Shown: positions 1-64,000 of the stretch, in pieces
Layout: each line of letters opens with the position of its first letter
How positions within the stretch are numbered: position 1 is the stretch's first letter
NCBI GenBank assembly: GCA_039028875.1
Contig: JBCCHE010000024.1
Coordinates: forward strand, 3,851 to 67,850
Length of the DNA: 64,000 nucleotides
Reading direction: 5' to 3'
Source: Myxococcota bacterium
GTDB taxonomy: Bacteria > Myxococcota_A > Polyangia > Polyangiales > Houyiibacteriaceae
Position numbers and translations under genes: made by a program
Notes under the pieces: model-generated
The model's input: the letters and a program-made list of their open reading frames with translations, nothing else
Told to the model about the DNA's origin: nothing
Databases searched by the model: none

Positions 1-1
1 C

Positions 2-1411
2 GGGGGACCCTCCCCCCGGAGCTGGCGCCCCCGGCTGGGTCGGGGTTCCCGTTGACGTGTGGCCCCCCGGCTGCGGCGCTGGCCTCGCCGGGACTGACTT
101 CGCCAGAGACGACTCGATTCGTTGGAGCGTCTCGCGAAGCGCATCGATGTTGGGTTCTTGGTCTTGGAAGCGTTCGCGTACGAGCGCTTCGAGTTCCTTG
201 CCGGCTTGCTCGACGAGACGTACATCGTCTTCTGGGGCAGCTTTGGGCGCCAGTTCCCCAAGGTTGCCCACCTTATCGACAAACCAGTCGATGGCATTGA
301 CGCGGGCTCGGATTCGCGAGACCGGGGGAAACCCATCGTCCCAGTAGTCACGAAGCAGCGTCGAGAGGGCAGCCATGCCTTGGGCGAGGCCGCGAGGTCC
401 TCCGTGCAGATAGGAGCCTACGGCGAAGTAGCTCGCGATCAAGAAGTCCTTGGACTTGCCGGTGAGGATGTCGCGGGATGCGTCGCGGACGAACTCCCAG
501 TTCACGGGATCGGCGGTCGGGCTCCCAAGTTTGTCGACTTCCTTCCGAACGGCCTCATGCGTATCATCGTATCGCGCGTTCTCGCCGGCACGTGCGGCGC
601 CCGCGATCGGAGCGGCGAACATTGCCCCGAGCGAACCGAGTCCGCCCCCTCCGCCAGCACCGACCGATTGCGACCCGCTAGCAGGTGCCGCGGGCGTTGC
701 GGACGTCGCACCGCTCGGCGCGGCCGCTGGCGCGGATGCGTCTGCGGCAGGTGCCGGGGAAGGCGCCCCCGACGGGGTGGGCTCCGCGGCTGCGCTCGAG
801 CTCGACGCCAGCGACAGCTCGATGCGCTCGAGGGTCTCTTTCAAGCTGTAGATGTTGGGGGCTTCGTCGCCCTGAAACCGGCTGCGCACCAGGCCATCGA
901 GTTTCTTGGCGGCATGGCCCAGCAGTTGAAGGTCCCCCGGCTGCCCCGCCGAAGGGGCCTGCTCGCGAAGCAATCCCGCCCGTTCGATGCACCAGTCGAT
1001 CGCGTTCACCCTTGCGCGGACACGCGCGGCGGGCGGAAACCCGTCGTCCCAGTAGTGTTCGAGAACAGCGCAAAGCGCCGCGATCCCTTCCACCAGACCC
1101 CTCGGGCCCTGGCGAAGATAGGCCGCCACCGCAAAGTAAGACGCGATCAGGTAGTCCTTGGACTTGCTTGTCAGAATCGCGCGACCCTCGCGCTCGATGA
1201 GCTGCCAGTCGGCTGGGGTCGCATCTGGCCGATTGAGCTTGTCGATCTCGTTCCGAATCGCCTCGTGCATCTCTTCGTAGCGGGCATTCTCGCCGGCACG
1301 CGCCGCCCCGGGAATCGGATCTTCGAAGGGCTTGGCGAGCTCCGCGAACTTGGCGGCGGTCGGGTCGGCGCCGGTCGGAGCTTGCTCTGTCGATGGATTC
1401 GGATCGTTCAT
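2..1411 (-). CDS. tssA: T6SS TssA (ImpA family) with two tandem ImpA_N domains; 3' end runs off the window
   Basis: Not in the ORF track. My translation from ATG 1411, just after the tagF stop, is open to the window edge: MNDPNPST...PIPGAARAGENARYEEMHEAIRNEIDKL...DWQLIEREGRAILTSKSKDYLIASY...YWDDGFPP...RARVNAIDW. These are ImpA_N hallmarks and they occur twice. It lies downstream of tssJKLM-tagF. Confidence 0.9.
   Translation of the reverse strand, partial: MNDPNPSTEQAPTGADPTAAKFAELAKPFEDPIPGAARAGENARYEEMHEAIRNEIDKLNRPDATPADWQLIEREGRAILTSKSKDYLIASYFAVAAYLRQGPRGLVEGIAALCAVLEHYWDDGFPPAARVRARVNAIDWCIERAGLLREQAPSAGQPGDLQLLGHAAKKLDGLVRSRFQGDEAPNIYSLKETLERIELSLASSSSAAAEPTPSGAPSPAPAADASAPAAAPSGATSATPAAPASGSQSVGAGGGGGLGSLGAMFAAPIAGAARAGENARYDDTHEAVRKEVDKLGSPTADPVNWEFVRDASRDILTGKSKDFLIASYFAVGSYLHGGPRGLAQGMAALSTLLRDYWDDGFPPVSRIRARVNAIDWFVDKVGNLGELAPKAAPEDDVRLVEQAGKELEALVRERFQDQEPNIDALRETLQRIESSLAKSVPARPAPQPGGHTSTGTPTQPGAPAPGGGSP
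105..1330 (-). repeat. Internal tandem duplication of the ImpA_N coding unit (offset 708 bp)
   Basis: TTCTCGCCGGCAC occurs at 579 and 1287. Motifs AGENARY, SKD[YF]LIASYFAV, YWDDGFPP and RARVNAIDW are repeated, separated by an Ala/Pro/Ser linker. Boundaries are approximate. Confidence 0.9.
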
Positions 1412-1414
1412 CGT

Positions 1415-2320
1415 TCAGACATCCATGCTCGCGATCGTCAGGGCCAGTTCGTCGAGGTGTTGGGTGGGATCATCCCAAGGCTTGCCCGCGAGCGCACTCT
1501 TGGAGCGCGCGCGGGCCGCGGCGCTCTTGGTCGTCAACGGCCACAAGGCGTTCGACTCGCGGCCGTGGCCCGTCCCATAGCGAAACAGGCTACTCGGTAC
1601 CCTCCCGAGGGTGACCATCATCGCAGGTGGTGAGTCTTCGCCATCGAGCCACAACACGGAGAGCCCGTGCCGCTGTCGGCTCGATCGCTCGATCGCATCG
1701 GTCCAAAACGCACGGTAACCTGGGTGGCCTGCGGTGGGGCAGAGCAGGACCCGACCTTCCGGGGCGTCCTGAACCGCGAGGCGAAGGGTGTGGTAGCCGT
1801 AGAACCGATCGTCGGTTTCGGGGAAGCAAGCCTCCTCCATCTGCCTTGCGCCAAGGTTACGGAGTAGCTCGTCACATCGCGGCCCCGCATCGCCCATCTC
1901 GGCGCTCGTCGGCGCTGGGATCTTCGATAGCTCCTCCCACAGAACGTCGGGCTCGTCATCTTGATGCGCTCGAACCACCGAAGCGGCTGCCTCCCAAAAC
2001 CTTCCGCACCCAAGCGCCAGAGGCGCGGCGCGCGGCCCGACGACTTGCGGCGGCAAGAAGGTGGCGACGACGATCGGAAACTCGCGGCCGATCTTGTCGC
2101 GGCTCGGGATCGCCACGGCCGCAATCGCCCCTTTCGGATCGTCCCGCCTCGGGAATACCAAATGGCACTCTTGAGCGAGGCCTCGCACCCCGGCGCCGCG
2201 GAGGTCGGTGTAGGCATCGTGGAACCAGTTCTCGAACTCACGCACTTCGGGCGTCGTCACGTCGCGCCGAACGAAATCGGCGGCGCGCGGCATCTTTCCA
2301 AACATGGTCGTCGAGGTCAT
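1415..2320 (-). CDS. tagF: T6SS-associated protein TagF (ImpM)
   Basis: FGKMPRAADFV, PSRDKIGREFP motifs; directly after tssM. Start moved to ATG 2320 to avoid overlapping tssM. Confidence 0.9.
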   Translation of the reverse strand: MTSTTMFGKMPRAADFVRRDVTTPEVREFENWFHDAYTDLRGAGVRGLAQECHLVFPRRDDPKGAIAAVAIPSRDKIGREFPIVVATFLPPQVVGPRAAPLALGCGRFWEAAASVVRAHQDDEPDVLWEELSKIPAPTSAEMGDAGPRCDELLRNLGARQMEEACFPETDDRFYGYHTLRLAVQDAPEGRVLLCPTAGHPGYRAFWTDAIERSSRQRHGLSVLWLDGEDSPPAMMVTLGRVPSSLFRYGTGHGRESNALWPLTTKSAAARARSKSALAGKPWDDPTQHLDELALTIASMDV

Positions 2321-2324
2321 CGCG

Positions 2325-5300
2325 TCACCCACCACAGAAGCTTCGGCCAGTGACGATCTCACGAGGCGCCTCGGCGTCGGCACCACGAAAGAGCTCGAGC
2401 GCCTTCCGGTTGTCCGCCGCGTAGAACGGAGAATCGCTCCGAGCCGTGCGGAAGTCGATCTGAACGTCCACGTTGTGGCTTCGGAGCCGCCACACGACCG
2501 TGAACGTCCGACTATCGATCCGCCTGACACTCCCCTCCTCGATCAGTCGAAAGAGGCCCCAGCCCCCTTCCCTGCGGATCGTCTCCTGCATGTTGGAGCC
2601 GCGGATGGAAATCGCCGCCCCGGTGCTTGGTGACTCCCCCGGCCACGTCATTCGAGTCCACTGCTCCGGGCCGTTGTAGTAGCGGATGGCTTCGCCCCCG
2701 ATCGACAACGACTGCTCGGCAACCGTGGGTGATGGACGGATCCGTACCTCGAAATTGATCTTTGGATCGGCGGCACCGGCAGGAAAGAGCGACCGACTGA
2801 TCTGCCACGAACGCTTCAAGAAACGGCGGAGCGACTGCGTGTGCACCTGACTCGCGGGCATTCCGAGCTCCGTCGCGAACTCGAAGCTATCGCCGCGGCG
2901 AGGGATCCGTGCCTGCAGGTGATCGGCGTAGAACTGCCACAAGATGCCGCCGTTGGGCCGATAGAACTCGGCGAAGTCCGCGAGAGGCGCTTCCTCGGCA
3001 GCTGCCCGAAACGGGTAGTGCCCACGGAAGCTCGAGCGGTAGGGCTCCGAAACCCCGTTGCACCAGGCGCGGCCGGCGATGGCGGCAAGGGCGAACGTGT
3101 ACGTGGTCGATGCGCCCTCGATCGGGGGCCAGAGGATCTCTTCAAACGTTGGGCGCCACCCCACGTCTTGCTCGTTGATGAGGCCGCTCACTTCGGTGCG
3201 AGCGACTTGAATGTCTCGCGAGAGCCCGCCGCTCGAAGGGTCATCGATCTTATCCTGAAGCGCGTTTCGAAGATAGAGCAGCTGTTCGTCGTAGACGTCG
3301 AGGGCGGTCGGCTGTGGCGCGGCACCCTCTTCCTCCGGCTCTTCCGAGACTCCGAAGCGAACGAAGCCCGCGAACTCGTCATAGACATCGGCGACCGAGA
3401 GATAGTTGTCGTCGCGGCCGTCGAGGCCCGCTTTGTCGACGGCGTCGTCGACGATCTCTCCGGCTTTGTCGAGGAGCGCGTTCTTCGGACGGAGATCGAT
3501 GTTGCGATTGATCTCGACGAACAGCCGTCCAAGGGCGGGCGGTCTTCCGCGAGTAAGGTCTTGCAGGGTGCCAATCGCCTCGGTCGTGCCCATCGGGGTC
3601 TCGATTTGGATGCCTCGAATGAACTCTCGCCACTCGTCGATATAGCGTTCGAAGTATCGCGACTGCAGCTGCTTCAGGTAGGTCTCTTCGTCGACGTCGG
3701 TATCGGTCGCCGTTTGGGTGGCGTACTCACCGAGAATCCACATGTCGCCGACCAAACCCTCGGCTTCGCCGGAGAAGAGATCCCGGAGCTTGTCATCCCA
3801 AACACGCTTGGTGAACGCGGGACGGACCGACCGACGACCGCGAAGCGCTGGAACGCCGCTTCCCACGATGCGGCGCACGGTGATCTCGGGGCCGGCTCTC
3901 TGGTACCGACGAACGACGCCATCGAGGACCAGATCGATCCCCGAGACCCGCGATAGCCCACCTCGGGCACGCTTGACGACACCCCGCTCGCGCCGGAAGC
4001 CGAGGTCGTCGTCGCCCGCCAAGATGCGAACGTAGGCGAGCGCCGCCTGCTTCGACTCCGAGACCTCGTCGTCGCCGGGGGACGCGAGCCCCTTGGCGTC
4101 GGCCCAGCGCGCGGCGATGGCATTGGCGAGCGAGTCCTCGATCTCTTCCTCGGTGAGGGGTGGCTCGTCTTCATCCTTTGGAGACGTCAGCAAGAGATGA
4201 AGGCGTAGCCGGTCGAGGTTCTCGACGTATTCGGCGCCGGTGGGAATCGCATTGCGGGCATCCTCGTACGTCCGCCCGAAATCGGCCATGTGCGCGGTCT
4301 GCTCGTCGAAGAGGGGCTGCACGACGTTCGTCTGGAAGACGTTCCCGTAGAGCTCGGATGCCGCCGCAAGGATATCATCACCCTGGTAAAGACCCGAGCG
4401 CATCTTCACGGGCGCGCCGTCCTCCTCTTCGAGCCAGAGGCGGTTGAGCTCGGAGACCATGGGCATGTAGGCGTCTGGGGTCAGCATCGCGCCCTTCGCC
4501 TTCTGCACCTCGCTCGCGAGGGTTTCTCCTCGTTGTGCGACTTCGTTGATCATCCGTCGATTTCCCACGCACGAAATCGCCGGCAGTGTCAGGCACAACC
4601 CTGCGAGCAAGAACACGGAAGCGACCGCGCCGTAGTAGAGGCGCTTCTGACGTGTCTGCTCGGCCGAGCTACGGAGCGCGAGGTCCCGATCGGGGAAGAT
4701 CACCTTCCTGAAGAGGTCGCGAAGAAAGTAGCCTTTGGGCTCGACTTGGTGCTCTTGTTCGGCGAGGGACTGGAGGTTGTATGCCCCGGCCAAGCGTTGA
4801 AGAATCAAATCGAAGGGGCGGCCTTCCTGGGTCCCGCTGGCGAGATAGGCACCGCGCATCATCGGTGTGTCGCTGAAGACGTTCTCGGCGAAGAGCTGAT
4901 TGATGAAGTCGGAGAAGCAACGGTTGAGCTCCCCGAGCTGTTGAGGGAAACCGAAGACTTTGTGGCGTTTGTCGAGCTGTCGCTCTTCGTCGAGTCGCCC
5001 GACGCAAAACGACTGAAGCGACTGGACGAGCTCGTCGAAGTGTTTCTCGAAGACCTCGCCCGGGTTGCCGCCTTCCTTGAGGGGGACGGTGAACCCCCAG
5101 ACGACACTTCGCTCGTCCTTGGAGAGCGTTCCGAACGACTCGACGAACCCCGACATCAGGTCGCATTTCGTGAAGAGCACGTACACGGGAAGCGCCATCT
5201 TGAGCTCAGCCATCGACTCGTCGATGCGCTCACGCATGCGTTTGGCGATCTCCGTCAGCTGCTCGTTCGACGCTTCGGCGAGCTCGACGATACTCAAGGT

Positions 5301-5906
5301 GACGATGATTCCGTTGAGCGGCTTTCGCTTTCGATACTTACGAAGGAGTTCGAGGAAACCGATCCACTCGTCGTGGTCTTCTTCCTGGGTGGACCAGCGT
5401 CCGGCTGTATCGAGAAGGACGGCCTCGTTGGTGAGCCACCAGTCGCAGTTGCGGGTTCCTCCGATACCGCGAACCCCTCGATTCCCTCCGGCCAAATGTG
5501 GGAACTCGAGCCCAGAGTTCCGCAGCGCCGTGGTCTTGCCAGAGCCCGGGGGCCCGATGATCAAGTACCAGGGCAGGACGTAGAGTGCGTCGCGCCGACC
5601 GCGCCCTAGCTTCGAGCTCTTGAGTGCGCCGACCGCCTTCTCGAACTCCGCGCGAATCTCGTCGAGCTCAGGCTGAAGATCTGGCCGGGCCGCCTCCATC
5701 TGCTGGGACGCCTGGAGCGAGAGGGCCCCTTCGAGCTCGCGTGCGGCCTTGGCGGCCTGCATCCTCGCGTACACCAGGATCGCGACGACTACGAGGATCG
5801 TCAGCGCCGTAATGGTGATCGGAATCCACAGCGCAGGTTGATCGAGTAGCCACCAGCCAAGCCAAGTGGCGATGGTCACGATCGTTGCGATGAGATACTT
5901 GAGCAC
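2325..5906 (-). CDS. tssM: T6SS membrane subunit TssM (IcmF)
   Basis: N-terminal TMs, LYVLPWYLIIGPPGSGKTT Walker A, TRNCDWW, DTAGRW, PVYVLFTKCDL, SGTQEG, C-terminal WGLFRL. Confidence 0.97.
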   Translation of the reverse strand: MLKYLIATIVTIATWLGWWLLDQPALWIPITITALTILVVVAILVYARMQAAKAARELEGALSLQASQQMEAARPDLQPELDEIRAEFEKAVGALKSSKLGRGRRDALYVLPWYLIIGPPGSGKTTALRNSGLEFPHLAGGNRGVRGIGGTRNCDWWLTNEAVLLDTAGRWSTQEEDHDEWIGFLELLRKYRKRKPLNGIIVTLSIVELAEASNEQLTEIAKRMRERIDESMAELKMALPVYVLFTKCDLMSGFVESFGTLSKDERSVVWGFTVPLKEGGNPGEVFEKHFDELVQSLQSFCVGRLDEERQLDKRHKVFGFPQQLGELNRCFSDFINQLFAENVFSDTPMMRGAYLASGTQEGRPFDLILQRLAGAYNLQSLAEQEHQVEPKGYFLRDLFRKVIFPDRDLALRSSAEQTRQKRLYYGAVASVFLLAGLCLTLPAISCVGNRRMINEVAQRGETLASEVQKAKGAMLTPDAYMPMVSELNRLWLEEEDGAPVKMRSGLYQGDDILAAASELYGNVFQTNVVQPLFDEQTAHMADFGRTYEDARNAIPTGAEYVENLDRLRLHLLLTSPKDEDEPPLTEEEIEDSLANAIAARWADAKGLASPGDDEVSESKQAALAYVRILAGDDDLGFRRERGVVKRARGGLSRVSGIDLVLDGVVRRYQRAGPEITVRRIVGSGVPALRGRRSVRPAFTKRVWDDKLRDLFSGEAEGLVGDMWILGEYATQTATDTDVDEETYLKQLQSRYFERYIDEWREFIRGIQIETPMGTTEAIGTLQDLTRGRPPALGRLFVEINRNIDLRPKNALLDKAGEIVDDAVDKAGLDGRDDNYLSVADVYDEFAGFVRFGVSEEPEEEGAAPQPTALDVYDEQLLYLRNALQDKIDDPSSGGLSRDIQVARTEVSGLINEQDVGWRPTFEEILWPPIEGASTTYTFALAAIAGRAWCNGVSEPYRSSFRGHYPFRAAAEEAPLADFAEFYRPNGGILWQFYADHLQARIPRRGDSFEFATELGMPASQVHTQSLRRFLKRSWQISRSLFPAGAADPKINFEVRIRPSPTVAEQSLSIGGEAIRYYNGPEQWTRMTWPGESPSTGAAISIRGSNMQETIRREGGWGLFRLIEEGSVRRIDSRTFTVVWRLRSHNVDVQIDFRTARSDSPFYAADNRKALELFRGADAEAPREIVTGRSFCGG

Positions 5907-5915
5907 GCCTGGTCC

Positions 5916-6596
5916 CTAATCAACTTCGGCGCTCAGCGCCTCGAACTGTTCGCCCATCCCGTCGACCTTCGACGAAAGCGACCACGCCATTCCGATGTAC
6001 ACCGTGAGTGCAACCCCGAGGACGCCGAGCGCCGCCCAGATCAGCGAACGGTTGGAGCGCACCCCCTCGGCTCGCGAGTCGGGTCGCTGGCCATGCGGGG
6101 AAAGCTCGGCTTCCTGGTGAGCGCCGCTACGCCGAATGGCGTCGCGAACGCGGTCGGTAACGTCTCCGAGCTCGATCTCTCCTCCTCGAACGCGGTACTT
6201 CCCTTGAAAACCAAAGAGCAACGTCAGGTAGTAGACCTGAAGCACCTCGACCCTGCTCGGATCGCTCAGGAGCACATTGATTCGGTCGAAGAGCCCCTGG
6301 CCCGCCGTCGCTTCGTTGAAAAGCTCGAGTTGCAGCATGTGGGCAGCCCAGAAGTCTCGAAGGGTCCCGCCCTTCAACATGATCACTTCGTCGACGAGCG
6401 CGGTGAGCGCGTAACCGATGTCCTGCACGTCATGTTGCGCGAAACCGAGGGTAGACGCCGTCCGCATCGCGTTCGTAATCAGTGATCGAAGCTGCGTGTG
6501 AAGGGCCGTGGGTTCGCCGAGGGAGGCCTCCTCGATCGAGCGCAACTGCCCCACGGTGGAGAGAACGTCGCGCGTGACCTCGTTGACCCTGTCCAT
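5916..6596 (-). CDS. tssL: T6SS TssL (DotU), single C-terminal TM, no OmpA domain
   Basis: YALTALVDE, LQLELF...AG..F, YYLTLLFGFQGKY motifs; lies between tssK and tssM. Confidence 0.95.
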   Translation of the reverse strand: MDRVNEVTRDVLSTVGQLRSIEEASLGEPTALHTQLRSLITNAMRTASTLGFAQHDVQDIGYALTALVDEVIMLKGGTLRDFWAAHMLQLELFNEATAGQGLFDRINVLLSDPSRVEVLQVYYLTLLFGFQGKYRVRGGEIELGDVTDRVRDAIRRSGAHQEAELSPHGQRPDSRAEGVRSNRSLIWAALGVLGVALTVYIGMAWSLSSKVDGMGEQFEALSAEVD

Positions 6597-6603
6597 GCAG
6601 CCC

Positions 6604-7956
6604 TCAGCTCAAGATTCCGAATATCTCGACCTTCGTTTCGGCCGGTGTGAAGGGGTTCGGGAGGTACATGGCGATCCGCCGTTCGATCAGGATGTTGCGC
6701 CAGTAGTCACCGTCGGTCCGGACGACGAAGTACGTCATCCCGGCACGCGTCGGAATTTGAGGTGGCGCCTTCGTGGTCGCCTGAAGCTCGACGCCCGAGG
6801 TCGCCGCCGCCAGCAGAGAGTTGATGTCGCCCTCGCTCGCGAGCTTCGCCACGCGGGGCAGAAGCGCCGACACCTCGTTCTCGGCGACCGACGACTGTAC
6901 GCCCACGACGAACTGGGTGCACTGCGTGAACCGGTCGTCGTCGATTTGACCCTGGTGCATCGCGTCGCCGCGGGACGCGAGCGAGACCGCGACATAGCGT
7001 TTGGCCAAAGTCGCCTTCAACAACCCTTCGAGCGCAGCGAAGATCGTCCCGAATGTGGATCGGAGGTCTTCGTAGACAAAGCGCGGGACGTCGTTGGGAT
7101 CGAACTCGGTCGAGAACGTAGAGAGCTGACCTGCAAGACGGCTCAGCAGCAAGTAGATCTCCTTGGCGGAGAAGTCCCCGGCGACTACGGCATGGCGCAA
7201 CACAGGGAGGTAGCTGTTGACCGTTGCGAGGAGAAGATAGCGCGTCACATCCGCAGCAGAGAACTCGACAGTCGAGTCGTCCCGCTGACGAACCGTCTGA
7301 AGGAGGGCGTTGCGTCGCGCGTTCATCGACGTGAGAAGCCCGTCGAGAGACCGGGCAAGCACAGCGGACGCCGACGCCCGAAGGCACGGCACGATGTAGT
7401 CGTCCGAGAGAACGAGACGTCCGTCGGCTGCGCGTCGGATCTCGGCGATCTTGATCGCCGTGTAGTCTTCCCTGGGTTCGTCACCGAACAAAAGACGGAC
7501 GTTCGAACAAGCCACCTCGACGTCTTGGGGTTGTGCTTCCCCAAAACGATCGTGCGCCATGTCGCTCGTCGCGTAGTACCGCGTGAGCGCGCCTTTCGTC
7601 GCGCCGACGTTGTTGCGAGACTCATGCGTGCGCGCGAGGCCAACAAATACCTCGAGGACGGCCTGATGAGGGGCGAGGTGTTCCTCGGCAGGCCTCGACG
7701 GCGGTGCCTCTCGACTCGTCGAATCGAAGGCGATCGGGGTTCCGTCGGGTAGCACACCCTCGAAATGCCCGATCGCAACCATCCCGGAGTCAAGAGCGGT
7801 CATATCGAGCTCACACGCAAGGACGCCCCAGCTCTCGTGGTCGATCGCATCGAGCCGCGCGTTCAGCCGCCCTTCATGAAACCGATCGAGCTGCTGCATA
7901 TGCTGCGGCGTCATCAGCAACCCTTCACTCCAAATCACTCTCGAAGGCGGTCTCAT
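6604..7956 (-). CDS. tssK: T6SS baseplate subunit TssK
   Basis: RVIWSEGLLMTPQHMQQLDR N-terminus, WGV, GVLPDGT; ~450 aa; synteny. Confidence 0.96.
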   Translation of the reverse strand: MRPPSRVIWSEGLLMTPQHMQQLDRFHEGRLNARLDAIDHESWGVLACELDMTALDSGMVAIGHFEGVLPDGTPIAFDSTSREAPPSRPAEEHLAPHQAVLEVFVGLARTHESRNNVGATKGALTRYYATSDMAHDRFGEAQPQDVEVACSNVRLLFGDEPREDYTAIKIAEIRRAADGRLVLSDDYIVPCLRASASAVLARSLDGLLTSMNARRNALLQTVRQRDDSTVEFSAADVTRYLLLATVNSYLPVLRHAVVAGDFSAKEIYLLLSRLAGQLSTFSTEFDPNDVPRFVYEDLRSTFGTIFAALEGLLKATLAKRYVAVSLASRGDAMHQGQIDDDRFTQCTQFVVGVQSSVAENEVSALLPRVAKLASEGDINSLLAAATSGVELQATTKAPPQIPTRAGMTYFVVRTDGDYWRNILIERRIAMYLPNPFTPAETKVEIFGILS

Positions 7957-7990
7957 TCGTTCCTCATCTCAAGGTCGCGTAGCACTCGGT

Positions 7991-8539
7991 TCACCCGTCG
8001 TTGGCGCGGTCGTTCAGGCACTGCGCGTCACCGTCGTCGCAGCCTTCGGGTTTGGCCTCGCGGCCGAGCGAGCCATCGATGGTGTACCCATCGACCATGA
8101 AGCGAACCATCGGTCGGTCGCTTCCCCGCTTGGGGCACGATGGCGTCTGGAGGACCTTGCGCCATTGCGTACCGCTTGGCTGACGCACGACGGCGACGCC
8201 GACCACATAGTTCGCGCCGGGGTCCCGCTCGAACGACCGAAACGCCGAGCGGCCCGGGTACACCGTCACCTCTTCCATCCCAAGGACGGTTTCACCGAGT
8301 ACATCGTCCGGGCGTCGGATCATGTCCTCGAACGAGACCTGCTCAATCTCTCCAAGATTGCTGAGCTGATATACCCGAACCATGGTCGGGAGCGGCTCAC
8401 CGGACGCGTCGGGATTGAGCTCCTCGGACCCCTGGATCCAAAGATTGGCTGGCTCCGGCTTGGTGCAGACGGTGGACTTGTTGCAGGCCGTCAGCGCGAG
8501 GATCGAGGCCATGAAGAGGCCTATTCTGAGGACCACCAT
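7991..8539 (-). CDS. tssJ: T6SS lipoprotein TssJ
   Basis: Lipobox LALTAC; LNPDASGEPLPTMVRVYQL motif; first gene of tssJKLM. Start at 8539 (or 8513) rather than 9031. Confidence 0.93.
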   Translation of the reverse strand: MVVLRIGLFMASILALTACNKSTVCTKPEPANLWIQGSEELNPDASGEPLPTMVRVYQLSNLGEIEQVSFEDMIRRPDDVLGETVLGMEEVTVYPGRSAFRSFERDPGANYVVGVAVVRQPSGTQWRKVLQTPSCPKRGSDRPMVRFMVDGYTIDGSLGREAKPEGCDDGDAQCLNDRANDG

Positions 8540-8758
8540 AGAGGGGGCGATGGTAGAGAGTTGGTGGGCCGTTGGCAATGGTTGACCGATGTTCACCCCG
8601 ACTTGGAGACCGGCGTTCGGCGCCGTTCGGAGCGCCGCGCAAAGGTAGTCCTTCGAACAATTGCGTATGGACCGGCCAGGGTGGACAGACTCAACTTGTC
8701 CAGCACGCCTTCGATGACCGTCCGGTCCTCGAATGGGCGGATCCCCAAGGAGTCGGTC

Positions 8759-9463
8759 ATGAGGTACGTCGTTCGGAGTGGAGACAGCTTGGATTCGATC
8801 GCGCGAAAGCACGGTCTGCCCGACTGGCGTGGGCTCTACGAGGCGCCAGAGAACGCGCCATTGCGGGTGCGGCGCAAGAACCCAAATCAAATACGCCCGG
8901 GGGACGTCGTTCGCATTCCACGCACCGCACCGGCCTACAAAGATCGCGAGGTCGTCATCCGGAAGCTCAAGAAGCTGCAGGCGGACCTCAAGAAGAGCAT
9001 GCAGGCCGAGCTCAAGCTCCTGGCCAAGCACAAACGGGACATCCAGCGAGTGGGGGAGAACGTCGATCTAGCGGCGACACTCGCGACGCTCGCCGTCGAC
9101 CTCACCAAACTGACGCGACTCGGGTACAAGGCCATGGAGGCCACGGGGAAAGACCTCGTCAAGATCAACGCGAAGGCGGCGCCAGGCGCCCTCGATTTCG
9201 CTGGCAAGCATGCGGGTCAGCTCGGAGGTGGCCTGAGGATCACCGGTCAAGAGTCGCTCGCCTGGGGGCTCGGCAAGGTGCTTCTCATCTCGTATTCCCA
9301 GATGACGTCTCCCTCCTACTGGGCGAACCGTTGGCAGAAGTTTCGCACCGGCAAGACGCCGCTCGAGGCTGTTCGCGACGCGGAACGCCAGGTGAAGACG
9401 CAACACGAAGCGATGATTCAGAAGCTCCAAAGGCGAATCGATGCACTCCGGGCCGGTGTCTAG
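8759..9463 (+). CDS. LysM-domain protein with helical/coiled-coil C-terminus (T6SS-associated, function unknown)
   Basis: AAGGAG RBS before ATG 8759; YVVRSGDSLDSIARKHG...NPNQIRPGDVVRIP is a LysM motif; no signal peptide seen. Confidence 0.85.
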   Translation: MRYVVRSGDSLDSIARKHGLPDWRGLYEAPENAPLRVRRKNPNQIRPGDVVRIPRTAPAYKDREVVIRKLKKLQADLKKSMQAELKLLAKHKRDIQRVGENVDLAATLATLAVDLTKLTRLGYKAMEATGKDLVKINAKAAPGALDFAGKHAGQLGGGLRITGQESLAWGLGKVLLISYSQMTSPSYWANRWQKFRTGKTPLEAVRDAERQVKTQHEAMIQKLQRRIDALRAGV

Positions 9464-9498
9464 AGACCAACGGCCCTTCCGAGGTCACGGGTTGGCTC

Positions 9499-9545
9499 TG
9501 TCGAAACCTCGACAACCCCCTCCCCTTGTCGACGAATCGTCGACA
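9499..9545. promoter_or_regulatory. Two palindromes, candidate enhancer (bEBP) sites upstream of hcp
   Basis: TGTCGAAACCTCGACA (9499-9514, TGT-N10-ACA) and TGTCGACGAATCGTCGACA (9527-9545), 50-100 bp upstream of a -24/-12 element. Confidence 0.55.
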
Positions 9546-9595
9546 CTCGAAGCCCAAGATAAGCCCGATGAACCGAGATCATTGCGCTTTCGAGT

Positions 9596-9611
9596 TGGCA
9601 CGGGAGCTGCA
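9596..9611 (+). promoter_or_regulatory. Sigma-54 (-24/-12) promoter of hcp
   Basis: TGGCACGGGAGCTGCA: GG-N10-GC spacing, close to the TGGCACG-N4-TTGC consensus, 75 bp before the hcp ATG. Confidence 0.75.
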
Positions 9612-9685
9612 TTGTCTGTCGTCACGAGCGCGGGCACATCACGTAGTCGAGCTCGGAACCGTCAAACCCAACGAAGGATGTTTTC

Positions 9686-10171
9686 ATGTCACAGTCAGTT
9701 CATCTTTGGCTCCAAGCGAACGGCGAGGCCGTCGAGGGCGAGTCGTCCGTCAACACCATGGAGCGCGAGAACACCATCGAGTGCTTCAGCTTCGAGTACG
9801 GCGTCACCGGCGGATCGGAAGCGTTCTCCGGATCGCCGTCGGGTGTCCGCAACTACGAGCCAATTCGAGTCACGAAGCGAGTCGACAAGTCGTCGCCGCT
9901 CCTGTGGCGAGCGCTCTGCAACAACGAGGCGATCGACGCGACTTTCAAGTTCTACCGACCCGACACAGGGGCCGGCGCGCTGACCGAACACTTCTACACG
10001 GTGGAGATCAGCGAAGGCCGAATCGCCGGAATCGACTTCGTCTCTCCGGACTCGATGATGGGGTCCAACGAACCGCCAACCGAGACGATCAGCTTCGTGT
10101 ACAACAACATGATGCAGACGTACGAGACGACGGGCGCTGCGCACCAGGACAGCTTCCGCGATCAAGGCTGA
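9686..10171 (+). CDS. hcp: T6SS tube protein Hcp (TssD)
   Basis: 161 aa; EGESS, IECFSFEY, PIRVTKRVDKSSPLL, FKFYR, ETISFVY motifs. Confidence 0.95.
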   Translation: MSQSVHLWLQANGEAVEGESSVNTMERENTIECFSFEYGVTGGSEAFSGSPSGVRNYEPIRVTKRVDKSSPLLWRALCNNEAIDATFKFYRPDTGAGALTEHFYTVEISEGRIAGIDFVSPDSMMGSNEPPTETISFVYNNMMQTYETTGAAHQDSFRDQG

Positions 10172-10175
10172 CCGA

Positions 10176-11141
10176 TCACTCCGGCAGCGTGACCGAGGAG
10201 AAAAGCTCCCACATCGCGTCGTTCGCTTGGATGTCGAAGGTGCTGACGCCGAGGTCGACCGTGAGGTCCGCCGTGCCCACCTCGGGGCACGGGGACCCCG
10301 GCCAGCAGTGACCGCCGCCGTCGACCGTACAGAGGGTCACCGAAGCCCCCGCATCGCAGTCTGACGCGGTCTCGCATGTGACCATGCCTTCGTCGAACGT
10401 CACAACCGGGTCGTCGGCGCAACCGTTTCGAGCCAACCAGCCGTCGACCGAGTCGGCCACACTGATCGACTCGACCAGCCCGCCCCCCTCGTAGAAGATG
10501 ATGTTGTCCGCCGTTCCGTGGAAATGGATCACCGGGACGGGTCGCGAGGGGTTGCAGGTCTCGAGCCCGAGGACACCCGCGACCGGTGCAATGGCGGCGA
10601 TCACGTCAGCCGCCTCACAGGCGAGCCGATGCGACATGAAGCCACCGTTGGACATGCCGGTCGCGTAAACGCGGCGAAGGTCGATGCAACCGCGCGCCCC
10701 GAGGTCGTCGATCAGGGCTCGGGTAAACCCCACGTCATCGACGCCTTGTGCCGCGGAGGTCCCACAGCACGCGCCGCCGTTCCACGAGCTCGAAAGGCCG
10801 TTCGGATACGCGACGATGAACCCGTTGGCGTCGGCGGTCTCGTCCATTCCGGTGAATCCTCGCTGCGCGGGTCCACTCGAGGTGAACCCATGGAAGTTGA
10901 GAACGAGCGGCATCGGAGCGGTGCCATCATAGGTCGGGGGTACGTGGAGCTCGTAGCTGCGCATCCTCCCGTCGTACTCGAAGTCGACGCGCTCGAGGCT
11001 GTCGTCGAGCGTGCCCTCGATGCATCCGATGCTGGTGGAGGACGAAGAGGGTGCTTGCTCCCCGCCGTCACTGCAGGACGCGGCAATGACCGTCAGGAAA
11101 AGCCAAACGCCGACCTGAAGACTTGTGGCGAAACGTGTCAT
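10176..11141 (-). CDS. PHB depolymerase/LpqP-family esterase lipoprotein
   Basis: Lipobox IAASC; PLVLNFHG, VDDVGF, GMSNGG nucleophile elbow, FHGTAD, GGGHCWPG. Confidence 0.85.
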   Translation of the reverse strand: MTRFATSLQVGVWLFLTVIAASCSDGGEQAPSSSSTSIGCIEGTLDDSLERVDFEYDGRMRSYELHVPPTYDGTAPMPLVLNFHGFTSSGPAQRGFTGMDETADANGFIVAYPNGLSSSWNGGACCGTSAAQGVDDVGFTRALIDDLGARGCIDLRRVYATGMSNGGFMSHRLACEAADVIAAIAPVAGVLGLETCNPSRPVPVIHFHGTADNIIFYEGGGLVESISVADSVDGWLARNGCADDPVVTFDEGMVTCETASDCDAGASVTLCTVDGGGHCWPGSPCPEVGTADLTVDLGVSTFDIQANDAMWELFSSVTLPE

Positions 11142-11182
11142 CGTGCCGTCACCCTAGCACGTTGGAGGCCGGAAACTTCGCG

Positions 11183-12772
11183 CTATTCGTAGCGCAGACC
11201 CTCGACCGGCAGCATTCTCGCCGCCCACCAGGACGGCGCGATGGTGGACACCGTGCAGATCAGGAGGGCGATGGCGATCGTCACCAAGAACACCCCTGGG
11301 CTGATCACGACCGGAAGATGATCGATCAGGTAGACCTTCGGATCGAGTGGAAACCGAATCCGATCGAGATAGGCGACGATGCCTCCCCCGACGAGGACCC
11401 CGATCAGGGTTCCGACGACCCCCACGACGACCCCTTGCACCATGAAGACGATGAGCACGGTCGCGTCGGTTGCACCCATCGCCTTGAGGATCGCGATCTC
11501 ACGCTTCTTTTCGAGCACGATCATGATCAGGGTGGCGATGACATTAAACGCGGCCACGAAGATGATCGTCGCGATGACCAACGTCAGCGCGATCTTCTGG
11601 ACCTCGAGCGCGGTGAAGAGGTTGCGATTGAGCTCTGACCAATCAAGGGTGTGAAACGCGCCGCCAAGCTCCTGTTCGATGCGACGCGCGAGTGCGGCTG
11701 ACGTATCGAGGTCGGCGACGCGGAGCTCGACCCCGGTGACATTGTCCCCCTCGTCGAAGAGCCGTTGGGCCTCATAGAGGTCCGTGTAGACGAGTCCGGA
11801 ATCGTACTCTTGAAACCCGGCTTGAAAGATGCCGATGACCCGAAACTCGCGCGACCGGGTTGCCCCGGTGCCCGCCGTCCCGAGCGAAAGGCCGAGCGCA
11901 GCCAAGGGGGAAATCATCCTGACGCGGTCCCCGACGGCGACGCCGAGGTCTTCGGCGAGCGTCTTTCCGACGACGATGCCTGGAAGGGCGTCGAGTGGTT
12001 CTCGCGCGGCGCCCATCGATAGGCTCTCTTCCCAGGCGGGGTCGTCGGGCAATCCAAGCGCGTCTTCGTCGAACGCGCCTAGCACGGCCTCGATATCGGC
12101 CGGCGCAGCAACCTCGGGCCCCGCGGCCCGCTCCCGCGCTTGTTCGCGTGTGCGATCTTGATCCCAGATGGTCGGGCGCCGGGTAGCGCCGAACCCGTCG
12201 TCTTTCGGGGAGTCCTCGTCGGATGCGCGCGTCCCTTGGCTGCCGGGCGCGCCAGCCAGCCCCTCGTCTCCGGTGCCCTCGGCGAGGTTACGAAGCCAGT
12301 TCCAATCGTCTTCTGGAACGACGGCGCGATCGGGGGTCGGGGCGGCGCCAGGGCGTCGCAGACTCTCGAGGCTGCCGGCGATGATCTGTTGCGGCAGGTC
12401 GAGGACCGAATGGACGCCTTCGGGGGTGACTCCTTTGGCCAGGACCACGGCGCGTCGCTCGCCTTTGGTGAGCATCATCTCATGGATCGAAAATGGGGCG
12501 ATGCCTTCCACCTCGGGCATCTCCCCAATCGACGCGAGGACCTCTGGATAGTCCTTGAACTCGCGGCCGTACTTGAGAATCAAGACGTGGGCGTTCACGC
12601 CGAGGACCTTGTCCTTGAACGACTGCTCGAAGCCGGTCGTGATCGACAAGACCGCCAGGAGCGCCGCGACCCCGAGTGCTACCCCGACGATCGAGATCAG
12701 GGTGATCATCGAGACCGTGGCCCGCTTCTTGGAGCGGAGGTAGCGAAGGCCGATCTGAAGGCTGTAGCTCAC
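11183..12772 (-). CDS. lolE: Lipoprotein-releasing ABC permease LolC/E with a large periplasmic insertion
   Basis: IGLRYLR, SIVGVALGVAALLAVLSITTGF, DWSELNRNLFTAL, EKKREIAILKAMGA, YLIDHLPV; GTG start at 12772 inferred. Confidence 0.88.
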   Translation of the reverse strand: MSYSLQIGLRYLRSKKRATVSMITLISIVGVALGVAALLAVLSITTGFEQSFKDKVLGVNAHVLILKYGREFKDYPEVLASIGEMPEVEGIAPFSIHEMMLTKGERRAVVLAKGVTPEGVHSVLDLPQQIIAGSLESLRRPGAAPTPDRAVVPEDDWNWLRNLAEGTGDEGLAGAPGSQGTRASDEDSPKDDGFGATRRPTIWDQDRTREQARERAAGPEVAAPADIEAVLGAFDEDALGLPDDPAWEESLSMGAAREPLDALPGIVVGKTLAEDLGVAVGDRVRMISPLAALGLSLGTAGTGATRSREFRVIGIFQAGFQEYDSGLVYTDLYEAQRLFDEGDNVTGVELRVADLDTSAALARRIEQELGGAFHTLDWSELNRNLFTALEVQKIALTLVIATIIFVAAFNVIATLIMIVLEKKREIAILKAMGATDATVLIVFMVQGVVVGVVGTLIGVLVGGGIVAYLDRIRFPLDPKVYLIDHLPVVISPGVFLVTIAIALLICTVSTIAPSWWAARMLPVEGLRYE

Positions 12773-12892
12773 GCTTCGGAGCCTTATCACGCGTTTCTGG
12801 ATAAGAAAGGGGATGGGCCCGCGGAAACGAGGGTCCAGAGAACTGACCCCGAAAGGTCGACTTTGGAAGGGGGACTCACTAGGGTGCCACAG

Positions 12893-15052
12893 ATGAAGCG
12901 GGTTTGGCCCTTGGCGTGTTGCTTCGGGTTGCTGATGGGTTGCCATCAGCAGCAGCACGCACGCCCAGAGATGTGGCCTCCGCAGAAGGCGCCCGCACCG
13001 GTGGCAGCCCATGCGCCCGCGCCGCCACCGAAGGTTCTCGACCCGACCCTCGTCGAGATCTCGGATCGCTCCCCGGTGATGCAAGCCAGGCGCGCGCTCG
13101 ACGAAGGAAACCCATCCAAGGCCCGAGAGATCGCCGAGGCGGCGGTCGGCCAAGCGCACGCCCAAGACAAGGGGCGGCTCCACTGGCTCGCGGGCCAAGC
13201 CGCCGCAAAGGATGGCTATGCGCAGTTGGCGTTGGCGCACTTCGATACGCTCGGCGGTTTCAACCATCCGTTGTCGAAATGGGCCAAGCTCCGACGCGCG
13301 ATGCTCCTCGAGCGACGGGATCCCGTGGCCGCGAACGCGATCGCGACTGAGCTCACCGACGAGTGGGGAGGCCGCGACCGTGCGGTCGCAATCGTCGAGC
13401 GCCTCAACCGAAGCCCGGATGCGCCGGCCGAAGTCGAAACACCTTCCACCGGGGGCAGCGCCACGGCGAAAGGGCGCGCCAAGCAAACCCAGGCCAAGGC
13501 CGAGTCCTTCTATCGTGCCAAACGTTACCGTGAGGCCGAGCGCCTCTTCGGGCGCGTAACCCGTAGCGCGAAGCCCGGGTCGCGCGTGTGGTGTGACGCG
13601 CGCTACAAGCAGGCCCGGTCACTCCTTCAAGACCGAGAGCGTACCCGCGGCGCCCCGATCATGCGGGAGGTTGCCGACCGCTGCCTCAAACTAGACGCGG
13701 ATACCCGTGCATGGGCGCGCTACTACGGGGCGCGAGCTTACGGTCGTATCGGTCAGTGGGATGAAGCGATCCGTCAGTTCGAGCAGCTCGAGAAAGAGGC
13801 GCCTGGCCATCGGCTCGCCGATGACGCCAGTTATCGATCAGCACTCGCGGAGCTCGAGAACGGCCACGAAGGCGCGGCGCGTGGTCGCCTTGCGACGATC
13901 GCGAATCGCTATCCGGAGGGTGACATGTGGCCGCGCGCGATCTTTCGGCTCGGCTGGCTCGAGTTGCGCAGAGGGCGCTCGGAAGAGGCGTTCAGACACT
14001 TCGATGCCCTCGTTCACAAGGGCGGAGACGAAGACGAGGAAGGGATCACGGGCCGGGCCGAGTATTGGCGATCCAGAGCGTTGTTCCAGATGGGGCGGCG
14101 ACTCGACGCAGTACAAGGCTACGTCGAGATCGCGGAACGTTGGCCGCTTCGTTACTACGCGCAGCAAGCGCTGCGCCGACTCGGGGAGATCGTCCCTGAC
14201 ACAGCCAGCGAGATCCTCGACGACATGCGGGCCGGCAGCGAGCCATCGCGGATGGTGTTCGTCTGGCGGGACGAGTTCGACGACCCCGCGTTCGAGCGGA
14301 TGACGGAGCTCCTGGTCGTGGGCGACACGACCTACGCCACCGAGGAGATGAGACAGCTCCACATGGTGGGCCGCGGAGTCGACCCAGAGATGGCCGTCGT
14401 CGGCGCGGTCCTTCTGCAACACGCGGGTGCGGAAGCCAAGCTGAGCCGCGTGATTCGCGATCACTTCGAAGACTTCGAAGGCTTGCTGCCGAAGGGCGAA
14501 GGTCGACTGATCTGGGAGGCCACATACCCGATGGCCTTCTCGCCATTGATCGAAGACGTCGCCGAAACACAGGGCGTTCCACCCGCTTTCGTCCGTGCGA
14601 TCGCGCGGGAAGAGAGCTCGTTCGATCCCGAGGCCGTCTCGTGGGCCAAGGCCTACGGCCTCGTGCAACTGATCATGCCCACAGCGAAGAGGTTCGCCCC
14701 GGAGGTGGGCGAAAAGGCCACGCCGCGGACGCTGCGGCGACCCGAAGTGAACCTCAAGATCGGAACGGCGTACATGGCGTGGCTCTGGGACCGACTCGAG
14801 GCGAACCCTGCGCTCGTGCCCTCGGCTTACAACGCGGGGGAAGGCGCCGTACGGCGGTGGCTCGAGGAAGACTCGTCACGACCGCTCGACGTGTTCATCG
14901 AAGAGATCCCTTACGACGAGACGCGCCGGTACACGCGTCGCGTACTCCAGACTTACGGGGTCTACCAATGGTTGGCCGACGAACAGCTTCCCCAGCTAAG
15001 GAGCGCACTGCCCGAGTCGACGGCAGGACGCCTTCGTGCCGCATCCCGCTAA
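12893..15052 (+). CDS. Slt70-like soluble lytic transglycosylase lipoprotein with TPR repeats
   Basis: Lipobox LLMGC; TPR-like helices; AIAREESSF, AYGLVQLIMPTA, AYNAG, IPYDETRRY. Confidence 0.9.
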   Translation: MKRVWPLACCFGLLMGCHQQQHARPEMWPPQKAPAPVAAHAPAPPPKVLDPTLVEISDRSPVMQARRALDEGNPSKAREIAEAAVGQAHAQDKGRLHWLAGQAAAKDGYAQLALAHFDTLGGFNHPLSKWAKLRRAMLLERRDPVAANAIATELTDEWGGRDRAVAIVERLNRSPDAPAEVETPSTGGSATAKGRAKQTQAKAESFYRAKRYREAERLFGRVTRSAKPGSRVWCDARYKQARSLLQDRERTRGAPIMREVADRCLKLDADTRAWARYYGARAYGRIGQWDEAIRQFEQLEKEAPGHRLADDASYRSALAELENGHEGAARGRLATIANRYPEGDMWPRAIFRLGWLELRRGRSEEAFRHFDALVHKGGDEDEEGITGRAEYWRSRALFQMGRRLDAVQGYVEIAERWPLRYYAQQALRRLGEIVPDTASEILDDMRAGSEPSRMVFVWRDEFDDPAFERMTELLVVGDTTYATEEMRQLHMVGRGVDPEMAVVGAVLLQHAGAEAKLSRVIRDHFEDFEGLLPKGEGRLIWEATYPMAFSPLIEDVAETQGVPPAFVRAIAREESSFDPEAVSWAKAYGLVQLIMPTAKRFAPEVGEKATPRTLRRPEVNLKIGTAYMAWLWDRLEANPALVPSAYNAGEGAVRRWLEEDSSRPLDVFIEEIPYDETRRYTRRVLQTYGVYQWLADEQLPQLRSALPESTAGRLRAASR

Positions 15053-15081
15053 CGTAGCCGCAGCCTGCGCGATGGTGCTGC

Positions 15082-16845
15082 CTATGCCCCCGCCTCTGCG
15101 GGTAGCAGCACCCCAAACTCGAGGGCTTTGTTGACGTCCCCGTCGACACGGAGCTTGCCTTGGACGTACGCGATCTGCGGATCGAGCTCTCCTTGCAGGA
15201 TCTGGCTCAAGTGATCCCCGCGAATCGTGAGCGTGGCGTCGGTTTCGGCGTTGGCGTCCTCGGTGACGCTTCGCCCATCGAAATCGACCATCCAGCTCTT
15301 GTCGCCGGAACCCGTCACGCGGAGTTGGAATCGACCGGACCCGAGCCGGTCGTCAGGCGTATCGCGCAACGTGGACCGAATATGCTCGACGAACGACGCC
15401 ACCTCTCGGTCGACATGGCCGTTGTCCTCGTCACGAACTTGCTCGGGGACGGCCGCGGCTTCCAATACGTTGGCTTCCTCGCGGATGTAGCGCGTGAACT
15501 TATCGAGGTCTGGCATCACGGCTGGAGACGACGTCGGGCTGATCGAGAGCACGCCGTTGTAGCTGAGGACGGTGATGAGCAGGCCCATGCCATCCATGAC
15601 CGGCGCCATCCCCATGGTCGCGAGAAGCTTGTGGCCGGCCATGTAGAGGTTCATCTGAGGACCCGGCACGTTCGTGATCACGAGATTGAAGAAGGGATTG
15701 TGGAGCTCCGACACGTGAAAACGCGAGTAGAGCCGGGTCATTCGATTGGCGAGTCCGAACGGAATGAACTCCGCCAGGTCAGACGCAGTACGCGCCGCAC
15801 CCGCTTTTTCGACCGCCTTTCCTTTCTTCGACCTCGACTTCAGGGCGTCGAGTCGCTCGAGGGGGTCTTCGACATCGGTCGCGAGCTCGACCAGCATCGC
15901 GGACACCATGTTGCCCATCTCGCCGTGCTGGTCCTTTCCGCGCGTCGAAACGGGGCACATGGCAACCAAGCGCTTCGGCGGAAGCGCTCCCCGATCGATC
16001 AGGTATCGACGGAGGGCGCCCGCGCAAACCGCCAACACGACATCGTTGAGTGTGCAACCGCGCGCCTCTTTGATCGCCTTGACCCGATCGAGGTCGAGGA
16101 GCGCGGTGTTCCAGATACGCTGCCCGGAGATCAGATGATTGAAAGGCGTGACGGGCGCACTCATCGGGTTCGGCGGTGCGTCCGACCCGGCCTGCTTCTG
16201 TGTTTCGGACGTGGCCTTGGCTGCACCCATGGCCTCCTTGGCAACGCGGATGATCTCACGAGGCTTGCCGGCGATCTTCTGTCCCGTGTACCGCAACACC
16301 TCGAGCTCGTTCGGAATCGGCGGCACGCGGCGGGCCTTCTCCTTTGGGAACTCGCGAGGCTCGCGGGTCATGTCGAGCAGAATGCCGAGCATGTCGGCAC
16401 CCGACACGCCGTCTATCGCCGCGTGATGCATCTTGCTGACCAGCGCCACTGACCCGGGGGGGGCCTGGGGAATGTTCTCGAGCCCCTCGATGAACGTCAT
16501 CTCCCAAAGCGGTCGTGTGCGGTCGAGCGGCACACTGAAGAGTCGACTCGCAAGGCCGCGGAGCTCCTTCCAGTCGCCTGGGCTCGGTAGTGCAACGTGC
16601 TGCAGGTGCATGTCGATATTGAAGTCGGGATCTTCTGCCCAGTAGGGCTTCCCGATCCCAAGGGGCACCATCACGAGCCTCTCGCGCATCCGCGGCACCA
16701 TGTGAAGGCGCGCGTTCATCATGTCTCGAAAATCACTGAACCGAATCGAACCCTCGAACACCAGCACGCTGCCGACGTGCATGGGTTGCCGAGGAGTCTC
16801 GAGGAACAGGAACGACGAATCGAGTCCGGTGAGCGGCTTGAGCAT
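15082..16845 (-). CDS. Wax ester synthase/diacylglycerol acyltransferase fused to a C-terminal SCP2 domain
   Basis: LTGLDSSFLFLE..PMHVG, HHAAIDG catalytic motif, NLVITNVPGP; C-terminus DATLTI...GELDPQIAYVQGKLRVDGD is SCP2-like. Confidence 0.9.
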   Translation of the reverse strand: MLKPLTGLDSSFLFLETPRQPMHVGSVLVFEGSIRFSDFRDMMNARLHMVPRMRERLVMVPLGIGKPYWAEDPDFNIDMHLQHVALPSPGDWKELRGLASRLFSVPLDRTRPLWEMTFIEGLENIPQAPPGSVALVSKMHHAAIDGVSGADMLGILLDMTREPREFPKEKARRVPPIPNELEVLRYTGQKIAGKPREIIRVAKEAMGAAKATSETQKQAGSDAPPNPMSAPVTPFNHLISGQRIWNTALLDLDRVKAIKEARGCTLNDVVLAVCAGALRRYLIDRGALPPKRLVAMCPVSTRGKDQHGEMGNMVSAMLVELATDVEDPLERLDALKSRSKKGKAVEKAGAARTASDLAEFIPFGLANRMTRLYSRFHVSELHNPFFNLVITNVPGPQMNLYMAGHKLLATMGMAPVMDGMGLLITVLSYNGVLSISPTSSPAVMPDLDKFTRYIREEANVLEAAAVPEQVRDEDNGHVDREVASFVEHIRSTLRDTPDDRLGSGRFQLRVTGSGDKSWMVDFDGRSVTEDANAETDATLTIRGDHLSQILQGELDPQIAYVQGKLRVDGDVNKALEFGVLLPAEAGA

Positions 16846-16890
16846 AGACACCAAGGCTACACCCTCGACAGGGAAGATCTACCGTGTTCC

Positions 16891-17979
16891 TCAGGCGCTG
16901 CCGAAAGTCTTGTCGAGGTCCTTCAAAAGGCGCTTCTGTTCGCGGGAGAGCTTCCTCGGAACCACGACTTCGACGACGCAAGCCATGTCCCCGCGGCCGC
17001 GTCCGTTGAGCCTTGGAACGCCCTCGCCCCGCATGATGAGGGTGTCCCCAGGTTGGGTGCCCGACGGGATCTTGAGCGTCCTGGCGGCCGACTCGTCTTC
17101 GTCGAGCACGGGCACCTCGACCTTGGCGCCGAGCGCGGCCTGAGGATAGGTGACCTCGATGCGCTGAATCAGGTCGAAGCCTTCGCGTTGGAAGTGTTCG
17201 TCAGCGGCGATCCGCACCGTGACGTAGAGATCACCGGCCGGCCCGCCTCGAGACCCCGCCTGACCTTGCCCCGTCAACCGAAGCGTTTGCCCCGAGTCGA
17301 CACCGCCCGGAACGTTCACCTTCACGACGCGTTCGAGCTCCTGCTGCCCCGTTCCATCGCATTCTTCACACATGGCCTTGGGCAGGCTTCCGCGACCCCG
17401 GCACGTGGGGCACGTCGTGGTCATCACGAACGCGCCCTGCGCGCGCGCGACTTGCCCTCGGCCACCACAGGTCTCGCAGGCAACGAGCTCACCGTCGAGC
17501 GCCCCTGTGCCGTGGCAGGGCTCGCACGGCGAAGGGTGCGACAAGTCGACTTCGCTCTTGGTACCGAAAGCCGCCTCGCGAAGCGTCAGGACGATGTCGG
17601 TCCGCACGTCCGCGCCACGTTGCGGACCGTTTGGATCGCGACGGCGTCGTCCGAACCCGCCGAAGCCGAACCCGCCGCCAAAGATGTCGCCGAAGATGTC
17701 TTGGAACTGGCTGAAGACGTCGCCGATGTCACCGAAGCCCGGGGCACCCCCGCCACCAAGACCCGCATGACCGAACCTGTCGTAGGTCTCCCGCTTGTTG
17801 GGGTCGCTCAACACCGCGTAGGCCTCGGCGCAGAGCTTGAACCGTTCCTCGGCTTCGGGATTGTCTGGGTTGCGGTCGGGATGGAAGTCGAGGGCCTTCT
17901 GTCGGTAGGCTTTCTTGAGCTCGGTCACCGTCACTTGGCGCGAGACCTCGAGCACCTCGTAGTAGTCCGGCTTGTCCAT
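16891..17979 (-). CDS. dnaJ: Chaperone DnaJ
   Basis: DYYEVL, HPD motif, G/F region, four CxxCxGxG repeats. Confidence 0.97.
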
Positions 17980-18009
17980 TACTCCCCGTCGTCAAGAACC
18001 GCGGCGGCA

Positions 18010-18037
18010 ACATAAGTACGCGTTGGCCCCGGTCAAG
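18010..18037 (-). promoter_or_regulatory. Possible heat-shock (RpoH-like) promoter of dnaJ
   Basis: Minus strand reads CTTG-N17-CTTATGT, 30 bp before the dnaJ start; resembles the CTTG-N17-CYTATNT RpoH consensus. Confidence 0.35.
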
Positions 18038-18064
18038 GTCCAGTTAGCCTCGGAAAAATGGGCT

Positions 18065-19531
18065 CTACGCGCCGGCTTCGGCGGCCTCGGTCCCTCGCGC
18101 CAGGATATCTTCGACGAGGGCTGCGGGAAGCCTCCCGGTCCGCTGAAAGCCGCGCATGTGGAGGATCGGTTCGCCCCCGAGATCGGCTGCCGTTCGCCCA
18201 CGGATCTGCTGGACGTACTTCTTGGGCTCGAACGGAACGAGCTTCGAACCCGGATCGATGTCGACTCGCCCGAGCAGGTCCATCAACGCCCTCAGCGAGT
18301 TCATCTTCATGTAGGGGCACGTCGCGCAGCCGCCCGCGGTCGAACACCCTTCCCCGGCGGACACACCAGGAACCACCCCGAGATCACTCTCGGGAGCGGC
18401 CGCGATCGCTTCGTTGGCGACGGGGAAGATGATCTCGGCCGAGATGTCGCGGCCGCCTTCGGATGTGTAATCGCGGAGCTTGTCTTGGACTTGGCGAACG
18501 ATCGGCGTGATCATGCCGGCCTCAGTGCCGAGCACGAACCGAAGCTCGGCTTCTTCGCCGCGAGCGATGGCATCGTCGACCTTCCCAAGGACGAACGAGA
18601 GAATGTTGGAGGTCGAACCGACAACGCCTTCGCCCTCCCTCTGGGCCCTCAGGCCAAGGGCAAACATCTCGCCCGGCACTTCGAGATGCGCCGTGACGAA
18701 CGCGTCGGGATACTCTTCGCGAACCGTGTCGACAACCTCTTGACCAAACATGTGGTGGACGATGCATGTCCCTTGCTCGAAATAGTGAAACCTATCCCGG
18801 AGCGCACGGATGGTGTCTCGGTCGTGTGAAGGATGCACTTCGCGTATCTGGCGATCGGACATCTGCCCGAGGGTGTCGAACATGGCGGCCAAGTTCTCGC
18901 CCATGTAGGTATCGGGGCCGAACCAAATGTGACCGTCGGGGACTTGCGAGGCGGCTTGGAGCACCGTTTGAACGACATTCGATGATGTGCAGGTGATCGT
19001 GGGCACGAGCGCGTGTGCCTTGGCCTTGGTCACGAGGCTGGTGTTGATGTAGACGACGTGCAGGGAGCGCGGCGTTTCGGCAGCATCGGCGAGATACGCA
19101 CCGTAAGCTTGTGCCTCTGCCGACTCGGCGAGCGAGCATCCGATCGGGTCGGTCGAGACGCGATAGACCGGCACATGCGCGAAACCTGAGGCATCGAGCA
19201 TCGCGCGCACGTTCTCGCTCATGAAGTCGACGCCGAGGACCGCGATCGTTCGGGCGCCCCGCTCCGCCATGGCGATGGCGCGATCCGCCATGGCCAAGGA
19301 GTCCGACACGTGGATGTGGGGCCAATCGCTGGCTGCGAGCACCCCCTGGAGCTCTGGGTCCATATAGAAGTGAGCGACGACGCCTGCGTTCTTCGCCTGA
19401 AGCAACTCGGTGAGCTCGGAGACGAGCTCAGGCTGCGGCCGAAGATAGGCCGCTTGCGCCTCGGCGAACGAGCCCTGCGGGATGAGGGCGTCCGCGGTGA
19501 TTCGAAGGGAGGGGAACGCTTGAGAGTTCAT
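18065..19531 (-). CDS. nadA: Quinolinate synthase NadA (long, plant-QS-like type)
   Basis: AHFYMDPE, SDSL.MA, GVDFMSE, GCSLA, VYINTS, CTSSN, CIVH, AHLEVP, GSTS, CPYMKMN; three Fe-S cysteines. Confidence 0.93.
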   Translation of the reverse strand: MNSQAFPSLRITADALIPQGSFAEAQAAYLRPQPELVSELTELLQAKNAGVVAHFYMDPELQGVLAASDWPHIHVSDSLAMADRAIAMAERGARTIAVLGVDFMSENVRAMLDASGFAHVPVYRVSTDPIGCSLAESAEAQAYGAYLADAAETPRSLHVVYINTSLVTKAKAHALVPTITCTSSNVVQTVLQAASQVPDGHIWFGPDTYMGENLAAMFDTLGQMSDRQIREVHPSHDRDTIRALRDRFHYFEQGTCIVHHMFGQEVVDTVREEYPDAFVTAHLEVPGEMFALGLRAQREGEGVVGSTSNILSFVLGKVDDAIARGEEAELRFVLGTEAGMITPIVRQVQDKLRDYTSEGGRDISAEIIFPVANEAIAAAPESDLGVVPGVSAGEGCSTAGGCATCPYMKMNSLRALMDLLGRVDIDPGSKLVPFEPKKYVQQIRGRTAADLGGEPILHMRGFQRTGRLPAALVEDILARGTEAAEAGA

Positions 19532-19579
19532 CTGCGACGTGCTCAGAATAGAGAGTATACCTCCGGCCGAGCGGGCCTC

Positions 19580-20734
19580 ATGTCAAGCGAACCCACACCG
19601 ACGTCGGTCTACGTGCACTTCCCCTGGTGCGCGCGCAAATGCCCCTACTGCGATTTCGCGACCGAGCCGGTCAAGACGAACACGATCGCGCACGAGGCCT
19701 ACGCGGATGCGCTCCTGCGTGAATTGGATTGTCGCGCTGCCGATCTGCAGGAACGGATGCTCGTGTCGGTGTTCTTCGGCGGCGGGACTCCCTCGTTGTG
19801 GGATCCATCGGTGTTGGCGCGAACGCTCTCGGCGATCCGCGGCGCGTTCGACGTGGAATCGAACGAGCTCGAAATCACGGTCGAATGCAATCCGAGCTCG
19901 CTTTCGCGAACGCATGCGGCGGCACTCATGAACGGCGGTGTCAATCGACTTTCGGTTGGCGTCCAGTCTCTACGCGACGCGCACCTCGGATTTCTCGGGA
20001 GGTTGCACGACGCCGCCCAGGCGGTCCGGGCGATCGAGGATGCGGTCGCCGAGGTGCCGCGCGTAAGCGCAGACCTCATGTTCGGGATGCCGGGGCAGAC
20101 CCAAGGCGCATTCGCCGAAGACATCCAACGCCTGTTGGCGATCGGTGTCGGGCACGTGTCTGCCTACTCCCTCACGATCGAGCACCAAACGCTCTTCGGG
20201 TCACTGCACAAGGCAGGAAAGCTTCGGGTCGCGACCGAGGATCGCTACGCGGACCTATTCGAGCAAGCCGAGGCCGAGTTCTCGAACGCGGGGTGGAACC
20301 ACTACGAGGTGTCAAACTACGCGCCCCCCGGACAAGAGTCTCGCCACAACATGCACTACTGGCAGGGAGGGGCCTACGTCGGCCTCGGCTCTTCTGCGGT
20401 GGGGTGCCTCGATAAGGGCGTGGGAGCGGCGACGCGTTGGCGAAACGAGCCGATTCCCCAGCGCTACATGAGCGCCCCCGATCAGGGAGGCGACCTCGAA
20501 GCCCTCGGGCCGGACGAGCTGATCAGGGAAGCCCTCATGCTGGGCTTGCGCACCGCGACCGGGGTGAACATGGCCTCGACCGCTCACCGTGCCGGTCGAG
20601 ACGTACGCGTGGGGCGCGCGAACGAGCTGGAACGTGCACTGGACCAAGGCAACGTCACGCTCGAGGATGATTGGCTCAGGGTTCCCCAAGACCGCTGGCT
20701 GAAACTTGACGGCATCGTGCGAGACTTGTTCTAG
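19580..20734 (+). CDS. hemW: Radical SAM heme chaperone HemW
   Basis: YVHFPWCARKCPYCDF, FFGGGTPS, NRLSVGVQS, HYEVSNY, HNMHYW (HNxxYW). Confidence 0.93.
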   Translation: MSSEPTPTSVYVHFPWCARKCPYCDFATEPVKTNTIAHEAYADALLRELDCRAADLQERMLVSVFFGGGTPSLWDPSVLARTLSAIRGAFDVESNELEITVECNPSSLSRTHAAALMNGGVNRLSVGVQSLRDAHLGFLGRLHDAAQAVRAIEDAVAEVPRVSADLMFGMPGQTQGAFAEDIQRLLAIGVGHVSAYSLTIEHQTLFGSLHKAGKLRVATEDRYADLFEQAEAEFSNAGWNHYEVSNYAPPGQESRHNMHYWQGGAYVGLGSSAVGCLDKGVGAATRWRNEPIPQRYMSAPDQGGDLEALGPDELIREALMLGLRTATGVNMASTAHRAGRDVRVGRANELERALDQGNVTLEDDWLRVPQDRWLKLDGIVRDLF

Positions 20735-20745
20735 ACTGACTACTG

Positions 20746-21402
20746 GTGAGGTTGGATTTCGAAGAAGTCGCGGTATCCGGGCTGACGAAGTCCTATGGTG
20801 CGACGCTGGCACTCGCCGGCGTGAACCTCAAGTTCTCGAAGGGAACGGTAACGGCGGTCTTGGGAGCCAACGGCTCGGGGAAATCAACGCTCCTTTGGCT
20901 CCTGGCGCTGCTCGGACGACCCACGCGAGGAGAAGTTCGATTCGGCGAGCATGACGCAAGAAGCGCCGCTGAGCTCCGGGCTCGGATCGGTTTCGTCGCG
21001 CACCAACTTCAGCTCTACCCGGGTTTGAGTGGGCAGGAAAACCTCGCACTCGCAGCGAAGCTCCATGGACTCGCCGATGGCGCCGATCGGGCGCAACGAT
21101 TGGCCGAACAGCTTACGATGGCCGACTACTGGGAGCGCCCTCTTCGGACGTACTCGAGGGGACAAGCCCAGCGCGTCGCGATCGCGCGCGCCCTGTTGCA
21201 CGAGCCGAGGCTGCTGCTGATGGACGAGCCGTCCACTGGCCTCGACGAACGATCGACCGAGACGCTAATCGCACAGATCGCCCACCAACGCGCTTCGGGC
21301 GCCATCGTGGTGGTCGTGAGTCACGAGCTGAGCTTTGCCGAGCGCATCGCGGATCGCGTCGTTGTGATCGACCGTGGCCGTATCTCCGAGGCCGACGCAT
21401 GA
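20746..21402 (+). CDS. ccmA: Heme ABC exporter ATP-binding protein CcmA
   Basis: GANGSGKST, YSRGQAQR signature, LLMDEP; overlaps ccmB. Confidence 0.88.
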   Translation: MRLDFEEVAVSGLTKSYGATLALAGVNLKFSKGTVTAVLGANGSGKSTLLWLLALLGRPTRGEVRFGEHDARSAAELRARIGFVAHQLQLYPGLSGQENLALAAKLHGLADGADRAQRLAEQLTMADYWERPLRTYSRGQAQRVAIARALLHEPRLLLMDEPSTGLDERSTETLIAQIAHQRASGAIVVVVSHELSFAERIADRVVVIDRGRISEADA

Positions 21403-22079
21403 AGGTACTACGGGCGGCATGGTGGGTCGCACTCAAGGATCTGCGCCTCGAGCTTCGGAGCAAAGAGATCCTGACCGCGACCAGCCTTTTTGCGGTGCTC
21501 GTGGTCACGCTCGGATCCCTCGCCTTCTACACGGACCCGGTGAGTGCGCCAAACGTGGCGCCGGGGGTCCTGTGGATCTCGATTCTGTTCTGTGGAGTCT
21601 TGCTGATCGGCCGGAGTTGGGCGCTCGAGCGTGAGAACGACGCAGTCTTCGCCCTGCTCTTGTCACCAATCCCGCGAGCCTCGATCTACATTGGCAAATC
21701 ACTCAGCGCCCTCGCGCTCCTGTTCGTGGTCGAGTTGCTCCTGGTCCCGCTCTGCTTGGTGTTCTTCCAGCTTGAGCCGAGCGGCCAATGGTTGCCGCTG
21801 GCCGGACTCATCGTTCTTGGTTCCGTTGGCTTCGTCACCACGGCGACGTTGTTCTCTGCGGTTGGCATTCGCACCCGGGCTCGCGACCTCGTGCTGAGTG
21901 TCCTGGTCTTCCCTCTGGTGGCCCCCGCGCTCCTGGCGTCTGCCGTTGCCACGCGTGAGTTATTCTCCGGGGCACCACTCGGGGACGTGCTCAGCTGGAT
22001 GCGCATCCTCGCTGCCTTCGACCTCCTATTCGTCGGGTTCGGCGTATGGGTCTCGCGCTACCTGCTGTCCGAGGCGTAG
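21399..22079 (+). CDS. ccmB: Heme exporter permease CcmB
   Basis: KDLRLELRSKE, PGVLW, EREND, YIGK, six TMs. Confidence 0.92.
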   Translation: MKVLRAAWWVALKDLRLELRSKEILTATSLFAVLVVTLGSLAFYTDPVSAPNVAPGVLWISILFCGVLLIGRSWALERENDAVFALLLSPIPRASIYIGKSLSALALLFVVELLLVPLCLVFFQLEPSGQWLPLAGLIVLGSVGFVTTATLFSAVGIRTRARDLVLSVLVFPLVAPALLASAVATRELFSGAPLGDVLSWMRILAAFDLLFVGFGVWVSRYLLSEA

Positions 22080-22100
22080 GTCTTGCGCAAGAGTGCTGCG

Positions 22101-22709
22101 TCACCGGTACGCACGAATCAGATCGAGAGCGACAGGACTCGCCCAGTCGAATGCTCCGTCGAAACGCAATCGGACGACGCCGTTCTTGTCGATGATCCAG
22201 GTTTCGGGGAACAGCTTGGTCCCGAAGGCACCGCTTACGACTTCACGATCTGCATCAAGAAGACTCACGATGTCGGATCCCGGCGGGATGATCGCCTCGA
22301 CCTCGGCCCAGTCGCGGTCGGTGGAAACCGCCACGACCTCGACATCACCCCACCCCTTGGTGATCTCGGCGAGCAGTTCGATGGTCGGCATCTCCTGGAT
22401 GCACGGGCGGCAGGTTACGGTCCAGAAGTTCATCACGACGACCTTCCCGCGTTGGTCGGCAAGGCTCCAAGTACCCCCGGATTGATCGGGAAGGGTGAAC
22501 TTGGGCGCGCTCAGAGACGCGCCGAGGTAATGAGGAATTCCGCCTTCGCCCGACATCAACGCCTCGAAGCGGCCATTGCCGAGTACGGCCCGAAACGGGG
22601 CTTCGCTGGCGCGAACACGGGCGTCGACGATCGCCCCTGCGAAGATCACCAGGAGGGGAAATGCGATCGCGCCAATGATGGCTGCCGCCATGAGCTCACG
22701 CCGATTCAC
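22101..22709 (-). CDS. TlpA/ResA-like thiol-disulfide oxidoreductase
   Basis: N-terminal TM; VMNFWTVTCRPCIQEMP, FPETWIID. Confidence 0.88.
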   Translation of the reverse strand: MNRRELMAAAIIGAIAFPLLVIFAGAIVDARVRASEAPFRAVLGNGRFEALMSGEGGIPHYLGASLSAPKFTLPDQSGGTWSLADQRGKVVVMNFWTVTCRPCIQEMPTIELLAEITKGWGDVEVVAVSTDRDWAEVEAIIPPGSDIVSLLDADREVVSGAFGTKLFPETWIIDKNGVVRLRFDGAFDWASPVALDLIRAYR

Positions 22710-22718
22710 GGGCGTTGC

Positions 22719-23219
22719 CTAGCGCTTTTCGGTGCCGAGTGAAAGGGGATCGGCCATCGGTGCGGGACGCACCCGAACCCCGCCAACTTCGACGAAGACC
22801 CCCTCGGGATCCTCGTCGACCCAAGGCGACAGCTTGCTGACCGCGTGATTGTCGAAGCGAGCTGGGCAGCGACCCTCTCGGACGGCACACCAAAGCGCGC
22901 CCTCCGGACCTTGGACGAGGGACGCTGGATCGAGGGGCTCATCGTGGCCCCCTGAGAGATGGAGAACGACCCCCTCGGCGGACACCGCAACGTCCTTGAC
23001 GAAGTACGCAGGGCCTTCGATCTCGACGTAGGCCCAGTTGATCGCGTTGCTGAGGCAAAATCGTCCGTCGTCGGCACGGTCGACCCAGCCATCAAACGAG
23101 TGAACGAGGTTTGGGTGGTCGATGCGATCGTCGCCGTTGAACCAGCGACCGCGCGCGTCCCGACGGATCTTCGTCTCCCGGGTACGTCCGCGGAGAAAGC
23201 TCGAGGGGTCGGCGCCCAT
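22719..23219 (-). CDS. DUF1285-like protein
   Basis: IRRDARGRWF..D.I.H, WAYVEIEGPAYFV, LDPASL, CPARF pattern; start at ATG 23219 inferred. Confidence 0.65.
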   Translation of the reverse strand: MGADPSSFLRGRTRETKIRRDARGRWFNGDDRIDHPNLVHSFDGWVDRADDGRFCLSNAINWAYVEIEGPAYFVKDVAVSAEGVVLHLSGGHDEPLDPASLVQGPEGALWCAVREGRCPARFDNHAVSKLSPWVDEDPEGVFVEVGGVRVRPAPMADPLSLGTEKR

Positions 23220-23275
23220 ACGTAGAGCGGTATCAGAAAACGGGACGCGGGTCGATCCTGCTATGCTCCCGCACC

Positions 23276-24667
23276 ATGGCGAAGAAAGACCGGAAGCTGG
23301 TGGTGGTCTCGAACCGAGGGCCGTATCGCCATGAGGCCACGCGTGGCAAAGATCGATGGGTGCGCGCCGCCGGCGGCCTGGTCGCGGCGCTCGATCCGGT
23401 GTTGCAGAAGCGCGGCGGGGTCTGGGTGAGCGCAAAGCAGGCCAAAGACTTCGACTCGATCACCGTGCCGGTGCCGAACCTCGCGTACGACCTCGCGTAC
23501 ATCGCGCTCAAACGCAGCGACGAGCGCGGCTTCTACGAGGGCGTGTCGAACGGTGTGATCTGGCCCCTCCTTCACAGTTTCCCTCCGACGATCCGGGTGG
23601 GGGACGCACCTTGGTCGAACTACGTGAACGCCAACCGCGAGTTCGCCGAGGTAACGCTTTCGACGAGCGGCGCGTCGGACCTGGTTTGGGTGCAGGACTA
23701 TCACCTGATGTTGGTGCCGGGGTTCATTCGCAGCCGGCGGCCCAAAGCCCGCGTGGGCTGGTTTTGCCATATCCCGTGGCCTTCACCCGACACCTTCGGG
23801 ATCCTGCCCTGGCGCGAGCAGATCCTCGAAGGCCTCCTCGGGGCGGACCTCCTTGGTTTCCACCTCCCCGAGTACGAAGCCCACTTCCGGGAATGCGTGA
23901 AACGCTTCACCCCGCATCGCGTGTCGCAGAACTCGATCCGTCATCGGAACCGGACCGTGAAGACCGTCGCAGCGCCGATCGGCGTGCCGGTCCAGGAACT
24001 CGAAGCGCTCGCGATCGATCCGGATGTCGAGCGCGAGGTGGGGCGAATCCGGAACGCGATGGGCAACCGGCGACTGATCCTCGGGGTCGACCGGCTCGAC
24101 TACACCAAAGGGATTCCAGAGCGTTTGTGGGCTTTCGACACGCTCCTGAAGCACGACCGGTACGCTCGCAGCCGATACCTCTTGATGCAGGTGATGGTGC
24201 CCAGCCGAACGGACGTGAAGGCCTATGCCGATCTCAAAGAGGAGATCGACCGCATGGTCGGGGACATCAACGGCCGCTACTCCGACACAGGCCAGATCCC
24301 GATTCACTACCAGTACCGGAACCTGAGCCAGCGCGCATTGTTCGCGCTCTACCGAGCCGCCGATGTCGCCTGGGTGACGCCCCTCCGCGACGGCATGAAC
24401 CTCGTGGCACACGAGTACGTGACCTCGCGAACCGATGAAGACGGGGTTCTCGTCCTGAGTGAGTTCGCTGGTGCCGCCAAGTACCTTCGGGCGGCAGTTC
24501 AGGTCAACCCGTACGACGTCGACGCCATGGCCGAAGCAGTACGGCAGGCCCTGAGCATGAAACGAACGGAGATGCGCAAGCGTATGCGATCGCTGCGACA
24601 TGAAGTCTCGCGCCTCAATGTGCATGGATGGGCCGATGACTACATCTCGGCGCTGGAGAGCGTGTGA
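23276..24667 (+). CDS. otsA: Trehalose-6-phosphate synthase
   Basis: [51 protein letters not shown]. Confidence 0.96.
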
Positions 24668-25422
24668 CCCTGCTTGACCGGGTGCTCGGCCTCAAGCGTC
24701 CACTGCTGATCGGGCTCGACGTCGACGGCACCCTGGCCCCAATCGTCGAGAACCCGGACGCGGCGACGATTCCCGAAGGCACCCTGGCCTCTCTAGAACG
24801 GCTTGGACGCGCCGAGGGAGTCGTGCTGGCGTTGATCACCGGCCGCGATCTGCAGTCGTTGTCACGAATGGAACAGATCGATGGAATATGGCGTGGGGTC
24901 GAGCACGGCGGGGTCGTCATCGCACCTGGGGAGCAACCGACGCCCCGCGCGATGAGCGAGTCGCACCGAGGGGCGCTCGAGCGCTTCGATGCATGGACGC
25001 GTGAGCACGCCGAGGGTGCGTTCATTGAACACAAGCCCGGCGCGATCGCCGTGCACGTCCGGGTGCTCGCCCAAGCGGAGCCCACGCGCGCGAAGGCGCT
25101 CCTCGAGGAAGCGGAGGCGTTCGCCCTCTCGGTCGGACTCCACCCGCGGCAAGGTCGTGCCTTGGTGGAGGTTGAAGCCGTGTCCGGAGACAAGGGAGAA
25201 GCCCTCCGAGAGATCTTCAGCCTGAGCGGGGCGAGAAGCGTCTTGTTCGTCGGTGACGACGTGACGGACCTGCCGGCGATCGAGTTCGCGAACCGGAAGG
25301 GGCTCGGCGCTTTCGTCGTCTCAAGCGAGCGCGGGGCGCCACCCGGGACCTCGACGACGACCCTCGATGGGGTGGGAACAGTCGCGACCTTGCTCGCCGA
25401 ACTCGCCCGCCGACTCGGTTGA
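24664..25422 (+). CDS. otsB: Trehalose-6-phosphate phosphatase (HAD family)
   Basis: LDVDGTLAPI, ITGR, EHG, DKG, GDDVTD; overlaps otsA. Confidence 0.93.
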   Translation: MTLLDRVLGLKRPLLIGLDVDGTLAPIVENPDAATIPEGTLASLERLGRAEGVVLALITGRDLQSLSRMEQIDGIWRGVEHGGVVIAPGEQPTPRAMSESHRGALERFDAWTREHAEGAFIEHKPGAIAVHVRVLAQAEPTRAKALLEEAEAFALSVGLHPRQGRALVEVEAVSGDKGEALREIFSLSGARSVLFVGDDVTDLPAIEFANRKGLGAFVVSSERGAPPGTSTTTLDGVGTVATLLAELARRLG

Positions 25423-25458
25423 ACGTGGCCGGATCCAAAACCCGTGGTAGAGCGGTAC

Positions 25459-26283
25459 ATGCTCGACCGAGAGCTGCTCGAAGCCGAGAAGATCGCCCGG
25501 GTCGCGGGCCGAATCTTGCTCGAGCTCTACGAGACCGATTACACCGTCGCGTTCAAGTCGAAGTCGGACCCGGTGACCGAGGCAGACACACGCGCCAATA
25601 CTTACATCGTCGATGCCCTGAGAACCGCGTTCCCCGACGATGGGATTGTGGCCGAAGAGAGCGAGGATCGGAGCGACGCACTGCGAGGCGGGCGCTGCTG
25701 GTACGTCGACCCGCTCGACGGAACCAAAGAGTTCATCGCCAAAAACGGCGAGTTCGCGGTGATGTTGGGACTCGCAATCGAGGGCGTGTCGACCCTCGGC
25801 GTCGTGTATCGCCCGGTCGATGACAAGCTCTACGCGGGGGTCGTCGGCGCCGGCGCCGAAATCGAGGTCGGTGGCTTGCGGACTGCGCTCCGCGTGAGTG
25901 ACACCGCCGATACGGAGAGGCTTCGACTCGTGGTCTCGCGCTCGCATCGGGGCCAACCCATCGACGACGTCATGGATCGACTGAAGATCTCCAAAGAAAC
26001 CGCGAGCGGATCGGTAGGCCTCAAGGTGGGCCTGATCACCGAGCAGCGAGCCGACCTCTACATTCACATGTCGAACAAATCGAGCGCGTGGGACGCCTGC
26101 GGGCCCGAGGCGATCCTCAAGGCCGCAGGCGGGAGGTTCACCGACCTCGCCGGGCGTGCTTACCACTATGGGGGGACCGACATGCGGAACGACCGCGGAA
26201 TCCTCGCCTGCAACGCCAACGCGTTCGAGGCAGTGCTGCCCGTCGTCCAAGATGTCGCCCGCCGCGTAGGCTTTCTCAGCTAG
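25459..26283 (+). CDS. cysQ: 3'(2'),5'-bisphosphate nucleotidase CysQ (inositol monophosphatase family)
   Basis: PVTEAD, EES, VDPLDGTKEF, VSRSH, WDACGP. Confidence 0.88.
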   Translation: MLDRELLEAEKIARVAGRILLELYETDYTVAFKSKSDPVTEADTRANTYIVDALRTAFPDDGIVAEESEDRSDALRGGRCWYVDPLDGTKEFIAKNGEFAVMLGLAIEGVSTLGVVYRPVDDKLYAGVVGAGAEIEVGGLRTALRVSDTADTERLRLVVSRSHRGQPIDDVMDRLKISKETASGSVGLKVGLITEQRADLYIHMSNKSSAWDACGPEAILKAAGGRFTDLAGRAYHYGGTDMRNDRGILACNANAFEAVLPVVQDVARRVGFLS

Positions 26284-26316
26284 ACCGCGCGCGTCGCAGG
26301 AGCTGCCGGCGCGGTG

Positions 26317-26937
26317 TCAGGGCGCGCTCGGTGCGGCGGCGGGCTCGGCAGGGTCTTCGGGCGCCGGGATACTGGTCGGCCGCGACGACACCTCGGAGAA
26401 CCCAAGTCGGTACGGGGCGCTCGCGCCTTCCTGGGCCACGGACACCCACAACTGCGACGTCCCGAGCGGCAAGTCCGTCCGGAGCACGACGCCGCGACTG
26501 GCGCTTCGACTGTTCTTGCAGACCACCCGTCCGTTCGGCTTTCGAAGAACCAGCGAAAGCGCCACCTCCGCACGACCGAGGACGTTGAGCTGAAGAAAGG
26601 CGGTATCGGCCGAGAGAAGGTAGTCGGGCTCCTCGGAGGTCCAGCCGCGGCAGCGACGGTGGATCGTGTTCGCCGAGATCTCGCCTTCGGCGGTCCCTTC
26701 GACGATTCGGGGATCGGGATTGAAGCCCGCGTGAAGATGCACGGTGCCGAACCTCGAGTCGGAGCGAAGGTACGGGTCGGCTGGCGTATCCGCGGCCACG
26801 GCGGGTAGCGGCGCCAAACTCGGAATGGGCGAGGGTTCCGTCGGTTCGGTGCACCCCGAAACCGGGGTCGCGAGCGCAGGCGCCAATATGAACGCGGCAT
26901 GCCAAAGCCGCGCAAGCCTACCCATGTCTACGACCAC
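26317..26937 (-). CDS. Hypothetical lipoprotein (LxAGFxPDP beta-sandwich domain)
   Basis: Signal ending PVSGC, Pro-rich linker, GTVHLHAGFNPDP...CRGW..EEPD; start uncertain. Confidence 0.6.
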   Translation of the reverse strand: MVVDMGRLARLWHAAFILAPALATPVSGCTEPTEPSPIPSLAPLPAVAADTPADPYLRSDSRFGTVHLHAGFNPDPRIVEGTAEGEISANTIHRRCRGWTSEEPDYLLSADTAFLQLNVLGRAEVALSLVLRKPNGRVVCKNSRSASRGVVLRTDLPLGTSQLWVSVAQEGASAPYRLGFSEVSSRPTSIPAPEDPAEPAAAPSAP

Positions 26938-26982
26938 CCTTGCCTCCTACCGAGGAGAGGCCATCGGCGTCAACGGTGCACC

Positions 26983-27018
26983 AAGAAAAAGGGCCGCTCA
27001 CCGGGAGATGAGCGGCCC
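26983..27018 (-). terminator. Rho-independent terminator of the DUF4397-like gene
   Basis: GGGCCGCTCA-N8-TGAGCGGCCC perfect 10-bp stem followed on the minus strand by TTTTTCTT. Confidence 0.85.
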
Positions 27019-27058
27019 GTGCGCCGAAGCGCGTGGTGTCTAGGAAGAGGATTAGGAT

Positions 27059-27925
27059 TTACATGGCTGGGGGGGGAATAAGCGGGGCAGGATCATCGGC
27101 GTCGATGATGCCAAAGAGTTGGAAGGCGAGGGTGTCGCTCGGATCCTCGTCGACCGCGATGAGGACGCTCGAGACGTTGGGCGTGACTGGGACGTCGACG
27201 ATGAGGTTGCCGAAGAACGGCGGGCAGGTGTCTTCGGTGTAGAACACCACGTCGAGGTTGCCCTCTGCGAGGTCGAGTCCGCCCATCTGCGGCGCGATGT
27301 CGCCAAAGGCGAGGTCAGCCTCCACGTCCGTGCAGGTGGTGACCGGGTCGTCGACTGTGGCGACGGTGACGGGATCGAGGTCGGGGTCATTGGCGCCATG
27401 GCCGATGAACACACGGCCCGAGCCGGCCTCAAGCCCTTCGATGGACGTGTTGAAGACCAGGACGTTGACTGGAACGGCCGGGGGCGGGTCGTTGGTTCGA
27501 TAGGCGACCACGGTCAGATCCGATCCGTCCATGATCTCGACCCCGTCGAGTTGCAGGACGGGCTCTTCACCACCGGGAGCCCCGATGCCAATGTCATAGG
27601 TGCCGGCAGGCAGCTCGATGCGACCCGAGGACTCCGTGTAGGAGATCTGAAGCTCGGTCTCCTCGCCATCGAGGAAGATCGCCACCGCGGTGTTGTCCGC
27701 GGCCGGCACGTCGGGCGCCAAGTGGACCGCAGTCACGGTGCCGCCGCCGAGTTCTCCGCCGCCGGCTCCGCCGTCGCCACCCGTGCCGCCGGTGCCACCA
27801 CCGGTGCCGCCGGTCGCGGTTCCACCCGTGCCGCCGGTGCCAGAATCGCTATCATCCCCACAGCCGACCATGCCGAAACTCAGCATGGCGACGACCGCGA
27901 TACCCAATGTCGTTTTGTTGATCAT
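27059..27925 (-). CDS. DUF4397-like lipoprotein with a GTGG-repeat linker
   Basis: GGAGG RBS; lipobox MVGC; GTGG repeats; VTAVHLAPDVP...LPAGTYDI and second repeat RVFIGHGA. Confidence 0.8.
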   Translation of the reverse strand: MINKTTLGIAVVAMLSFGMVGCGDDSDSGTGGTGGTATGGTGGGTGGTGGDGGAGGGELGGGTVTAVHLAPDVPAADNTAVAIFLDGEETELQISYTESSGRIELPAGTYDIGIGAPGGEEPVLQLDGVEIMDGSDLTVVAYRTNDPPPAVPVNVLVFNTSIEGLEAGSGRVFIGHGANDPDLDPVTVATVDDPVTTCTDVEADLAFGDIAPQMGGLDLAEGNLDVVFYTEDTCPPFFGNLIVDVPVTPNVSSVLIAVDEDPSDTLAFQLFGIIDADDPAPLIPPPAM

Positions 27926-27940
27926 GTTTCTCCTCCGACC

Positions 27941-27973
27941 TGTTTAAGTCATGTCTAGGTCTTGTACAGCTTC
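27941..27973 (-). promoter_or_regulatory. CarH-type operator: three 11-bp direct repeats (n5-TnnACA)
   Basis: Minus strand: gaagcTGTACA agaccTAGACA tgactTAAACA, just upstream of the DUF4397 RBS and downstream of a TTGACG -35-like hexamer (27993-27998). Confidence 0.8.
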
Positions 27974-28046
27974 CTACTACGGCAGCGAGAGTCGTCAAGG
28001 ACTAGAGCTCGCTTTTCTCAGTGAATGCTTGATTGGTGAGAATCTG

Positions 28047-28068
28047 AGGTATAGACATGGGTTCGACA
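28047..28068 (+). promoter_or_regulatory. Two 11-bp-spaced TnnACA repeats upstream of carH (autoregulation site?)
   Basis: TAGACA at 28052-28057 and TCGACA at 28063-28068. Confidence 0.55.
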
Positions 28069-28113
28069 GGATCGTGTCAAAAAACACATTTCCCCCTTAA
28101 GGGCGATGCCTTG

Positions 28114-29004
28114 ATGAAGGACGAAGCCAAGTACCGCGTGGGCATGGTCGCCAAGATGACTGGACTGTCGACCCATACGCTTCGGGTTTGGGAGAAGCGG
28201 TATGCGGCGGTCCTTCCCCATCGAACCGAAGCCGGGGGCCGGCTCTATAACGACGCGGACGTCGCGCGGTTGAGGGTCCTCAGCCGGCTGGTGGCCGAGG
28301 GGCACTCGATCGGTGGAATCGCGGGGCTGCCAACCGTCGAGCTCCAGGGCATGGCCGCCAAGCTACCATCGGCGGAGCCTCAGGGCAGGACCGACCGGCT
28401 CGAGCTGTTGAGGCGACGGTTCATTGCGTCGATCGAGGACCTCGACGTCCTCGGGGCCGAGCAGATGCTGTCGCGTGCCGCCCTTGGAACCGAGCCGGGG
28501 GAGTTTCTGAGGAGCGTCGTGGGCCCGATCTTGAGTGAAGTGGGGGATCGGTGGGAGCGAGGTGAGCTTCGGATTGCGCACGAGCACGCGAGCTCGACCG
28601 TGATGCGAGGGCTTCTGTTCTCGCTGATGCGCCTTTACCCCGCGAGCGACGCCATGCCGGTCACGGTGGTGGCCACGCCTGCAGGCGAGCGCCACGAACT
28701 CGGCGCCCTCATGGTCGCAATGCTCGCCACCATGCACGGTTGGCGCGTTCTCTACCTGGGAGCCGACCTCCCAGCGGAGGAGATCGGCTTCGCCGCACGC
28801 GAAGCGAATGCCAAAATGATCATGGTCTCGGTGAGCAATCTCGACGGCGAGGCGGTCGCCCGTGAGTTCGACGCGATCGAGAAGGCGGCCCCGCCGGGTG
28901 TTCGGATCCTCGCCGGCGGCCGGGCGGCCGTCGCGAACCCGTCGAGCCGGATCGAAGTGCACGACGACCTCGACCAAGTGGAGCGCGTGCTCAACCGCTC
29001 GTGA
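28114..29004 (+). CDS. carH: CarH/LitR-type MerR regulator with a cobalamin-binding domain
   Basis: MerR HTH (TLRVWEKRY...RTEAGGRLY); W-x9-EH (WERGELRIAHEH); ExHxxG (ERHELG); YLGADLP; AGG. Confidence 0.9.
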   Translation: MKDEAKYRVGMVAKMTGLSTHTLRVWEKRYAAVLPHRTEAGGRLYNDADVARLRVLSRLVAEGHSIGGIAGLPTVELQGMAAKLPSAEPQGRTDRLELLRRRFIASIEDLDVLGAEQMLSRAALGTEPGEFLRSVVGPILSEVGDRWERGELRIAHEHASSTVMRGLLFSLMRLYPASDAMPVTVVATPAGERHELGALMVAMLATMHGWRVLYLGADLPAEEIGFAAREANAKMIMVSVSNLDGEAVAREFDAIEKAAPPGVRILAGGRAAVANPSSRIEVHDDLDQVERVLNRS

Positions 29005-29629
29005 CTGGGGGCCCTGGCGGCACGCTTTCATGCGCGGCGCCCTTGATGACCTTCTGAGCCAAGGTCGCCAAGCTTCGCGCACCGCTCTTCTTCAGAAGCG
29101 ATCGAATCTGCGCCTTGACCGTGTTTTCGGCGACCCCGAGGGCGTCCGCGAGCTCTTTTCGAGAGAGTCCATCGACCGACAACGTCAGCAGTTCGGTTTC
29201 GCGGCGCGTCAACCGAAGTTGTCGAGCGAGGTGCTCGATACGTTGGCCGATCGCGGCGTCGTCGACCCGCTCTTGCGCGAGGGCGCGTTGGATGAACGGG
29301 TTGAGGTTGTCGGCGGACGCGGGCTTGCAAACGTACTCGCCTCGCATCGTCTGCACTTTGTTAACTACATCACGATTAAGCTCACCCGTCAGGACCAGAA
29401 CGGGGAGCGCACCGTATTGCTCCCGGATCTCCGCCAGAAGGTCGAGGCCGTAGCCGTCGGGCAGGATCAGGTCGAGGACGACACCAGTCCACTCGGCGTG
29501 CGTTCCAAGTTTGTCGCGCGCCGCCGCCATGTTGTGAACGACGTCGACGGGGCCATGGCGCCCGAACGTTCTTGCCAGCGTTCGGGCCAGGGTCGGCTCG
29601 TCCTCTACGATCAGAAAGCCACCGGGCAT
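28991..29629 (-). CDS. Orphan response regulator (REC + LuxR HTH)
   Basis: LIVEDE, LDLILPDG, LTG, KP; LTRRETELL...LGVAENTVK. Confidence 0.9.
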   Translation of the reverse strand: MPGGFLIVEDEPTLARTLARTFGRHGPVDVVHNMAAARDKLGTHAEWTGVVLDLILPDGYGLDLLAEIREQYGALPVLVLTGELNRDVVNKVQTMRGEYVCKPASADNLNPFIQRALAQERVDDAAIGQRIEHLARQLRLTRRETELLTLSVDGLSRKELADALGVAENTVKAQIRSLLKKSGARSLATLAQKVIKGAAHESVPPGPPVTSG

Positions 29630-29860
29630 GCGGCGTAAGCTAACCCAGTTGACCCGTCCGGTGGTACCGATTCCGGCCAGAGGACGATGTTTTTAACCCC
29701 TAAACGGATCTTCAGCATTCTAGCGTCGCTCGAAAGGCTTTGATTTCGAAGGCTTAGCGAAGCCCGCGAGACCGTGCCCGGGAGCGGGCGGTCAGCCAGG
29801 TGGGCGAAGAATGCGGGAGACTTGACGCAACGGGTTGGCGCCTCTTCAATGTTCGAACGA

Positions 29861-31477
29861 ATGTACGCGGTGCTGATCACCGACGGGGGAGGCGAGAAGC
29901 GAAGGCTCGATTTTTCGAAGCCTGAGTTGACCGTCGGACGCGTCAACGGAAACGATATCGTCCTTGCCAAGCGCAACGTGTCGAAGCAGCACGCCCGCCT
30001 CTCGCTCGAGGACGAGAAGGCCGTGGTGGTCGACCTCAACAGCACCAACGGCACCTGGGTCAACGGCCGCAAGATCACCGCGCCTCACCCGCTGAAGCAG
30101 GGTGACAAGATCTACATCGCCGACTTCATCATTACGCTCGAGGGAGATTCGGCCACGGCACAGGGAAGCCGAGCGCCAGAGCAAGTCTCAGAGCCGCCCC
30201 CGCCACCTTCGGCCGCGCCGGCGCCGGCTCGGTCGTCGATCCCGAAGACATCGATTCCGGTCCGCACCTCGTTGCCGCACCGGGCACGGACCAGTCGACC
30301 GAAGGACCCGGTCGCGACGAGCTTGCCGCCAAGAATCGAGAGCCGACCGACCGACGAAGCGGAGTTGGGCACGCCTGCGAAGGACCCCTTGGCCGAACTG
30401 ATGCGCCGACTGTCCAAGAGGCTCGATATCGAAGACGTGAGCCCCGAGGCCATGAAGGACCAAGACCGGTGGTCCGCCGCGCGCGCCGCCATCGCCGAGA
30501 CCTTCCTCACCATGCAGAAAGACGGCTCGGTCGACTCGGATGTCGACATGCGTCAGGTCGCACACACGGCGCTGCACGAGATCGTTGGACTCGGCGCGTT
30601 GGACGATGTGCTTTCGAACGAAGAGATCCAGTGGATCGTCGTTAGTGGTCGGGACCGTGTGCTCATCGACACGGGAGAGGGTCCGCGACCTACCGCGCTC
30701 TCGTTCTCATCGGCCAAGGCCCTCGACATCATCGCTCGACGACTTGCCGCGCAGTGCGACCGGCCGCTCGGCGACGAACCGGTGTTCCACGGACGACTCA
30801 GCTTCGGTCCGAGGGTGACGATCCTTCGCCCTCCGCTCGTTTCTCCGGGACCCTTGATCGAGATCCGCATCGACCAAAGCGCAGCACTCGACCAGCTCTG
30901 CGAGGACGGCTGGATGTCCCCCGAGGCCGCCGCGCACCTGCGAAAGGCGACCGCCGAATGCCGCAACATCGCGGTGCTGGGCCCCGCCGGGTCGGGCGTC
31001 TCCACCCTGTTGTCTGCGCTCTGCCAGGAGCTTCCCGAGGAGGAGAACACAGCCTTGGTCGAGGCACTGCCGGACCTCGACGTCGATCGCACCAAGGTCG
31101 TGTCCTTCAGCGCCGCGGATGCGGGCCTGTCGATGTCTCAGACCATCGCCCACGCTTCGCGGCTGCGAACAGACCACCTGGTGTTGAGTGATCTCACTGG
31201 CGCCGAAGTGGCTTCGGCCCTGGGCGTCATCGGCGGGCGTGAGCCAGGGCATCTGCTTGGCGTGCACTGTGCGACGACCAGCAACGCGGTCGAAGGACTG
31301 GTCCTCGCGACGAGCTGTGGCGGAACCGACCGAGCCTGCGCCGCGCAGATGATCGGGAGCGCACTTCACACCATCGTCGCCGTCGAACGAGGATCAACAG
31401 GGAACAAAGTGTCTGCGATCTTTACCATCGAAGGGCACGAAGCGGGCGACGTCAGCTACGAATCGGTTCCCGTCTAG
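29861..31477 (+). CDS. FHA domain fused to a CpaF/TadA-like ATPase fold with degenerate catalytic motifs
   Basis: VGRVNGNDIVL...VSKQHA...DLNSTNGTWVNG (FHA); EIVGLGALDDVL, RVTILRPPL, RNIAVLGPAGSGVST, RLRTDHLV. Start 29861 (or 29849) inferred. Confidence 0.85.
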   Translation: MYAVLITDGGGEKRRLDFSKPELTVGRVNGNDIVLAKRNVSKQHARLSLEDEKAVVVDLNSTNGTWVNGRKITAPHPLKQGDKIYIADFIITLEGDSATAQGSRAPEQVSEPPPPPSAAPAPARSSIPKTSIPVRTSLPHRARTSRPKDPVATSLPPRIESRPTDEAELGTPAKDPLAELMRRLSKRLDIEDVSPEAMKDQDRWSAARAAIAETFLTMQKDGSVDSDVDMRQVAHTALHEIVGLGALDDVLSNEEIQWIVVSGRDRVLIDTGEGPRPTALSFSSAKALDIIARRLAAQCDRPLGDEPVFHGRLSFGPRVTILRPPLVSPGPLIEIRIDQSAALDQLCEDGWMSPEAAAHLRKATAECRNIAVLGPAGSGVSTLLSALCQELPEEENTALVEALPDLDVDRTKVVSFSAADAGLSMSQTIAHASRLRTDHLVLSDLTGAEVASALGVIGGREPGHLLGVHCATTSNAVEGLVLATSCGGTDRACAAQMIGSALHTIVAVERGSTGNKVSAIFTIEGHEAGDVSYESVPV

Positions 31478-31512
31478 TCGCGCGGATCGACAGTGGCGTT
31501 CGGGGACCGCGC

Positions 31513-32310
31513 TCAGGCGCCCTTGCTCATGACCTCTCGCGGGGTGGCGCTGACACCCGGCGCAGGATACGCGGGCCGGGCAAAGTAGTAGCCCTGGCCA
31601 TAGTGCGCACCACAATCGACGACGACCTTCATCTCGGTCTCCTGCTCGATTCCTTCCGCGACGACGCGGGCTCCGAGTTCGTGGCAGAGTCGCACGATGT
31701 GCCGCACCAAGACTTGAGCGCGACGGTCGTCTGCGAGGTCGGCGATGAGCGTACGATCGAGTTTGACGATCTCCGGCTTGAGATCGACGATGTACTTGAG
31801 GTTGGAGTACCCGGCGCCGAGGTCATCGACGGCGAGGGAAACGCCCTTTCCACGGATCTCGCGAAGCACGCTGTGGCAGTAGGCAAAGTGGGTCAACGGC
31901 ACCGACTCGGTCACCTCGAGGTAGATCGGCTGATCGTGTGTGAAGATCGGATCGTCGGGCTGAACGAGCCAAGACTCGTCGAACTCGTTCGGGTGCACGT
32001 TGAGGAAGAGCGGAGCGCCGCCGCAGTTTGCGGTGGCGATCTCCCGAATCGCGCGACCGAGCGCGCCGACGCATCGGCTCTTGATCGCCTCGTCGAACAA
32101 CTTGGGCGGGTTGATCCAATGCGGTGAATCACTGCGAACGAGCGCTTCGTACGCGAACGGCTCCATCGTCGTCAGCGACACGATCGGCTGGTAGACGACG
32201 CTCAGGTCGCCTCGCGCCAACACGCCAGGGAGGCCCTTGACGCTACGCAGTCGGGGGATCCCCGACCTGCGTTGCTGGGTCTGCTTCAACCAGTTCCCGA
32301 AATTCGTCAC
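31513..32310 (-). CDS. Stand-alone EAL-domain c-di-GMP phosphodiesterase
   Basis: YQPIV, EALVR, LFLNV, EVTE, DDLGAGYS, KLDR, AEGIE, QGYYFARP. Confidence 0.92.
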   Translation of the reverse strand: MTNFGNWLKQTQQRRSGIPRLRSVKGLPGVLARGDLSVVYQPIVSLTTMEPFAYEALVRSDSPHWINPPKLFDEAIKSRCVGALGRAIREIATANCGGAPLFLNVHPNEFDESWLVQPDDPIFTHDQPIYLEVTESVPLTHFAYCHSVLREIRGKGVSLAVDDLGAGYSNLKYIVDLKPEIVKLDRTLIADLADDRRAQVLVRHIVRLCHELGARVVAEGIEQETEMKVVVDCGAHYGQGYYFARPAYPAPGVSATPREVMSKGA

Positions 32311-32435
32311 AGTTTGCCTGACACGGTAAGTTTACACTAAATGACCCACGAGTAGGTATCCCCAATCAAGGATATCGCTGCCCACCTGGGTACCATCCTA
32401 GCGCACTCTCGGCGGCTCTGGTATGCCGCGCAGCA

Positions 32436-33473
32436 ATGCGTACTGCCGGTTCCATTGGCCCTTCCGAAGAAAGCCCCATCGGCACGACCCTCGAGCGCCA
32501 CCTGCTCGAACGACAGCGAAGGATGCCGGAGGCCACGGGCGATTTCACCGGTCTATTTCAGCAGATCATGCTCGCGGCCAAGATCATCGGGAGCCGGGTG
32601 AGCAAAGCGGGCCTCTCGGGCATCCTCGGGCGAACGGGCCAGACCAACGTCCAGGGCGAGGCGGTGCAGAAGCTCGACATCTTCGCCAACAACACGATCG
32701 TCGGGACGGTTGAGGCGGGCGGTCACGTCTGCGTGATGGGCAGCGAAGAGGTGGAGGACCCGATCGGGATCCCTGCCCGATACCCACAGGGGAAATACGT
32801 CCTGCAGTTCGATCCGCTGGACGGCTCGGGCAACATCGACATCAACGCCTCGATCGGAACGATTTTTTCGATCCATCGGAGGATCTCCCCGGACGGGACG
32901 CCGGGGACACTCGAAGACCTGCTGCAACCTGGCCGCGATATCGTGGCCGCGGGGTACGTGATTTACGGTTCGTCGAACATGCTCGTGTACTCGACGGGAC
33001 ACGGTGTCGATGGCTTTACATACGACCCCGGAGTCGGTGAGTTCTTTCTGTCCCACCCGAACATTCGAATCCCCGACCGGGGGTGGATCTACTCGATCAA
33101 CGAGGGCAACTACCACAACTGGGATTCACGCATCCAGCGCTGGGCCGACTGGATCAAGACCCCCAACGAAGACCGACCGGCATACCGCCTTCGCTACATC
33201 GGCGCCATGGTGGCCGATCTCCATCGCACACTTCTCAGGGGCGGGGTCTTCGCGTACCCGCACGACGTCACGAACCGCAAGGGGAAACTGCGGTTGCTCT
33301 ACGAGGCAAGCCCAATGGCGTTCTTGGTGGAAGCCGCCGGGGGCTCGGCCACAGACGGAAGCCAGCGATTGCTCGAGATCAAGCCCCAGGAGCTTCATCA
33401 GCGAACGCCGGTGTTCATGGGAAGCTCGAAAGACATCGAGGACCTGATGCGGTTCGCGAACGAAAACCCTTAG
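32436..33473 (+). CDS. fbp: Class 1 fructose-1,6-bisphosphatase
   Basis: NVQGE..QKLD, SEE, FDPLDGSGNID, YSINEGN, GKLRLLYEA. Confidence 0.96.
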   Translation: MRTAGSIGPSEESPIGTTLERHLLERQRRMPEATGDFTGLFQQIMLAAKIIGSRVSKAGLSGILGRTGQTNVQGEAVQKLDIFANNTIVGTVEAGGHVCVMGSEEVEDPIGIPARYPQGKYVLQFDPLDGSGNIDINASIGTIFSIHRRISPDGTPGTLEDLLQPGRDIVAAGYVIYGSSNMLVYSTGHGVDGFTYDPGVGEFFLSHPNIRIPDRGWIYSINEGNYHNWDSRIQRWADWIKTPNEDRPAYRLRYIGAMVADLHRTLLRGGVFAYPHDVTNRKGKLRLLYEASPMAFLVEAAGGSATDGSQRLLEIKPQELHQRTPVFMGSSKDIEDLMRFANENP

Positions 33474-33481
33474 GCGCCCTC

Positions 33482-34072
33482 TTAGAGTTTGGGTGTGAGG
33501 CTGAACGGAACCGCGGTTCGGACGCAGCCCCCCTCCGGATTCGGGAACTTCCACGACCGCGCGACACGCCTGACGCAAGAGTACACCTGAGAATCGCGCA
33601 ACGAGCCGGAGATCGACACGTTTCGTACGCGCCCTGAAGAGGCGATCGTGATCAGCACCGTCATCTGCCCCTGCAAGAGGTTGTTGTCCTTGAGGCGCTG
33701 CTCGTAGCAGGTTTGCACTTGCTTGCGTGGCGCACCGTTGATGGTCGCCCGGATCTGGCTTGCTTGAAGTGTCCCGTTGCAGACGACCGGCTCACGATCG
33801 CGTCCTCCGCCCGAGCCTTCCCCTTGGCCGGGTGTCTCGGGTGCCTCGGCGGGCTCGATCTCCTCGGGCTCGGGGATCTCGATCTCCGGTTCGAACTGAG
33901 CCCTCGGTGGGGGCTCTGGCTCGGCAACCTCGGCCACCGGCGCCGGGTCATCTCCTCGTTGGAGGTAGAACCACCCCGCGCTGCAGGTTCCCAAGAGTAG
34001 GAGGAGCACGACGGCGTACTTGCCCTTGCTGCTACTCGATTTTAGCGGCGGTAGGCTCGAACCCTGGGCCAC
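33482..34072 (-). CDS. Single-TM protein with AgmX/PglI (TonB-C-like) C-terminal domain
   Basis: TM, Pro/Glu linker, QVQTCYEQRLK...LQGQMTV..I...G.V...CV...ARSWKFP...PF; GTG 34072 with GAGGGG RBS. Confidence 0.8.
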   Translation of the reverse strand: MAQGSSLPPLKSSSSKGKYAVVLLLLLGTCSAGWFYLQRGDDPAPVAEVAEPEPPPRAQFEPEIEIPEPEEIEPAEAPETPGQGEGSGGGRDREPVVCNGTLQASQIRATINGAPRKQVQTCYEQRLKDNNLLQGQMTVLITIASSGRVRNVSISGSLRDSQVYSCVRRVARSWKFPNPEGGCVRTAVPFSLTPKL

Positions 34073-34238
34073 ATCCCCCTCACTTTCCTCACACTCCGGT
34101 CGTTCTGCTGGGTCGCGCGAAGTGTAGAATCCCCGGCGTCCGGCGCCAACTGTCGGGGTCCCCGGGGAGCCGAGAATCCCAGTTTGCCGTTTGTCGACCT
34201 CTCCTCTATGGTTCGGCCTCTTTAAACGGCAATTGGTG

Positions 34239-35843
34239 ATGGCGGATAAGCTCAAAGGGTTCTTTCTCGTACTACTCGTCGTGCTTCTTTCGGCGGTCTT
34301 CGCCCTCCAATTCGGGGGTGGGCAAGCCGAAGGTTGTGCAGCCGGCGGCTCGACCTATCTGGCGCGCGTCTACGACAGGACGCTCAGCCGCGGGGACTTC
34401 GAGGCTGCCTACGCGATTGGCAACTTCGGAAGGCTGCCGGCCGAGACGCAAGAGTCGCTCGGCCTTCCGCAGCTCGTCCTCAACGGACTGATCGATCGGA
34501 CCCTTCTTGCCCGCGAGGCGCGGAAGGTCGGCTTCGAGGTCAGCGAGGATGACGTGATGACGCGATTCGTCAACGACGGGGTGATTCTCTTGTCACTCGG
34601 AACCTCCGCGCCACCCGAGGTTCCCCAAGGCGAGATTCCGGTGAACTTCGAAGACAAAGACGGCACGTTCAATCTCGAGCTTGCCAAGCGATACATCGAG
34701 AACGGCCTCCGAAGGAGCGTCGGGGAGTTCGTCGAGGGCCAGGTCGACGAGTACTTGGCGGCGCAGATGCGCGATCTCGTCGCCTCCGTCGTCAACGTCA
34801 GCGACGCCGAGGCATGGGACGACTACGTGCGCGAGAACGATAGCGCGGAGCTCGAGTACGTCCGCTTTTCCCCCGCGTACTACGGCAAGAGCAAGCCCGC
34901 GGTGACCGAGACCGCGATCGCAGCGTGGATGGGCGAGCACGGCGAAGCGCTCGACAAGGCGTACGAAGCGAACAAGTTCCGTTTTACAAACCTCGACAAG
35001 CAGGTTCGGACGCAGCACATCCTGGTCAAGACGGGGTCTTTCGCGACGGACGAGGATCGCGCCAAGGCGGAGAAGAAGGCCATCGCCCTGCAGGCACGCG
35101 CCGCCAAGGGCGAGGACTTCTCGAAGCTCGCACGGACGGAGAGCGACGACCGCATCACCGGACCAAAGGGTGGCGACCTCGGCTATCAGCCGAAGGGCGC
35201 GATGCCCGAGGCTTTCGATGAGGCGGTCTTCTCGATGGAGGTCGATCAAGTCTCCGATGTCGTCGAGACCGACTTCGGCTACCACATCATCAAGGTCACG
35301 GGGATTCGCGAGGGTGATGTGCCCGAGGACGAGGCCAAGCGCGAGCTCGCCGAGAACCTGTACATCAAGGATTGGATCGAGACCGAAACCAAGGCGGCGG
35401 CCGCCGGGGCGCTCGCGGCTTGGAAGTCGTCTGGTAAAGGGGCCCTCGACGCCCGCCTCAGCAAAGAGGCCGAGCGCGACAAAGACTCGTCCATTGCCCC
35501 GTCTTTCGAGACCACCGGCAAGTTCGGACGTGAGGCCGTTCCGGTGCCCGGGCTGTCGACCAACATCCTGCTCGACGCCGTGTTTGCGGTCGAAGACGGC
35601 GAAGCGTTTCCGTCGGAGCCAGTTAGAGTCGGCCGCGAGTGGGTGATCTTCAAGGTGCTCGACCGCCGGCGCCCCGACGAGGCAGCGTTCACCGACGACC
35701 TTCGAGAGTCGACGCGCGAAGTCTTGCGCACGCTAAAGAAGGAAGAAGCCGTCAACGCGTACATTCGTGAGCTGCGCGAGCAAGCGGTCGAGGACGACGC
35801 GCTGCGCGTCAATCCACTCCAGACTGCGGATGGCAACAGCTAG
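34239..35843 (+). CDS. ppiD: PpiD/SurA-type parvulin periplasmic chaperone
   Basis: N-terminal TM, SurA-N region, QHILVK, GEDFSKLA..ESDD, GGDLG, TDFGYHII. Confidence 0.8.
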   Translation: MADKLKGFFLVLLVVLLSAVFALQFGGGQAEGCAAGGSTYLARVYDRTLSRGDFEAAYAIGNFGRLPAETQESLGLPQLVLNGLIDRTLLAREARKVGFEVSEDDVMTRFVNDGVILLSLGTSAPPEVPQGEIPVNFEDKDGTFNLELAKRYIENGLRRSVGEFVEGQVDEYLAAQMRDLVASVVNVSDAEAWDDYVRENDSAELEYVRFSPAYYGKSKPAVTETAIAAWMGEHGEALDKAYEANKFRFTNLDKQVRTQHILVKTGSFATDEDRAKAEKKAIALQARAAKGEDFSKLARTESDDRITGPKGGDLGYQPKGAMPEAFDEAVFSMEVDQVSDVVETDFGYHIIKVTGIREGDVPEDEAKRELAENLYIKDWIETETKAAAAGALAAWKSSGKGALDARLSKEAERDKDSSIAPSFETTGKFGREAVPVPGLSTNILLDAVFAVEDGEAFPSEPVRVGREWVIFKVLDRRRPDEAAFTDDLRESTREVLRTLKKEEAVNAYIRELREQAVEDDALRVNPLQTADGNS

Positions 35844-37134
35844 CGCCGTCGGGCTCCAAGAGCTTCGTTGCGAGTCGATGACGCTCGGCAACGGGCTCCG
35901 CGTCAGGCTCATACCCCTCCCCCACCTGCAATCGGCGACGGTCTCTTGCTTCGTTCGCGCGGGGTCCCGATACGAGTCCCAAAATACGAACGGCCTTAGT
36001 CACTTCCTAGAGCACATGCTCTACCGGGGAACGGCGCGCCATCCGAAGGCCCATGAGCTCAACCTCGCGATCGAACGACTCGGCGGTACGCTCGACGCCG
36101 CGACCCACGTGGACTTCACCAGCTACGACCTCACCCTGCCCCGAGAGACGATCACCGAGGGCACCGAGCTGCTTGCCGATGTGCTTCAGAACCCACTGCT
36201 CACCGAGCTGGGGACGGAGAAACAGATCATCCGTGAGGAGATTCTGGAAGAGCTCAACGAGCAGGGTGAACAGATCGACATCGATAACGTGTCCCGCCAG
36301 CTCCTCTATGGAGAACACTCCCTTGGGTTCACGATCGCGGGCCCCATCAGCAACCTGGATGCCTTCGGTGTGAACGACCTCCACCGCCACCACCGCGCGC
36401 ACTACGCGGCCAAGAACACCGTTCTTTGCGTGGCAGGCGCGTTCGACGAGGAAGCGATCAAAGCCGTGATCGCACGGGGATTCGAGAGCTTTCAGACGGG
36501 GACCGCGTCTCATGGAGGCAAGTGGAAGCCATCGACGGGTCAACCCCGATTCTCGTACGTGCACGAATCGGGGAGCCAAACCGAAGTACGGCTCTCGTTT
36601 CACACCCCGGGTGTGGGGAGCGCCGACGCCCCGACGTTCATCCTGTTGGATCGCATCCTGGACGACGGACTGAGCACGCGCGTCCATCAGACGGTGTGTG
36701 AAGAGCGCGGCCTCGCGTACGAGGCGTTCTCAGGGCAGGACACGTTCGAGGATTGCGGCGTGTACGACTTCGGTGCGTCGGTCGAGCACGGCAAGGTTCC
36801 GACACTCGTCGACACGCTGCTCGAGTTGGTCGCGGCGCTCACCAAAGCAACGCCGACGCCTGAGGAGATCGACAAAGCGAAGCGTCGCTACCTTTGGGAC
36901 CTTCGCACGGTCGTCGACGATCCGGAGGACACCTCGCATTTCATTGGCACGAGCGCGCTTTTCTCCCTGCCCGAATCTCTTCAAACGATTGCCGATCAGG
37001 TCATGGCTGTGACGGCCGAAGACGTACGCCGCGTCGTGCGTGACTACCTGACACCATCGAAGGCTCACCTCACATGCGTGGGCGTGCTCGAGGATCGAGT
37101 GCTTCGGTCGCTCGAAGGGGCAATCTGCCAGTAG
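35830..37134 (+). CDS. M16B family zinc peptidase
   Basis: TLGNGLRV, GSRYE, HFLEHM (HxxEH), EERGLAY. Confidence 0.92.
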   Translation: MATASAVGLQELRCESMTLGNGLRVRLIPLPHLQSATVSCFVRAGSRYESQNTNGLSHFLEHMLYRGTARHPKAHELNLAIERLGGTLDAATHVDFTSYDLTLPRETITEGTELLADVLQNPLLTELGTEKQIIREEILEELNEQGEQIDIDNVSRQLLYGEHSLGFTIAGPISNLDAFGVNDLHRHHRAHYAAKNTVLCVAGAFDEEAIKAVIARGFESFQTGTASHGGKWKPSTGQPRFSYVHESGSQTEVRLSFHTPGVGSADAPTFILLDRILDDGLSTRVHQTVCEERGLAYEAFSGQDTFEDCGVYDFGASVEHGKVPTLVDTLLELVAALTKATPTPEEIDKAKRRYLWDLRTVVDDPEDTSHFIGTSALFSLPESLQTIADQVMAVTAEDVRRVVRDYLTPSKAHLTCVGVLEDRVLRSLEGAICQ

Positions 37135-37147
37135 AGCGACACGGGGG

Positions 37148-37819
37148 TCATTCGTCGAGGTTGACCCAGTGCGCTTCGCCGTCGGGCCCCCACTCCTTTT
37201 TCCAGATGGGCACCGTTTCCTTGATTCGGTCGATGGCCTTTCGGCACGCGTCGAACGCTTCGGCACGGTGAGGCGCGCTCGCGGCCACGCATACGGCGAT
37301 GTCGCCGACGACAAGCTGTCCAACACGATGAACCGCCGTAAGTCGCACACCGGGGTGCTCACGCGCCACGCCGCCGAGCACGCGCTCCATTTCCTTGAGC
37401 GCAAGGCTCTCGTGGGCTTCGTAGTCGAGCCGTGAGACCGGTTTCCCATCGGCGTGGTCGCGAACGACACCGGTGAACATGCTCACCCCGCCCGCACCGG
37501 GGTCCGAGACTGCCCGCAGTGCGTCCTCGACTGAAATATCACAGTCCACGATGCGACAGGACACACGCGGCGCACCTCCCGCGACCGGGGGCAAAACGTC
37601 AATCCTGTCGCGATCACGGATGTCCTCGTCCCGATCGACGAAGTCCCCATTGACAGCGAGGCGCATCCGCTCGAGAAAAGGCCCGATCAGAGGGTGGCGT
37701 TCTGCAACGGCGCGACGCAACACCTCTTGGGCGACCACCGTCGATGGAAACTCGAACGTGGCAGACTCACAGCCCGCGAGCTCACGTGCGGCGGCGTAGT
37801 AATGCACATCGACCTTCAT
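37148..37819 (-). CDS. moaE: Fused molybdopterin synthase MoaD-MoaE
   Basis: YYAAARE...LAVN...LPPVAGG (MoaD) followed by FTGVVR, HRVG, SAPHR..AF, KETVPIWKKE (MoaE). Confidence 0.93.
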   Translation of the reverse strand: MKVDVHYYAAARELAGCESATFEFPSTVVAQEVLRRAVAERHPLIGPFLERMRLAVNGDFVDRDEDIRDRDRIDVLPPVAGGAPRVSCRIVDCDISVEDALRAVSDPGAGGVSMFTGVVRDHADGKPVSRLDYEAHESLALKEMERVLGGVAREHPGVRLTAVHRVGQLVVGDIAVCVAASAPHRAEAFDACRKAIDRIKETVPIWKKEWGPDGEAHWVNLDE

Positions 37820-37891
37820 CGTCGTCGCGCTAGCGTAGCAGGCACCTGCAGAGAGTCAGCTCCGCGCCTCCAACCATGTTAGGGTGCCGTC

Positions 37892-38716
37892 GTGAGCGAT
37901 TCGGGGGCAACGCTGATCGCGTGGACGCTGGCCGGGGCGCTCCTAGGGGCCGTCCTCGCAATACCGCAACCGGTTGCCCCATGGGAGATGCCAAGCCTCG
38001 TCCTCGACCGTGGGGCGGTCGCCGCCTCGGTGCGACAGAACGAGGAGCTTTCGTCGGGACTCACCGACGGCGAAGAGATCGGTCGCCTTCAAGCGCTGTT
38101 CATCGCCCACGGGCTGGCCGAGATCAACCCACCCTACGCGCGAGCCGACTACGACACCCGGCAGGCCGAAGTACACCATGCGCTCGAAGCCTTGGAGCGC
38201 CGAGCAGGCCCTCAGGCCTTTGCTGCGCTGCGGGCGCGGGCGGTCGAGGACTTCATGGAGGCGTTCCCTGACGCAAGCCGCCAGCCCGAGGGCGACGCCG
38301 AGAGCGGCATGCTGGGTGGCTTTGGCCAAATCTTGGACCGATACGGCGCGGTCGTCGAAGGGGTCCTGGTCGCTCCACCCATGACGGTACGCGCCATGTA
38401 CAAGGCACGGTGGAACTTGATCCATCGCAACCAAGCCACCAACGGGTTTTCGAAGATCGAGGAACAGGCCTATTGGGGATGGCTCGCTCTGCACGGTTGG
38501 GGGGTCCCGGTCGCCGAAAGGATCGATGCACTCAAGCGATACGAAGACGCGGGCGGCCGCAACGCCGCAGAGGCCGCAGCCCTGTTCGACCTGCTCGAAC
38601 GGCGCCCGGGGCGAGCGGCCAGGCTTCTCGAAACGCTCTACGAGCAGGAGCACCAGCTACGGCTTCGCAACCTGGCACTCGGTGCACTGGCGGCCGTTCC
38701 ACCGCGTTCGCCCTGA
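37892..38716 (+). CDS. Hypothetical exported helical protein
   Basis: N-terminal hydrophobic segment; fills the gap between moaDE and pssA; no motif recognised. Confidence 0.6.
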   Translation: MSDSGATLIAWTLAGALLGAVLAIPQPVAPWEMPSLVLDRGAVAASVRQNEELSSGLTDGEEIGRLQALFIAHGLAEINPPYARADYDTRQAEVHHALEALERRAGPQAFAALRARAVEDFMEAFPDASRQPEGDAESGMLGGFGQILDRYGAVVEGVLVAPPMTVRAMYKARWNLIHRNQATNGFSKIEEQAYWGWLALHGWGVPVAERIDALKRYEDAGGRNAAEAAALFDLLERRPGRAARLLETLYEQEHQLRLRNLALGALAAVPPRSP

Positions 38717-38796
38717 GTTCGGACGCGAGGTGGACATCAAAAACGCCATCTCGTAGCCTATGACCTCGCCTAAATGCAGCAAGTGATGGATACCCG

Positions 38797-39576
38797 GTGA
38801 AAGTAGACCTGAGGAAGAGCCTCTTCATCCTCCCCAACTTGTTCACGCTGTGCAGCGTGCTCTGTGGGTACTACGCCATCTTGATCTGTTCGGGCCAGCC
38901 GACCGGCGAGGACTTCTACCGTGCTGCACTTCTCATTATCTTCGCTCTGTTCTTCGACACGATCGATGGACGCGTCGCGCGCCTCACCAAGACCCAAACG
39001 GCCATCGGAGTTCAGCTCGACTCCCTTGCCGATATCGTGTCGTTCGGTGTCGCGCCTGCAATCCTCGTCTATCACTGGTCGCTCGAGGAGCTAGGTACGG
39101 CAGGTATGTTGGTCGGGTTCGTGTTTGTTGGGACCGGCGCCATCAGGCTCGCCCGCTTCAACGTCACGTCAACTGGCGACGACGGGCAGCCCCACGCGCC
39201 TGGGAAGTACACGCAAGGCATGCCGATCCCAGCGGCGGCGGCGATCCTCATCTCGATCGTGGTCGCGAACACGCTCACTGGGAAGCTGCCGTTTTCGCCG
39301 TTCATCATTTCGACGTTGGTTGTGGCGCTCTCGTTCTTCATGGTGAGCCCGATGCCTTTCCGCTCCTTCAAAGACCTCCGTCTTTCGTGGCGTACCGTAC
39401 TCTTCATCTCGACCGCGCTTGCCGTCACCATATGGATCGCGCTTCGGTACCACCCTTCGATGGCTTTGGTCTGGTTGCTTTCCGCGTATGTCGTAATCGG
39501 GATCGTGGAGAGCCTCTTCGCATTGATGACACGCGCGCGAGTCGCCGCGGGCAAAGCGCGGCACCGTTCCACGTGA
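38797..39576 (+). CDS. pssA: CDP-diacylglycerol--serine O-phosphatidyltransferase
   Basis: LPNLFT, DTIDGRVAR...G.QLDSLADIVSFGVAP, RLARFN, GMPIP. Confidence 0.93.
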   Translation: MKVDLRKSLFILPNLFTLCSVLCGYYAILICSGQPTGEDFYRAALLIIFALFFDTIDGRVARLTKTQTAIGVQLDSLADIVSFGVAPAILVYHWSLEELGTAGMLVGFVFVGTGAIRLARFNVTSTGDDGQPHAPGKYTQGMPIPAAAAILISIVVANTLTGKLPFSPFIISTLVVALSFFMVSPMPFRSFKDLRLSWRTVLFISTALAVTIWIALRYHPSMALVWLLSAYVVIGIVESLFALMTRARVAAGKARHRST

Positions 39577-39578
39577 GG

Positions 39579-41195
39579 TCAGGGGTTCTCGTAGACTGAG
39601 ATGATCGGTACCCCGTCGTAGGTGAGTACGTGAACCGGCTTCGGGGATCCCGAAGAAACCCAGGCCTGATAGTCGACTTCACGGAAGTGCGCCTCGTGAT
39701 GGACGAGGATCAGATCGGCTTGGGCCATCGACCTCGCTGGGACGATGTTGTCTGGGATCAGGCCGTCGGCCTGCATCATCTTCCATGCGCCGGAGGTCGT
39801 ATCGCCGATCCACACGGAGCCACCCTCGGGGAGCCTTTCGGTGAGCCACGACGCGAGGCTACCGGTGGTGAATCCCCAGAACTGCCGGTTCATCCCGAGG
39901 TCGGCTGCCCCAGGGGTCCCGCCCGCGACCGGTCCGTAGTGCGAAAGGCCAAAGGGATGGCTGTGGGCGGCTTGGGTCACGCCCGGTGCAAGGCACAAGC
40001 AGAACAACAGCACCTGCTGGAACCTGGGGAGCGCGTTCGCAAGGCTCCCAGCGGTCCCGAACAACGAGACGAGCCCGCGTCCCGACCAAAGCGCGAGGAA
40101 CGGGTACGCTGTGATCCAATGCTTGGTGCCGCCGAAGATCGGCGTCGACGGAAGCGCGATCGCGACGAGGGGCGCGATCAGACATCCGACCCATAGGACT
40201 TCGACCCGGGTGTCTTGGGAATCGCTCGGACCCGGCCGCCAGCGCGGCGCGAGCTCCCGTCGGCGAACGGCGAGGCCGACGGTTGCAAGCGCGATAACCG
40301 TCAGAGGAACCGTGAACAGCGTCATCACGAAAGGGACCGAGACCGGAAGTGGTGGCTCGAAGTAGCTGACGCCAAAGTACTCGTAAGTGTAGTGAACGTG
40401 CTGAAGATGGAATCGAACGTAGGCGCCGATGCGGTTCCAGGAGTCGAACCAGACCCAAGGCCATGACGCGACGAACACGACGGGACCGAGTACCAACATC
40501 GCGGGCAACCACGACAGCGATGGTCGCAACGAGCGCCCGTGACGAGCATCTTGCGCCCGCACCCACCCGTAGTGGATCGCAAAGATGGCCGGTAGCATCC
40601 AACTGTTGTGCTTGGTCGCCAACGCCAGGCCGAAGCAAAGGCCGGTGAGAGGCGCCCAGCGGCGATCGGTCAGGCTCCGCCAGTAGGTGTACGCAGTGAG
40701 CGTGACGAAGAACGCGATCGCGACGTCAAATGCCGCCAGGTGGGCATGGTAGAAAACCCGAGGCATGCTCGCGAAGGCGAGCGAGGCGAAGAGAGCGCCG
40801 CGCACACCGAACACCACCGTCCCCCAGGCGAAGATCAGCCAAAGAAGAAGGCCTGCGGTCACGATACCCGGGAACCGAATTGCGAGGGACGCCGAAGAGA
40901 ATAGCCCGAGCGTTTCGTGAGCCAGCCAACTCCAGGCGAACATGAGTTTCATTAAGGCGGGATGCTCCCAATTGTACCGCCAGGCCTCGTCGATGCTCGC
41001 ACGGGTCAACGCAAGACTCGGGTCGGAGAACACCTGCGCAATCCAGCGACCATAGTACTCCGCCGCCTGGGCGTAGAAACTCTCGTCGCGCGACATCGCC
41101 AAGTCGGACGAGGTCCATACGAGGATCATCGCGTATCCCGCAAAGACGGAGGCCCCGATCCACCACTCCGAACGCGTGAGGCGTCTTGGACTCAT
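39579..41195 (-). CDS. GT-C (PMT/ArnT-like) membrane glycosyltransferase
   Basis: SRDESFY, EHPALMK, LAAFD, GLALATKHN, many TMs; start 41195 overlaps the upstream stop (ATGA). Confidence 0.85.
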   Translation of the reverse strand: MSPRRLTRSEWWIGASVFAGYAMILVWTSSDLAMSRDESFYAQAAEYYGRWIAQVFSDPSLALTRASIDEAWRYNWEHPALMKLMFAWSWLAHETLGLFSSASLAIRFPGIVTAGLLLWLIFAWGTVVFGVRGALFASLAFASMPRVFYHAHLAAFDVAIAFFVTLTAYTYWRSLTDRRWAPLTGLCFGLALATKHNSWMLPAIFAIHYGWVRAQDARHGRSLRPSLSWLPAMLVLGPVVFVASWPWVWFDSWNRIGAYVRFHLQHVHYTYEYFGVSYFEPPLPVSVPFVMTLFTVPLTVIALATVGLAVRRRELAPRWRPGPSDSQDTRVEVLWVGCLIAPLVAIALPSTPIFGGTKHWITAYPFLALWSGRGLVSLFGTAGSLANALPRFQQVLLFCLCLAPGVTQAAHSHPFGLSHYGPVAGGTPGAADLGMNRQFWGFTTGSLASWLTERLPEGGSVWIGDTTSGAWKMMQADGLIPDNIVPARSMAQADLILVHHEAHFREVDYQAWVSSGSPKPVHVLTYDGVPIISVYENP

Positions 41196-42130
41196 CGCTC
41201 GACCTGCCTGTTTCGGGTTGACGCGGACCAGCAGAAGGTGCGCGCGGCAGGGTTCGGTGTCGTTGTCTCGAAACGAACCTCGCGGCCGCTCCCCGCAAAC
41301 CGGGACGTGTCGATTTCGAGGCGCGTCCAGCCGGTCCGATCTCGATGTCGGAGTTCGCCTGCCAACCGGCCGTCGATGAAGACTCGGAGAAGTACCGGGC
41401 TTCGACCCTCGCGTCGGTCGTTGTTGTAGTCGAGCGCGCCTTCGACGACGAGCGTATCGCCAAGCGGCACGTGTTCGAAGCGGGTGCGGACGGGCTCGGT
41501 CCCTGCCGGATGCTGCCAGACGCAACGTCTCGGCAAGAGCTCAAGGTCGGCCGCCACCGTCGCACCAACCCAAAGCCAGGGTTGTCTTCGATCGCAGACG
41601 AATCGCCCGGCGGGTGCCAGCGGACCACGGCCAAGCCCACCCCGAGCGGGGGGCGCATCGCGCCAGGCGCAGAAACGAACCTCATCCCCGTCCACCCAAG
41701 TCACCTCCGCGTTGGCGACTTGCTCAACGAAATCGAACACGAGCGCGTCCGTCGAGACAGGCCAGCGGCGAACTCGAACCCCACCGAAGTGCGCCTCTAC
41801 CGCGGGCTCGTCTGTCCTCGCGGAATGCGCTCTGATCGACACCTCCCAGAGCCGCGACGCGCCCGCCAGATCGTCTTCGGACGCAGTCCGTAGGGTGAGC
41901 AGGTCGCCCAACTCGGCGCGAACCAGGGGCGAGGTCCACCGAGGGGTCGCGACGATACGATCACCTGGCTCGAAACCCGAACGTACGAAATCCGTCGCCT
42001 CGCGCCATTGCGGCTCTGTCGGAATGGAGGCGCTGATCGCCCAAGGCGAGATCAGCTCGAAGAGCGCGACCGCGACGATCGCGAATCGGGCCCACCGCGC
42101 GACGATCGGTTTCGAGGTTGCCTCAGCCAC
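41192..42130 (-). CDS. Hypothetical membrane-anchored protein with a beta-sandwich C-terminus
   Basis: N-terminal TM; Cys pairs; VLLRVFIDG...GWTRLEIDTS...VRFE; coupled to the GT-C gene. Confidence 0.65.
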   Translation of the reverse strand: MAEATSKPIVARWARFAIVAVALFELISPWAISASIPTEPQWREATDFVRSGFEPGDRIVATPRWTSPLVRAELGDLLTLRTASEDDLAGASRLWEVSIRAHSARTDEPAVEAHFGGVRVRRWPVSTDALVFDFVEQVANAEVTWVDGDEVRFCAWRDAPPARGGLGRGPLAPAGRFVCDRRQPWLWVGATVAADLELLPRRCVWQHPAGTEPVRTRFEHVPLGDTLVVEGALDYNNDRREGRSPVLLRVFIDGRLAGELRHRDRTGWTRLEIDTSRFAGSGREVRFETTTPNPAARTFCWSASTRNRQVER

Positions 42131-42156
42131 ACTGGCAGATGCTATCAGTGCTCAGA

Positions 42157-44580
42157 TCATTCCGCAGCAAAGCACGTGAACTCGAACGCCCAACCCTCGA
42201 GCTCAGGTGTCGCAAGCAGATCGGCCGATGGGTTGAGCATCGCGGTGATCTCGATCAGGAGTAACCCATCCGACATGCCATCGGCGATGAGCTCGGAACG
42301 GATGTCGAGGGTGGTGTCGGTCGTGTCGGTGGGGATGATGATGCTCGCTGGCGTCGCCATCTCGAGTTCGGCCTCGGTGTCGGCGGTGCGAATCTGGAAC
42401 TCGATGGTCGACCCCGCAGGCGTGTTGCCCGTCCAGGTGAGAGACCCCCAACTCGGGCGCTCGGGCGGAACGTTGCAGCGATCGAGGCTGTCGTAGGTGT
42501 TGCGGTAGAAGTTGTCTTCGGGAACGGCCGCGAACTCGTGGGCGGCCGCGTCTGGAACCAGCACACGGACGGGGATTCGCTCGACCTCGACGACATCGTC
42601 GGCGGTCACGACCAGCTCGAAGTCGAACACCTGGGATGTCGCGATGGGCGGGACGATCTCGTTGAGCAGCCGGAGCTCGAAATCGAGAGGCGCCCCGGGC
42701 TCACACCTGAGGCACCGATCGTCCATCTGCATCTCGCAGGTGAAGTCGAAGGCCTCGGTATCCAGGGCGCAGTTGCTTGGCCCGAGTTCTTGCACAAACG
42801 CGGTCTCGTCGATTCCGGACGCATCGTTGTCGAGCTCGGCGACCCGAATGTCATAGAAGCTGTCGTCGATGATTCGTCGAACGGTGTTGATGACCTGGGC
42901 ATCGAGCCCTTCACCGCCGGACGTGGCGACGTTGCCGACCCATGGGTCGTCCGTCTTGCCCACGGCTCCGGTGGCCATCGCCATCTCGCGGACATCGAGG
43001 TCGGCCTCGTTTGGAACCATGTCGCGGGGTGAGACGACGCTGGCGACCCGGATATCCGCGTCGATCAGGGCGGTCTCGGTGTCGACCCAGGTCACCGGAA
43101 CGTCAGCGGTCGTCCACGTGACGTCCGCCGGATCGTCATCATTGAGGATCGAGATGCTGAACGCACCCTTCGGGTCCGGGTTGCCCATGCCGCCGCCGGC
43201 GACCTGCGCGTCATGCACGAGGTAGTACTGCTGCCCGGCCATCGGGATCCAAGCGAGGCGGCCCCAGAACATCGGTGCCACTGGCGGCATCATCCCGTCG
43301 CCGCCGTTGCAACCGATGGCGGGTGGCATCGGCGGGTCGCCCGAGGGTGGGGCATCGAAGAGCGCCAGGTTGGCCGAGTAGTGCGTGTTGTCCGCCTGAA
43401 GGCGAACATCGGTGAGTGGCGGCGTGTCCAATCGAAAGGTGACGACCGCATCGCGATTGTCGTCCGCGGCGAAAGGCGGATCGCCGGGCGTGCAGCCAGT
43501 GGCGCCCATCGTGGACGCGAAGTCGGTGAGGAGCGTGCTCATGCCCATCAGCGTGAGGGAACGACCGGAAAGGTCTCCCAAGTCGAGGGCGGTTCCGTCG
43601 TCGTCGGCCAGGAGAAGGCCGGGCTCCATCGTCACTGGGGGCAGCGCCATCGACCCGGGCTCGGGGGTCAAGGCGTAGATTGGGCTGGCCGGGCGTGGGC
43701 CGTTCGCGATCTCGGCGTCGGTGAGGGTGAGAACGACCCGGAGCACGTCCGGGCGGAAACAGGGAAAGCCCACCGTGTCGGCGGGACACCCCTCCCGGTT
43801 GGGAACGTAACCGCCCAAGCCCTGGCCCGTCGCCGTCGCGTACAACGACTGAGAGAGCGCCGACGTGTCGCTCAACCGTTCGAGGCCGTTGAGCGTACTC
43901 ACAGCCGATTCGAAGAGCGCCACGTCCGAGGTGAGGTCGACGATGTGATGATAGGGCGCCTGTGATTCGACCATGGCAAGAACGCCGTCGGGGTACTCTC
44001 GGGATATGCCGAGGCCGAACCGTACGTCGGCGAACGCCGAAGCGATGTCGGCGACGATCGTCGAGATCTCAGTCTGGAGTTCGGCAATCTCTTCGCTCAT
44101 CGTCACGTTCGCATCGACCAAGAAGTAGAGGTCGATGGCGGGAATGTCGGCCGTGGTAGGAACCGTCGCGATGCGAAGGGCGGCGTCGGTGCCGGACGGA
44201 TCGTAGAAGAGGGTGCGGTAGACCCCGTCGTCTGAAGCGTCACCGTCACAGGGGGCCCGAAAGCCGGGTTGGCCAAGGCACTCGTCCGCGGCATCTGGCA
44301 CCCCGTCACCGTCCTCATCGGGCAGGGCGCTCACGCGATCGATGACCAGGCTCCCGCGTTCGTCAGAGAACCGAAGGCCGGCGGAGTTGTCGGGGGTGAG
44401 GTCACCTTGTGTTGGGAAGTCCATGCTGATCGAGCAGTCGGGACGTTCGGGCGAGCACTCGATGGGCGGATCGATCACGGCGTTCTGGCTATCGTCGACC
44501 CCGACGCCCGCACACGCGACGGCGAGGCTGATCGACGCAACCCACACGGCGCGGGAGATCGACTTTGGTATGGAATTCAT
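42157..44580 (-). CDS. Large acidic lipoprotein with a VWA-like domain
   Basis: Lipobox LAVAC; DEDGDGVPDAADEC Ca-binding repeat; IDLYFLVDANVTM, VRFGLG, GFPCFRP, LTLTDA; start 44580 inferred. Confidence 0.75.
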   Translation of the reverse strand: MNSIPKSISRAVWVASISLAVACAGVGVDDSQNAVIDPPIECSPERPDCSISMDFPTQGDLTPDNSAGLRFSDERGSLVIDRVSALPDEDGDGVPDAADECLGQPGFRAPCDGDASDDGVYRTLFYDPSGTDAALRIATVPTTADIPAIDLYFLVDANVTMSEEIAELQTEISTIVADIASAFADVRFGLGISREYPDGVLAMVESQAPYHHIVDLTSDVALFESAVSTLNGLERLSDTSALSQSLYATATGQGLGGYVPNREGCPADTVGFPCFRPDVLRVVLTLTDAEIANGPRPASPIYALTPEPGSMALPPVTMEPGLLLADDDGTALDLGDLSGRSLTLMGMSTLLTDFASTMGATGCTPGDPPFAADDNRDAVVTFRLDTPPLTDVRLQADNTHYSANLALFDAPPSGDPPMPPAIGCNGGDGMMPPVAPMFWGRLAWIPMAGQQYYLVHDAQVAGGGMGNPDPKGAFSISILNDDDPADVTWTTADVPVTWVDTETALIDADIRVASVVSPRDMVPNEADLDVREMAMATGAVGKTDDPWVGNVATSGGEGLDAQVINTVRRIIDDSFYDIRVAELDNDASGIDETAFVQELGPSNCALDTEAFDFTCEMQMDDRCLRCEPGAPLDFELRLLNEIVPPIATSQVFDFELVVTADDVVEVERIPVRVLVPDAAAHEFAAVPEDNFYRNTYDSLDRCNVPPERPSWGSLTWTGNTPAGSTIEFQIRTADTEAELEMATPASIIIPTDTTDTTLDIRSELIADGMSDGLLLIEITAMLNPSADLLATPELEGWAFEFTCFAAE

Positions 44581-44596
44581 TGTGAAATAGCTCACA
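44581..44596. promoter_or_regulatory. CRP/FNR-family box
   Basis: TGTGA-AATAGC-TCACA, a perfect TGTGA-N6-TCACA, in an AT-rich spacer directly before the VWA gene start. Confidence 0.65.
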
Positions 44597-44642
44597 CAGA
44601 GAAGAGGATTACAGTACAGGAAATTGGTCTTGGGGTTAAGGG

Positions 44643-45659
44643 CTACATCGCCGCCCCGGGGATACACGCAGGTGGGGCGCCCGACCGGCTCGAGGCACAG
44701 ACTTGTTGCAACGGGCAGTCGCGTGAGTCGACGCAGCTACCACCCGGCAATACGCATTCGAACCGAGCGTCGCCCCAGAGGTCTGTGCAGACAAAACCGT
44801 CCGCGCAGTCCTGCTCAGACGCACAGAGTCCGAACTGGCCACAGGGGGCGCCGGTTCCTTGTTCTGTGAGCTCGCACACGGGAAGATCGGGAGACGTGCA
44901 TTGTGAGTTGTCGCACGAACCTTCACCAGGCACCCCCGGGTCGGACGGCGCCATGCACTCCATCTGACCGTCACCATCGGCATCTCCGCAAAGAACGCCG
45001 AGCTCCTGGCAATCGATGTTGGCGGTGCATGGTTGGGTGACTCGGCGACAGAAGCGTTGGTCGGGAGTTGGCGCACGACACGCGTATCCGTGAGGACAGT
45101 CGCTCGTGGTCGCGCAAGGGACGCGTCGATCGACGCACGCGCCGTCCTCACACGCGAACCCAACCACGCAGTCACTCGAGCTCAAGCAACCCGGTTCGAG
45201 ACGAAGGCACCGATCGGCCTCCGGGTCGCACGCGTAGAGCGGATCGCCACATTCCCCGTCGACGCAGCGACCGCCCGGCGCCGTGAAGCACCGCTTGAGA
45301 TCGTCGCACCCGGTCGCAAGGCAGAGCTCCCCGATCGCGCAACCATCATCGTCTTCACAAAGTCCGGCGGGATCTGGACACGATGGACAAAGCGCCGTTG
45401 TCCCGCAGGCAGGCTCCGGAGGACCACCGTCAGGGCCAGCGTCGGGCCCGGCGTCCGGGACGCCTCCGTCGGGACCGCCATCCGGCGACCCGCCGTCTGG
45501 CTGAGGCCCGGCATCCGGGCCGCCATCGGTCATGGCAGGCGGTGCGGCGTCACCACAGCCGACCACCGCCGCAGCGGCCAGCAGAACGTAAGCAAAGAAA
45601 CGCACGAAAGTACCAAGAAGCGCAGCGGGCCGCCGCGCTCGGGCGAAGCGTAGCGCCAC
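44643..45659 (-). CDS. Cysteine-rich repeat lipoprotein
   Basis: Lipobox VVGC; DGGP/DAGP linker; repeated C-x4-DC-x2-G-x2-C units. Confidence 0.8.
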   Translation of the reverse strand: MALRFARARRPAALLGTFVRFFAYVLLAAAAVVGCGDAAPPAMTDGGPDAGPQPDGGSPDGGPDGGVPDAGPDAGPDGGPPEPACGTTALCPSCPDPAGLCEDDDGCAIGELCLATGCDDLKRCFTAPGGRCVDGECGDPLYACDPEADRCLRLEPGCLSSSDCVVGFACEDGACVDRRVPCATTSDCPHGYACRAPTPDQRFCRRVTQPCTANIDCQELGVLCGDADGDGQMECMAPSDPGVPGEGSCDNSQCTSPDLPVCELTEQGTGAPCGQFGLCASEQDCADGFVCTDLWGDARFECVLPGGSCVDSRDCPLQQVCASSRSGAPPACIPGAAM

Positions 45660-45761
45660 TGCCCCGAGATCGCACGGGGTCCGAAGGGTGCCTGGATTTC
45701 CCTAGCGAGTTCGGGAGGCTAGGCGCTTGACCCCTCCGACAAGAGGCCCAACGTTTCGAAT

Positions 45762-47168
45762 ATGCGGCCGGTGGACAGCGCGCTCCTGGCGATCGAACGG
45801 AGCTGTGGGAGCGGCTCCGTGATCGTCGATCAAGACGTTCGGGAGGCCTACGCTGGGGACGCGAGCGAAACCACTCCGTGCATCCCGGAAGCGATCGTCC
45901 GGGCGAGAAGCACGGAAGACGTGTCGCAGGTGATGCGCGCCGCGAGCGAGCACGAAGTCCCGGTGACCCCGCGAGGCGGTGGCACTGGCCGCGTCGGCGG
46001 CGCCGTTCCAGTCCGTGGCGGAATCGTGCTCGCGTTCGAAAAGATGGGGGCACTCAAAGACATCGACCGTGCCGAGCTGACCGCGCGCGTCCAGCCGGGC
46101 CTGATCACGGGCCAACTCAAAGAGGCGGTGGCCCATGAACGACTCTACTATCCGCCCGACCCCAACTCGCGCGATGCCTGCTCGATCGGTGGCAACCTCG
46201 CGGCCAACGCCGGCGGGCCCCGTGCTTTCAAGTACGGCGTCACAAGGGAGTACGTCCTTGGGATGGATGTCGTACTCGCCGACGGAACCGTGCTCCGACT
46301 CGGTCACGAAACCAAGAAGGGCGTCACTGGATACGATCTGACGGCACTCATGATCGGAAGCGAAGGCACCCTTGGCATCGTGACCGAAGCCACGGTTCGA
46401 CTGATTCCGAAGCCCGAGTCGACCGTGACCCTTCTCGCGTGCTTCGGCCATCTCGACGACATCGCACCGGCGGTGAGTGCGCTTCTCGCGCAAGGGCGAA
46501 CGCCGGCATGCATCGAACTCCTCGACTCCGAGGCGATACGCATCGTTCGACCGGAAGCCGGGCTAACCTTGCCCAGCGAAACGAACGCGATTCTGCTGCT
46601 TGAACTGGACGGTGAAGTGAAGCGCCTCGAAGAGGACCTCGAAGTGTGCGGAAACACGCTCACCGAACTCGGTGCGCTCGAGGTTCTCGTGGCCCAAACC
46701 AGCAACGAGCGCGAGCGCCTGTGGGCATCCCGGCGTGAGCTCAGCTACAGCTTGCGACGCCAAGCGAAGAACAAGCTTTCCGAAGACGTCGTGGTCCCGC
46801 GAACACGCATGGCGGACTTGCTACGCACTTGCGCCGAACTGTCCGAGGAAACTGGGCTTGTCGTGCCCACTTATGGACACGCTGGGGATGGGAACTTACA
46901 CGTCAACTTCCTCTGGGACGACCCCGAGCAAAAAGGAGATGTCGATCGCGCGATCGGGCGTTTGTTCCAACGGGTCGTCGAGCTGAGGGGCACGTTGAGC
47001 GGGGAACACGGCATTGGAGTGCTCAAAGCGCCTTACCTGCCGGTCGAACAATCCCCCGCGCTCATCGACCTGCAGCAACGTATCAAACATGTCTTCGATC
47101 CGAAGCACATCCTGAACCCCGGCAAGATCTTCCCCGCCGATGCACGCCGGTTCCATGGCGCTTGCTAG
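45762..47168 (+). CDS. FAD-linked oxidase, GlcD/D-lactate dehydrogenase family
   Basis: PRGGGTG, YPPDPNS...SIGGN, GYDLT..MIGSEGTLG, GHAGDGNLH, SGEHGIG, LNPGK. Confidence 0.92.
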   Translation: MRPVDSALLAIERSCGSGSVIVDQDVREAYAGDASETTPCIPEAIVRARSTEDVSQVMRAASEHEVPVTPRGGGTGRVGGAVPVRGGIVLAFEKMGALKDIDRAELTARVQPGLITGQLKEAVAHERLYYPPDPNSRDACSIGGNLAANAGGPRAFKYGVTREYVLGMDVVLADGTVLRLGHETKKGVTGYDLTALMIGSEGTLGIVTEATVRLIPKPESTVTLLACFGHLDDIAPAVSALLAQGRTPACIELLDSEAIRIVRPEAGLTLPSETNAILLLELDGEVKRLEEDLEVCGNTLTELGALEVLVAQTSNERERLWASRRELSYSLRRQAKNKLSEDVVVPRTRMADLLRTCAELSEETGLVVPTYGHAGDGNLHVNFLWDDPEQKGDVDRAIGRLFQRVVELRGTLSGEHGIGVLKAPYLPVEQSPALIDLQQRIKHVFDPKHILNPGKIFPADARRFHGAC

Positions 47169-47269
47169 TACACGCGGTGTGCGCCGCTGTGGGTTGACCC
47201 CTACACCGGTGACGTCCGCACATGACTAGCCAGGGGCCGACGTTCTCGCATAGCTTGGTCGTTGCCGGG

Positions 47270-47350
47270 ATGCGCCAGAAGTTGGAAACCACCGCCTACG
47301 TTGCGGCGTTCGTCCTTGCGTTCGCGCTCGTGTTCAAGTTGTTCGTCTAA
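47270..47350 (+). CDS. Candidate small membrane protein (26 aa; 42 aa from ATG 47222)
   Basis: MRQKLETTAYVAAFVLAFALVFKLFV*: single hydrophobic helix with GC3-rich codons; below the ORF track cut-off. Confidence 0.4.
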   Translation: MRQKLETTAYVAAFVLAFALVFKLFV

Positions 47351-47352
47351 CG

Positions 47353-48624
47353 CTAGAGCAACATGTTCAGCGGCGCCTCGATGATACTCTTGAGTGCGGC
47401 AAGATACTTGGCGCCAAGTGCTCCATCGACGACGCGATGATCACAACTCATCGTGAAACGCATGCGCGTTCCGGGAACGATCTCTCCATCGCGGACGATC
47501 GGCTCGTGGCGGATTGTGCCTACGGCAAGAATGGCCGACTCGGGCGGATTGATGACCGCCGTGAACTCTTCGATCCCGAACATTCCGAGGTTGGAGATCG
47601 AAAACGTCCCGTTGGTCATCTCCTCGACGCCGAGCTTGCGATCTCGGGCGCGGCTCGCAAGGTCGCGAACCTCTTCGGCGATCTCGGCGACACCCTTCCG
47701 ATCGGCGTCGCGAACCACCGGTGTCATCAACCCGTCATCAACCGCGACCGCGACTGAAATATCGACGACGCGATGGTAATGGATTTCCTTGTCCATCCAT
47801 GACGCGTTGACCTCGGGAACACGTCGCAGCGCAACCGCGACCGCTTTGATGATGAGGTCGTTCAGTGAGACCTTCTTACCTTCGGCCTCTAGCGCCGCGT
47901 TCATCGCGCGCCTCGCAGCCGACAGAGGCTCGATGTCGGTGTCGATCGTGAGGTAGTAGTGGGGAATCGTTTGCTTGGACTCGGTAAGCCTGCGCGCGAT
48001 CGTTCGCCGCATGCTGCTCGCTTGCCGCACGTCGGGCCCGGGCCGCTCTCCGGGCGCCGCCGCCCCCGAGACCGCAGACCTTGGGGTGTAGGAGTCGAGG
48101 TCTCGCTTGATGATTCGGCCGTGCGGTCCGGTGCCCTCGACGGATCGAAGGTCGATGCTGCGTTCCCTCGCCAAACGGCGGACGAGTGGAGACGAGATGA
48201 CGCGGTCACTCGAAGGGGCCAAGGCCGCTGGAGGCGCGCTCGGTTCGGACACGGGGGTAGAAGCCGCCGCGTCACCCGGGTCCTGCGCCGGCGAAGGAGC
48301 GACCTCGGCGGCCGCAGGCTCTTCGGGGGTGGGAGCCGCTTGGGCGCCCGCTTCGACTTCGGCAATCAGGGCGCTGATGTCCTCGCCCTCTTTGCCGATG
48401 ATGGCGACTGGGACTTCGGCCTCGAGGGTCACCCCCTCCTCGACGAGGATCTTCAGGAGGACTCCTTTGTCAAACGAGCGGAACTCCATCGTCGCCTTGT
48501 CGGTCTCGACTTCGGCCAGGAGGTCATCGACGTCGACCGCGTCCCCTTCCTTCTTGGCCCAGGAGACGAGCGTGCCCTCTTCCATCGTGGGTGAGAGCTT
48601 CGGTAGTCCGATGATCTTCGCCAT
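47353..48624 (-). CDS. pdhC: Pyruvate dehydrogenase E2 (dihydrolipoamide acetyltransferase)
   Basis: LSPTMEEG, EVETDKATME lipoyl site, SPLVRRLA PSBD, DHRVVDG. Confidence 0.95.
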   Translation of the reverse strand: MAKIIGLPKLSPTMEEGTLVSWAKKEGDAVDVDDLLAEVETDKATMEFRSFDKGVLLKILVEEGVTLEAEVPVAIIGKEGEDISALIAEVEAGAQAAPTPEEPAAAEVAPSPAQDPGDAAASTPVSEPSAPPAALAPSSDRVISSPLVRRLARERSIDLRSVEGTGPHGRIIKRDLDSYTPRSAVSGAAAPGERPGPDVRQASSMRRTIARRLTESKQTIPHYYLTIDTDIEPLSAARRAMNAALEAEGKKVSLNDLIIKAVAVALRRVPEVNASWMDKEIHYHRVVDISVAVAVDDGLMTPVVRDADRKGVAEIAEEVRDLASRARDRKLGVEEMTNGTFSISNLGMFGIEEFTAVINPPESAILAVGTIRHEPIVRDGEIVPGTRMRFTMSCDHRVVDGALGAKYLAALKSIIEAPLNMLL

Positions 48625-48626
48625 AT

Positions 48627-49613
48627 CTACTTCGCGTAACTGACGCGCTTGACCGCGTCGATAACCCGCTCCTCGGTGGGGAGCACATGCTCTTCTAGAT
48701 TAAGGGCGTAGGGCATCGGAACATCGAGCCCGGACACCCGTTCGACAGGCGCATCGAGATGATCGAACGCGCGGCGCTGTACTTGGTCGACGATCTCGGC
48801 ACCGGGCCCTCCGTAGGGCCAGTGTTCATGCACGACCACGCAGCGGTTGGTTTTGACTACACTTGCAATGACGGGTTCGAGGTCTAGCGGACGGAGGGTC
48901 CGTGGGTCGATGATCTCGCATTCGATCCCATCCTTGGCGAGCGCATCGGCTGCGGCCATTGCAACGTGGTACGGCCTGCCCCACGTGACGATCGTGCAAT
49001 CACTGCCGACCCGCGCAACCTTGCTCACGCCGAACGGGATCAGTTCTTCGACGCCTTCGTCGGGCACTTCGCCCTTGAGACCGTAGAGGGTCTCGCCCTC
49101 GAGGAACACAACAGGGTTGTTGCTTCGAATCGCCGTCTTGAGCAGACCCTTGGCGTCGCGTGGCGTGCTCGGCTGGCACACGTAGAGCCCGGGGACGCCC
49201 GCGTAAAAGGGCGCCACCGCATGGCTGTGTTGGGAGGCAACCTGCCGCGCGGCGCCGTTCGGGCCGCGAAACACGATCGGGACCCGTAGCGCACCGGCGC
49301 TCATCTGGTGGATCTTGGCTGCGTTGCTGATGATCTGGTCGAAGGCGACGAACGAAAAGTTCCACGTCATGAACTCGATGATCGGCCGGAGACCAACCAT
49401 CGCCGCGCCGATTCCGACACCCGCAAAGCCTGCCTCGGCGATTGGGGTGTCGATGACCCGGCGCTCGCCGAACCTGTCGAGGAGCCCCTCGGAGACTTTG
49501 TACGCACCCTGGTAGTGCCCAACCTCCTCGCCCATCAGGAACACGGTCTCGTCGCGATCCATCTCTTCGAGCATGGCCTCGCGGAGCGCTTCTCGATAGC
49601 GAATCTCTCTCAT
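48627..49613 (-). CDS. pdhB: Pyruvate dehydrogenase E1 beta
   Basis: GEEVG.YQGAYK, DTPIAE, EFMTWNF, FRGPNG...QHS. Confidence 0.95.
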   Translation of the reverse strand: MREIRYREALREAMLEEMDRDETVFLMGEEVGHYQGAYKVSEGLLDRFGERRVIDTPIAEAGFAGVGIGAAMVGLRPIIEFMTWNFSFVAFDQIISNAAKIHQMSAGALRVPIVFRGPNGAARQVASQHSHAVAPFYAGVPGLYVCQPSTPRDAKGLLKTAIRSNNPVVFLEGETLYGLKGEVPDEGVEELIPFGVSKVARVGSDCTIVTWGRPYHVAMAAADALAKDGIECEIIDPRTLRPLDLEPVIASVVKTNRCVVVHEHWPYGGPGAEIVDQVQRRAFDHLDAPVERVSGLDVPMPYALNLEEHVLPTEERVIDAVKRVSYAK

Positions 49614-50626
49614 GCGTCGTCCTCCGGCGCATAGACCGTCCCCATCATAACCTCTTCGCGGGCGGGCTCGGCCTCCTCGGCAAACTTGACCGCGGCATCG
49701 ATCAGTTCGTCCACCTCGAGGTCGAGGTCATCGAGTTGGCTCTCCTCGACCCCGAGTTCGATCAGGTGCGCATGGGTGACCTGAAGCGGGTCGAGCTGCT
49801 TCTTCTGCTCGAGTTCGGTGCGGGTTCGATACTTGGCCGGGTCGCTCATGGAGTGCCCGCGGAAACGGTAGGTGAGAATCTCGACGAACGTAGGGCCGTC
49901 GCCACGACGGGCCCGATCGACGGCTTCGCCAAGGCGTTCTTCGATGAGTGTCACGTCGTGACCCTCGAACCGGTCGCCCACCATGGCGTAGCCCTTGGCT
50001 TTGATCGAGAGGTCGTCGAGCGCGCTGGTTCGTTCGAGTGGGGTCCCCATGGCGTACTGATTGTTCTCGCACACGAACACGATGGGAAGCTTCCACAAAC
50101 CGGCGAGGCTCATCGCTTCGTGGAAGCCGCCGATGTTCGTCGACCCTTCGCCAAAGAAGCAAATCGTGACGCGGTCCTCTTGGTTGTACTTGGCCTTGAA
50201 CGCGGTTCCCGCGGCGAGCGCCAGGTGGCCGCCGACAATCGCCCAACCCCCAAGAAAGTTTCGCTCGACGTCGAACATGTGCATCGAGCCACCCATGCCG
50301 CGTGAGCAACCGGCGTCCTTGCCAAAGAGCTCCGCCATCGCCGCCTCGGGCGCCATTCCGCGCGCGAGCGCGATGCCATGGTCTCGGTAGGTCTGAAAGA
50401 TGTAGTCTTGCGGCTGAAGGGCGTCGATCGCGCCGACGGCAATCGCCTCCTGCCCGATGTACAAATGGAGGAAGCCCCCGATGTGACCCTTTGCGTAGTT
50501 CCGCGCCGCCTCCTCTTCGAAGCGACGTATGATCCGCATGGACCGATACTGCTTGAGTAGGTGGTCCTTGTCCGGCACAGGTTTCCCCACGGGGGCTAGC
50601 TTACAGGAACCCCTTTCGGGTGCCAT
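49610..50626 (-). CDS. pdhA: Pyruvate dehydrogenase E1 alpha
   Basis: GFLHLYIGQEA, YRDH, GGSMHM, GEG...ENN TPP motif, YRFRGHSMSDP; start may be GTG 50590. Confidence 0.95.
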   Translation of the reverse strand: MAPERGSCKLAPVGKPVPDKDHLLKQYRSMRIIRRFEEEAARNYAKGHIGGFLHLYIGQEAIAVGAIDALQPQDYIFQTYRDHGIALARGMAPEAAMAELFGKDAGCSRGMGGSMHMFDVERNFLGGWAIVGGHLALAAGTAFKAKYNQEDRVTICFFGEGSTNIGGFHEAMSLAGLWKLPIVFVCENNQYAMGTPLERTSALDDLSIKAKGYAMVGDRFEGHDVTLIEERLGEAVDRARRGDGPTFVEILTYRFRGHSMSDPAKYRTRTELEQKKQLDPLQVTHAHLIELGVEESQLDDLDLEVDELIDAAVKFAEEAEPAREEVMMGTVYAPEDDA

Positions 50627-53600
50627 CAGAAGAAGTTGCTGATCCCGTAGGCCGTCTGGAGCTCGATGAGGTACTCGAGGAAGGACTCGCCGCGCTGAAG
50701 CTCCTGCTGCTTGTCGAAGACGCCGGGCTCTCCAGGCGCTGAGCTTTCCAGCTCGTCTTGAAGGTCGACCAGGCGCTTGAGGAGCTGGAACCCCACCTGC
50801 TCCTCCTCCAGGTTCAGTTCGAGGTTGGGCCGGATCTTCACCGCCACGTACGGCGTTCGAAACCGGGTCGACTCGAAGACGACGTAATCGGCATCCTCGG
50901 CGTCATCGCAGCCGTTCGGGATGTCCGGATCGACGACGAAGTGGCCTGCGCCAAGCCCGTCGCTCCCGTAGACACAAGTCGGCGAGCCATCGGGTTGAAT
51001 GTCGGGAATGCTGAACCCCGAACCACTGCCCGCTTTGAACACAAGCAGACGCTGCTCGAAGCTGGTGTCGTAGTAAACGGGGAACTGGGCGAGCGCGAGA
51101 ATCGCGGCCCAGCTTCGGAGTACTTCGTTGGTGGTGCCCTCGATGGAGGCGCCAGGATACACCTGGCGCTGGCTACCCCGGCAGGGAACGACCGTGTCGT
51201 CCTCGAAGCACTCGCCGAGGGCGGTGCCGCGATACCAGCTCATGTGCTGGACGACGGGCTCCCCGTTCTCCATACGGAGCCTTGGAGCGAACCACGACTC
51301 GTCTTGCAGAATGACCCCGCCAAAGAACTCGGTCATCTCGGTCTGAAAGAGGTCGTAGAAGTTGATGAAGTAGCGTTCGTCAACCGTGAAGCTGAGCCCC
51401 CAGTCTCGGATCGCCAAAGCACGCAACGCGTAGAACTTGTCGAAGAACACACCGCTTCGTTCGGGGCGGAAGAACCCGAAGTAGCCGTCCTGGTACTTGG
51501 TCCACATTCCGAACCCCTGCCCAGGCAAGAGACTCAAGTCGGAGCCGGGAAGATCGATCTGTTCCCCCATGAACCGATAACGATTCTCGGTCGGGTCGAA
51601 CGCGTACGAACCCTCGTCGGGAAGATTCACGATCTCGATGAACCAGTTCATCGCATCGACCGAGGCGAGGAACTGGTCGTCGAACCCGAGGGGCCCAGTG
51701 TTCAGGGCGAAGCCGGGTTCGAAGTTCAGGCGGAAGAACAAATGCTGGTAGATCTTCGCTGCGTCCGACACCATTCGTTGCGAAGTCCCACCCCGGGCGC
51801 CGCCTCGCAGAAACCGTCGGTAGTAGTTACTCGGATAGAGCTCCTCCCAAGACCTCCGATAGTGGTCGATGACTTCTCGGAAACTCTCTCCAGCGTCAAA
51901 CCGCGTGCACCAAGAGATGTCGTTGGTGCGTTCGTCTGGGCAGAACAGGTACCGAACCGGTGCGAAGTTTCGGTCGGCGCCCGCTTCGGGATACGCGGCG
52001 AGGTCGGAGTAGTCTTTGACGTCCTCGTCGAAGTTGGAGCAGACACAATCACTTTGCCCCGAACAACCTTGTTGGGGAAACACGTTCCGGGGGTTCTGGA
52101 CGCAACGCTGGTAGACCGGTTGGCTGGCGGGGATGGCGCCAGACTCACGTGCATAGGGGCATTCGGCGTCGGCTCCGCAGCTCTCGCCCCCGAGGTACGA
52201 CTGCCACCACGTGCGGCCTACGGTGTGAGAACGCTTCAGACCCTGAAACGGCCCGTTGTCGTCGGTCTCGACGTCGCGCTCGGAGGCGGTGTAGACCTCT
52301 TTCTGATCGAAGTGGTTCCAGATGGTCGCCGCGACGTCGTAACGGCCAAGGCCCTGGGAGTCCGACATGTCGCCGGAATAGTCCATCGTCGAGCTCGACA
52401 TGTAGTTGTGCGCTCCGAGCCTGGCGCGTTGGTTGCGGGTCTCTCGAAGCGCCTCGAGGTACTGATCGAACTCAGACCCAGCAACGAAGTCGTCGTCGTC
52501 GAGGTCGTAGTCCTCCATTCTCGGAAGTGGGAGCTCCGATTCGCTGACCGAAGCCTCGCCGAACACCAGGTTGAAGTAGCCGTTGCCGTAGTTGTCGCGA
52601 TCGAGGCTCGCGCCGAAGTTGTGTCGGAGACCCACCGAGTGACCCACCTCGTGGTACTGCACCTGTCGGGTGTAGAGCTGCTGCATTCGGATCGACGCCT
52701 CGGCGGGCGGACGTCCCCTGAATGCCTCGGCCCAGTACTCCATGTATCGCCGGCGAAAGAAGCTTTCGTTGCTGAAACAGATGTTGTGAGCCGAAAGCTC
52801 GTCGTCACCGGCATTGCCGGTTTGGAGTGAACGCACGAAGCCCGCGCCGCGAAAGGGAGACACTTGGTCGAGGACGGAGTCGTCGTAGATGCTGATGTCG
52901 GGGGTCAGTCCGAACACGTAGGATTGTCCGTGGTCGAAGTGCCGGGTAAGGGCCTCGTTGCCGTCGACACCGAGCGACCCCATCAGCTGCCGCTCGATCG
53001 ACGTGCCTTCGAGGCGTCGCATGCGGTCACTGAGGATTTGAGCGCGGCCCTCCGCGCCACGCAGACGCTCGATGCGGCCTTGTTTGCGTTCGATGACCTC
53101 TCGAAGGGCGCTGTTGACGTTGACCGGAAGGGCCGGACGGCTCGTGTCGTCGACGCTGAAGCCGTCAGACCCCGAAGCCGCGAGCCCGGCGGGGTGCTCC
53201 GTCCGGCCGAGGTTCGAAAAGTACTCGCGAAGGTTCTCTCCGCTCAGGTACCGCTCGGCTGCAGCCTCGTCCCCGGGGTCACACCCGAGCGCGTCGTTGG
53301 CGCACCGAAGGACTGGGAAGAACTCGAGTGCGATCGTGGCATGCCGTTCGACGCTACCGGCCGCAAAGTTTGCGTTGGCGGTGATGAGCTCGCCGGTTGT
53401 CGGGTCCGCAAGTGGCGTCGATACCCCGCCAAACGGCGTGTTGACCTGGTCGATGTAGTTGAAGAACTGATAGCGTAGGTCGCCGAGTTGCTGCCAGACC
53501 ACCGGCTCTCCGTCGGCGTCCAACACCCCTTCGCAGGCCTGGCCCGAGTCGGTGCGGTGCCAATCACAGGTATTGGTCCGAAGGACGAACATGCACTCTT

Positions 53601-55254
53601 CGCCGACGAACGCGTACCTGTAGGCCTGAGGCAGTGGGTAGTCATCAAAGGAAGTAGGCGACTCGGGCTCGGCGAACTCGGTATTCGAGACGTAGCAGTC
53701 GTAGGGGTTGGCGACCCCGCGATCGGCCCACGCGTCGGGAGCGACGAAAGGATCGTAGCGGCCTTGGCAAGTTCCTCCGACGTCGTCTGGCGACCCGCAG
53801 AAGCAGTAGCGTGTTGGATCGCTGGTCTGACAGTCAACGCGGGCCGAAGCGTAGTCTGGGAGCCCGACCCCGCGCGTCGCACGCCACCCGCGCATGAACA
53901 CTTCGTTCCAGTCGCCCATGACCTCCATGGCGGGGTGGACGAGATGCTTCGGGAACCCCTCGTTGAGGTAGAAGGCCACGGCGCCTGGCCCATCCGATAG
54001 TGCTCGCAGCGTTCGGTCACGCATGGGGATGGTACACACGCGAGCTCGCCGGTCGCACGCCGACCCGCCGATCCGACCACCCCCGTCGAATCGCCCGTCA
54101 CACTCCCAGTCGGCGCGACACGCTTGATCTGTCAGGGAGTCGACGAAGAAGTTGTGGCGAGGACGCAGGAAAGCCAACGCATCCGTTTCACCGAAGTCCT
54201 CGCCGAGGCCCCCTGCGCAGACACGGGTCTCCGGACTGCAGAAACCTCCAACACCGCAGTCCTCATCACGATCACAGCGCTGGGCGTTGTCCCGATCATT
54301 GGAGCCGATGTACGTACGTTGCTCGGTGCGGAACACGCCGAACGCATCGAACTCCTCGTGACTCTGCCTGGCAGCGGCATACTCGTGGCCCGGCGGGACC
54401 CGCAAGAAGGCCAACCTCGAAGGAACGGAAAGCGACTGGCAGGTTGCGCCACCCGTGGTGATGCAGAGCTCGCCGGGCGACATCGACGCGAAGGTGACGA
54501 AGCTCATGTAGTGCGTGGTGTCCTCCGAGCCTTCGGGCCAATCCGCGGCGAATCGGTAGCTCGGGTCCTCGCCCACCGTGACGAACTGAGGCTCCCAAGA
54601 CCTTGGGAAATCGCACGCCTCGTCCCCGGCTCCCCCGGTGCAGTGCGAGCTTCCGTCCTGAATGAAAAAGGTGCCGGGCTCCATGGTCCATCCACCGAGC
54701 GCCGCGAGCTCGGCTGGGAAGAAGAACGACTTGACTTGATTCTCCGACCAGTCGACACGCATGAACTCCCGCTCGAACCAACGGCGGTCTTCGGTGTTCT
54801 CCTCGATGACGTTGCGGGTCTCCCCAGTGACCTCGTTGTACTGCGGCCGGACGTCGACGTGGTCGATGATCTCGAACGCTGCGAGGGGTTGGCCTCGGAA
54901 GTTCTCGTCGTTGCCATCGGGGTTCGACCCGGCGACCAGCTCATACGAGCGAAACGCAAACAAGAAGTCCTCGTCGATCACCCACCGGATCCGGCCGAGC
55001 GACCCCGATTCGCCGGCGTCGAGGCTGAGGTCCCAACCGGTATCTCCAGTCCAAGTGACGCCGGTCGCCTCCGCGTTCGCATCGATGACGGTTTGCGTGA
55101 CCCACCACTCGCCTTCGAACATGTCTTTGTCGACGAGATTGGGCTGTACGCGGTTGGCGGTCGCCGCACCGTTCGTGCAGCCCATGGCGGCGATCGCAAG
55201 CCCCGCAAGAAGGAGAGCGAAACGAACGTTCAACGTGCAGCGACCCAACATCAT
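50626..55254 (-). CDS. Giant zinc-dependent metalloprotease (metzincin) lipoprotein, paralog 2
   Basis: Lipobox AAMGC; HEVGHSVGLRHN (HExxHxxGxxH) near 52618-52653; Met-turn SSTMDY; Cys-rich inserts. Confidence 0.85.
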   Translation of the reverse strand: MMLGRCTLNVRFALLLAGLAIAAMGCTNGAATANRVQPNLVDKDMFEGEWWVTQTVIDANAEATGVTWTGDTGWDLSLDAGESGSLGRIRWVIDEDFLFAFRSYELVAGSNPDGNDENFRGQPLAAFEIIDHVDVRPQYNEVTGETRNVIEENTEDRRWFEREFMRVDWSENQVKSFFFPAELAALGGWTMEPGTFFIQDGSSHCTGGAGDEACDFPRSWEPQFVTVGEDPSYRFAADWPEGSEDTTHYMSFVTFASMSPGELCITTGGATCQSLSVPSRLAFLRVPPGHEYAAARQSHEEFDAFGVFRTEQRTYIGSNDRDNAQRCDRDEDCGVGGFCSPETRVCAGGLGEDFGETDALAFLRPRHNFFVDSLTDQACRADWECDGRFDGGGRIGGSACDRRARVCTIPMRDRTLRALSDGPGAVAFYLNEGFPKHLVHPAMEVMGDWNEVFMRGWRATRGVGLPDYASARVDCQTSDPTRYCFCGSPDDVGGTCQGRYDPFVAPDAWADRGVANPYDCYVSNTEFAEPESPTSFDDYPLPQAYRYAFVGEECMFVLRTNTCDWHRTDSGQACEGVLDADGEPVVWQQLGDLRYQFFNYIDQVNTPFGGVSTPLADPTTGELITANANFAAGSVERHATIALEFFPVLRCANDALGCDPGDEAAAERYLSGENLREYFSNLGRTEHPAGLAASGSDGFSVDDTSRPALPVNVNSALREVIERKQGRIERLRGAEGRAQILSDRMRRLEGTSIERQLMGSLGVDGNEALTRHFDHGQSYVFGLTPDISIYDDSVLDQVSPFRGAGFVRSLQTGNAGDDELSAHNICFSNESFFRRRYMEYWAEAFRGRPPAEASIRMQQLYTRQVQYHEVGHSVGLRHNFGASLDRDNYGNGYFNLVFGEASVSESELPLPRMEDYDLDDDDFVAGSEFDQYLEALRETRNQRARLGAHNYMSSSTMDYSGDMSDSQGLGRYDVAATIWNHFDQKEVYTASERDVETDDNGPFQGLKRSHTVGRTWWQSYLGGESCGADAECPYARESGAIPASQPVYQRCVQNPRNVFPQQGCSGQSDCVCSNFDEDVKDYSDLAAYPEAGADRNFAPVRYLFCPDERTNDISWCTRFDAGESFREVIDHYRRSWEELYPSNYYRRFLRGGARGGTSQRMVSDAAKIYQHLFFRLNFEPGFALNTGPLGFDDQFLASVDAMNWFIEIVNLPDEGSYAFDPTENRYRFMGEQIDLPGSDLSLLPGQGFGMWTKYQDGYFGFFRPERSGVFFDKFYALRALAIRDWGLSFTVDERYFINFYDLFQTEMTEFFGGVILQDESWFAPRLRMENGEPVVQHMSWYRGTALGECFEDDTVVPCRGSQRQVYPGASIEGTTNEVLRSWAAILALAQFPVYYDTSFEQRLLVFKAGSGSGFSIPDIQPDGSPTCVYGSDGLGAGHFVVDPDIPNGCDDAEDADYVVFESTRFRTPYVAVKIRPNLELNLEEEQVGFQLLKRLVDLQDELESSAPGEPGVFDKQQELQRGESFLEYLIELQTAYGISNFF

Positions 55255-58200
55255 CAGAACCCCAGGTATCCCGCGATCCCGAGCTGCCGCTGGAGGTCGA
55301 TGAGCTGGAAGAAGAAAGACTCGAGATCGCGCTGGCGTCGATCGAGGGCGTTCAGATCCGAAGAGGCTTCGTCGGTATCGGCCGGAATGCGATAGTCGAG
55401 GTCCGTGAGGCGATCGAGATCCTCTTGCGGGACCACCTCCCCGTCGGCGATCCGTTCGAGGATCCCGACCGCGACGGCGTTCTCGGACGCCTCTTTGACC
55501 ATGTTGAACCCAATCGACTGCTGGTTCGGTACCGCCTGCACGGGCTCGATCTGGAAAGCCAAGAAGGTCTTTCCAAACCTGCTCGAGCTGTGCCTAACGA
55601 AGTCCTCGCCTTCGACCGAACCGTCACTCGGGGCGAAACAGTCACCTTCGCCTTCGACGCAGATGAACAGCTGATTCTGAAACGTCGTGTCGAAGAACGT
55701 CGGAAAATCGAACAGGGCGAAGGTGGCGGCCAAGTACTGGAGTAGGACCGAGCTTCCCCCATCGACGACATCCAGATCCGCGTACGTCTCGGTTACAGGG
55801 TCTGGCCGACAAGTCTCGGGCACGGAGCAGTCACCGCGATAAAAGTCCATGTAGATGACGCGCGGATCCGCGCAAGACCCGGCCGGACCCGGCAGGTCGC
55901 ATGAAATGCGGGGCGAGATCGACTCGGGCTGGTCCTGGATCATCCCTTGGAAGATCTGCTGCATCTCGATGGGGAAGAGATCGTTGTAGTTGACCCAAAA
56001 AGGAACGTCGCGTGTGTAGTCGAGCGCGAAGCCTCGGTCGGTGAGCATCTGAAGCGCGATCCATTTGTCGTAGAACGACCCGATTCGTTCGATCCGTGTG
56101 ATGCCCGTGAGCCCGCGTTGGTAGGTCGATGAGAAGTACCGGCCGAGGCCAATGGAAAGGTCGAGTTCGGATCCTGGAAGGCCAGGGATGGGGCTGGCGC
56201 GGCGGAAGTTGCCGGACACGGGGTCGAACAGATACGAGCCGATGTCGGGTTGGCCGAGGACACGCGCATAGAAATTGAGCACGTCGGCACTCGCCATGAA
56301 CTGGTCGTAGAAGCCGAAACTGCCTTCGTCGTCACGGAACTCGGAGTCCGTCTGGTAGCGGTAGATCAGGTTCCGAAAGATCGCTTGTAAGATCGAGTAC
56401 TGGCGACCCACCAGGCGGTTCGAGATGTAGTCGCCGATGCTGAAGTCGCTCTGGTACCGTCGGAAGTTGGTGAAGATGTACTGCCGCTCGTACTGTTCGG
56501 CGACGTTGCGAACGACTTCACGAAAGCTGTCGCCTTCATCGAAGCGGTGGCACCAGCCCAGGGTCCCAACGCGCTCATCAGAACAGAAGCGGTAGTTGAC
56601 CGGAAGAAACGGAGCACGTGGGTTCGCGATCGCAAGGTTGGCGGCGTCGTCATCGAAGTTCGAGCAGAGACTTCCGTGCGTCGCCGCACCTTGCGGGTGC
56701 GGAACGCAGGACTGTGTGAGGCTCGCATCGAGATTGACCTGCGTTAGCTCCGAACGCTGGGCCCCATCGGATGCAAAGGGGCAGTCCGAATCGGTGCTGC
56801 AGACTTCGCCCCCGTGGTAGTACTTGGCCCAGACCCGCGTCGACGTGGTTGGATCGACATCCTGGATGTCGAGGCCTTCGGGGTTTTGGTAGAGCTCGAC
56901 CAAGTCACCGTACCCGTAACTCACCGCTGCGACATCGTAGCGGCCGGCCTCAGTGGTGGTGCGGCCGTACCACTGTGCGATGTACTCCATGACCGACGAG
57001 TCCATGTGGGCGTCAATGCCGGCAAGCTCGCGTTTCTCGCGAACGAGGTCGAGGGCTCGCTCGAACGCGAGCTGCTCATCGGTGTTCAACCCGGCCACGC
57101 CGTCGTCGTCGTAGTCATCGGGGTCGGGAAGCGGCAAGCGCCGGGTGATCTGGTAGTACTCGTCGTCGTAGTTCTCGGTGTCGGCGGAGGCGCCAAAGTC
57201 GTGGCGGAGCCCAAGGCAGTGCCCGAGCTCATGGAGCTGCGTGTGGAAGTAAAGGAGCTGGTTGAGCGCGATCTCGACGCGGGCGCGCGGCCAGTCCCTG
57301 TGCTGATTGACGAAGAAGAGAACAGAGTTGTCGACGTACTCGTTCGGCATCATCACGTTGTTCCGAGATGCCGCGGTTTCGAGGTCTGCGAAGTGCCGCA
57401 TCTGTTCGTGCAGGGGCTTTCGGAACGGCGATACTTCGTTCAGAACCGAATCGTCGATATCGGAGGGCCCGTAGCCCTCGGGTATCTTCTCGACCCCGGC
57501 GAGCATCAGCGTCTCGAAGCTCTGCATGACGCGATACTCGATGTCACTTCCGACGAGCTCGGCGCGTCGATCGATGTATGTAGCGGCACGCCCCTCGGGC
57601 CCGGAGAGCGCCTCGGCGCGCGCCGTGAACGCCGCCATGCGGTTGTCGATGGCATCGACATCGATGGGTAAGGCGCTTCCATGCGCGAGCCCGACGTTGA
57701 AATCGATTCGCGGTCGCGCGGGAAGCTGCACTCGGTCGATGTTCTCTAGGTAGAGACGCACATCCTCGCCGGTGAGGAACTCTTCGTCGGTGAGGTCCCC
57801 GTTGACCAGGTCGTACATTTGAAGGGCGGTCGTCCGGTAGGCGTCGAGTGCGGGGCCGCCGATATTGGCGTCTCCCACGAGGATCTCGCCGGTTACCGGA
57901 TCACCGCGAAGGGTGGCGATGCCCAAGAAGCCGGTCCCGGGCTGGTCGACGTAGCTGAGGAACTTGAACCGCGAATCGCCCCGTTCCTGGCAAGCGAGGC
58001 CGTCCGTGGTGCCGCCATTGCTTGCGATGCTGTCTTTGTTGCAAGTGTTGATGCGGAGCTGAAGGACGCACTCGTCGCCCACCTGTGAGGCGCTGAACCA
58101 GCCATAGAAATCTTCGTCGCTCAGATCCGGTTGATTCAGGTCCGGCTGCGCCCCGTCCGGCACGCTGATGTAGCAATCGTAGGGGTTCTCGACGCCTCGG

Positions 58201-59573
58201 GCTGACGCCTCTGCCGGCGTTTCGAAAGGGTCGTAGCGGCCTGGGCATGTCGGGTTGAGGACTGTACTGGTGTCTGGATCACGGACGCACGCGCAGTATC
58301 GGTCGGGGTCGGTGTCCTGGCACGCCACGTCGGGGAAGACAGCGTCAGGTCGCCCCTGAAGGCGCCGGACGGTCTGCATGAACACTTCGTCCCAGCGCGC
58401 AGCCACTTCGAAACTCGTCCCGACGAGGTGCGCCGGGAGCTCGGGAGTGGTGTAGAAGATCAGCGGCCGGACTCGCCGATCGGCGTGCGGAATCGGGTCG
58501 CCTTCCTCGTCCCACCAGTCGTACCAAATGTTGTGACGATTGACGTTGTAGTTCAGAAAGTCGGTTTCGAAGAAAGCAGGGTCATCAGGCCCGTCAGAGC
58601 GATCGGTCGTGGGCCGCTCCAAACGAAAATATCCTGCGCGTTCGAACCGAGAGTCCACCCAGTTGACGGGCTCGTACTGGCGATCATCGCTGACGCGCAA
58701 GAAGCTGTTGCGTACGTACGTCGCTACGCTGGCACAGATCGGAGAGTCGACGAAGAAGGTCGACAAGCAGAAGTTGACCGACCCGAGTAGAGGATCGGGA
58801 ACCTCGCCCGGAGCCATGATCTCCTGCGTCACGAAGTCGAATGCGTAGAGCTGGTCTTTGTCGTAGTCACTCGCCCAGGGTTGCTCATCCTCGCTGCAAT
58901 CGTCGCTCTCGTCGTCGAGCCCGTCGCACGCCATGAAGTGAAAGCGTGTTTGCCAGGAGTCGGGGAACTCCGATTCCGCTTGGATGAATAGATCGGCCGA
59001 CTGCCGCTCGTAGGTGCCGATGATCTCGTTGAGCTCGGTGATCTGCCCGTAGTAGCCAGGGAGAATGTTGTCCGCCCAGTTGACCCGCATGAATTCGCGC
59101 TCGAACCACGGCCGGTCGGTGTCGTTTTCTTCGATGACGTTGAGCTCTTCGCCGGTGGCGTCGTTGTAGGCCCGACGAATGTCGAAGTGCTTCTCGATCT
59201 CGAACGCGGCCACAGGCTGGCCAAGGGTCGACCCGGGCGCAGGAGAGCCAGGGTTCGAGCCCTCGACGAGTTCGTAGTCGCGGAACGCAAAGAGTGTCTC
59301 TTCCTCGATGACCCAACGAATCCGCGGGATCGACGCGAGGTCCGCACCTTGGAAATCGATGGCGGCGTCGCCAGGAAAGGTTCCCAGCTGGCCGCCCTCG
59401 TAGTCGACATCGATGACGGTCCGACTGAAGTACCAAGACGAGTCACGGAAGAAGCGCTTCTCGACAGCGTTGGTTCCAACGCGATCGACAGGCGCCTTCT
59501 GGTTCGAGCACGCCACGCTGGCCATAACCAGCACAAGGCCAAGCCACAATCCGTGGGCGCGCACTCCTCTCAT
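55254..59573 (-). CDS. Giant zinc-dependent metalloprotease (metzincin) lipoprotein, paralog 1
   Basis: Lipobox SVAC; HELGHCLGLRHD near 57198-57233; Met-turn SSVMEY. Confidence 0.85.
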   Translation of the reverse strand: MRGVRAHGLWLGLVLVMASVACSNQKAPVDRVGTNAVEKRFFRDSSWYFSRTVIDVDYEGGQLGTFPGDAAIDFQGADLASIPRIRWVIEEETLFAFRDYELVEGSNPGSPAPGSTLGQPVAAFEIEKHFDIRRAYNDATGEELNVIEENDTDRPWFEREFMRVNWADNILPGYYGQITELNEIIGTYERQSADLFIQAESEFPDSWQTRFHFMACDGLDDESDDCSEDEQPWASDYDKDQLYAFDFVTQEIMAPGEVPDPLLGSVNFCLSTFFVDSPICASVATYVRNSFLRVSDDRQYEPVNWVDSRFERAGYFRLERPTTDRSDGPDDPAFFETDFLNYNVNRHNIWYDWWDEEGDPIPHADRRVRPLIFYTTPELPAHLVGTSFEVAARWDEVFMQTVRRLQGRPDAVFPDVACQDTDPDRYCACVRDPDTSTVLNPTCPGRYDPFETPAEASARGVENPYDCYISVPDGAQPDLNQPDLSDEDFYGWFSASQVGDECVLQLRINTCNKDSIASNGGTTDGLACQERGDSRFKFLSYVDQPGTGFLGIATLRGDPVTGEILVGDANIGGPALDAYRTTALQMYDLVNGDLTDEEFLTGEDVRLYLENIDRVQLPARPRIDFNVGLAHGSALPIDVDAIDNRMAAFTARAEALSGPEGRAATYIDRRAELVGSDIEYRVMQSFETLMLAGVEKIPEGYGPSDIDDSVLNEVSPFRKPLHEQMRHFADLETAASRNNVMMPNEYVDNSVLFFVNQHRDWPRARVEIALNQLLYFHTQLHELGHCLGLRHDFGASADTENYDDEYYQITRRLPLPDPDDYDDDGVAGLNTDEQLAFERALDLVREKRELAGIDAHMDSSVMEYIAQWYGRTTTEAGRYDVAAVSYGYGDLVELYQNPEGLDIQDVDPTTSTRVWAKYYHGGEVCSTDSDCPFASDGAQRSELTQVNLDASLTQSCVPHPQGAATHGSLCSNFDDDAANLAIANPRAPFLPVNYRFCSDERVGTLGWCHRFDEGDSFREVVRNVAEQYERQYIFTNFRRYQSDFSIGDYISNRLVGRQYSILQAIFRNLIYRYQTDSEFRDDEGSFGFYDQFMASADVLNFYARVLGQPDIGSYLFDPVSGNFRRASPIPGLPGSELDLSIGLGRYFSSTYQRGLTGITRIERIGSFYDKWIALQMLTDRGFALDYTRDVPFWVNYNDLFPIEMQQIFQGMIQDQPESISPRISCDLPGPAGSCADPRVIYMDFYRGDCSVPETCRPDPVTETYADLDVVDGGSSVLLQYLAATFALFDFPTFFDTTFQNQLFICVEGEGDCFAPSDGSVEGEDFVRHSSSRFGKTFLAFQIEPVQAVPNQQSIGFNMVKEASENAVAVGILERIADGEVVPQEDLDRLTDLDYRIPADTDEASSDLNALDRRQRDLESFFFQLIDLQRQLGIAGYLGF

Positions 59574-59699
59574 CGACTCCCTTAATCCCTCTCGTTACGT
59601 TCCTTCATTCTACGCGCGTTTCAAGGCAAACGACACCTACACGGCACCACTTCACAGCGCGAGTTGGCTTGTTGTCCTTGAACTACCTAGGATCTGAAG

Positions 59700-60749
59700 G
59701 TGCGGATCCACACTTTGAGGGGGACCAAAGTCGCCGAATCAGCGCTCGGGTCGAAAGATGCGCGCGCGCGGCCTGCGATGCGCGTCGTCGAGGAAGGCCT
59801 CGAAACGGCAGCGGTCGCGGTGGGTGCGAATGCCGGCGCGATCTATGTCGGACCGAGGATCGACGCGCTTCAAAGCGTTGCCGCATTCGGGCCCGGCGCG
59901 AAGGATGTCCTGGACATCGGAGCGCCGCGCAACATCGCGATCGCGCAACGGGCGCTGCGAAAGAACGACCCATTGCGATGCACAGATCCTCGGCCGGACC
60001 CGCACTTCAAAGACGGCGCTAGGCGTGTCAGCCGCGGCGTGCTGTTGGGGCCGCTCCGCGACGGCGCGAAGACACTCGGTCTCCTTCAGCTCGTGAAGAC
60101 AGACGGCCGTTTCGGTGAGCGCGACGCGCGAATCGTCGGAGCGCTGACCACACAGATCACCACGGCGCTGGTCCAAACGGCGTCGCTTCGACACCAGGAA
60201 CTCCTCGCCGCGCACGACCCCCTCACCGGGCTGCGCAACGTGCGCGAGCTCGACAGCGAGCTTTCGCGCGCAATAGGCGCCGCGCGCCGTAGGCAAAGGG
60301 ACATGGCGCTGATGTTCGTCGACGTCGATCATCTCAAGCGCGTCAACAGCAAGTTCGGGCACGCTGCTGGCAGCGAAGCGCTGAGGCGCACAGGCAAGGC
60401 GCTCGACGAAGCGGCAGCTGGGGTCAGTTCGGTGTTTCGATTCGGCGGGGACGAGTTCGTGGTCGTCCAACGCCGCGCTTCGAAAGAGAGCGCTCGAGCG
60501 CTCGCGGACCATCTCCGAAGCCACGTCGCAGCCAGCACCGGAGGGCCGATGCGGCCGCAGGGTGACCTGCCCAAGATCACCGTGTCAGTCGGCGTGGCTA
60601 CCTTGAAAGGGCTTCGGTTGCTGAACGGTCAGCCCCCCGCAGAGATTCGGGCGCGACTGATGGCGACTGCCGATCGCGCTCTTTTTCGCGCGAAGGCGGC
60701 TGGGCGCAATCGGGTCATCTTGGCGACCGCGCGCGACGACAGGCTCTAG
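59700..60749 (+). CDS. GAF-GGDEF diguanylate cyclase
   Basis: GAF-like region; HDPLTGL.N, DVDHLKRVN, FRFGGDEF, ADRALFRAK..GRN. Confidence 0.9.
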   Translation: MRIHTLRGTKVAESALGSKDARARPAMRVVEEGLETAAVAVGANAGAIYVGPRIDALQSVAAFGPGAKDVLDIGAPRNIAIAQRALRKNDPLRCTDPRPDPHFKDGARRVSRGVLLGPLRDGAKTLGLLQLVKTDGRFGERDARIVGALTTQITTALVQTASLRHQELLAAHDPLTGLRNVRELDSELSRAIGAARRRQRDMALMFVDVDHLKRVNSKFGHAAGSEALRRTGKALDEAAAGVSSVFRFGGDEFVVVQRRASKESARALADHLRSHVAASTGGPMRPQGDLPKITVSVGVATLKGLRLLNGQPPAEIRARLMATADRALFRAKAAGRNRVILATARDDRL

Positions 60750-60763
60750 ACCGCGCGTTCGCC

Positions 60764-63571
60764 TCAACCGAGTTGGTCGAGATAGCCCTGCGTGGTCGCC
60801 TGCATCCGCGCTTCCACCTCAGCGGCGTCGACTTCGACAAACTTCTCATCCGGGGTGACTTTGAACAGCGGTTGGCCTTTGGCGACGATCGTCCCGTCGG
60901 TGTCGAGGAGGACCTTGTCGATGGTCCCGGAGAACGGCGCATAGACCTTGTTGAACATCTTCATCACTTCGATGACATAGAGCGGGTCTCCTGCTTCGAA
61001 GTGCTGCCCTTGCTCGACGAACTTGGGCATCCCCGGGGCCTCTTGCGAGTAGTACATCCCGCCGCTCACCGCGACGATCTCGTCCGCCTTGTTGACTGGC
61101 GGCGGTACCAACACCTTCTTCATTCGCGCCTGGTACTCTGCGTCGAGGAGGCGCTTGGGAATGGTGATGGTGAGGTCGTCGTTGACGACTAGATCGTAGT
61201 AACCGACCTTGGCCGCGAGTCTCGGAAGAAGGCCCAACAGCTCCGTTCCGAGCTGGAACCCGAGGTGCGCCTCGCGAACTTGGACCCACTCGGCCGCATC
61301 GAAGCCCTTGGGCGCCTTGCTTTTGGCCAAGAGCGCGTCGAGCTCGGGCCAGGGGAGGTCTCCGACACGCGCGCCGAGCGTTTCGTAGAAGTCAGCCCCC
61401 GCGTCGAGTACCTCTTGGTCTTGCTCCCAGATGCGATGCGCGGCCGGGGCCTCGACCGTGGCTTCCATGTGAAGCAGTCGATACGTATCGGCGAGAACCA
61501 AGAGCGGGTTGCGGTTCCACACGACGCTCCGCTCGTTGGCTTCAAAATCGTCGCGGTGCGTGCTCAGCCACGCCGACATGAGGTGTGGCGCCGCGAGAAG
61601 TCTCCGGAGCGGGCGTGCAATGAGGGTGGCCTTGCGGAGCGCGATTTCGTTCGTCGCCTTGGTCGCATCGGGATCGGCGGCCGCTGCCTCGAGGTACTTT
61701 GCCGAGAGCTTTTGGTAAGCGTAGTCGACGTCGATCTCGTTGGCCGCCTCGAGGAGCTCTCCCATCAGGGTGAGGTAGGGAACCACGAAACGCGTCGTGG
61801 GTTTCGCGTCGACGCTTCGCGCCAAGAACCAGCTCACCAAGCCGTAGTGAAACTGCAAGTTGGTCTGAAGGTCGGGACCACGAAGCACAGTTTGCCGCAG
61901 CGCTTCGCGAAGCTGCTCGTACGACTCGCGTCGATCGCCCCCTGTCGTTACCAGGAGCGCGATGTTGCTGTCGTAGGCGCCGGCCAGCTTGTATCGCATG
62001 AAGAGCCCGGTGTCGGGGTTCTTGTAACAGATGCCCTGGTCGTCTCTGACCTCGCCTTCGATCGGGTCAGACCAGTACATGATCTCGCCCCCCGCGTGAG
62101 GGGACAGGGACCGGTCGGTCGCGTTGAGCCGAGCCTCGACCGCGGCCGCCTTTCGGCCGACGCGCTCCGGGCGCGGGAGACGGGCCTTGTGCTTCGCAAG
62201 GAGAGCCATGACCTCGACGACCGAAGTCACGTCAAAGTAGTCCTCGGCATCATTGGGGTTACGAAACCGAAGCGCGTAGCAGAGCTCTGACACACGATGC
62301 TCGACCTGGATCCGTGTGTTCACCTCCATGAAGTAGTGGCGAGGCCCGTCGACGATGCACTCGAAAGTCGACGCAGAGTCGAGCCCGACCTCTTGCCCGA
62401 ATCGCTCGGCTTCTTCTTCCATCCTTCGGAGGATCGCCAAGTCTTGGCCGATCGCCTCTGCGAGTTGTTCGTTGCCGGCTTCGCGTTCGCGCTCGACAGC
62501 CTTGCCGAGTGTCTCTTGGGTGATGGAGACCTCGAGCAGCTTCTGCTCGTGCATCTGCAAGGAGCAGTCGCGGCCACCCAGCGAAATGCACCAGTCTCCG
62601 TTTCCGATCAGCTGGATCTCGTTGTGTCGGGTCGTCTCGATGTTGAGCTCGGCGAGGATGTTCTTGTTGTCACCGACCCCAAGCGCCTTAACTTCGCTGA
62701 GGATCTCCCGGACCATGGCGGGCGCTTCGTTCGCCTCGCTCACGATCCGCTGCCCCTTACCGCCGCCACCGCCGATGGCTTTGAGCCGCACGCGACTTCC
62801 GGGACTGCCCTCGAGAATGGTGCCGACCTCGATCTCGATCTGTGATGCGAGCTCCTCAATCGAATAAAGATCGATACCGGCATCGTACGATGCGTTGAGC
62901 AGAGCGTCGGCGAGCGCGCTCGATTCGATGCTGTCGTCGTCGAGGCCCGCGACGGAAAGCCCGTGCTCCTTGGCGAGCGCCCGAAGCGACGCAAGGTCGG
63001 GATGCTTGCGAAGAAGCAACCGCGCGGTGGCATCGTTGACACCCGGCGTGACGCTGACATCCACACGCTCCGCCGTGCGTTTCGCCTCGTCCTTGAACCC
63101 TGCGGCCTGGACGGTGTGCGATCCTGGACCCACGAAGTTGAGTCCCGCTTCCTCGATCGAGCGAACGAACTCTTCGTCCTCCGCCATGAACCCATAGCCG
63201 GCGAACACGTACTCGTACCCGTTGTCCCTTGCGATCTGAATGATCTGCTGGATTCGCTCCGCACGCTCCTCCTTGGAAGCGCCGGTGTAGTCCGTGATGG
63301 CGTGGACCCTCGCCGGATCAAGACGGCGTAGCTCGGGGGCAAGAGCTCGGGGGTAGACGATCGAGTCTTTCTCGGAGAGCAAGATGCCTGCCTTGTCGAT
63401 CCCCATCTCCGCGAACGTGTCGAGGGCCTCTTGGCGGATTGGCCCGCGGCACACGATGAGAACCGACATGTCTTCGCAGGCGAAGGAGCGGACCCAGTCG
63501 GACTCGGATTCCCCGAGACGGCGCTCTCGGTGAATCAGCGGGTTGTGGAGGTAAAGGTCGGATGAACCCAT
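60764..63571 (-). CDS. Biotin carboxylase fused to a biotin carrier domain (acyl-CoA carboxylase subunit)
   Basis: GYGFMAED, KAIGGGGGKG, RDCSLQ, FMEVNTRIQVEH, YDS, EVMKM biotinylation motif. Confidence 0.92.
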   Translation of the reverse strand: MGSSDLYLHNPLIHRERRLGESESDWVRSFACEDMSVLIVCRGPIRQEALDTFAEMGIDKAGILLSEKDSIVYPRALAPELRRLDPARVHAITDYTGASKEERAERIQQIIQIARDNGYEYVFAGYGFMAEDEEFVRSIEEAGLNFVGPGSHTVQAAGFKDEAKRTAERVDVSVTPGVNDATARLLLRKHPDLASLRALAKEHGLSVAGLDDDSIESSALADALLNASYDAGIDLYSIEELASQIEIEVGTILEGSPGSRVRLKAIGGGGGKGQRIVSEANEAPAMVREILSEVKALGVGDNKNILAELNIETTRHNEIQLIGNGDWCISLGGRDCSLQMHEQKLLEVSITQETLGKAVEREREAGNEQLAEAIGQDLAILRRMEEEAERFGQEVGLDSASTFECIVDGPRHYFMEVNTRIQVEHRVSELCYALRFRNPNDAEDYFDVTSVVEVMALLAKHKARLPRPERVGRKAAAVEARLNATDRSLSPHAGGEIMYWSDPIEGEVRDDQGICYKNPDTGLFMRYKLAGAYDSNIALLVTTGGDRRESYEQLREALRQTVLRGPDLQTNLQFHYGLVSWFLARSVDAKPTTRFVVPYLTLMGELLEAANEIDVDYAYQKLSAKYLEAAAADPDATKATNEIALRKATLIARPLRRLLAAPHLMSAWLSTHRDDFEANERSVVWNRNPLLVLADTYRLLHMEATVEAPAAHRIWEQDQEVLDAGADFYETLGARVGDLPWPELDALLAKSKAPKGFDAAEWVQVREAHLGFQLGTELLGLLPRLAAKVGYYDLVVNDDLTITIPKRLLDAEYQARMKKVLVPPPVNKADEIVAVSGGMYYSQEAPGMPKFVEQGQHFEAGDPLYVIEVMKMFNKVYAPFSGTIDKVLLDTDGTIVAKGQPLFKVTPDEKFVEVDAAEVEARMQATTQGYLDQLG

Positions 63572-63999
63572 CAGTGAAACTCTCGCTGCACGGCCTGAAG
63601 CGGCTCCGGGGTGTAGTGCGACAAGAAGAAGTTCAAGTTCTTGGCAAGCGAGGCGCGCACGTTCGTCGGCATCACGATCTCTGAAATCGAACCGAGGCTC
63701 AGTGCCTCCTTCGGATTCATGAGTTCGGTCTCATAGCGAGCGTTGAACGCAGCCTCTTGGGCCTTCAACCACGCGGCGGCATCCTCGGTGGCTGCTTCTT
63801 TGTCGGTTCCGGCTTCGATGGCCTCGCGCACTCGAGACTTGGCTTCCGCGCGCACCGCGCGAAGCTCCTTCTTGTACACAAACTCCTTACCAGCCGGCCC
63901 CATGACTGCGACGCGCGTGGTCGGCAGCGCCATGACGTGGTCGGCGCCGACCGCGTAGCAGTTGAACGCCGCGTACGCTCCGCCGAACGCGTTGCGAAT
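63571..63999 (-). CDS. Acyl-CoA carboxylase carboxyltransferase, C-terminal part (5' end outside the window)
   Basis: Frame is open to the window edge: IRNAFGGAYAAFNC...AVMGPAG; its stop overlaps the biotin carboxylase start (TGATG). Confidence 0.85.
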   Translation of the reverse strand: MRNAFGGAYAAFNCYAVGADHVMALPTTRVAVMGPAGKEFVYKKELRAVRAEAKSRVREAIEAGTDKEAATEDAAAWLKAQEAAFNARYETELMNPKEALSLGSISEIVMPTNVRASLAKNLNFFLSHYTPEPLQAVQREFH

Positions 64000-64000
64000 G

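Follow-up and report, generated by a model that had tools for sequence, protein, structure and literature searches.

We propose that CarH1, a B12-dependent photoreceptor of the CarH/LitR family encoded by an uncultured member of the Myxococcota (Polyangiales; Houyiibacteriaceae; assembly GCA_039028875.1), controls its own gene, a set of carotenoid genes and a gene for a lipoprotein with a DUF4397 domain, acting as a repressor that holds its operators with adenosylcobalamin (AdoCbl) and is released by light. Judged from sequence comparisons, this reading is probably the correct one. CarH serves as a model for B12 photoreceptors and as a tool in optogenetics, with natural outputs known mostly as carotenoid genes; photolyase genes, folate and riboflavin genes, and others are further targets of CarH/LitR proteins in Thermus, Pseudomonas and Bacillus, which resemble the regulon proposed here in extending beyond carotenoid synthesis. 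The initial annotation of the locus, based on a window of 64,000 nucleotides (positions 3,851 to 67,850 of contig JBCCHE010000024.1), had described a self-contained module wired to the lipoprotein rather than to carotenoid genes. Neither part of that description is supported by the genome-wide analysis given below. In our view the type of switch is familiar and the lipoprotein is what it newly controls, as a member of an ordinary light-protection regulon and not of a separate system.

The regulator gene carH (28114-29004, forward strand) codes for a protein of 296 aa, in which a MerR-type wHTH domain (MerR_1, PF13411, E 9e-17, residues 7-71) is followed by a helical bundle of the B12-binding_2 type (PF02607, E 2.6e-11, residues 100-168) and a Rossmann B12-binding domain (PF02310, E 4e-12, residues 184-278). 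In CarH/LitR proteins the W-x9-E-H motif lies over the upper (adenosyl) face of the cofactor, and the His of the E/D-x-H-x-x-G motif serves as its lower ligand. The translation of carH contains both, as WERGELRIAHEH and ERHELG, which align with WHRGEIGVAEEH and ERHEIG of Thermus thermophilus CarH (TtCarH); comparison with the TtCarH chains 3whp and 5c8d gave E-values of 5.5e-30 and 6.6e-30, respectively, over residues 5-280. CarH1 thus has its three-domain build and both motifs in common with the TtCarH structures (PDB 5c8d, 5c8e, 5c8f and 3whp), and the Pfam domains and motifs bear out the initial annotation in recognizing a MerR-B12 regulator divergent from a lipoprotein gene. Among the neighboring regulators examined, W-x9-EH is retained in 18 of 18 and ExHxxG in 16 of 18. 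By every sequence hallmark, then, CarH1 is predicted to be an AdoCbl-dependent photoreceptor-repressor that would bind this cofactor and respond to light. AdoCbl could be made from cobalamin, because the genome encodes adenosyltransferases of the PduO and CobA types. A longer carH frame starting at 28057 was set aside, as orthologs align from residue 1 of the form starting at 28114. The genome also codes for two further MerR-B12 (CarH) paralogs, both of which keep W-x9-EH and the axial His.

The divergent gene (27059-27925, reverse strand) codes for a lipoprotein of 288 aa, with a signal peptide ending in a lipobox (...FGMVGC; MINKTTLGIAVVAMLSFGMVGC), a Gly-rich tether at residues ~23-60 and two beta-sandwich domains. 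None of 17 homologs departs from the lipobox residues G21 and C22. Its suspected likeness to DUF4397 is confirmed by a match to PF14344 over residues 63-182, at 38.6 bits against a gathering cut-off of 30.6; the second beta-sandwich domain is visible in the AF2 model only, which is all-beta with a pLDDT of 69.9. In VIA/Foldseek structure comparisons, the whole model superposes on the two-lobed extracellular domain (ECD) of PepT2 (Z 13.2, 177 residues), and domain 1 on the C-terminal domain of AlgF (Z 9.3, rmsd 2.5, 86 residues), with HGSNAT also among the matches. These comparisons return folds without function: the model suggests a lipid-anchored, Gly-tethered tandem beta-sandwich with a PepT-ECD/AlgF-like fold, while the matches to the PepT ECD, AlgF and HGSNAT say nothing on what the lipoprotein does. 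AlgF takes part in alginate O-acetylation together with AlgI/J/X; it and the DUF4397 proteins have the beta-sandwich fold in common with this lipoprotein, but Pfam scans of eight neighboring genes (the five of 26317-31477 and three further flanking ones) detected no AlgI/J/X-type acetylation gene. To our knowledge, DUF4397 is a domain family without a known function. A search of the PDB with the sequence profile gave at best E 0.005, on the Gly-rich linker; the ESM Atlas search returned DUF4397 clusters only; and neither Pfam, Foldseek nor VIA matched it to a carrier of the OCP/HCP/CTDH, AstaP or lipocalin kinds. Of the roles it may have, binding or scaffolding within the envelope under light stress appears the likeliest. 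Going by the titles and abstract starts among the matches listed in literature searches, no article on DUF4397 concerned CarH or light, and none on CarH/LitR regulons named a DUF4397 or lipoprotein target.

The region between the two genes forms, together with the downstream terminator of the lipoprotein gene, a compact and well-defined promoter-operator-terminator cassette. On the reverse strand lies the predicted operator O-lip (27941-27968), composed of three tandem 11-bp direct repeats with the hexamers TGTACA (27963-27968), TAGACA (27952-27957) and TAAACA (27941-27946). The initial annotation had correctly located these between a -35-like hexamer and the RBS; O-lip begins 2 nt past the -10-like hexamer and stops 4 nt short of the RBS GGAGGAG (27930-27936), which is kept as GGAGGAG or GGAGG in 18 aligned intergenic regions. 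The pattern TNNACA-N5-TNNACA-N5-TNNACA occurs once in the window and in 0 of 100 shuffles, and the genome scan that had been recommended for it returned O-lip as the single match in 5.06 Mb, both strands included. O-lip also agrees with the CarH operator, three units of nnnnTnnACAn, given in PMC9304148. Upstream are the putative -10-like hexamer TAGGAA (27971-27976; a conserved column block tA..aa, reading TAGAAA in most orthologs) and, across a 16-nt spacer, the putative -35-like hexamer TTGACG (27993-27998), with TTGAC invariant in 18/18 aligned intergenic regions. On the forward strand, the putative -35-like hexamer TTGATT of carH (28029-28034) falls in a conserved CAAG/CTTGAT block. We infer this operator-promoter geometry, with the hexamers assigned by conservation, because the consensus scan, at its thresholds, called 0 sigma-70-like promoters at the locus. 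We also considered, and rejected, an additional pseudo-repeat that would place the -10 in phase with the other three: in orthologs the distance from the -10 to the first repeat is 8 nt, not 11.

Two further repeats had been noted before carH, and these are indeed present as TAGACA (28052-28057) and TCGACA (28063-28068); together with a degenerate GTGTCA (28074-28079) they make up the candidate operator O-carH (28052-28079, forward strand). The two full repeats are 11 bp apart, 17 nt past TTGATT, and overlap the -10 region of carH. O-carH scores 14.9 in the generic repeat model, under the control maximum of 17.9, and what suggests an operator here is its conservation: read on the opposite strand, it appears as TGTCTAAGnnnnGTCTAT in 16/17 aligned orthologous loci (L015 lacks it). 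The strong terminator and monocistronic unit ascribed to the lipoprotein gene likewise stand: an intrinsic terminator with a 12-pair stem (9 G-C), a 4-nt loop and a T run is predicted at 27018-26991 (reverse strand), and a similar hairpin with a T tract is found 54-83 nt past the stop codon in 21 of the 25 loci evaluated, the window included. A covarying leader RNA of ~165 nt, with no Rfam match, was also observed. Over 26500-29500, the only Rfam match, to c4-a1b1, was below threshold (21.9 vs 46.7 bits) and was taken as chance. Searches of sequencing runs placed the stretch in one DNA run, a marine metagenome, and no RNA run was among those listed.

Both the repeats and the linkage, on whose conservation in relatives the initial annotation had staked its proposal, are widely retained. 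In 24/24 informative related loci, O-lip lies upstream of the lipoprotein gene's ortholog in near-invariant form (...GACAAGACCTAGACATRACTTAGACAGGTCGGAGGAG), even in the 5 loci without an adjacent carH; carH is the divergent neighbor in 19 of the 24. Because genomes within a genus are closely related, these counts overstate the independence of the observations. A second genus of the family (L092) repeats the arrangement, with a CarH1-like gene of 50% identity transcribed divergently from a DUF4397 lipoprotein gene. One locus (L016, genome G251) was left out as uninformative: its truncated carH1 and operator-less lipoprotein gene are artefacts, both being cut by 100-N scaffold gaps. Similarly, the lipoprotein gene apparently missing from G011 coincides with an N gap, and G138 has a weak DUF4397 match only, which supports no claim. 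Three genomes, G014, G227 and G206 (95, 90 and 88% complete), have no match for the lipoprotein, any CarH paralog or CrtY.

The connection to carotenoid synthesis emerges from the rest of the genome. The initial annotation rightly noted that no classical target genes lie in the window, as PF00494 and PF00875 are without a match on its contig, C24; such genes are present elsewhere in the genome. Contig C10 carries a crtY-crtE-crtI-crtB cluster with a divergent crtD-like gene, and between the crtY operon and the latter lies a candidate operator (C10:102998-103033). A 36-nt operator model built from 16 lipoprotein sites of other genomes has only two matches above 8 bits in this genome, namely O-lip (58.0) and this crt site (22.7), and a generic 3-unit model gives them 41.5 and 30.7 bits, respectively, against a reversed-genome maximum of 17.9. 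The two sites have the core ACAAGACCT(A/G)GACA in common, the crt site of this genome (G000) being made up of two full repeats and one degenerate. Of 18 other genus genomes, 16 had matches in the pattern search (2 control matches in the same genomes), and a crt-type site is kept in 9 further genus genomes, adjoining crtY in 9/9 and the crtD-like gene in 8/9. The crt intergenic region thus holds the only other operator-model match in the genome, and neither the claimed separation from carotenoid genes nor a self-contained module is supported. Since the crt site matches models trained on lipoprotein sites and is itself conserved, we regard the lipoprotein as an additional output, and the most conserved one, of a classical carotenoid light regulon. 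In G008, which has CarH1 and crtY, the crt region is without direct repeats and has an inverted repeat instead. The photolyase was rejected as a member of the regulon: the one PF00875 gene, on contig C31, has no repeat-model match above 14.

Under this proposal, in darkness and given AdoCbl, CarH1 would oligomerize and bind three sets of tandem 11-bp TnnACA repeats: O-lip, directly past the -10 and covering the region where transcription of the lipoprotein gene would start; O-carH, over the -10 region of carH itself, amounting to autoregulation; and, on another contig, the promoter region that crtY-crtE-crtI-crtB shares with the crtD-like gene, where the first repeat, TTGACA/TGTCAA, may also serve as the -35 for the two promoters. 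The Co-C bond would be photolyzed by UV-to-green light, the oligomer would come apart and all three units would be transcribed. The lipoprotein would hence be an envelope protein induced by light, and also by B12 limitation, that is made alongside carotenoids.

The initial view, with the lipoprotein as sole output of a light or B12 module and crt controlled otherwise, for instance by CarH2, now appears unlikely. It draws on O-lip being the strongest and best-conserved site (58.0 vs 22.7 bits), on the physical linkage of carH1 to the lipoprotein gene and not to crt, and on the two other CarH paralogs that could serve crt, CarH2 being found in 32/41 genus genomes. Cross-binding among paralogs, or control of crt by CarH2, is possible because the paralogs keep the motifs and CarH2's own region has TAGACA repeats; which paralog binds which site is part of our prediction. 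Against such a division of labor, models made from lipoprotein sites only recover the crt site with its common core, whereas the carH2-hemerythrin region stays below 14 in the same generic-model scan, and CarH, the lipoprotein and CrtY are jointly missing from the three genomes mentioned above.

It is more improbable still that the locus is chiefly a switch for B12 status, in which AdoCbl-CarH1 would repress a cobalamin-related scavenging or binding lipoprotein when B12 is plentiful, with light as a secondary signal. Repression by the holo-form would suit feedback on a gene for cofactor acquisition, the long tether of the lipoprotein would be suited to reaching ligands, and CarH-controlled genes are constitutive in myxobacteria without B12, according to PMC9304148. 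Yet Pfam identified no TonB-dependent receptor or Btu gene among the same eight genes around the locus, Rfam found no cobalamin riboswitch in 26500-29500, and the fold of the lipoprotein resembles no known corrinoid binder in the Foldseek and VIA comparisons; moreover, the predicted regulon pairs the lipoprotein with a carotenoid cluster, a trait for protection from light, and the photochemistry motif is retained throughout the neighboring regulators (18/18). We give very little credence to the notion that some other factor binds the repeats, or that they are promoter or UTR elements unrelated to CarH, with the gene adjacency being incidental. The negative consensus promoter scan, the resemblance of TAGACA and TTGACA to promoter hexamers, and the predicted nature of CarH binding could be cited in its favor, but three TnnACA units in exact 11-bp phase occur once in 5 Mb, O-lip fits the experimentally defined CarH operator as reported in PMC9304148, the site accompanies the lipoprotein gene and is found again at carH and crt, and carH is adjacent in 19/24 loci and in a second genus.

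The regulon we favor, with CarH1 acting on carH, crt and the lipoprotein gene, is close to characterized systems as PMC9304148 describes them. The TtCarH operator comprises three tandem 11-bp TnnACA repeats, as does O-lip; in Thermus the target promoter has its -35 within one of the repeats, whereas O-lip would lie past the -10 and reach almost to the RBS, with a lipoprotein gene as the adjacent target and CarH1 assumed, by analogy, to be a tetramer. Sorangium cellulosum CarH, from the same order-level lineage, has operators at crtE-crtD and crtI-carH (Perez-Castano et al. 2022, PMC9304148), and a single three-repeat operator there serves two divergent promoters with embedded -35 and -10 elements, a layout like that of the crtY/crtD-like site. 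In S. cellulosum, however, carH adjoins crt genes, whereas here it adjoins the DUF4397 lipoprotein gene and crt is on another contig. The same source describes carH and crt as unlinked in Sandaracinus amylolyticus and Labilithrix luteola, with no repeats found at the S. amylolyticus crt promoters; the word "lipoprotein" is absent from its main text. A regulon such as the one proposed would explain where CarH acts in lineages with carH unlinked to crt, and would extend a known system without constituting a new one.

In this uncultured marine/soil genus of Polyangiales-type myxobacteria, the best CarH-type operator thus sits on a lipoprotein gene from a domain family without assigned function, apparently co-regulated with carotenoid synthesis, and DUF4397 thereby gains a physiological setting that can be tested, namely stress at the envelope under light or B12 limitation. 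We advance only tentatively the stronger idea that the lipoprotein is the primary output of the photoreceptor, a light-induced envelope factor working with new carotenoids and perhaps a tethered carrier or dock for pigment, hydrophobic or glycan ligands in the periplasm or outer membrane; if true, it would provide a first function for DUF4397 and a new class of bacterial photoprotection proteins. In its favor, the genome's strongest and most conserved CarH-type operator lies on the lipoprotein gene and is kept when that gene is apart from carH, and at least two more genera pair the lipoprotein with CarH-type genes.

The DUF4397 lipoprotein gene (27059-27925, minus strand) and the divergent carH (28114-29004, plus strand) lie on contig C24 of the source genome G000 (5.06 Mb, 106 contigs, 97% complete, 63.6% G+C), and direct repeats precede both. 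The pattern TNNACA-N5-TNNACA-N5-TNNACA has one match in the window (27941-27968, minus strand; 0/100 shuffles matched), and a search of both genome strands gave no other. This site, O-lip, comprises TGTACA, TAGACA and TAAACA in 11-bp steps and stands 4 nt before the GGAGGAG (27936-27930, minus strand) ahead of the lipoprotein ATG. Because a consensus scan called no promoter in the lipoprotein-carH region, we inferred the promoter hexamers from conservation: on the minus strand a -35-like TTGACG (27998-27993) and, after a 16-nt spacer, a -10-like TAGGAA (27976-27971) 2 nt before the first repeat, and in the carH direction a TTGATT (28029-28034, plus strand) 17 nt before TAGACA. The latter opens the carH-side site, O-carH, which consists of TAGACA (28052), TCGACA (28063) and a degenerate GTGTCA (28074), all on the plus strand. 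Past the lipoprotein gene lies its predicted terminator, a G+C-rich hairpin of 12 bp followed by a T run (27018-26991, minus strand), and a similar one follows the gene in 21 of the 25 loci evaluated, the remaining four including ones with tandem gene copies. Over those 21 loci the stem (26991-27018 in the window) is conserved in sequence too (GGGGCCGCTC...GAGCGGCCCC), beyond its structure.

The carH product, CarH1 (296 aa), combines MerR_1, B12-binding_2 and B12-binding domains, aligns with the solved T. thermophilus CarH across residues 5-280 (E 6.6e-30), and contains WERGELRIAHEH and ERHELG. The ATG at 28057, in a longer frame, is not the conserved start: the orthologues all align from 28114. 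W-x9-EH is kept in 18/18 neighbouring regulators examined and ExHxxG in 16/18, a count that leaves out L007, which is cut by a contig end; the exceptions are EDHELA in L010 and QLHEFG in the more distant paralogue of L015. The L015 regulator (1101-1877) adjoins an operator-bearing lipoprotein gene, has only 34% identity to CarH1 and appears CarH3-like (WSEGTLGTAPEH, QLHEFG); the carH-side repeats are absent from this locus.

A pattern scan of species-representative genomes recovered 26 lipoprotein loci. L020 is without upstream DNA and L016 is interrupted by a 100-N gap immediately before the gene; these two are uninformative, and hence a CarH homologue is counted as the divergent upstream neighbour in 19/24 loci. 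The three-repeat site is found upstream of the lipoprotein gene in 24/24 informative loci, among them the five without an adjacent carH (L003, L009, L011, L017, L018). In an alignment of 18 sequences the intergenic regions (183-196 bp) are nearly gap-free, with an invariant TTGAC, a tA..aa block, an operator reading ...[CT]nGACAAGACCTAGACATRACTTAGACAGGTCGGAGGAG and, on the carH side, TGTCTAAGnnnnGTCTAT, which read on the carH strand gives two repeats. The initial annotation, which had described a MerR-B12 regulator with W-x9-EH and ExHxxG, three 11-bp-spaced TnnACA repeats, two further repeats ahead of carH and a strong terminator, is borne out in each of these features, and the repeats and the carH linkage on which it had staked its reading recur among relatives. 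A single GTDB genus holds all the strong lipoprotein orthologues (32/40 genomes matching), with weak DUF4397 matches alone elsewhere in the order (45/251 genomes match overall). In two of the three other genera of the family with such matches, a CarH-type gene again partners a DUF4397 lipoprotein: in L092 a CarH1-like gene (50% identical) is divergent from it, with a degenerate operator, and in L093 the partner is CarH2-like and lies behind a small CxxC-containing ORF, which by eye resembles a DCC-type thiol-disulfide oxidoreductase. The pairing was not seen in L091, L094 or L095.

The lipoprotein (288 aa; PF14344 at 38.6 bits against a cut-off of 30.6) displays a lipoprotein signal (…FGMVGC) and a Gly-rich stretch ahead of the DUF4397 domain. 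Its AF2 model (pLDDT 69.9, pTM 0.69) shows two beta-sandwiches after a disordered stretch that extends to residue 57. The top structural match is the two-lobed PepT2 extracellular domain (Z 13.2, rmsd 3.3, 177 residues aligned), and domain 1 also matches the HGSNAT luminal domain (Z 9.2-9.5) and the AlgF C-terminal domain (Z 9.3); in this predicted model these are likenesses of fold, not of function. The 107 database relatives, where named, carry the label 'DUF4397 domain-containing protein' and come from Myxococcota, Polyangiales or Myxococcales MAGs; among the papers listed that mention DUF4397, none concerns the function of the domain, judging by titles and opening lines of abstracts. A second strong paralogue in G000 lies inside a 729-aa frame (C10:3532-4242, minus strand; E 1.9e-63), with no operator match in either genome-wide site-model scan, and the operator-controlled gene is tandemly duplicated in some genomes (L022 2922-4397; L023; L026 4001-~5460).

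Just two sites in the genome score more than 8 bits with a 36-nt weight matrix trained on 16 unique lipoprotein operators from other genomes: O-lip (58.0) and C10:102998-103033 (22.7). The second lies between a lycopene-cyclase/polyprenyl-synthase/phytoene-desaturase/phytoene-synthase operon and a divergent crtD-like amine oxidase gene. A generic three-unit repeat model scored O-lip at 41.5, the crt site at 30.7 and O-carH at 14.9, against a reversed-genome maximum of 17.9, and found no scoring site at the photolyase gene on C31. The pattern ACAAGACCTANACA-N5-TANAC, allowing at most two mismatches, matched in 16 of 18 further genomes from the genus, in most cases at two places, with four control matches across all 31 genomes; the second site type, CCTTGACAAGACCTGGACA-N5-TRGACA, adjoins crtY in 9/9 loci and the crtD-like gene in 8/9. 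The separation from carotenoid genes that the initial annotation had proposed is not supported, and on this sequence evidence the predicted regulon is wider and takes in these genes. Since the first crt repeat gives TTGACA in the crtD direction and TTGTCA in the crtY direction, with a -10-like hexamer 16-17 nt further on, one bound repressor could block both promoters, as footprinting showed in Sorangium (PMC9304148). G251 has four repeats at crt. In G008, which has CarH1 and crtY, the direct repeats upstream of crtY are replaced by an inverted one, GTCTAGATCT...AGATCTAGAC (L144 ~1400-1470). Neither the lipoprotein nor any CarH nor CrtY was matched in G014, G227 and G206; related genomes share this absence, and it does not amount to independent proof.

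The simplest interpretation is a CarH switch of the classical type, in which darkness with AdoCbl would bring repression, and light, or the absence of B12, would allow expression of the CarH-controlled units: carH, the carotenoid genes and, as a new member, the tethered DUF4397 lipoprotein. The gene content of G000 indicates that it can adenosylate cobalamin. The switch is of a known kind; its predicted lipoprotein output is new. In known work myxobacterial carH adjoins crt genes, the exceptions being Sandaracinus and Labilithrix, for which CarH targets were not found (PMC9304148); here it stands beside the lipoprotein gene, and the present genus offers one answer to where CarH acts in such lineages.

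Apart from a MetH-like protein, G000 encodes three MerR-B12 proteins, and site similarity favours CarH1 as the paralogue binding crt, although sequence alone cannot settle the choice. CarH2 (C15:7864-8808, minus strand; L028 4862-5809; HLHEFG) and CarH3 (C33 ~8141-9069, plus strand; L060 5141-6070; QPHEFG) both keep W-x9-EH and the axial His. The carH2 region carries TAGACA repeats, and the gene is divergent from a hemerythrin and ATP-grasp unit, the hemerythrin partner being present in only 4/30 carH2 loci. The orphan carH3 lies next to Suc_Fer-like and OpuAC genes and has an inverted repeat upstream.

Upstream of carH2 we observed a conserved, structured and covarying leader of ~165 nt (C15:8811-8973, minus strand; L096; L061 2448-2610), a candidate new cis-regulatory RNA, which nhmmer detected in 26/30 carH2 loci. 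Its long-range stem shows compensatory changes in 9/14 pairs; for the stem and inner hairpin 89.3% of cells pair, against 37-55% in slid controls, and covariation scores 0.308, compared with 0.224 ± 0.013 (0/500 shuffles as high). There was no Rfam match at E ≤ 1. A covariance model found it in 46/54 other genomes of the genus, usually twice per genome, and in 0/33 genomes from 17 other genera of the family. The second, weaker copy lies in G000 at C11:71714-71876 (plus strand; L097 1501-1663); by eye from translations, such copies precede a glyoxalase-family gene and/or one whose product shows a helicase-like ATP-binding motif (…TPTGSGKS…).

Back in the window, a response-regulator/LuxR gene (28991-29629, minus strand) overlaps the carH 3' end by 14 nt, and genes for an FHA + T2SSE-type ATPase (29774-31477, plus strand) and an EAL-domain protein (31513-32310, minus strand) lie downstream of carH. 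Directly after the lipoprotein terminator, on the same strand, is a 206-aa ORF (26317-26937, minus strand) that carries a lipobox-like ...PVSGC and matched nothing in Pfam. This possibly conserved neighbour has a homologue in the same position at L033 (1773-2336).
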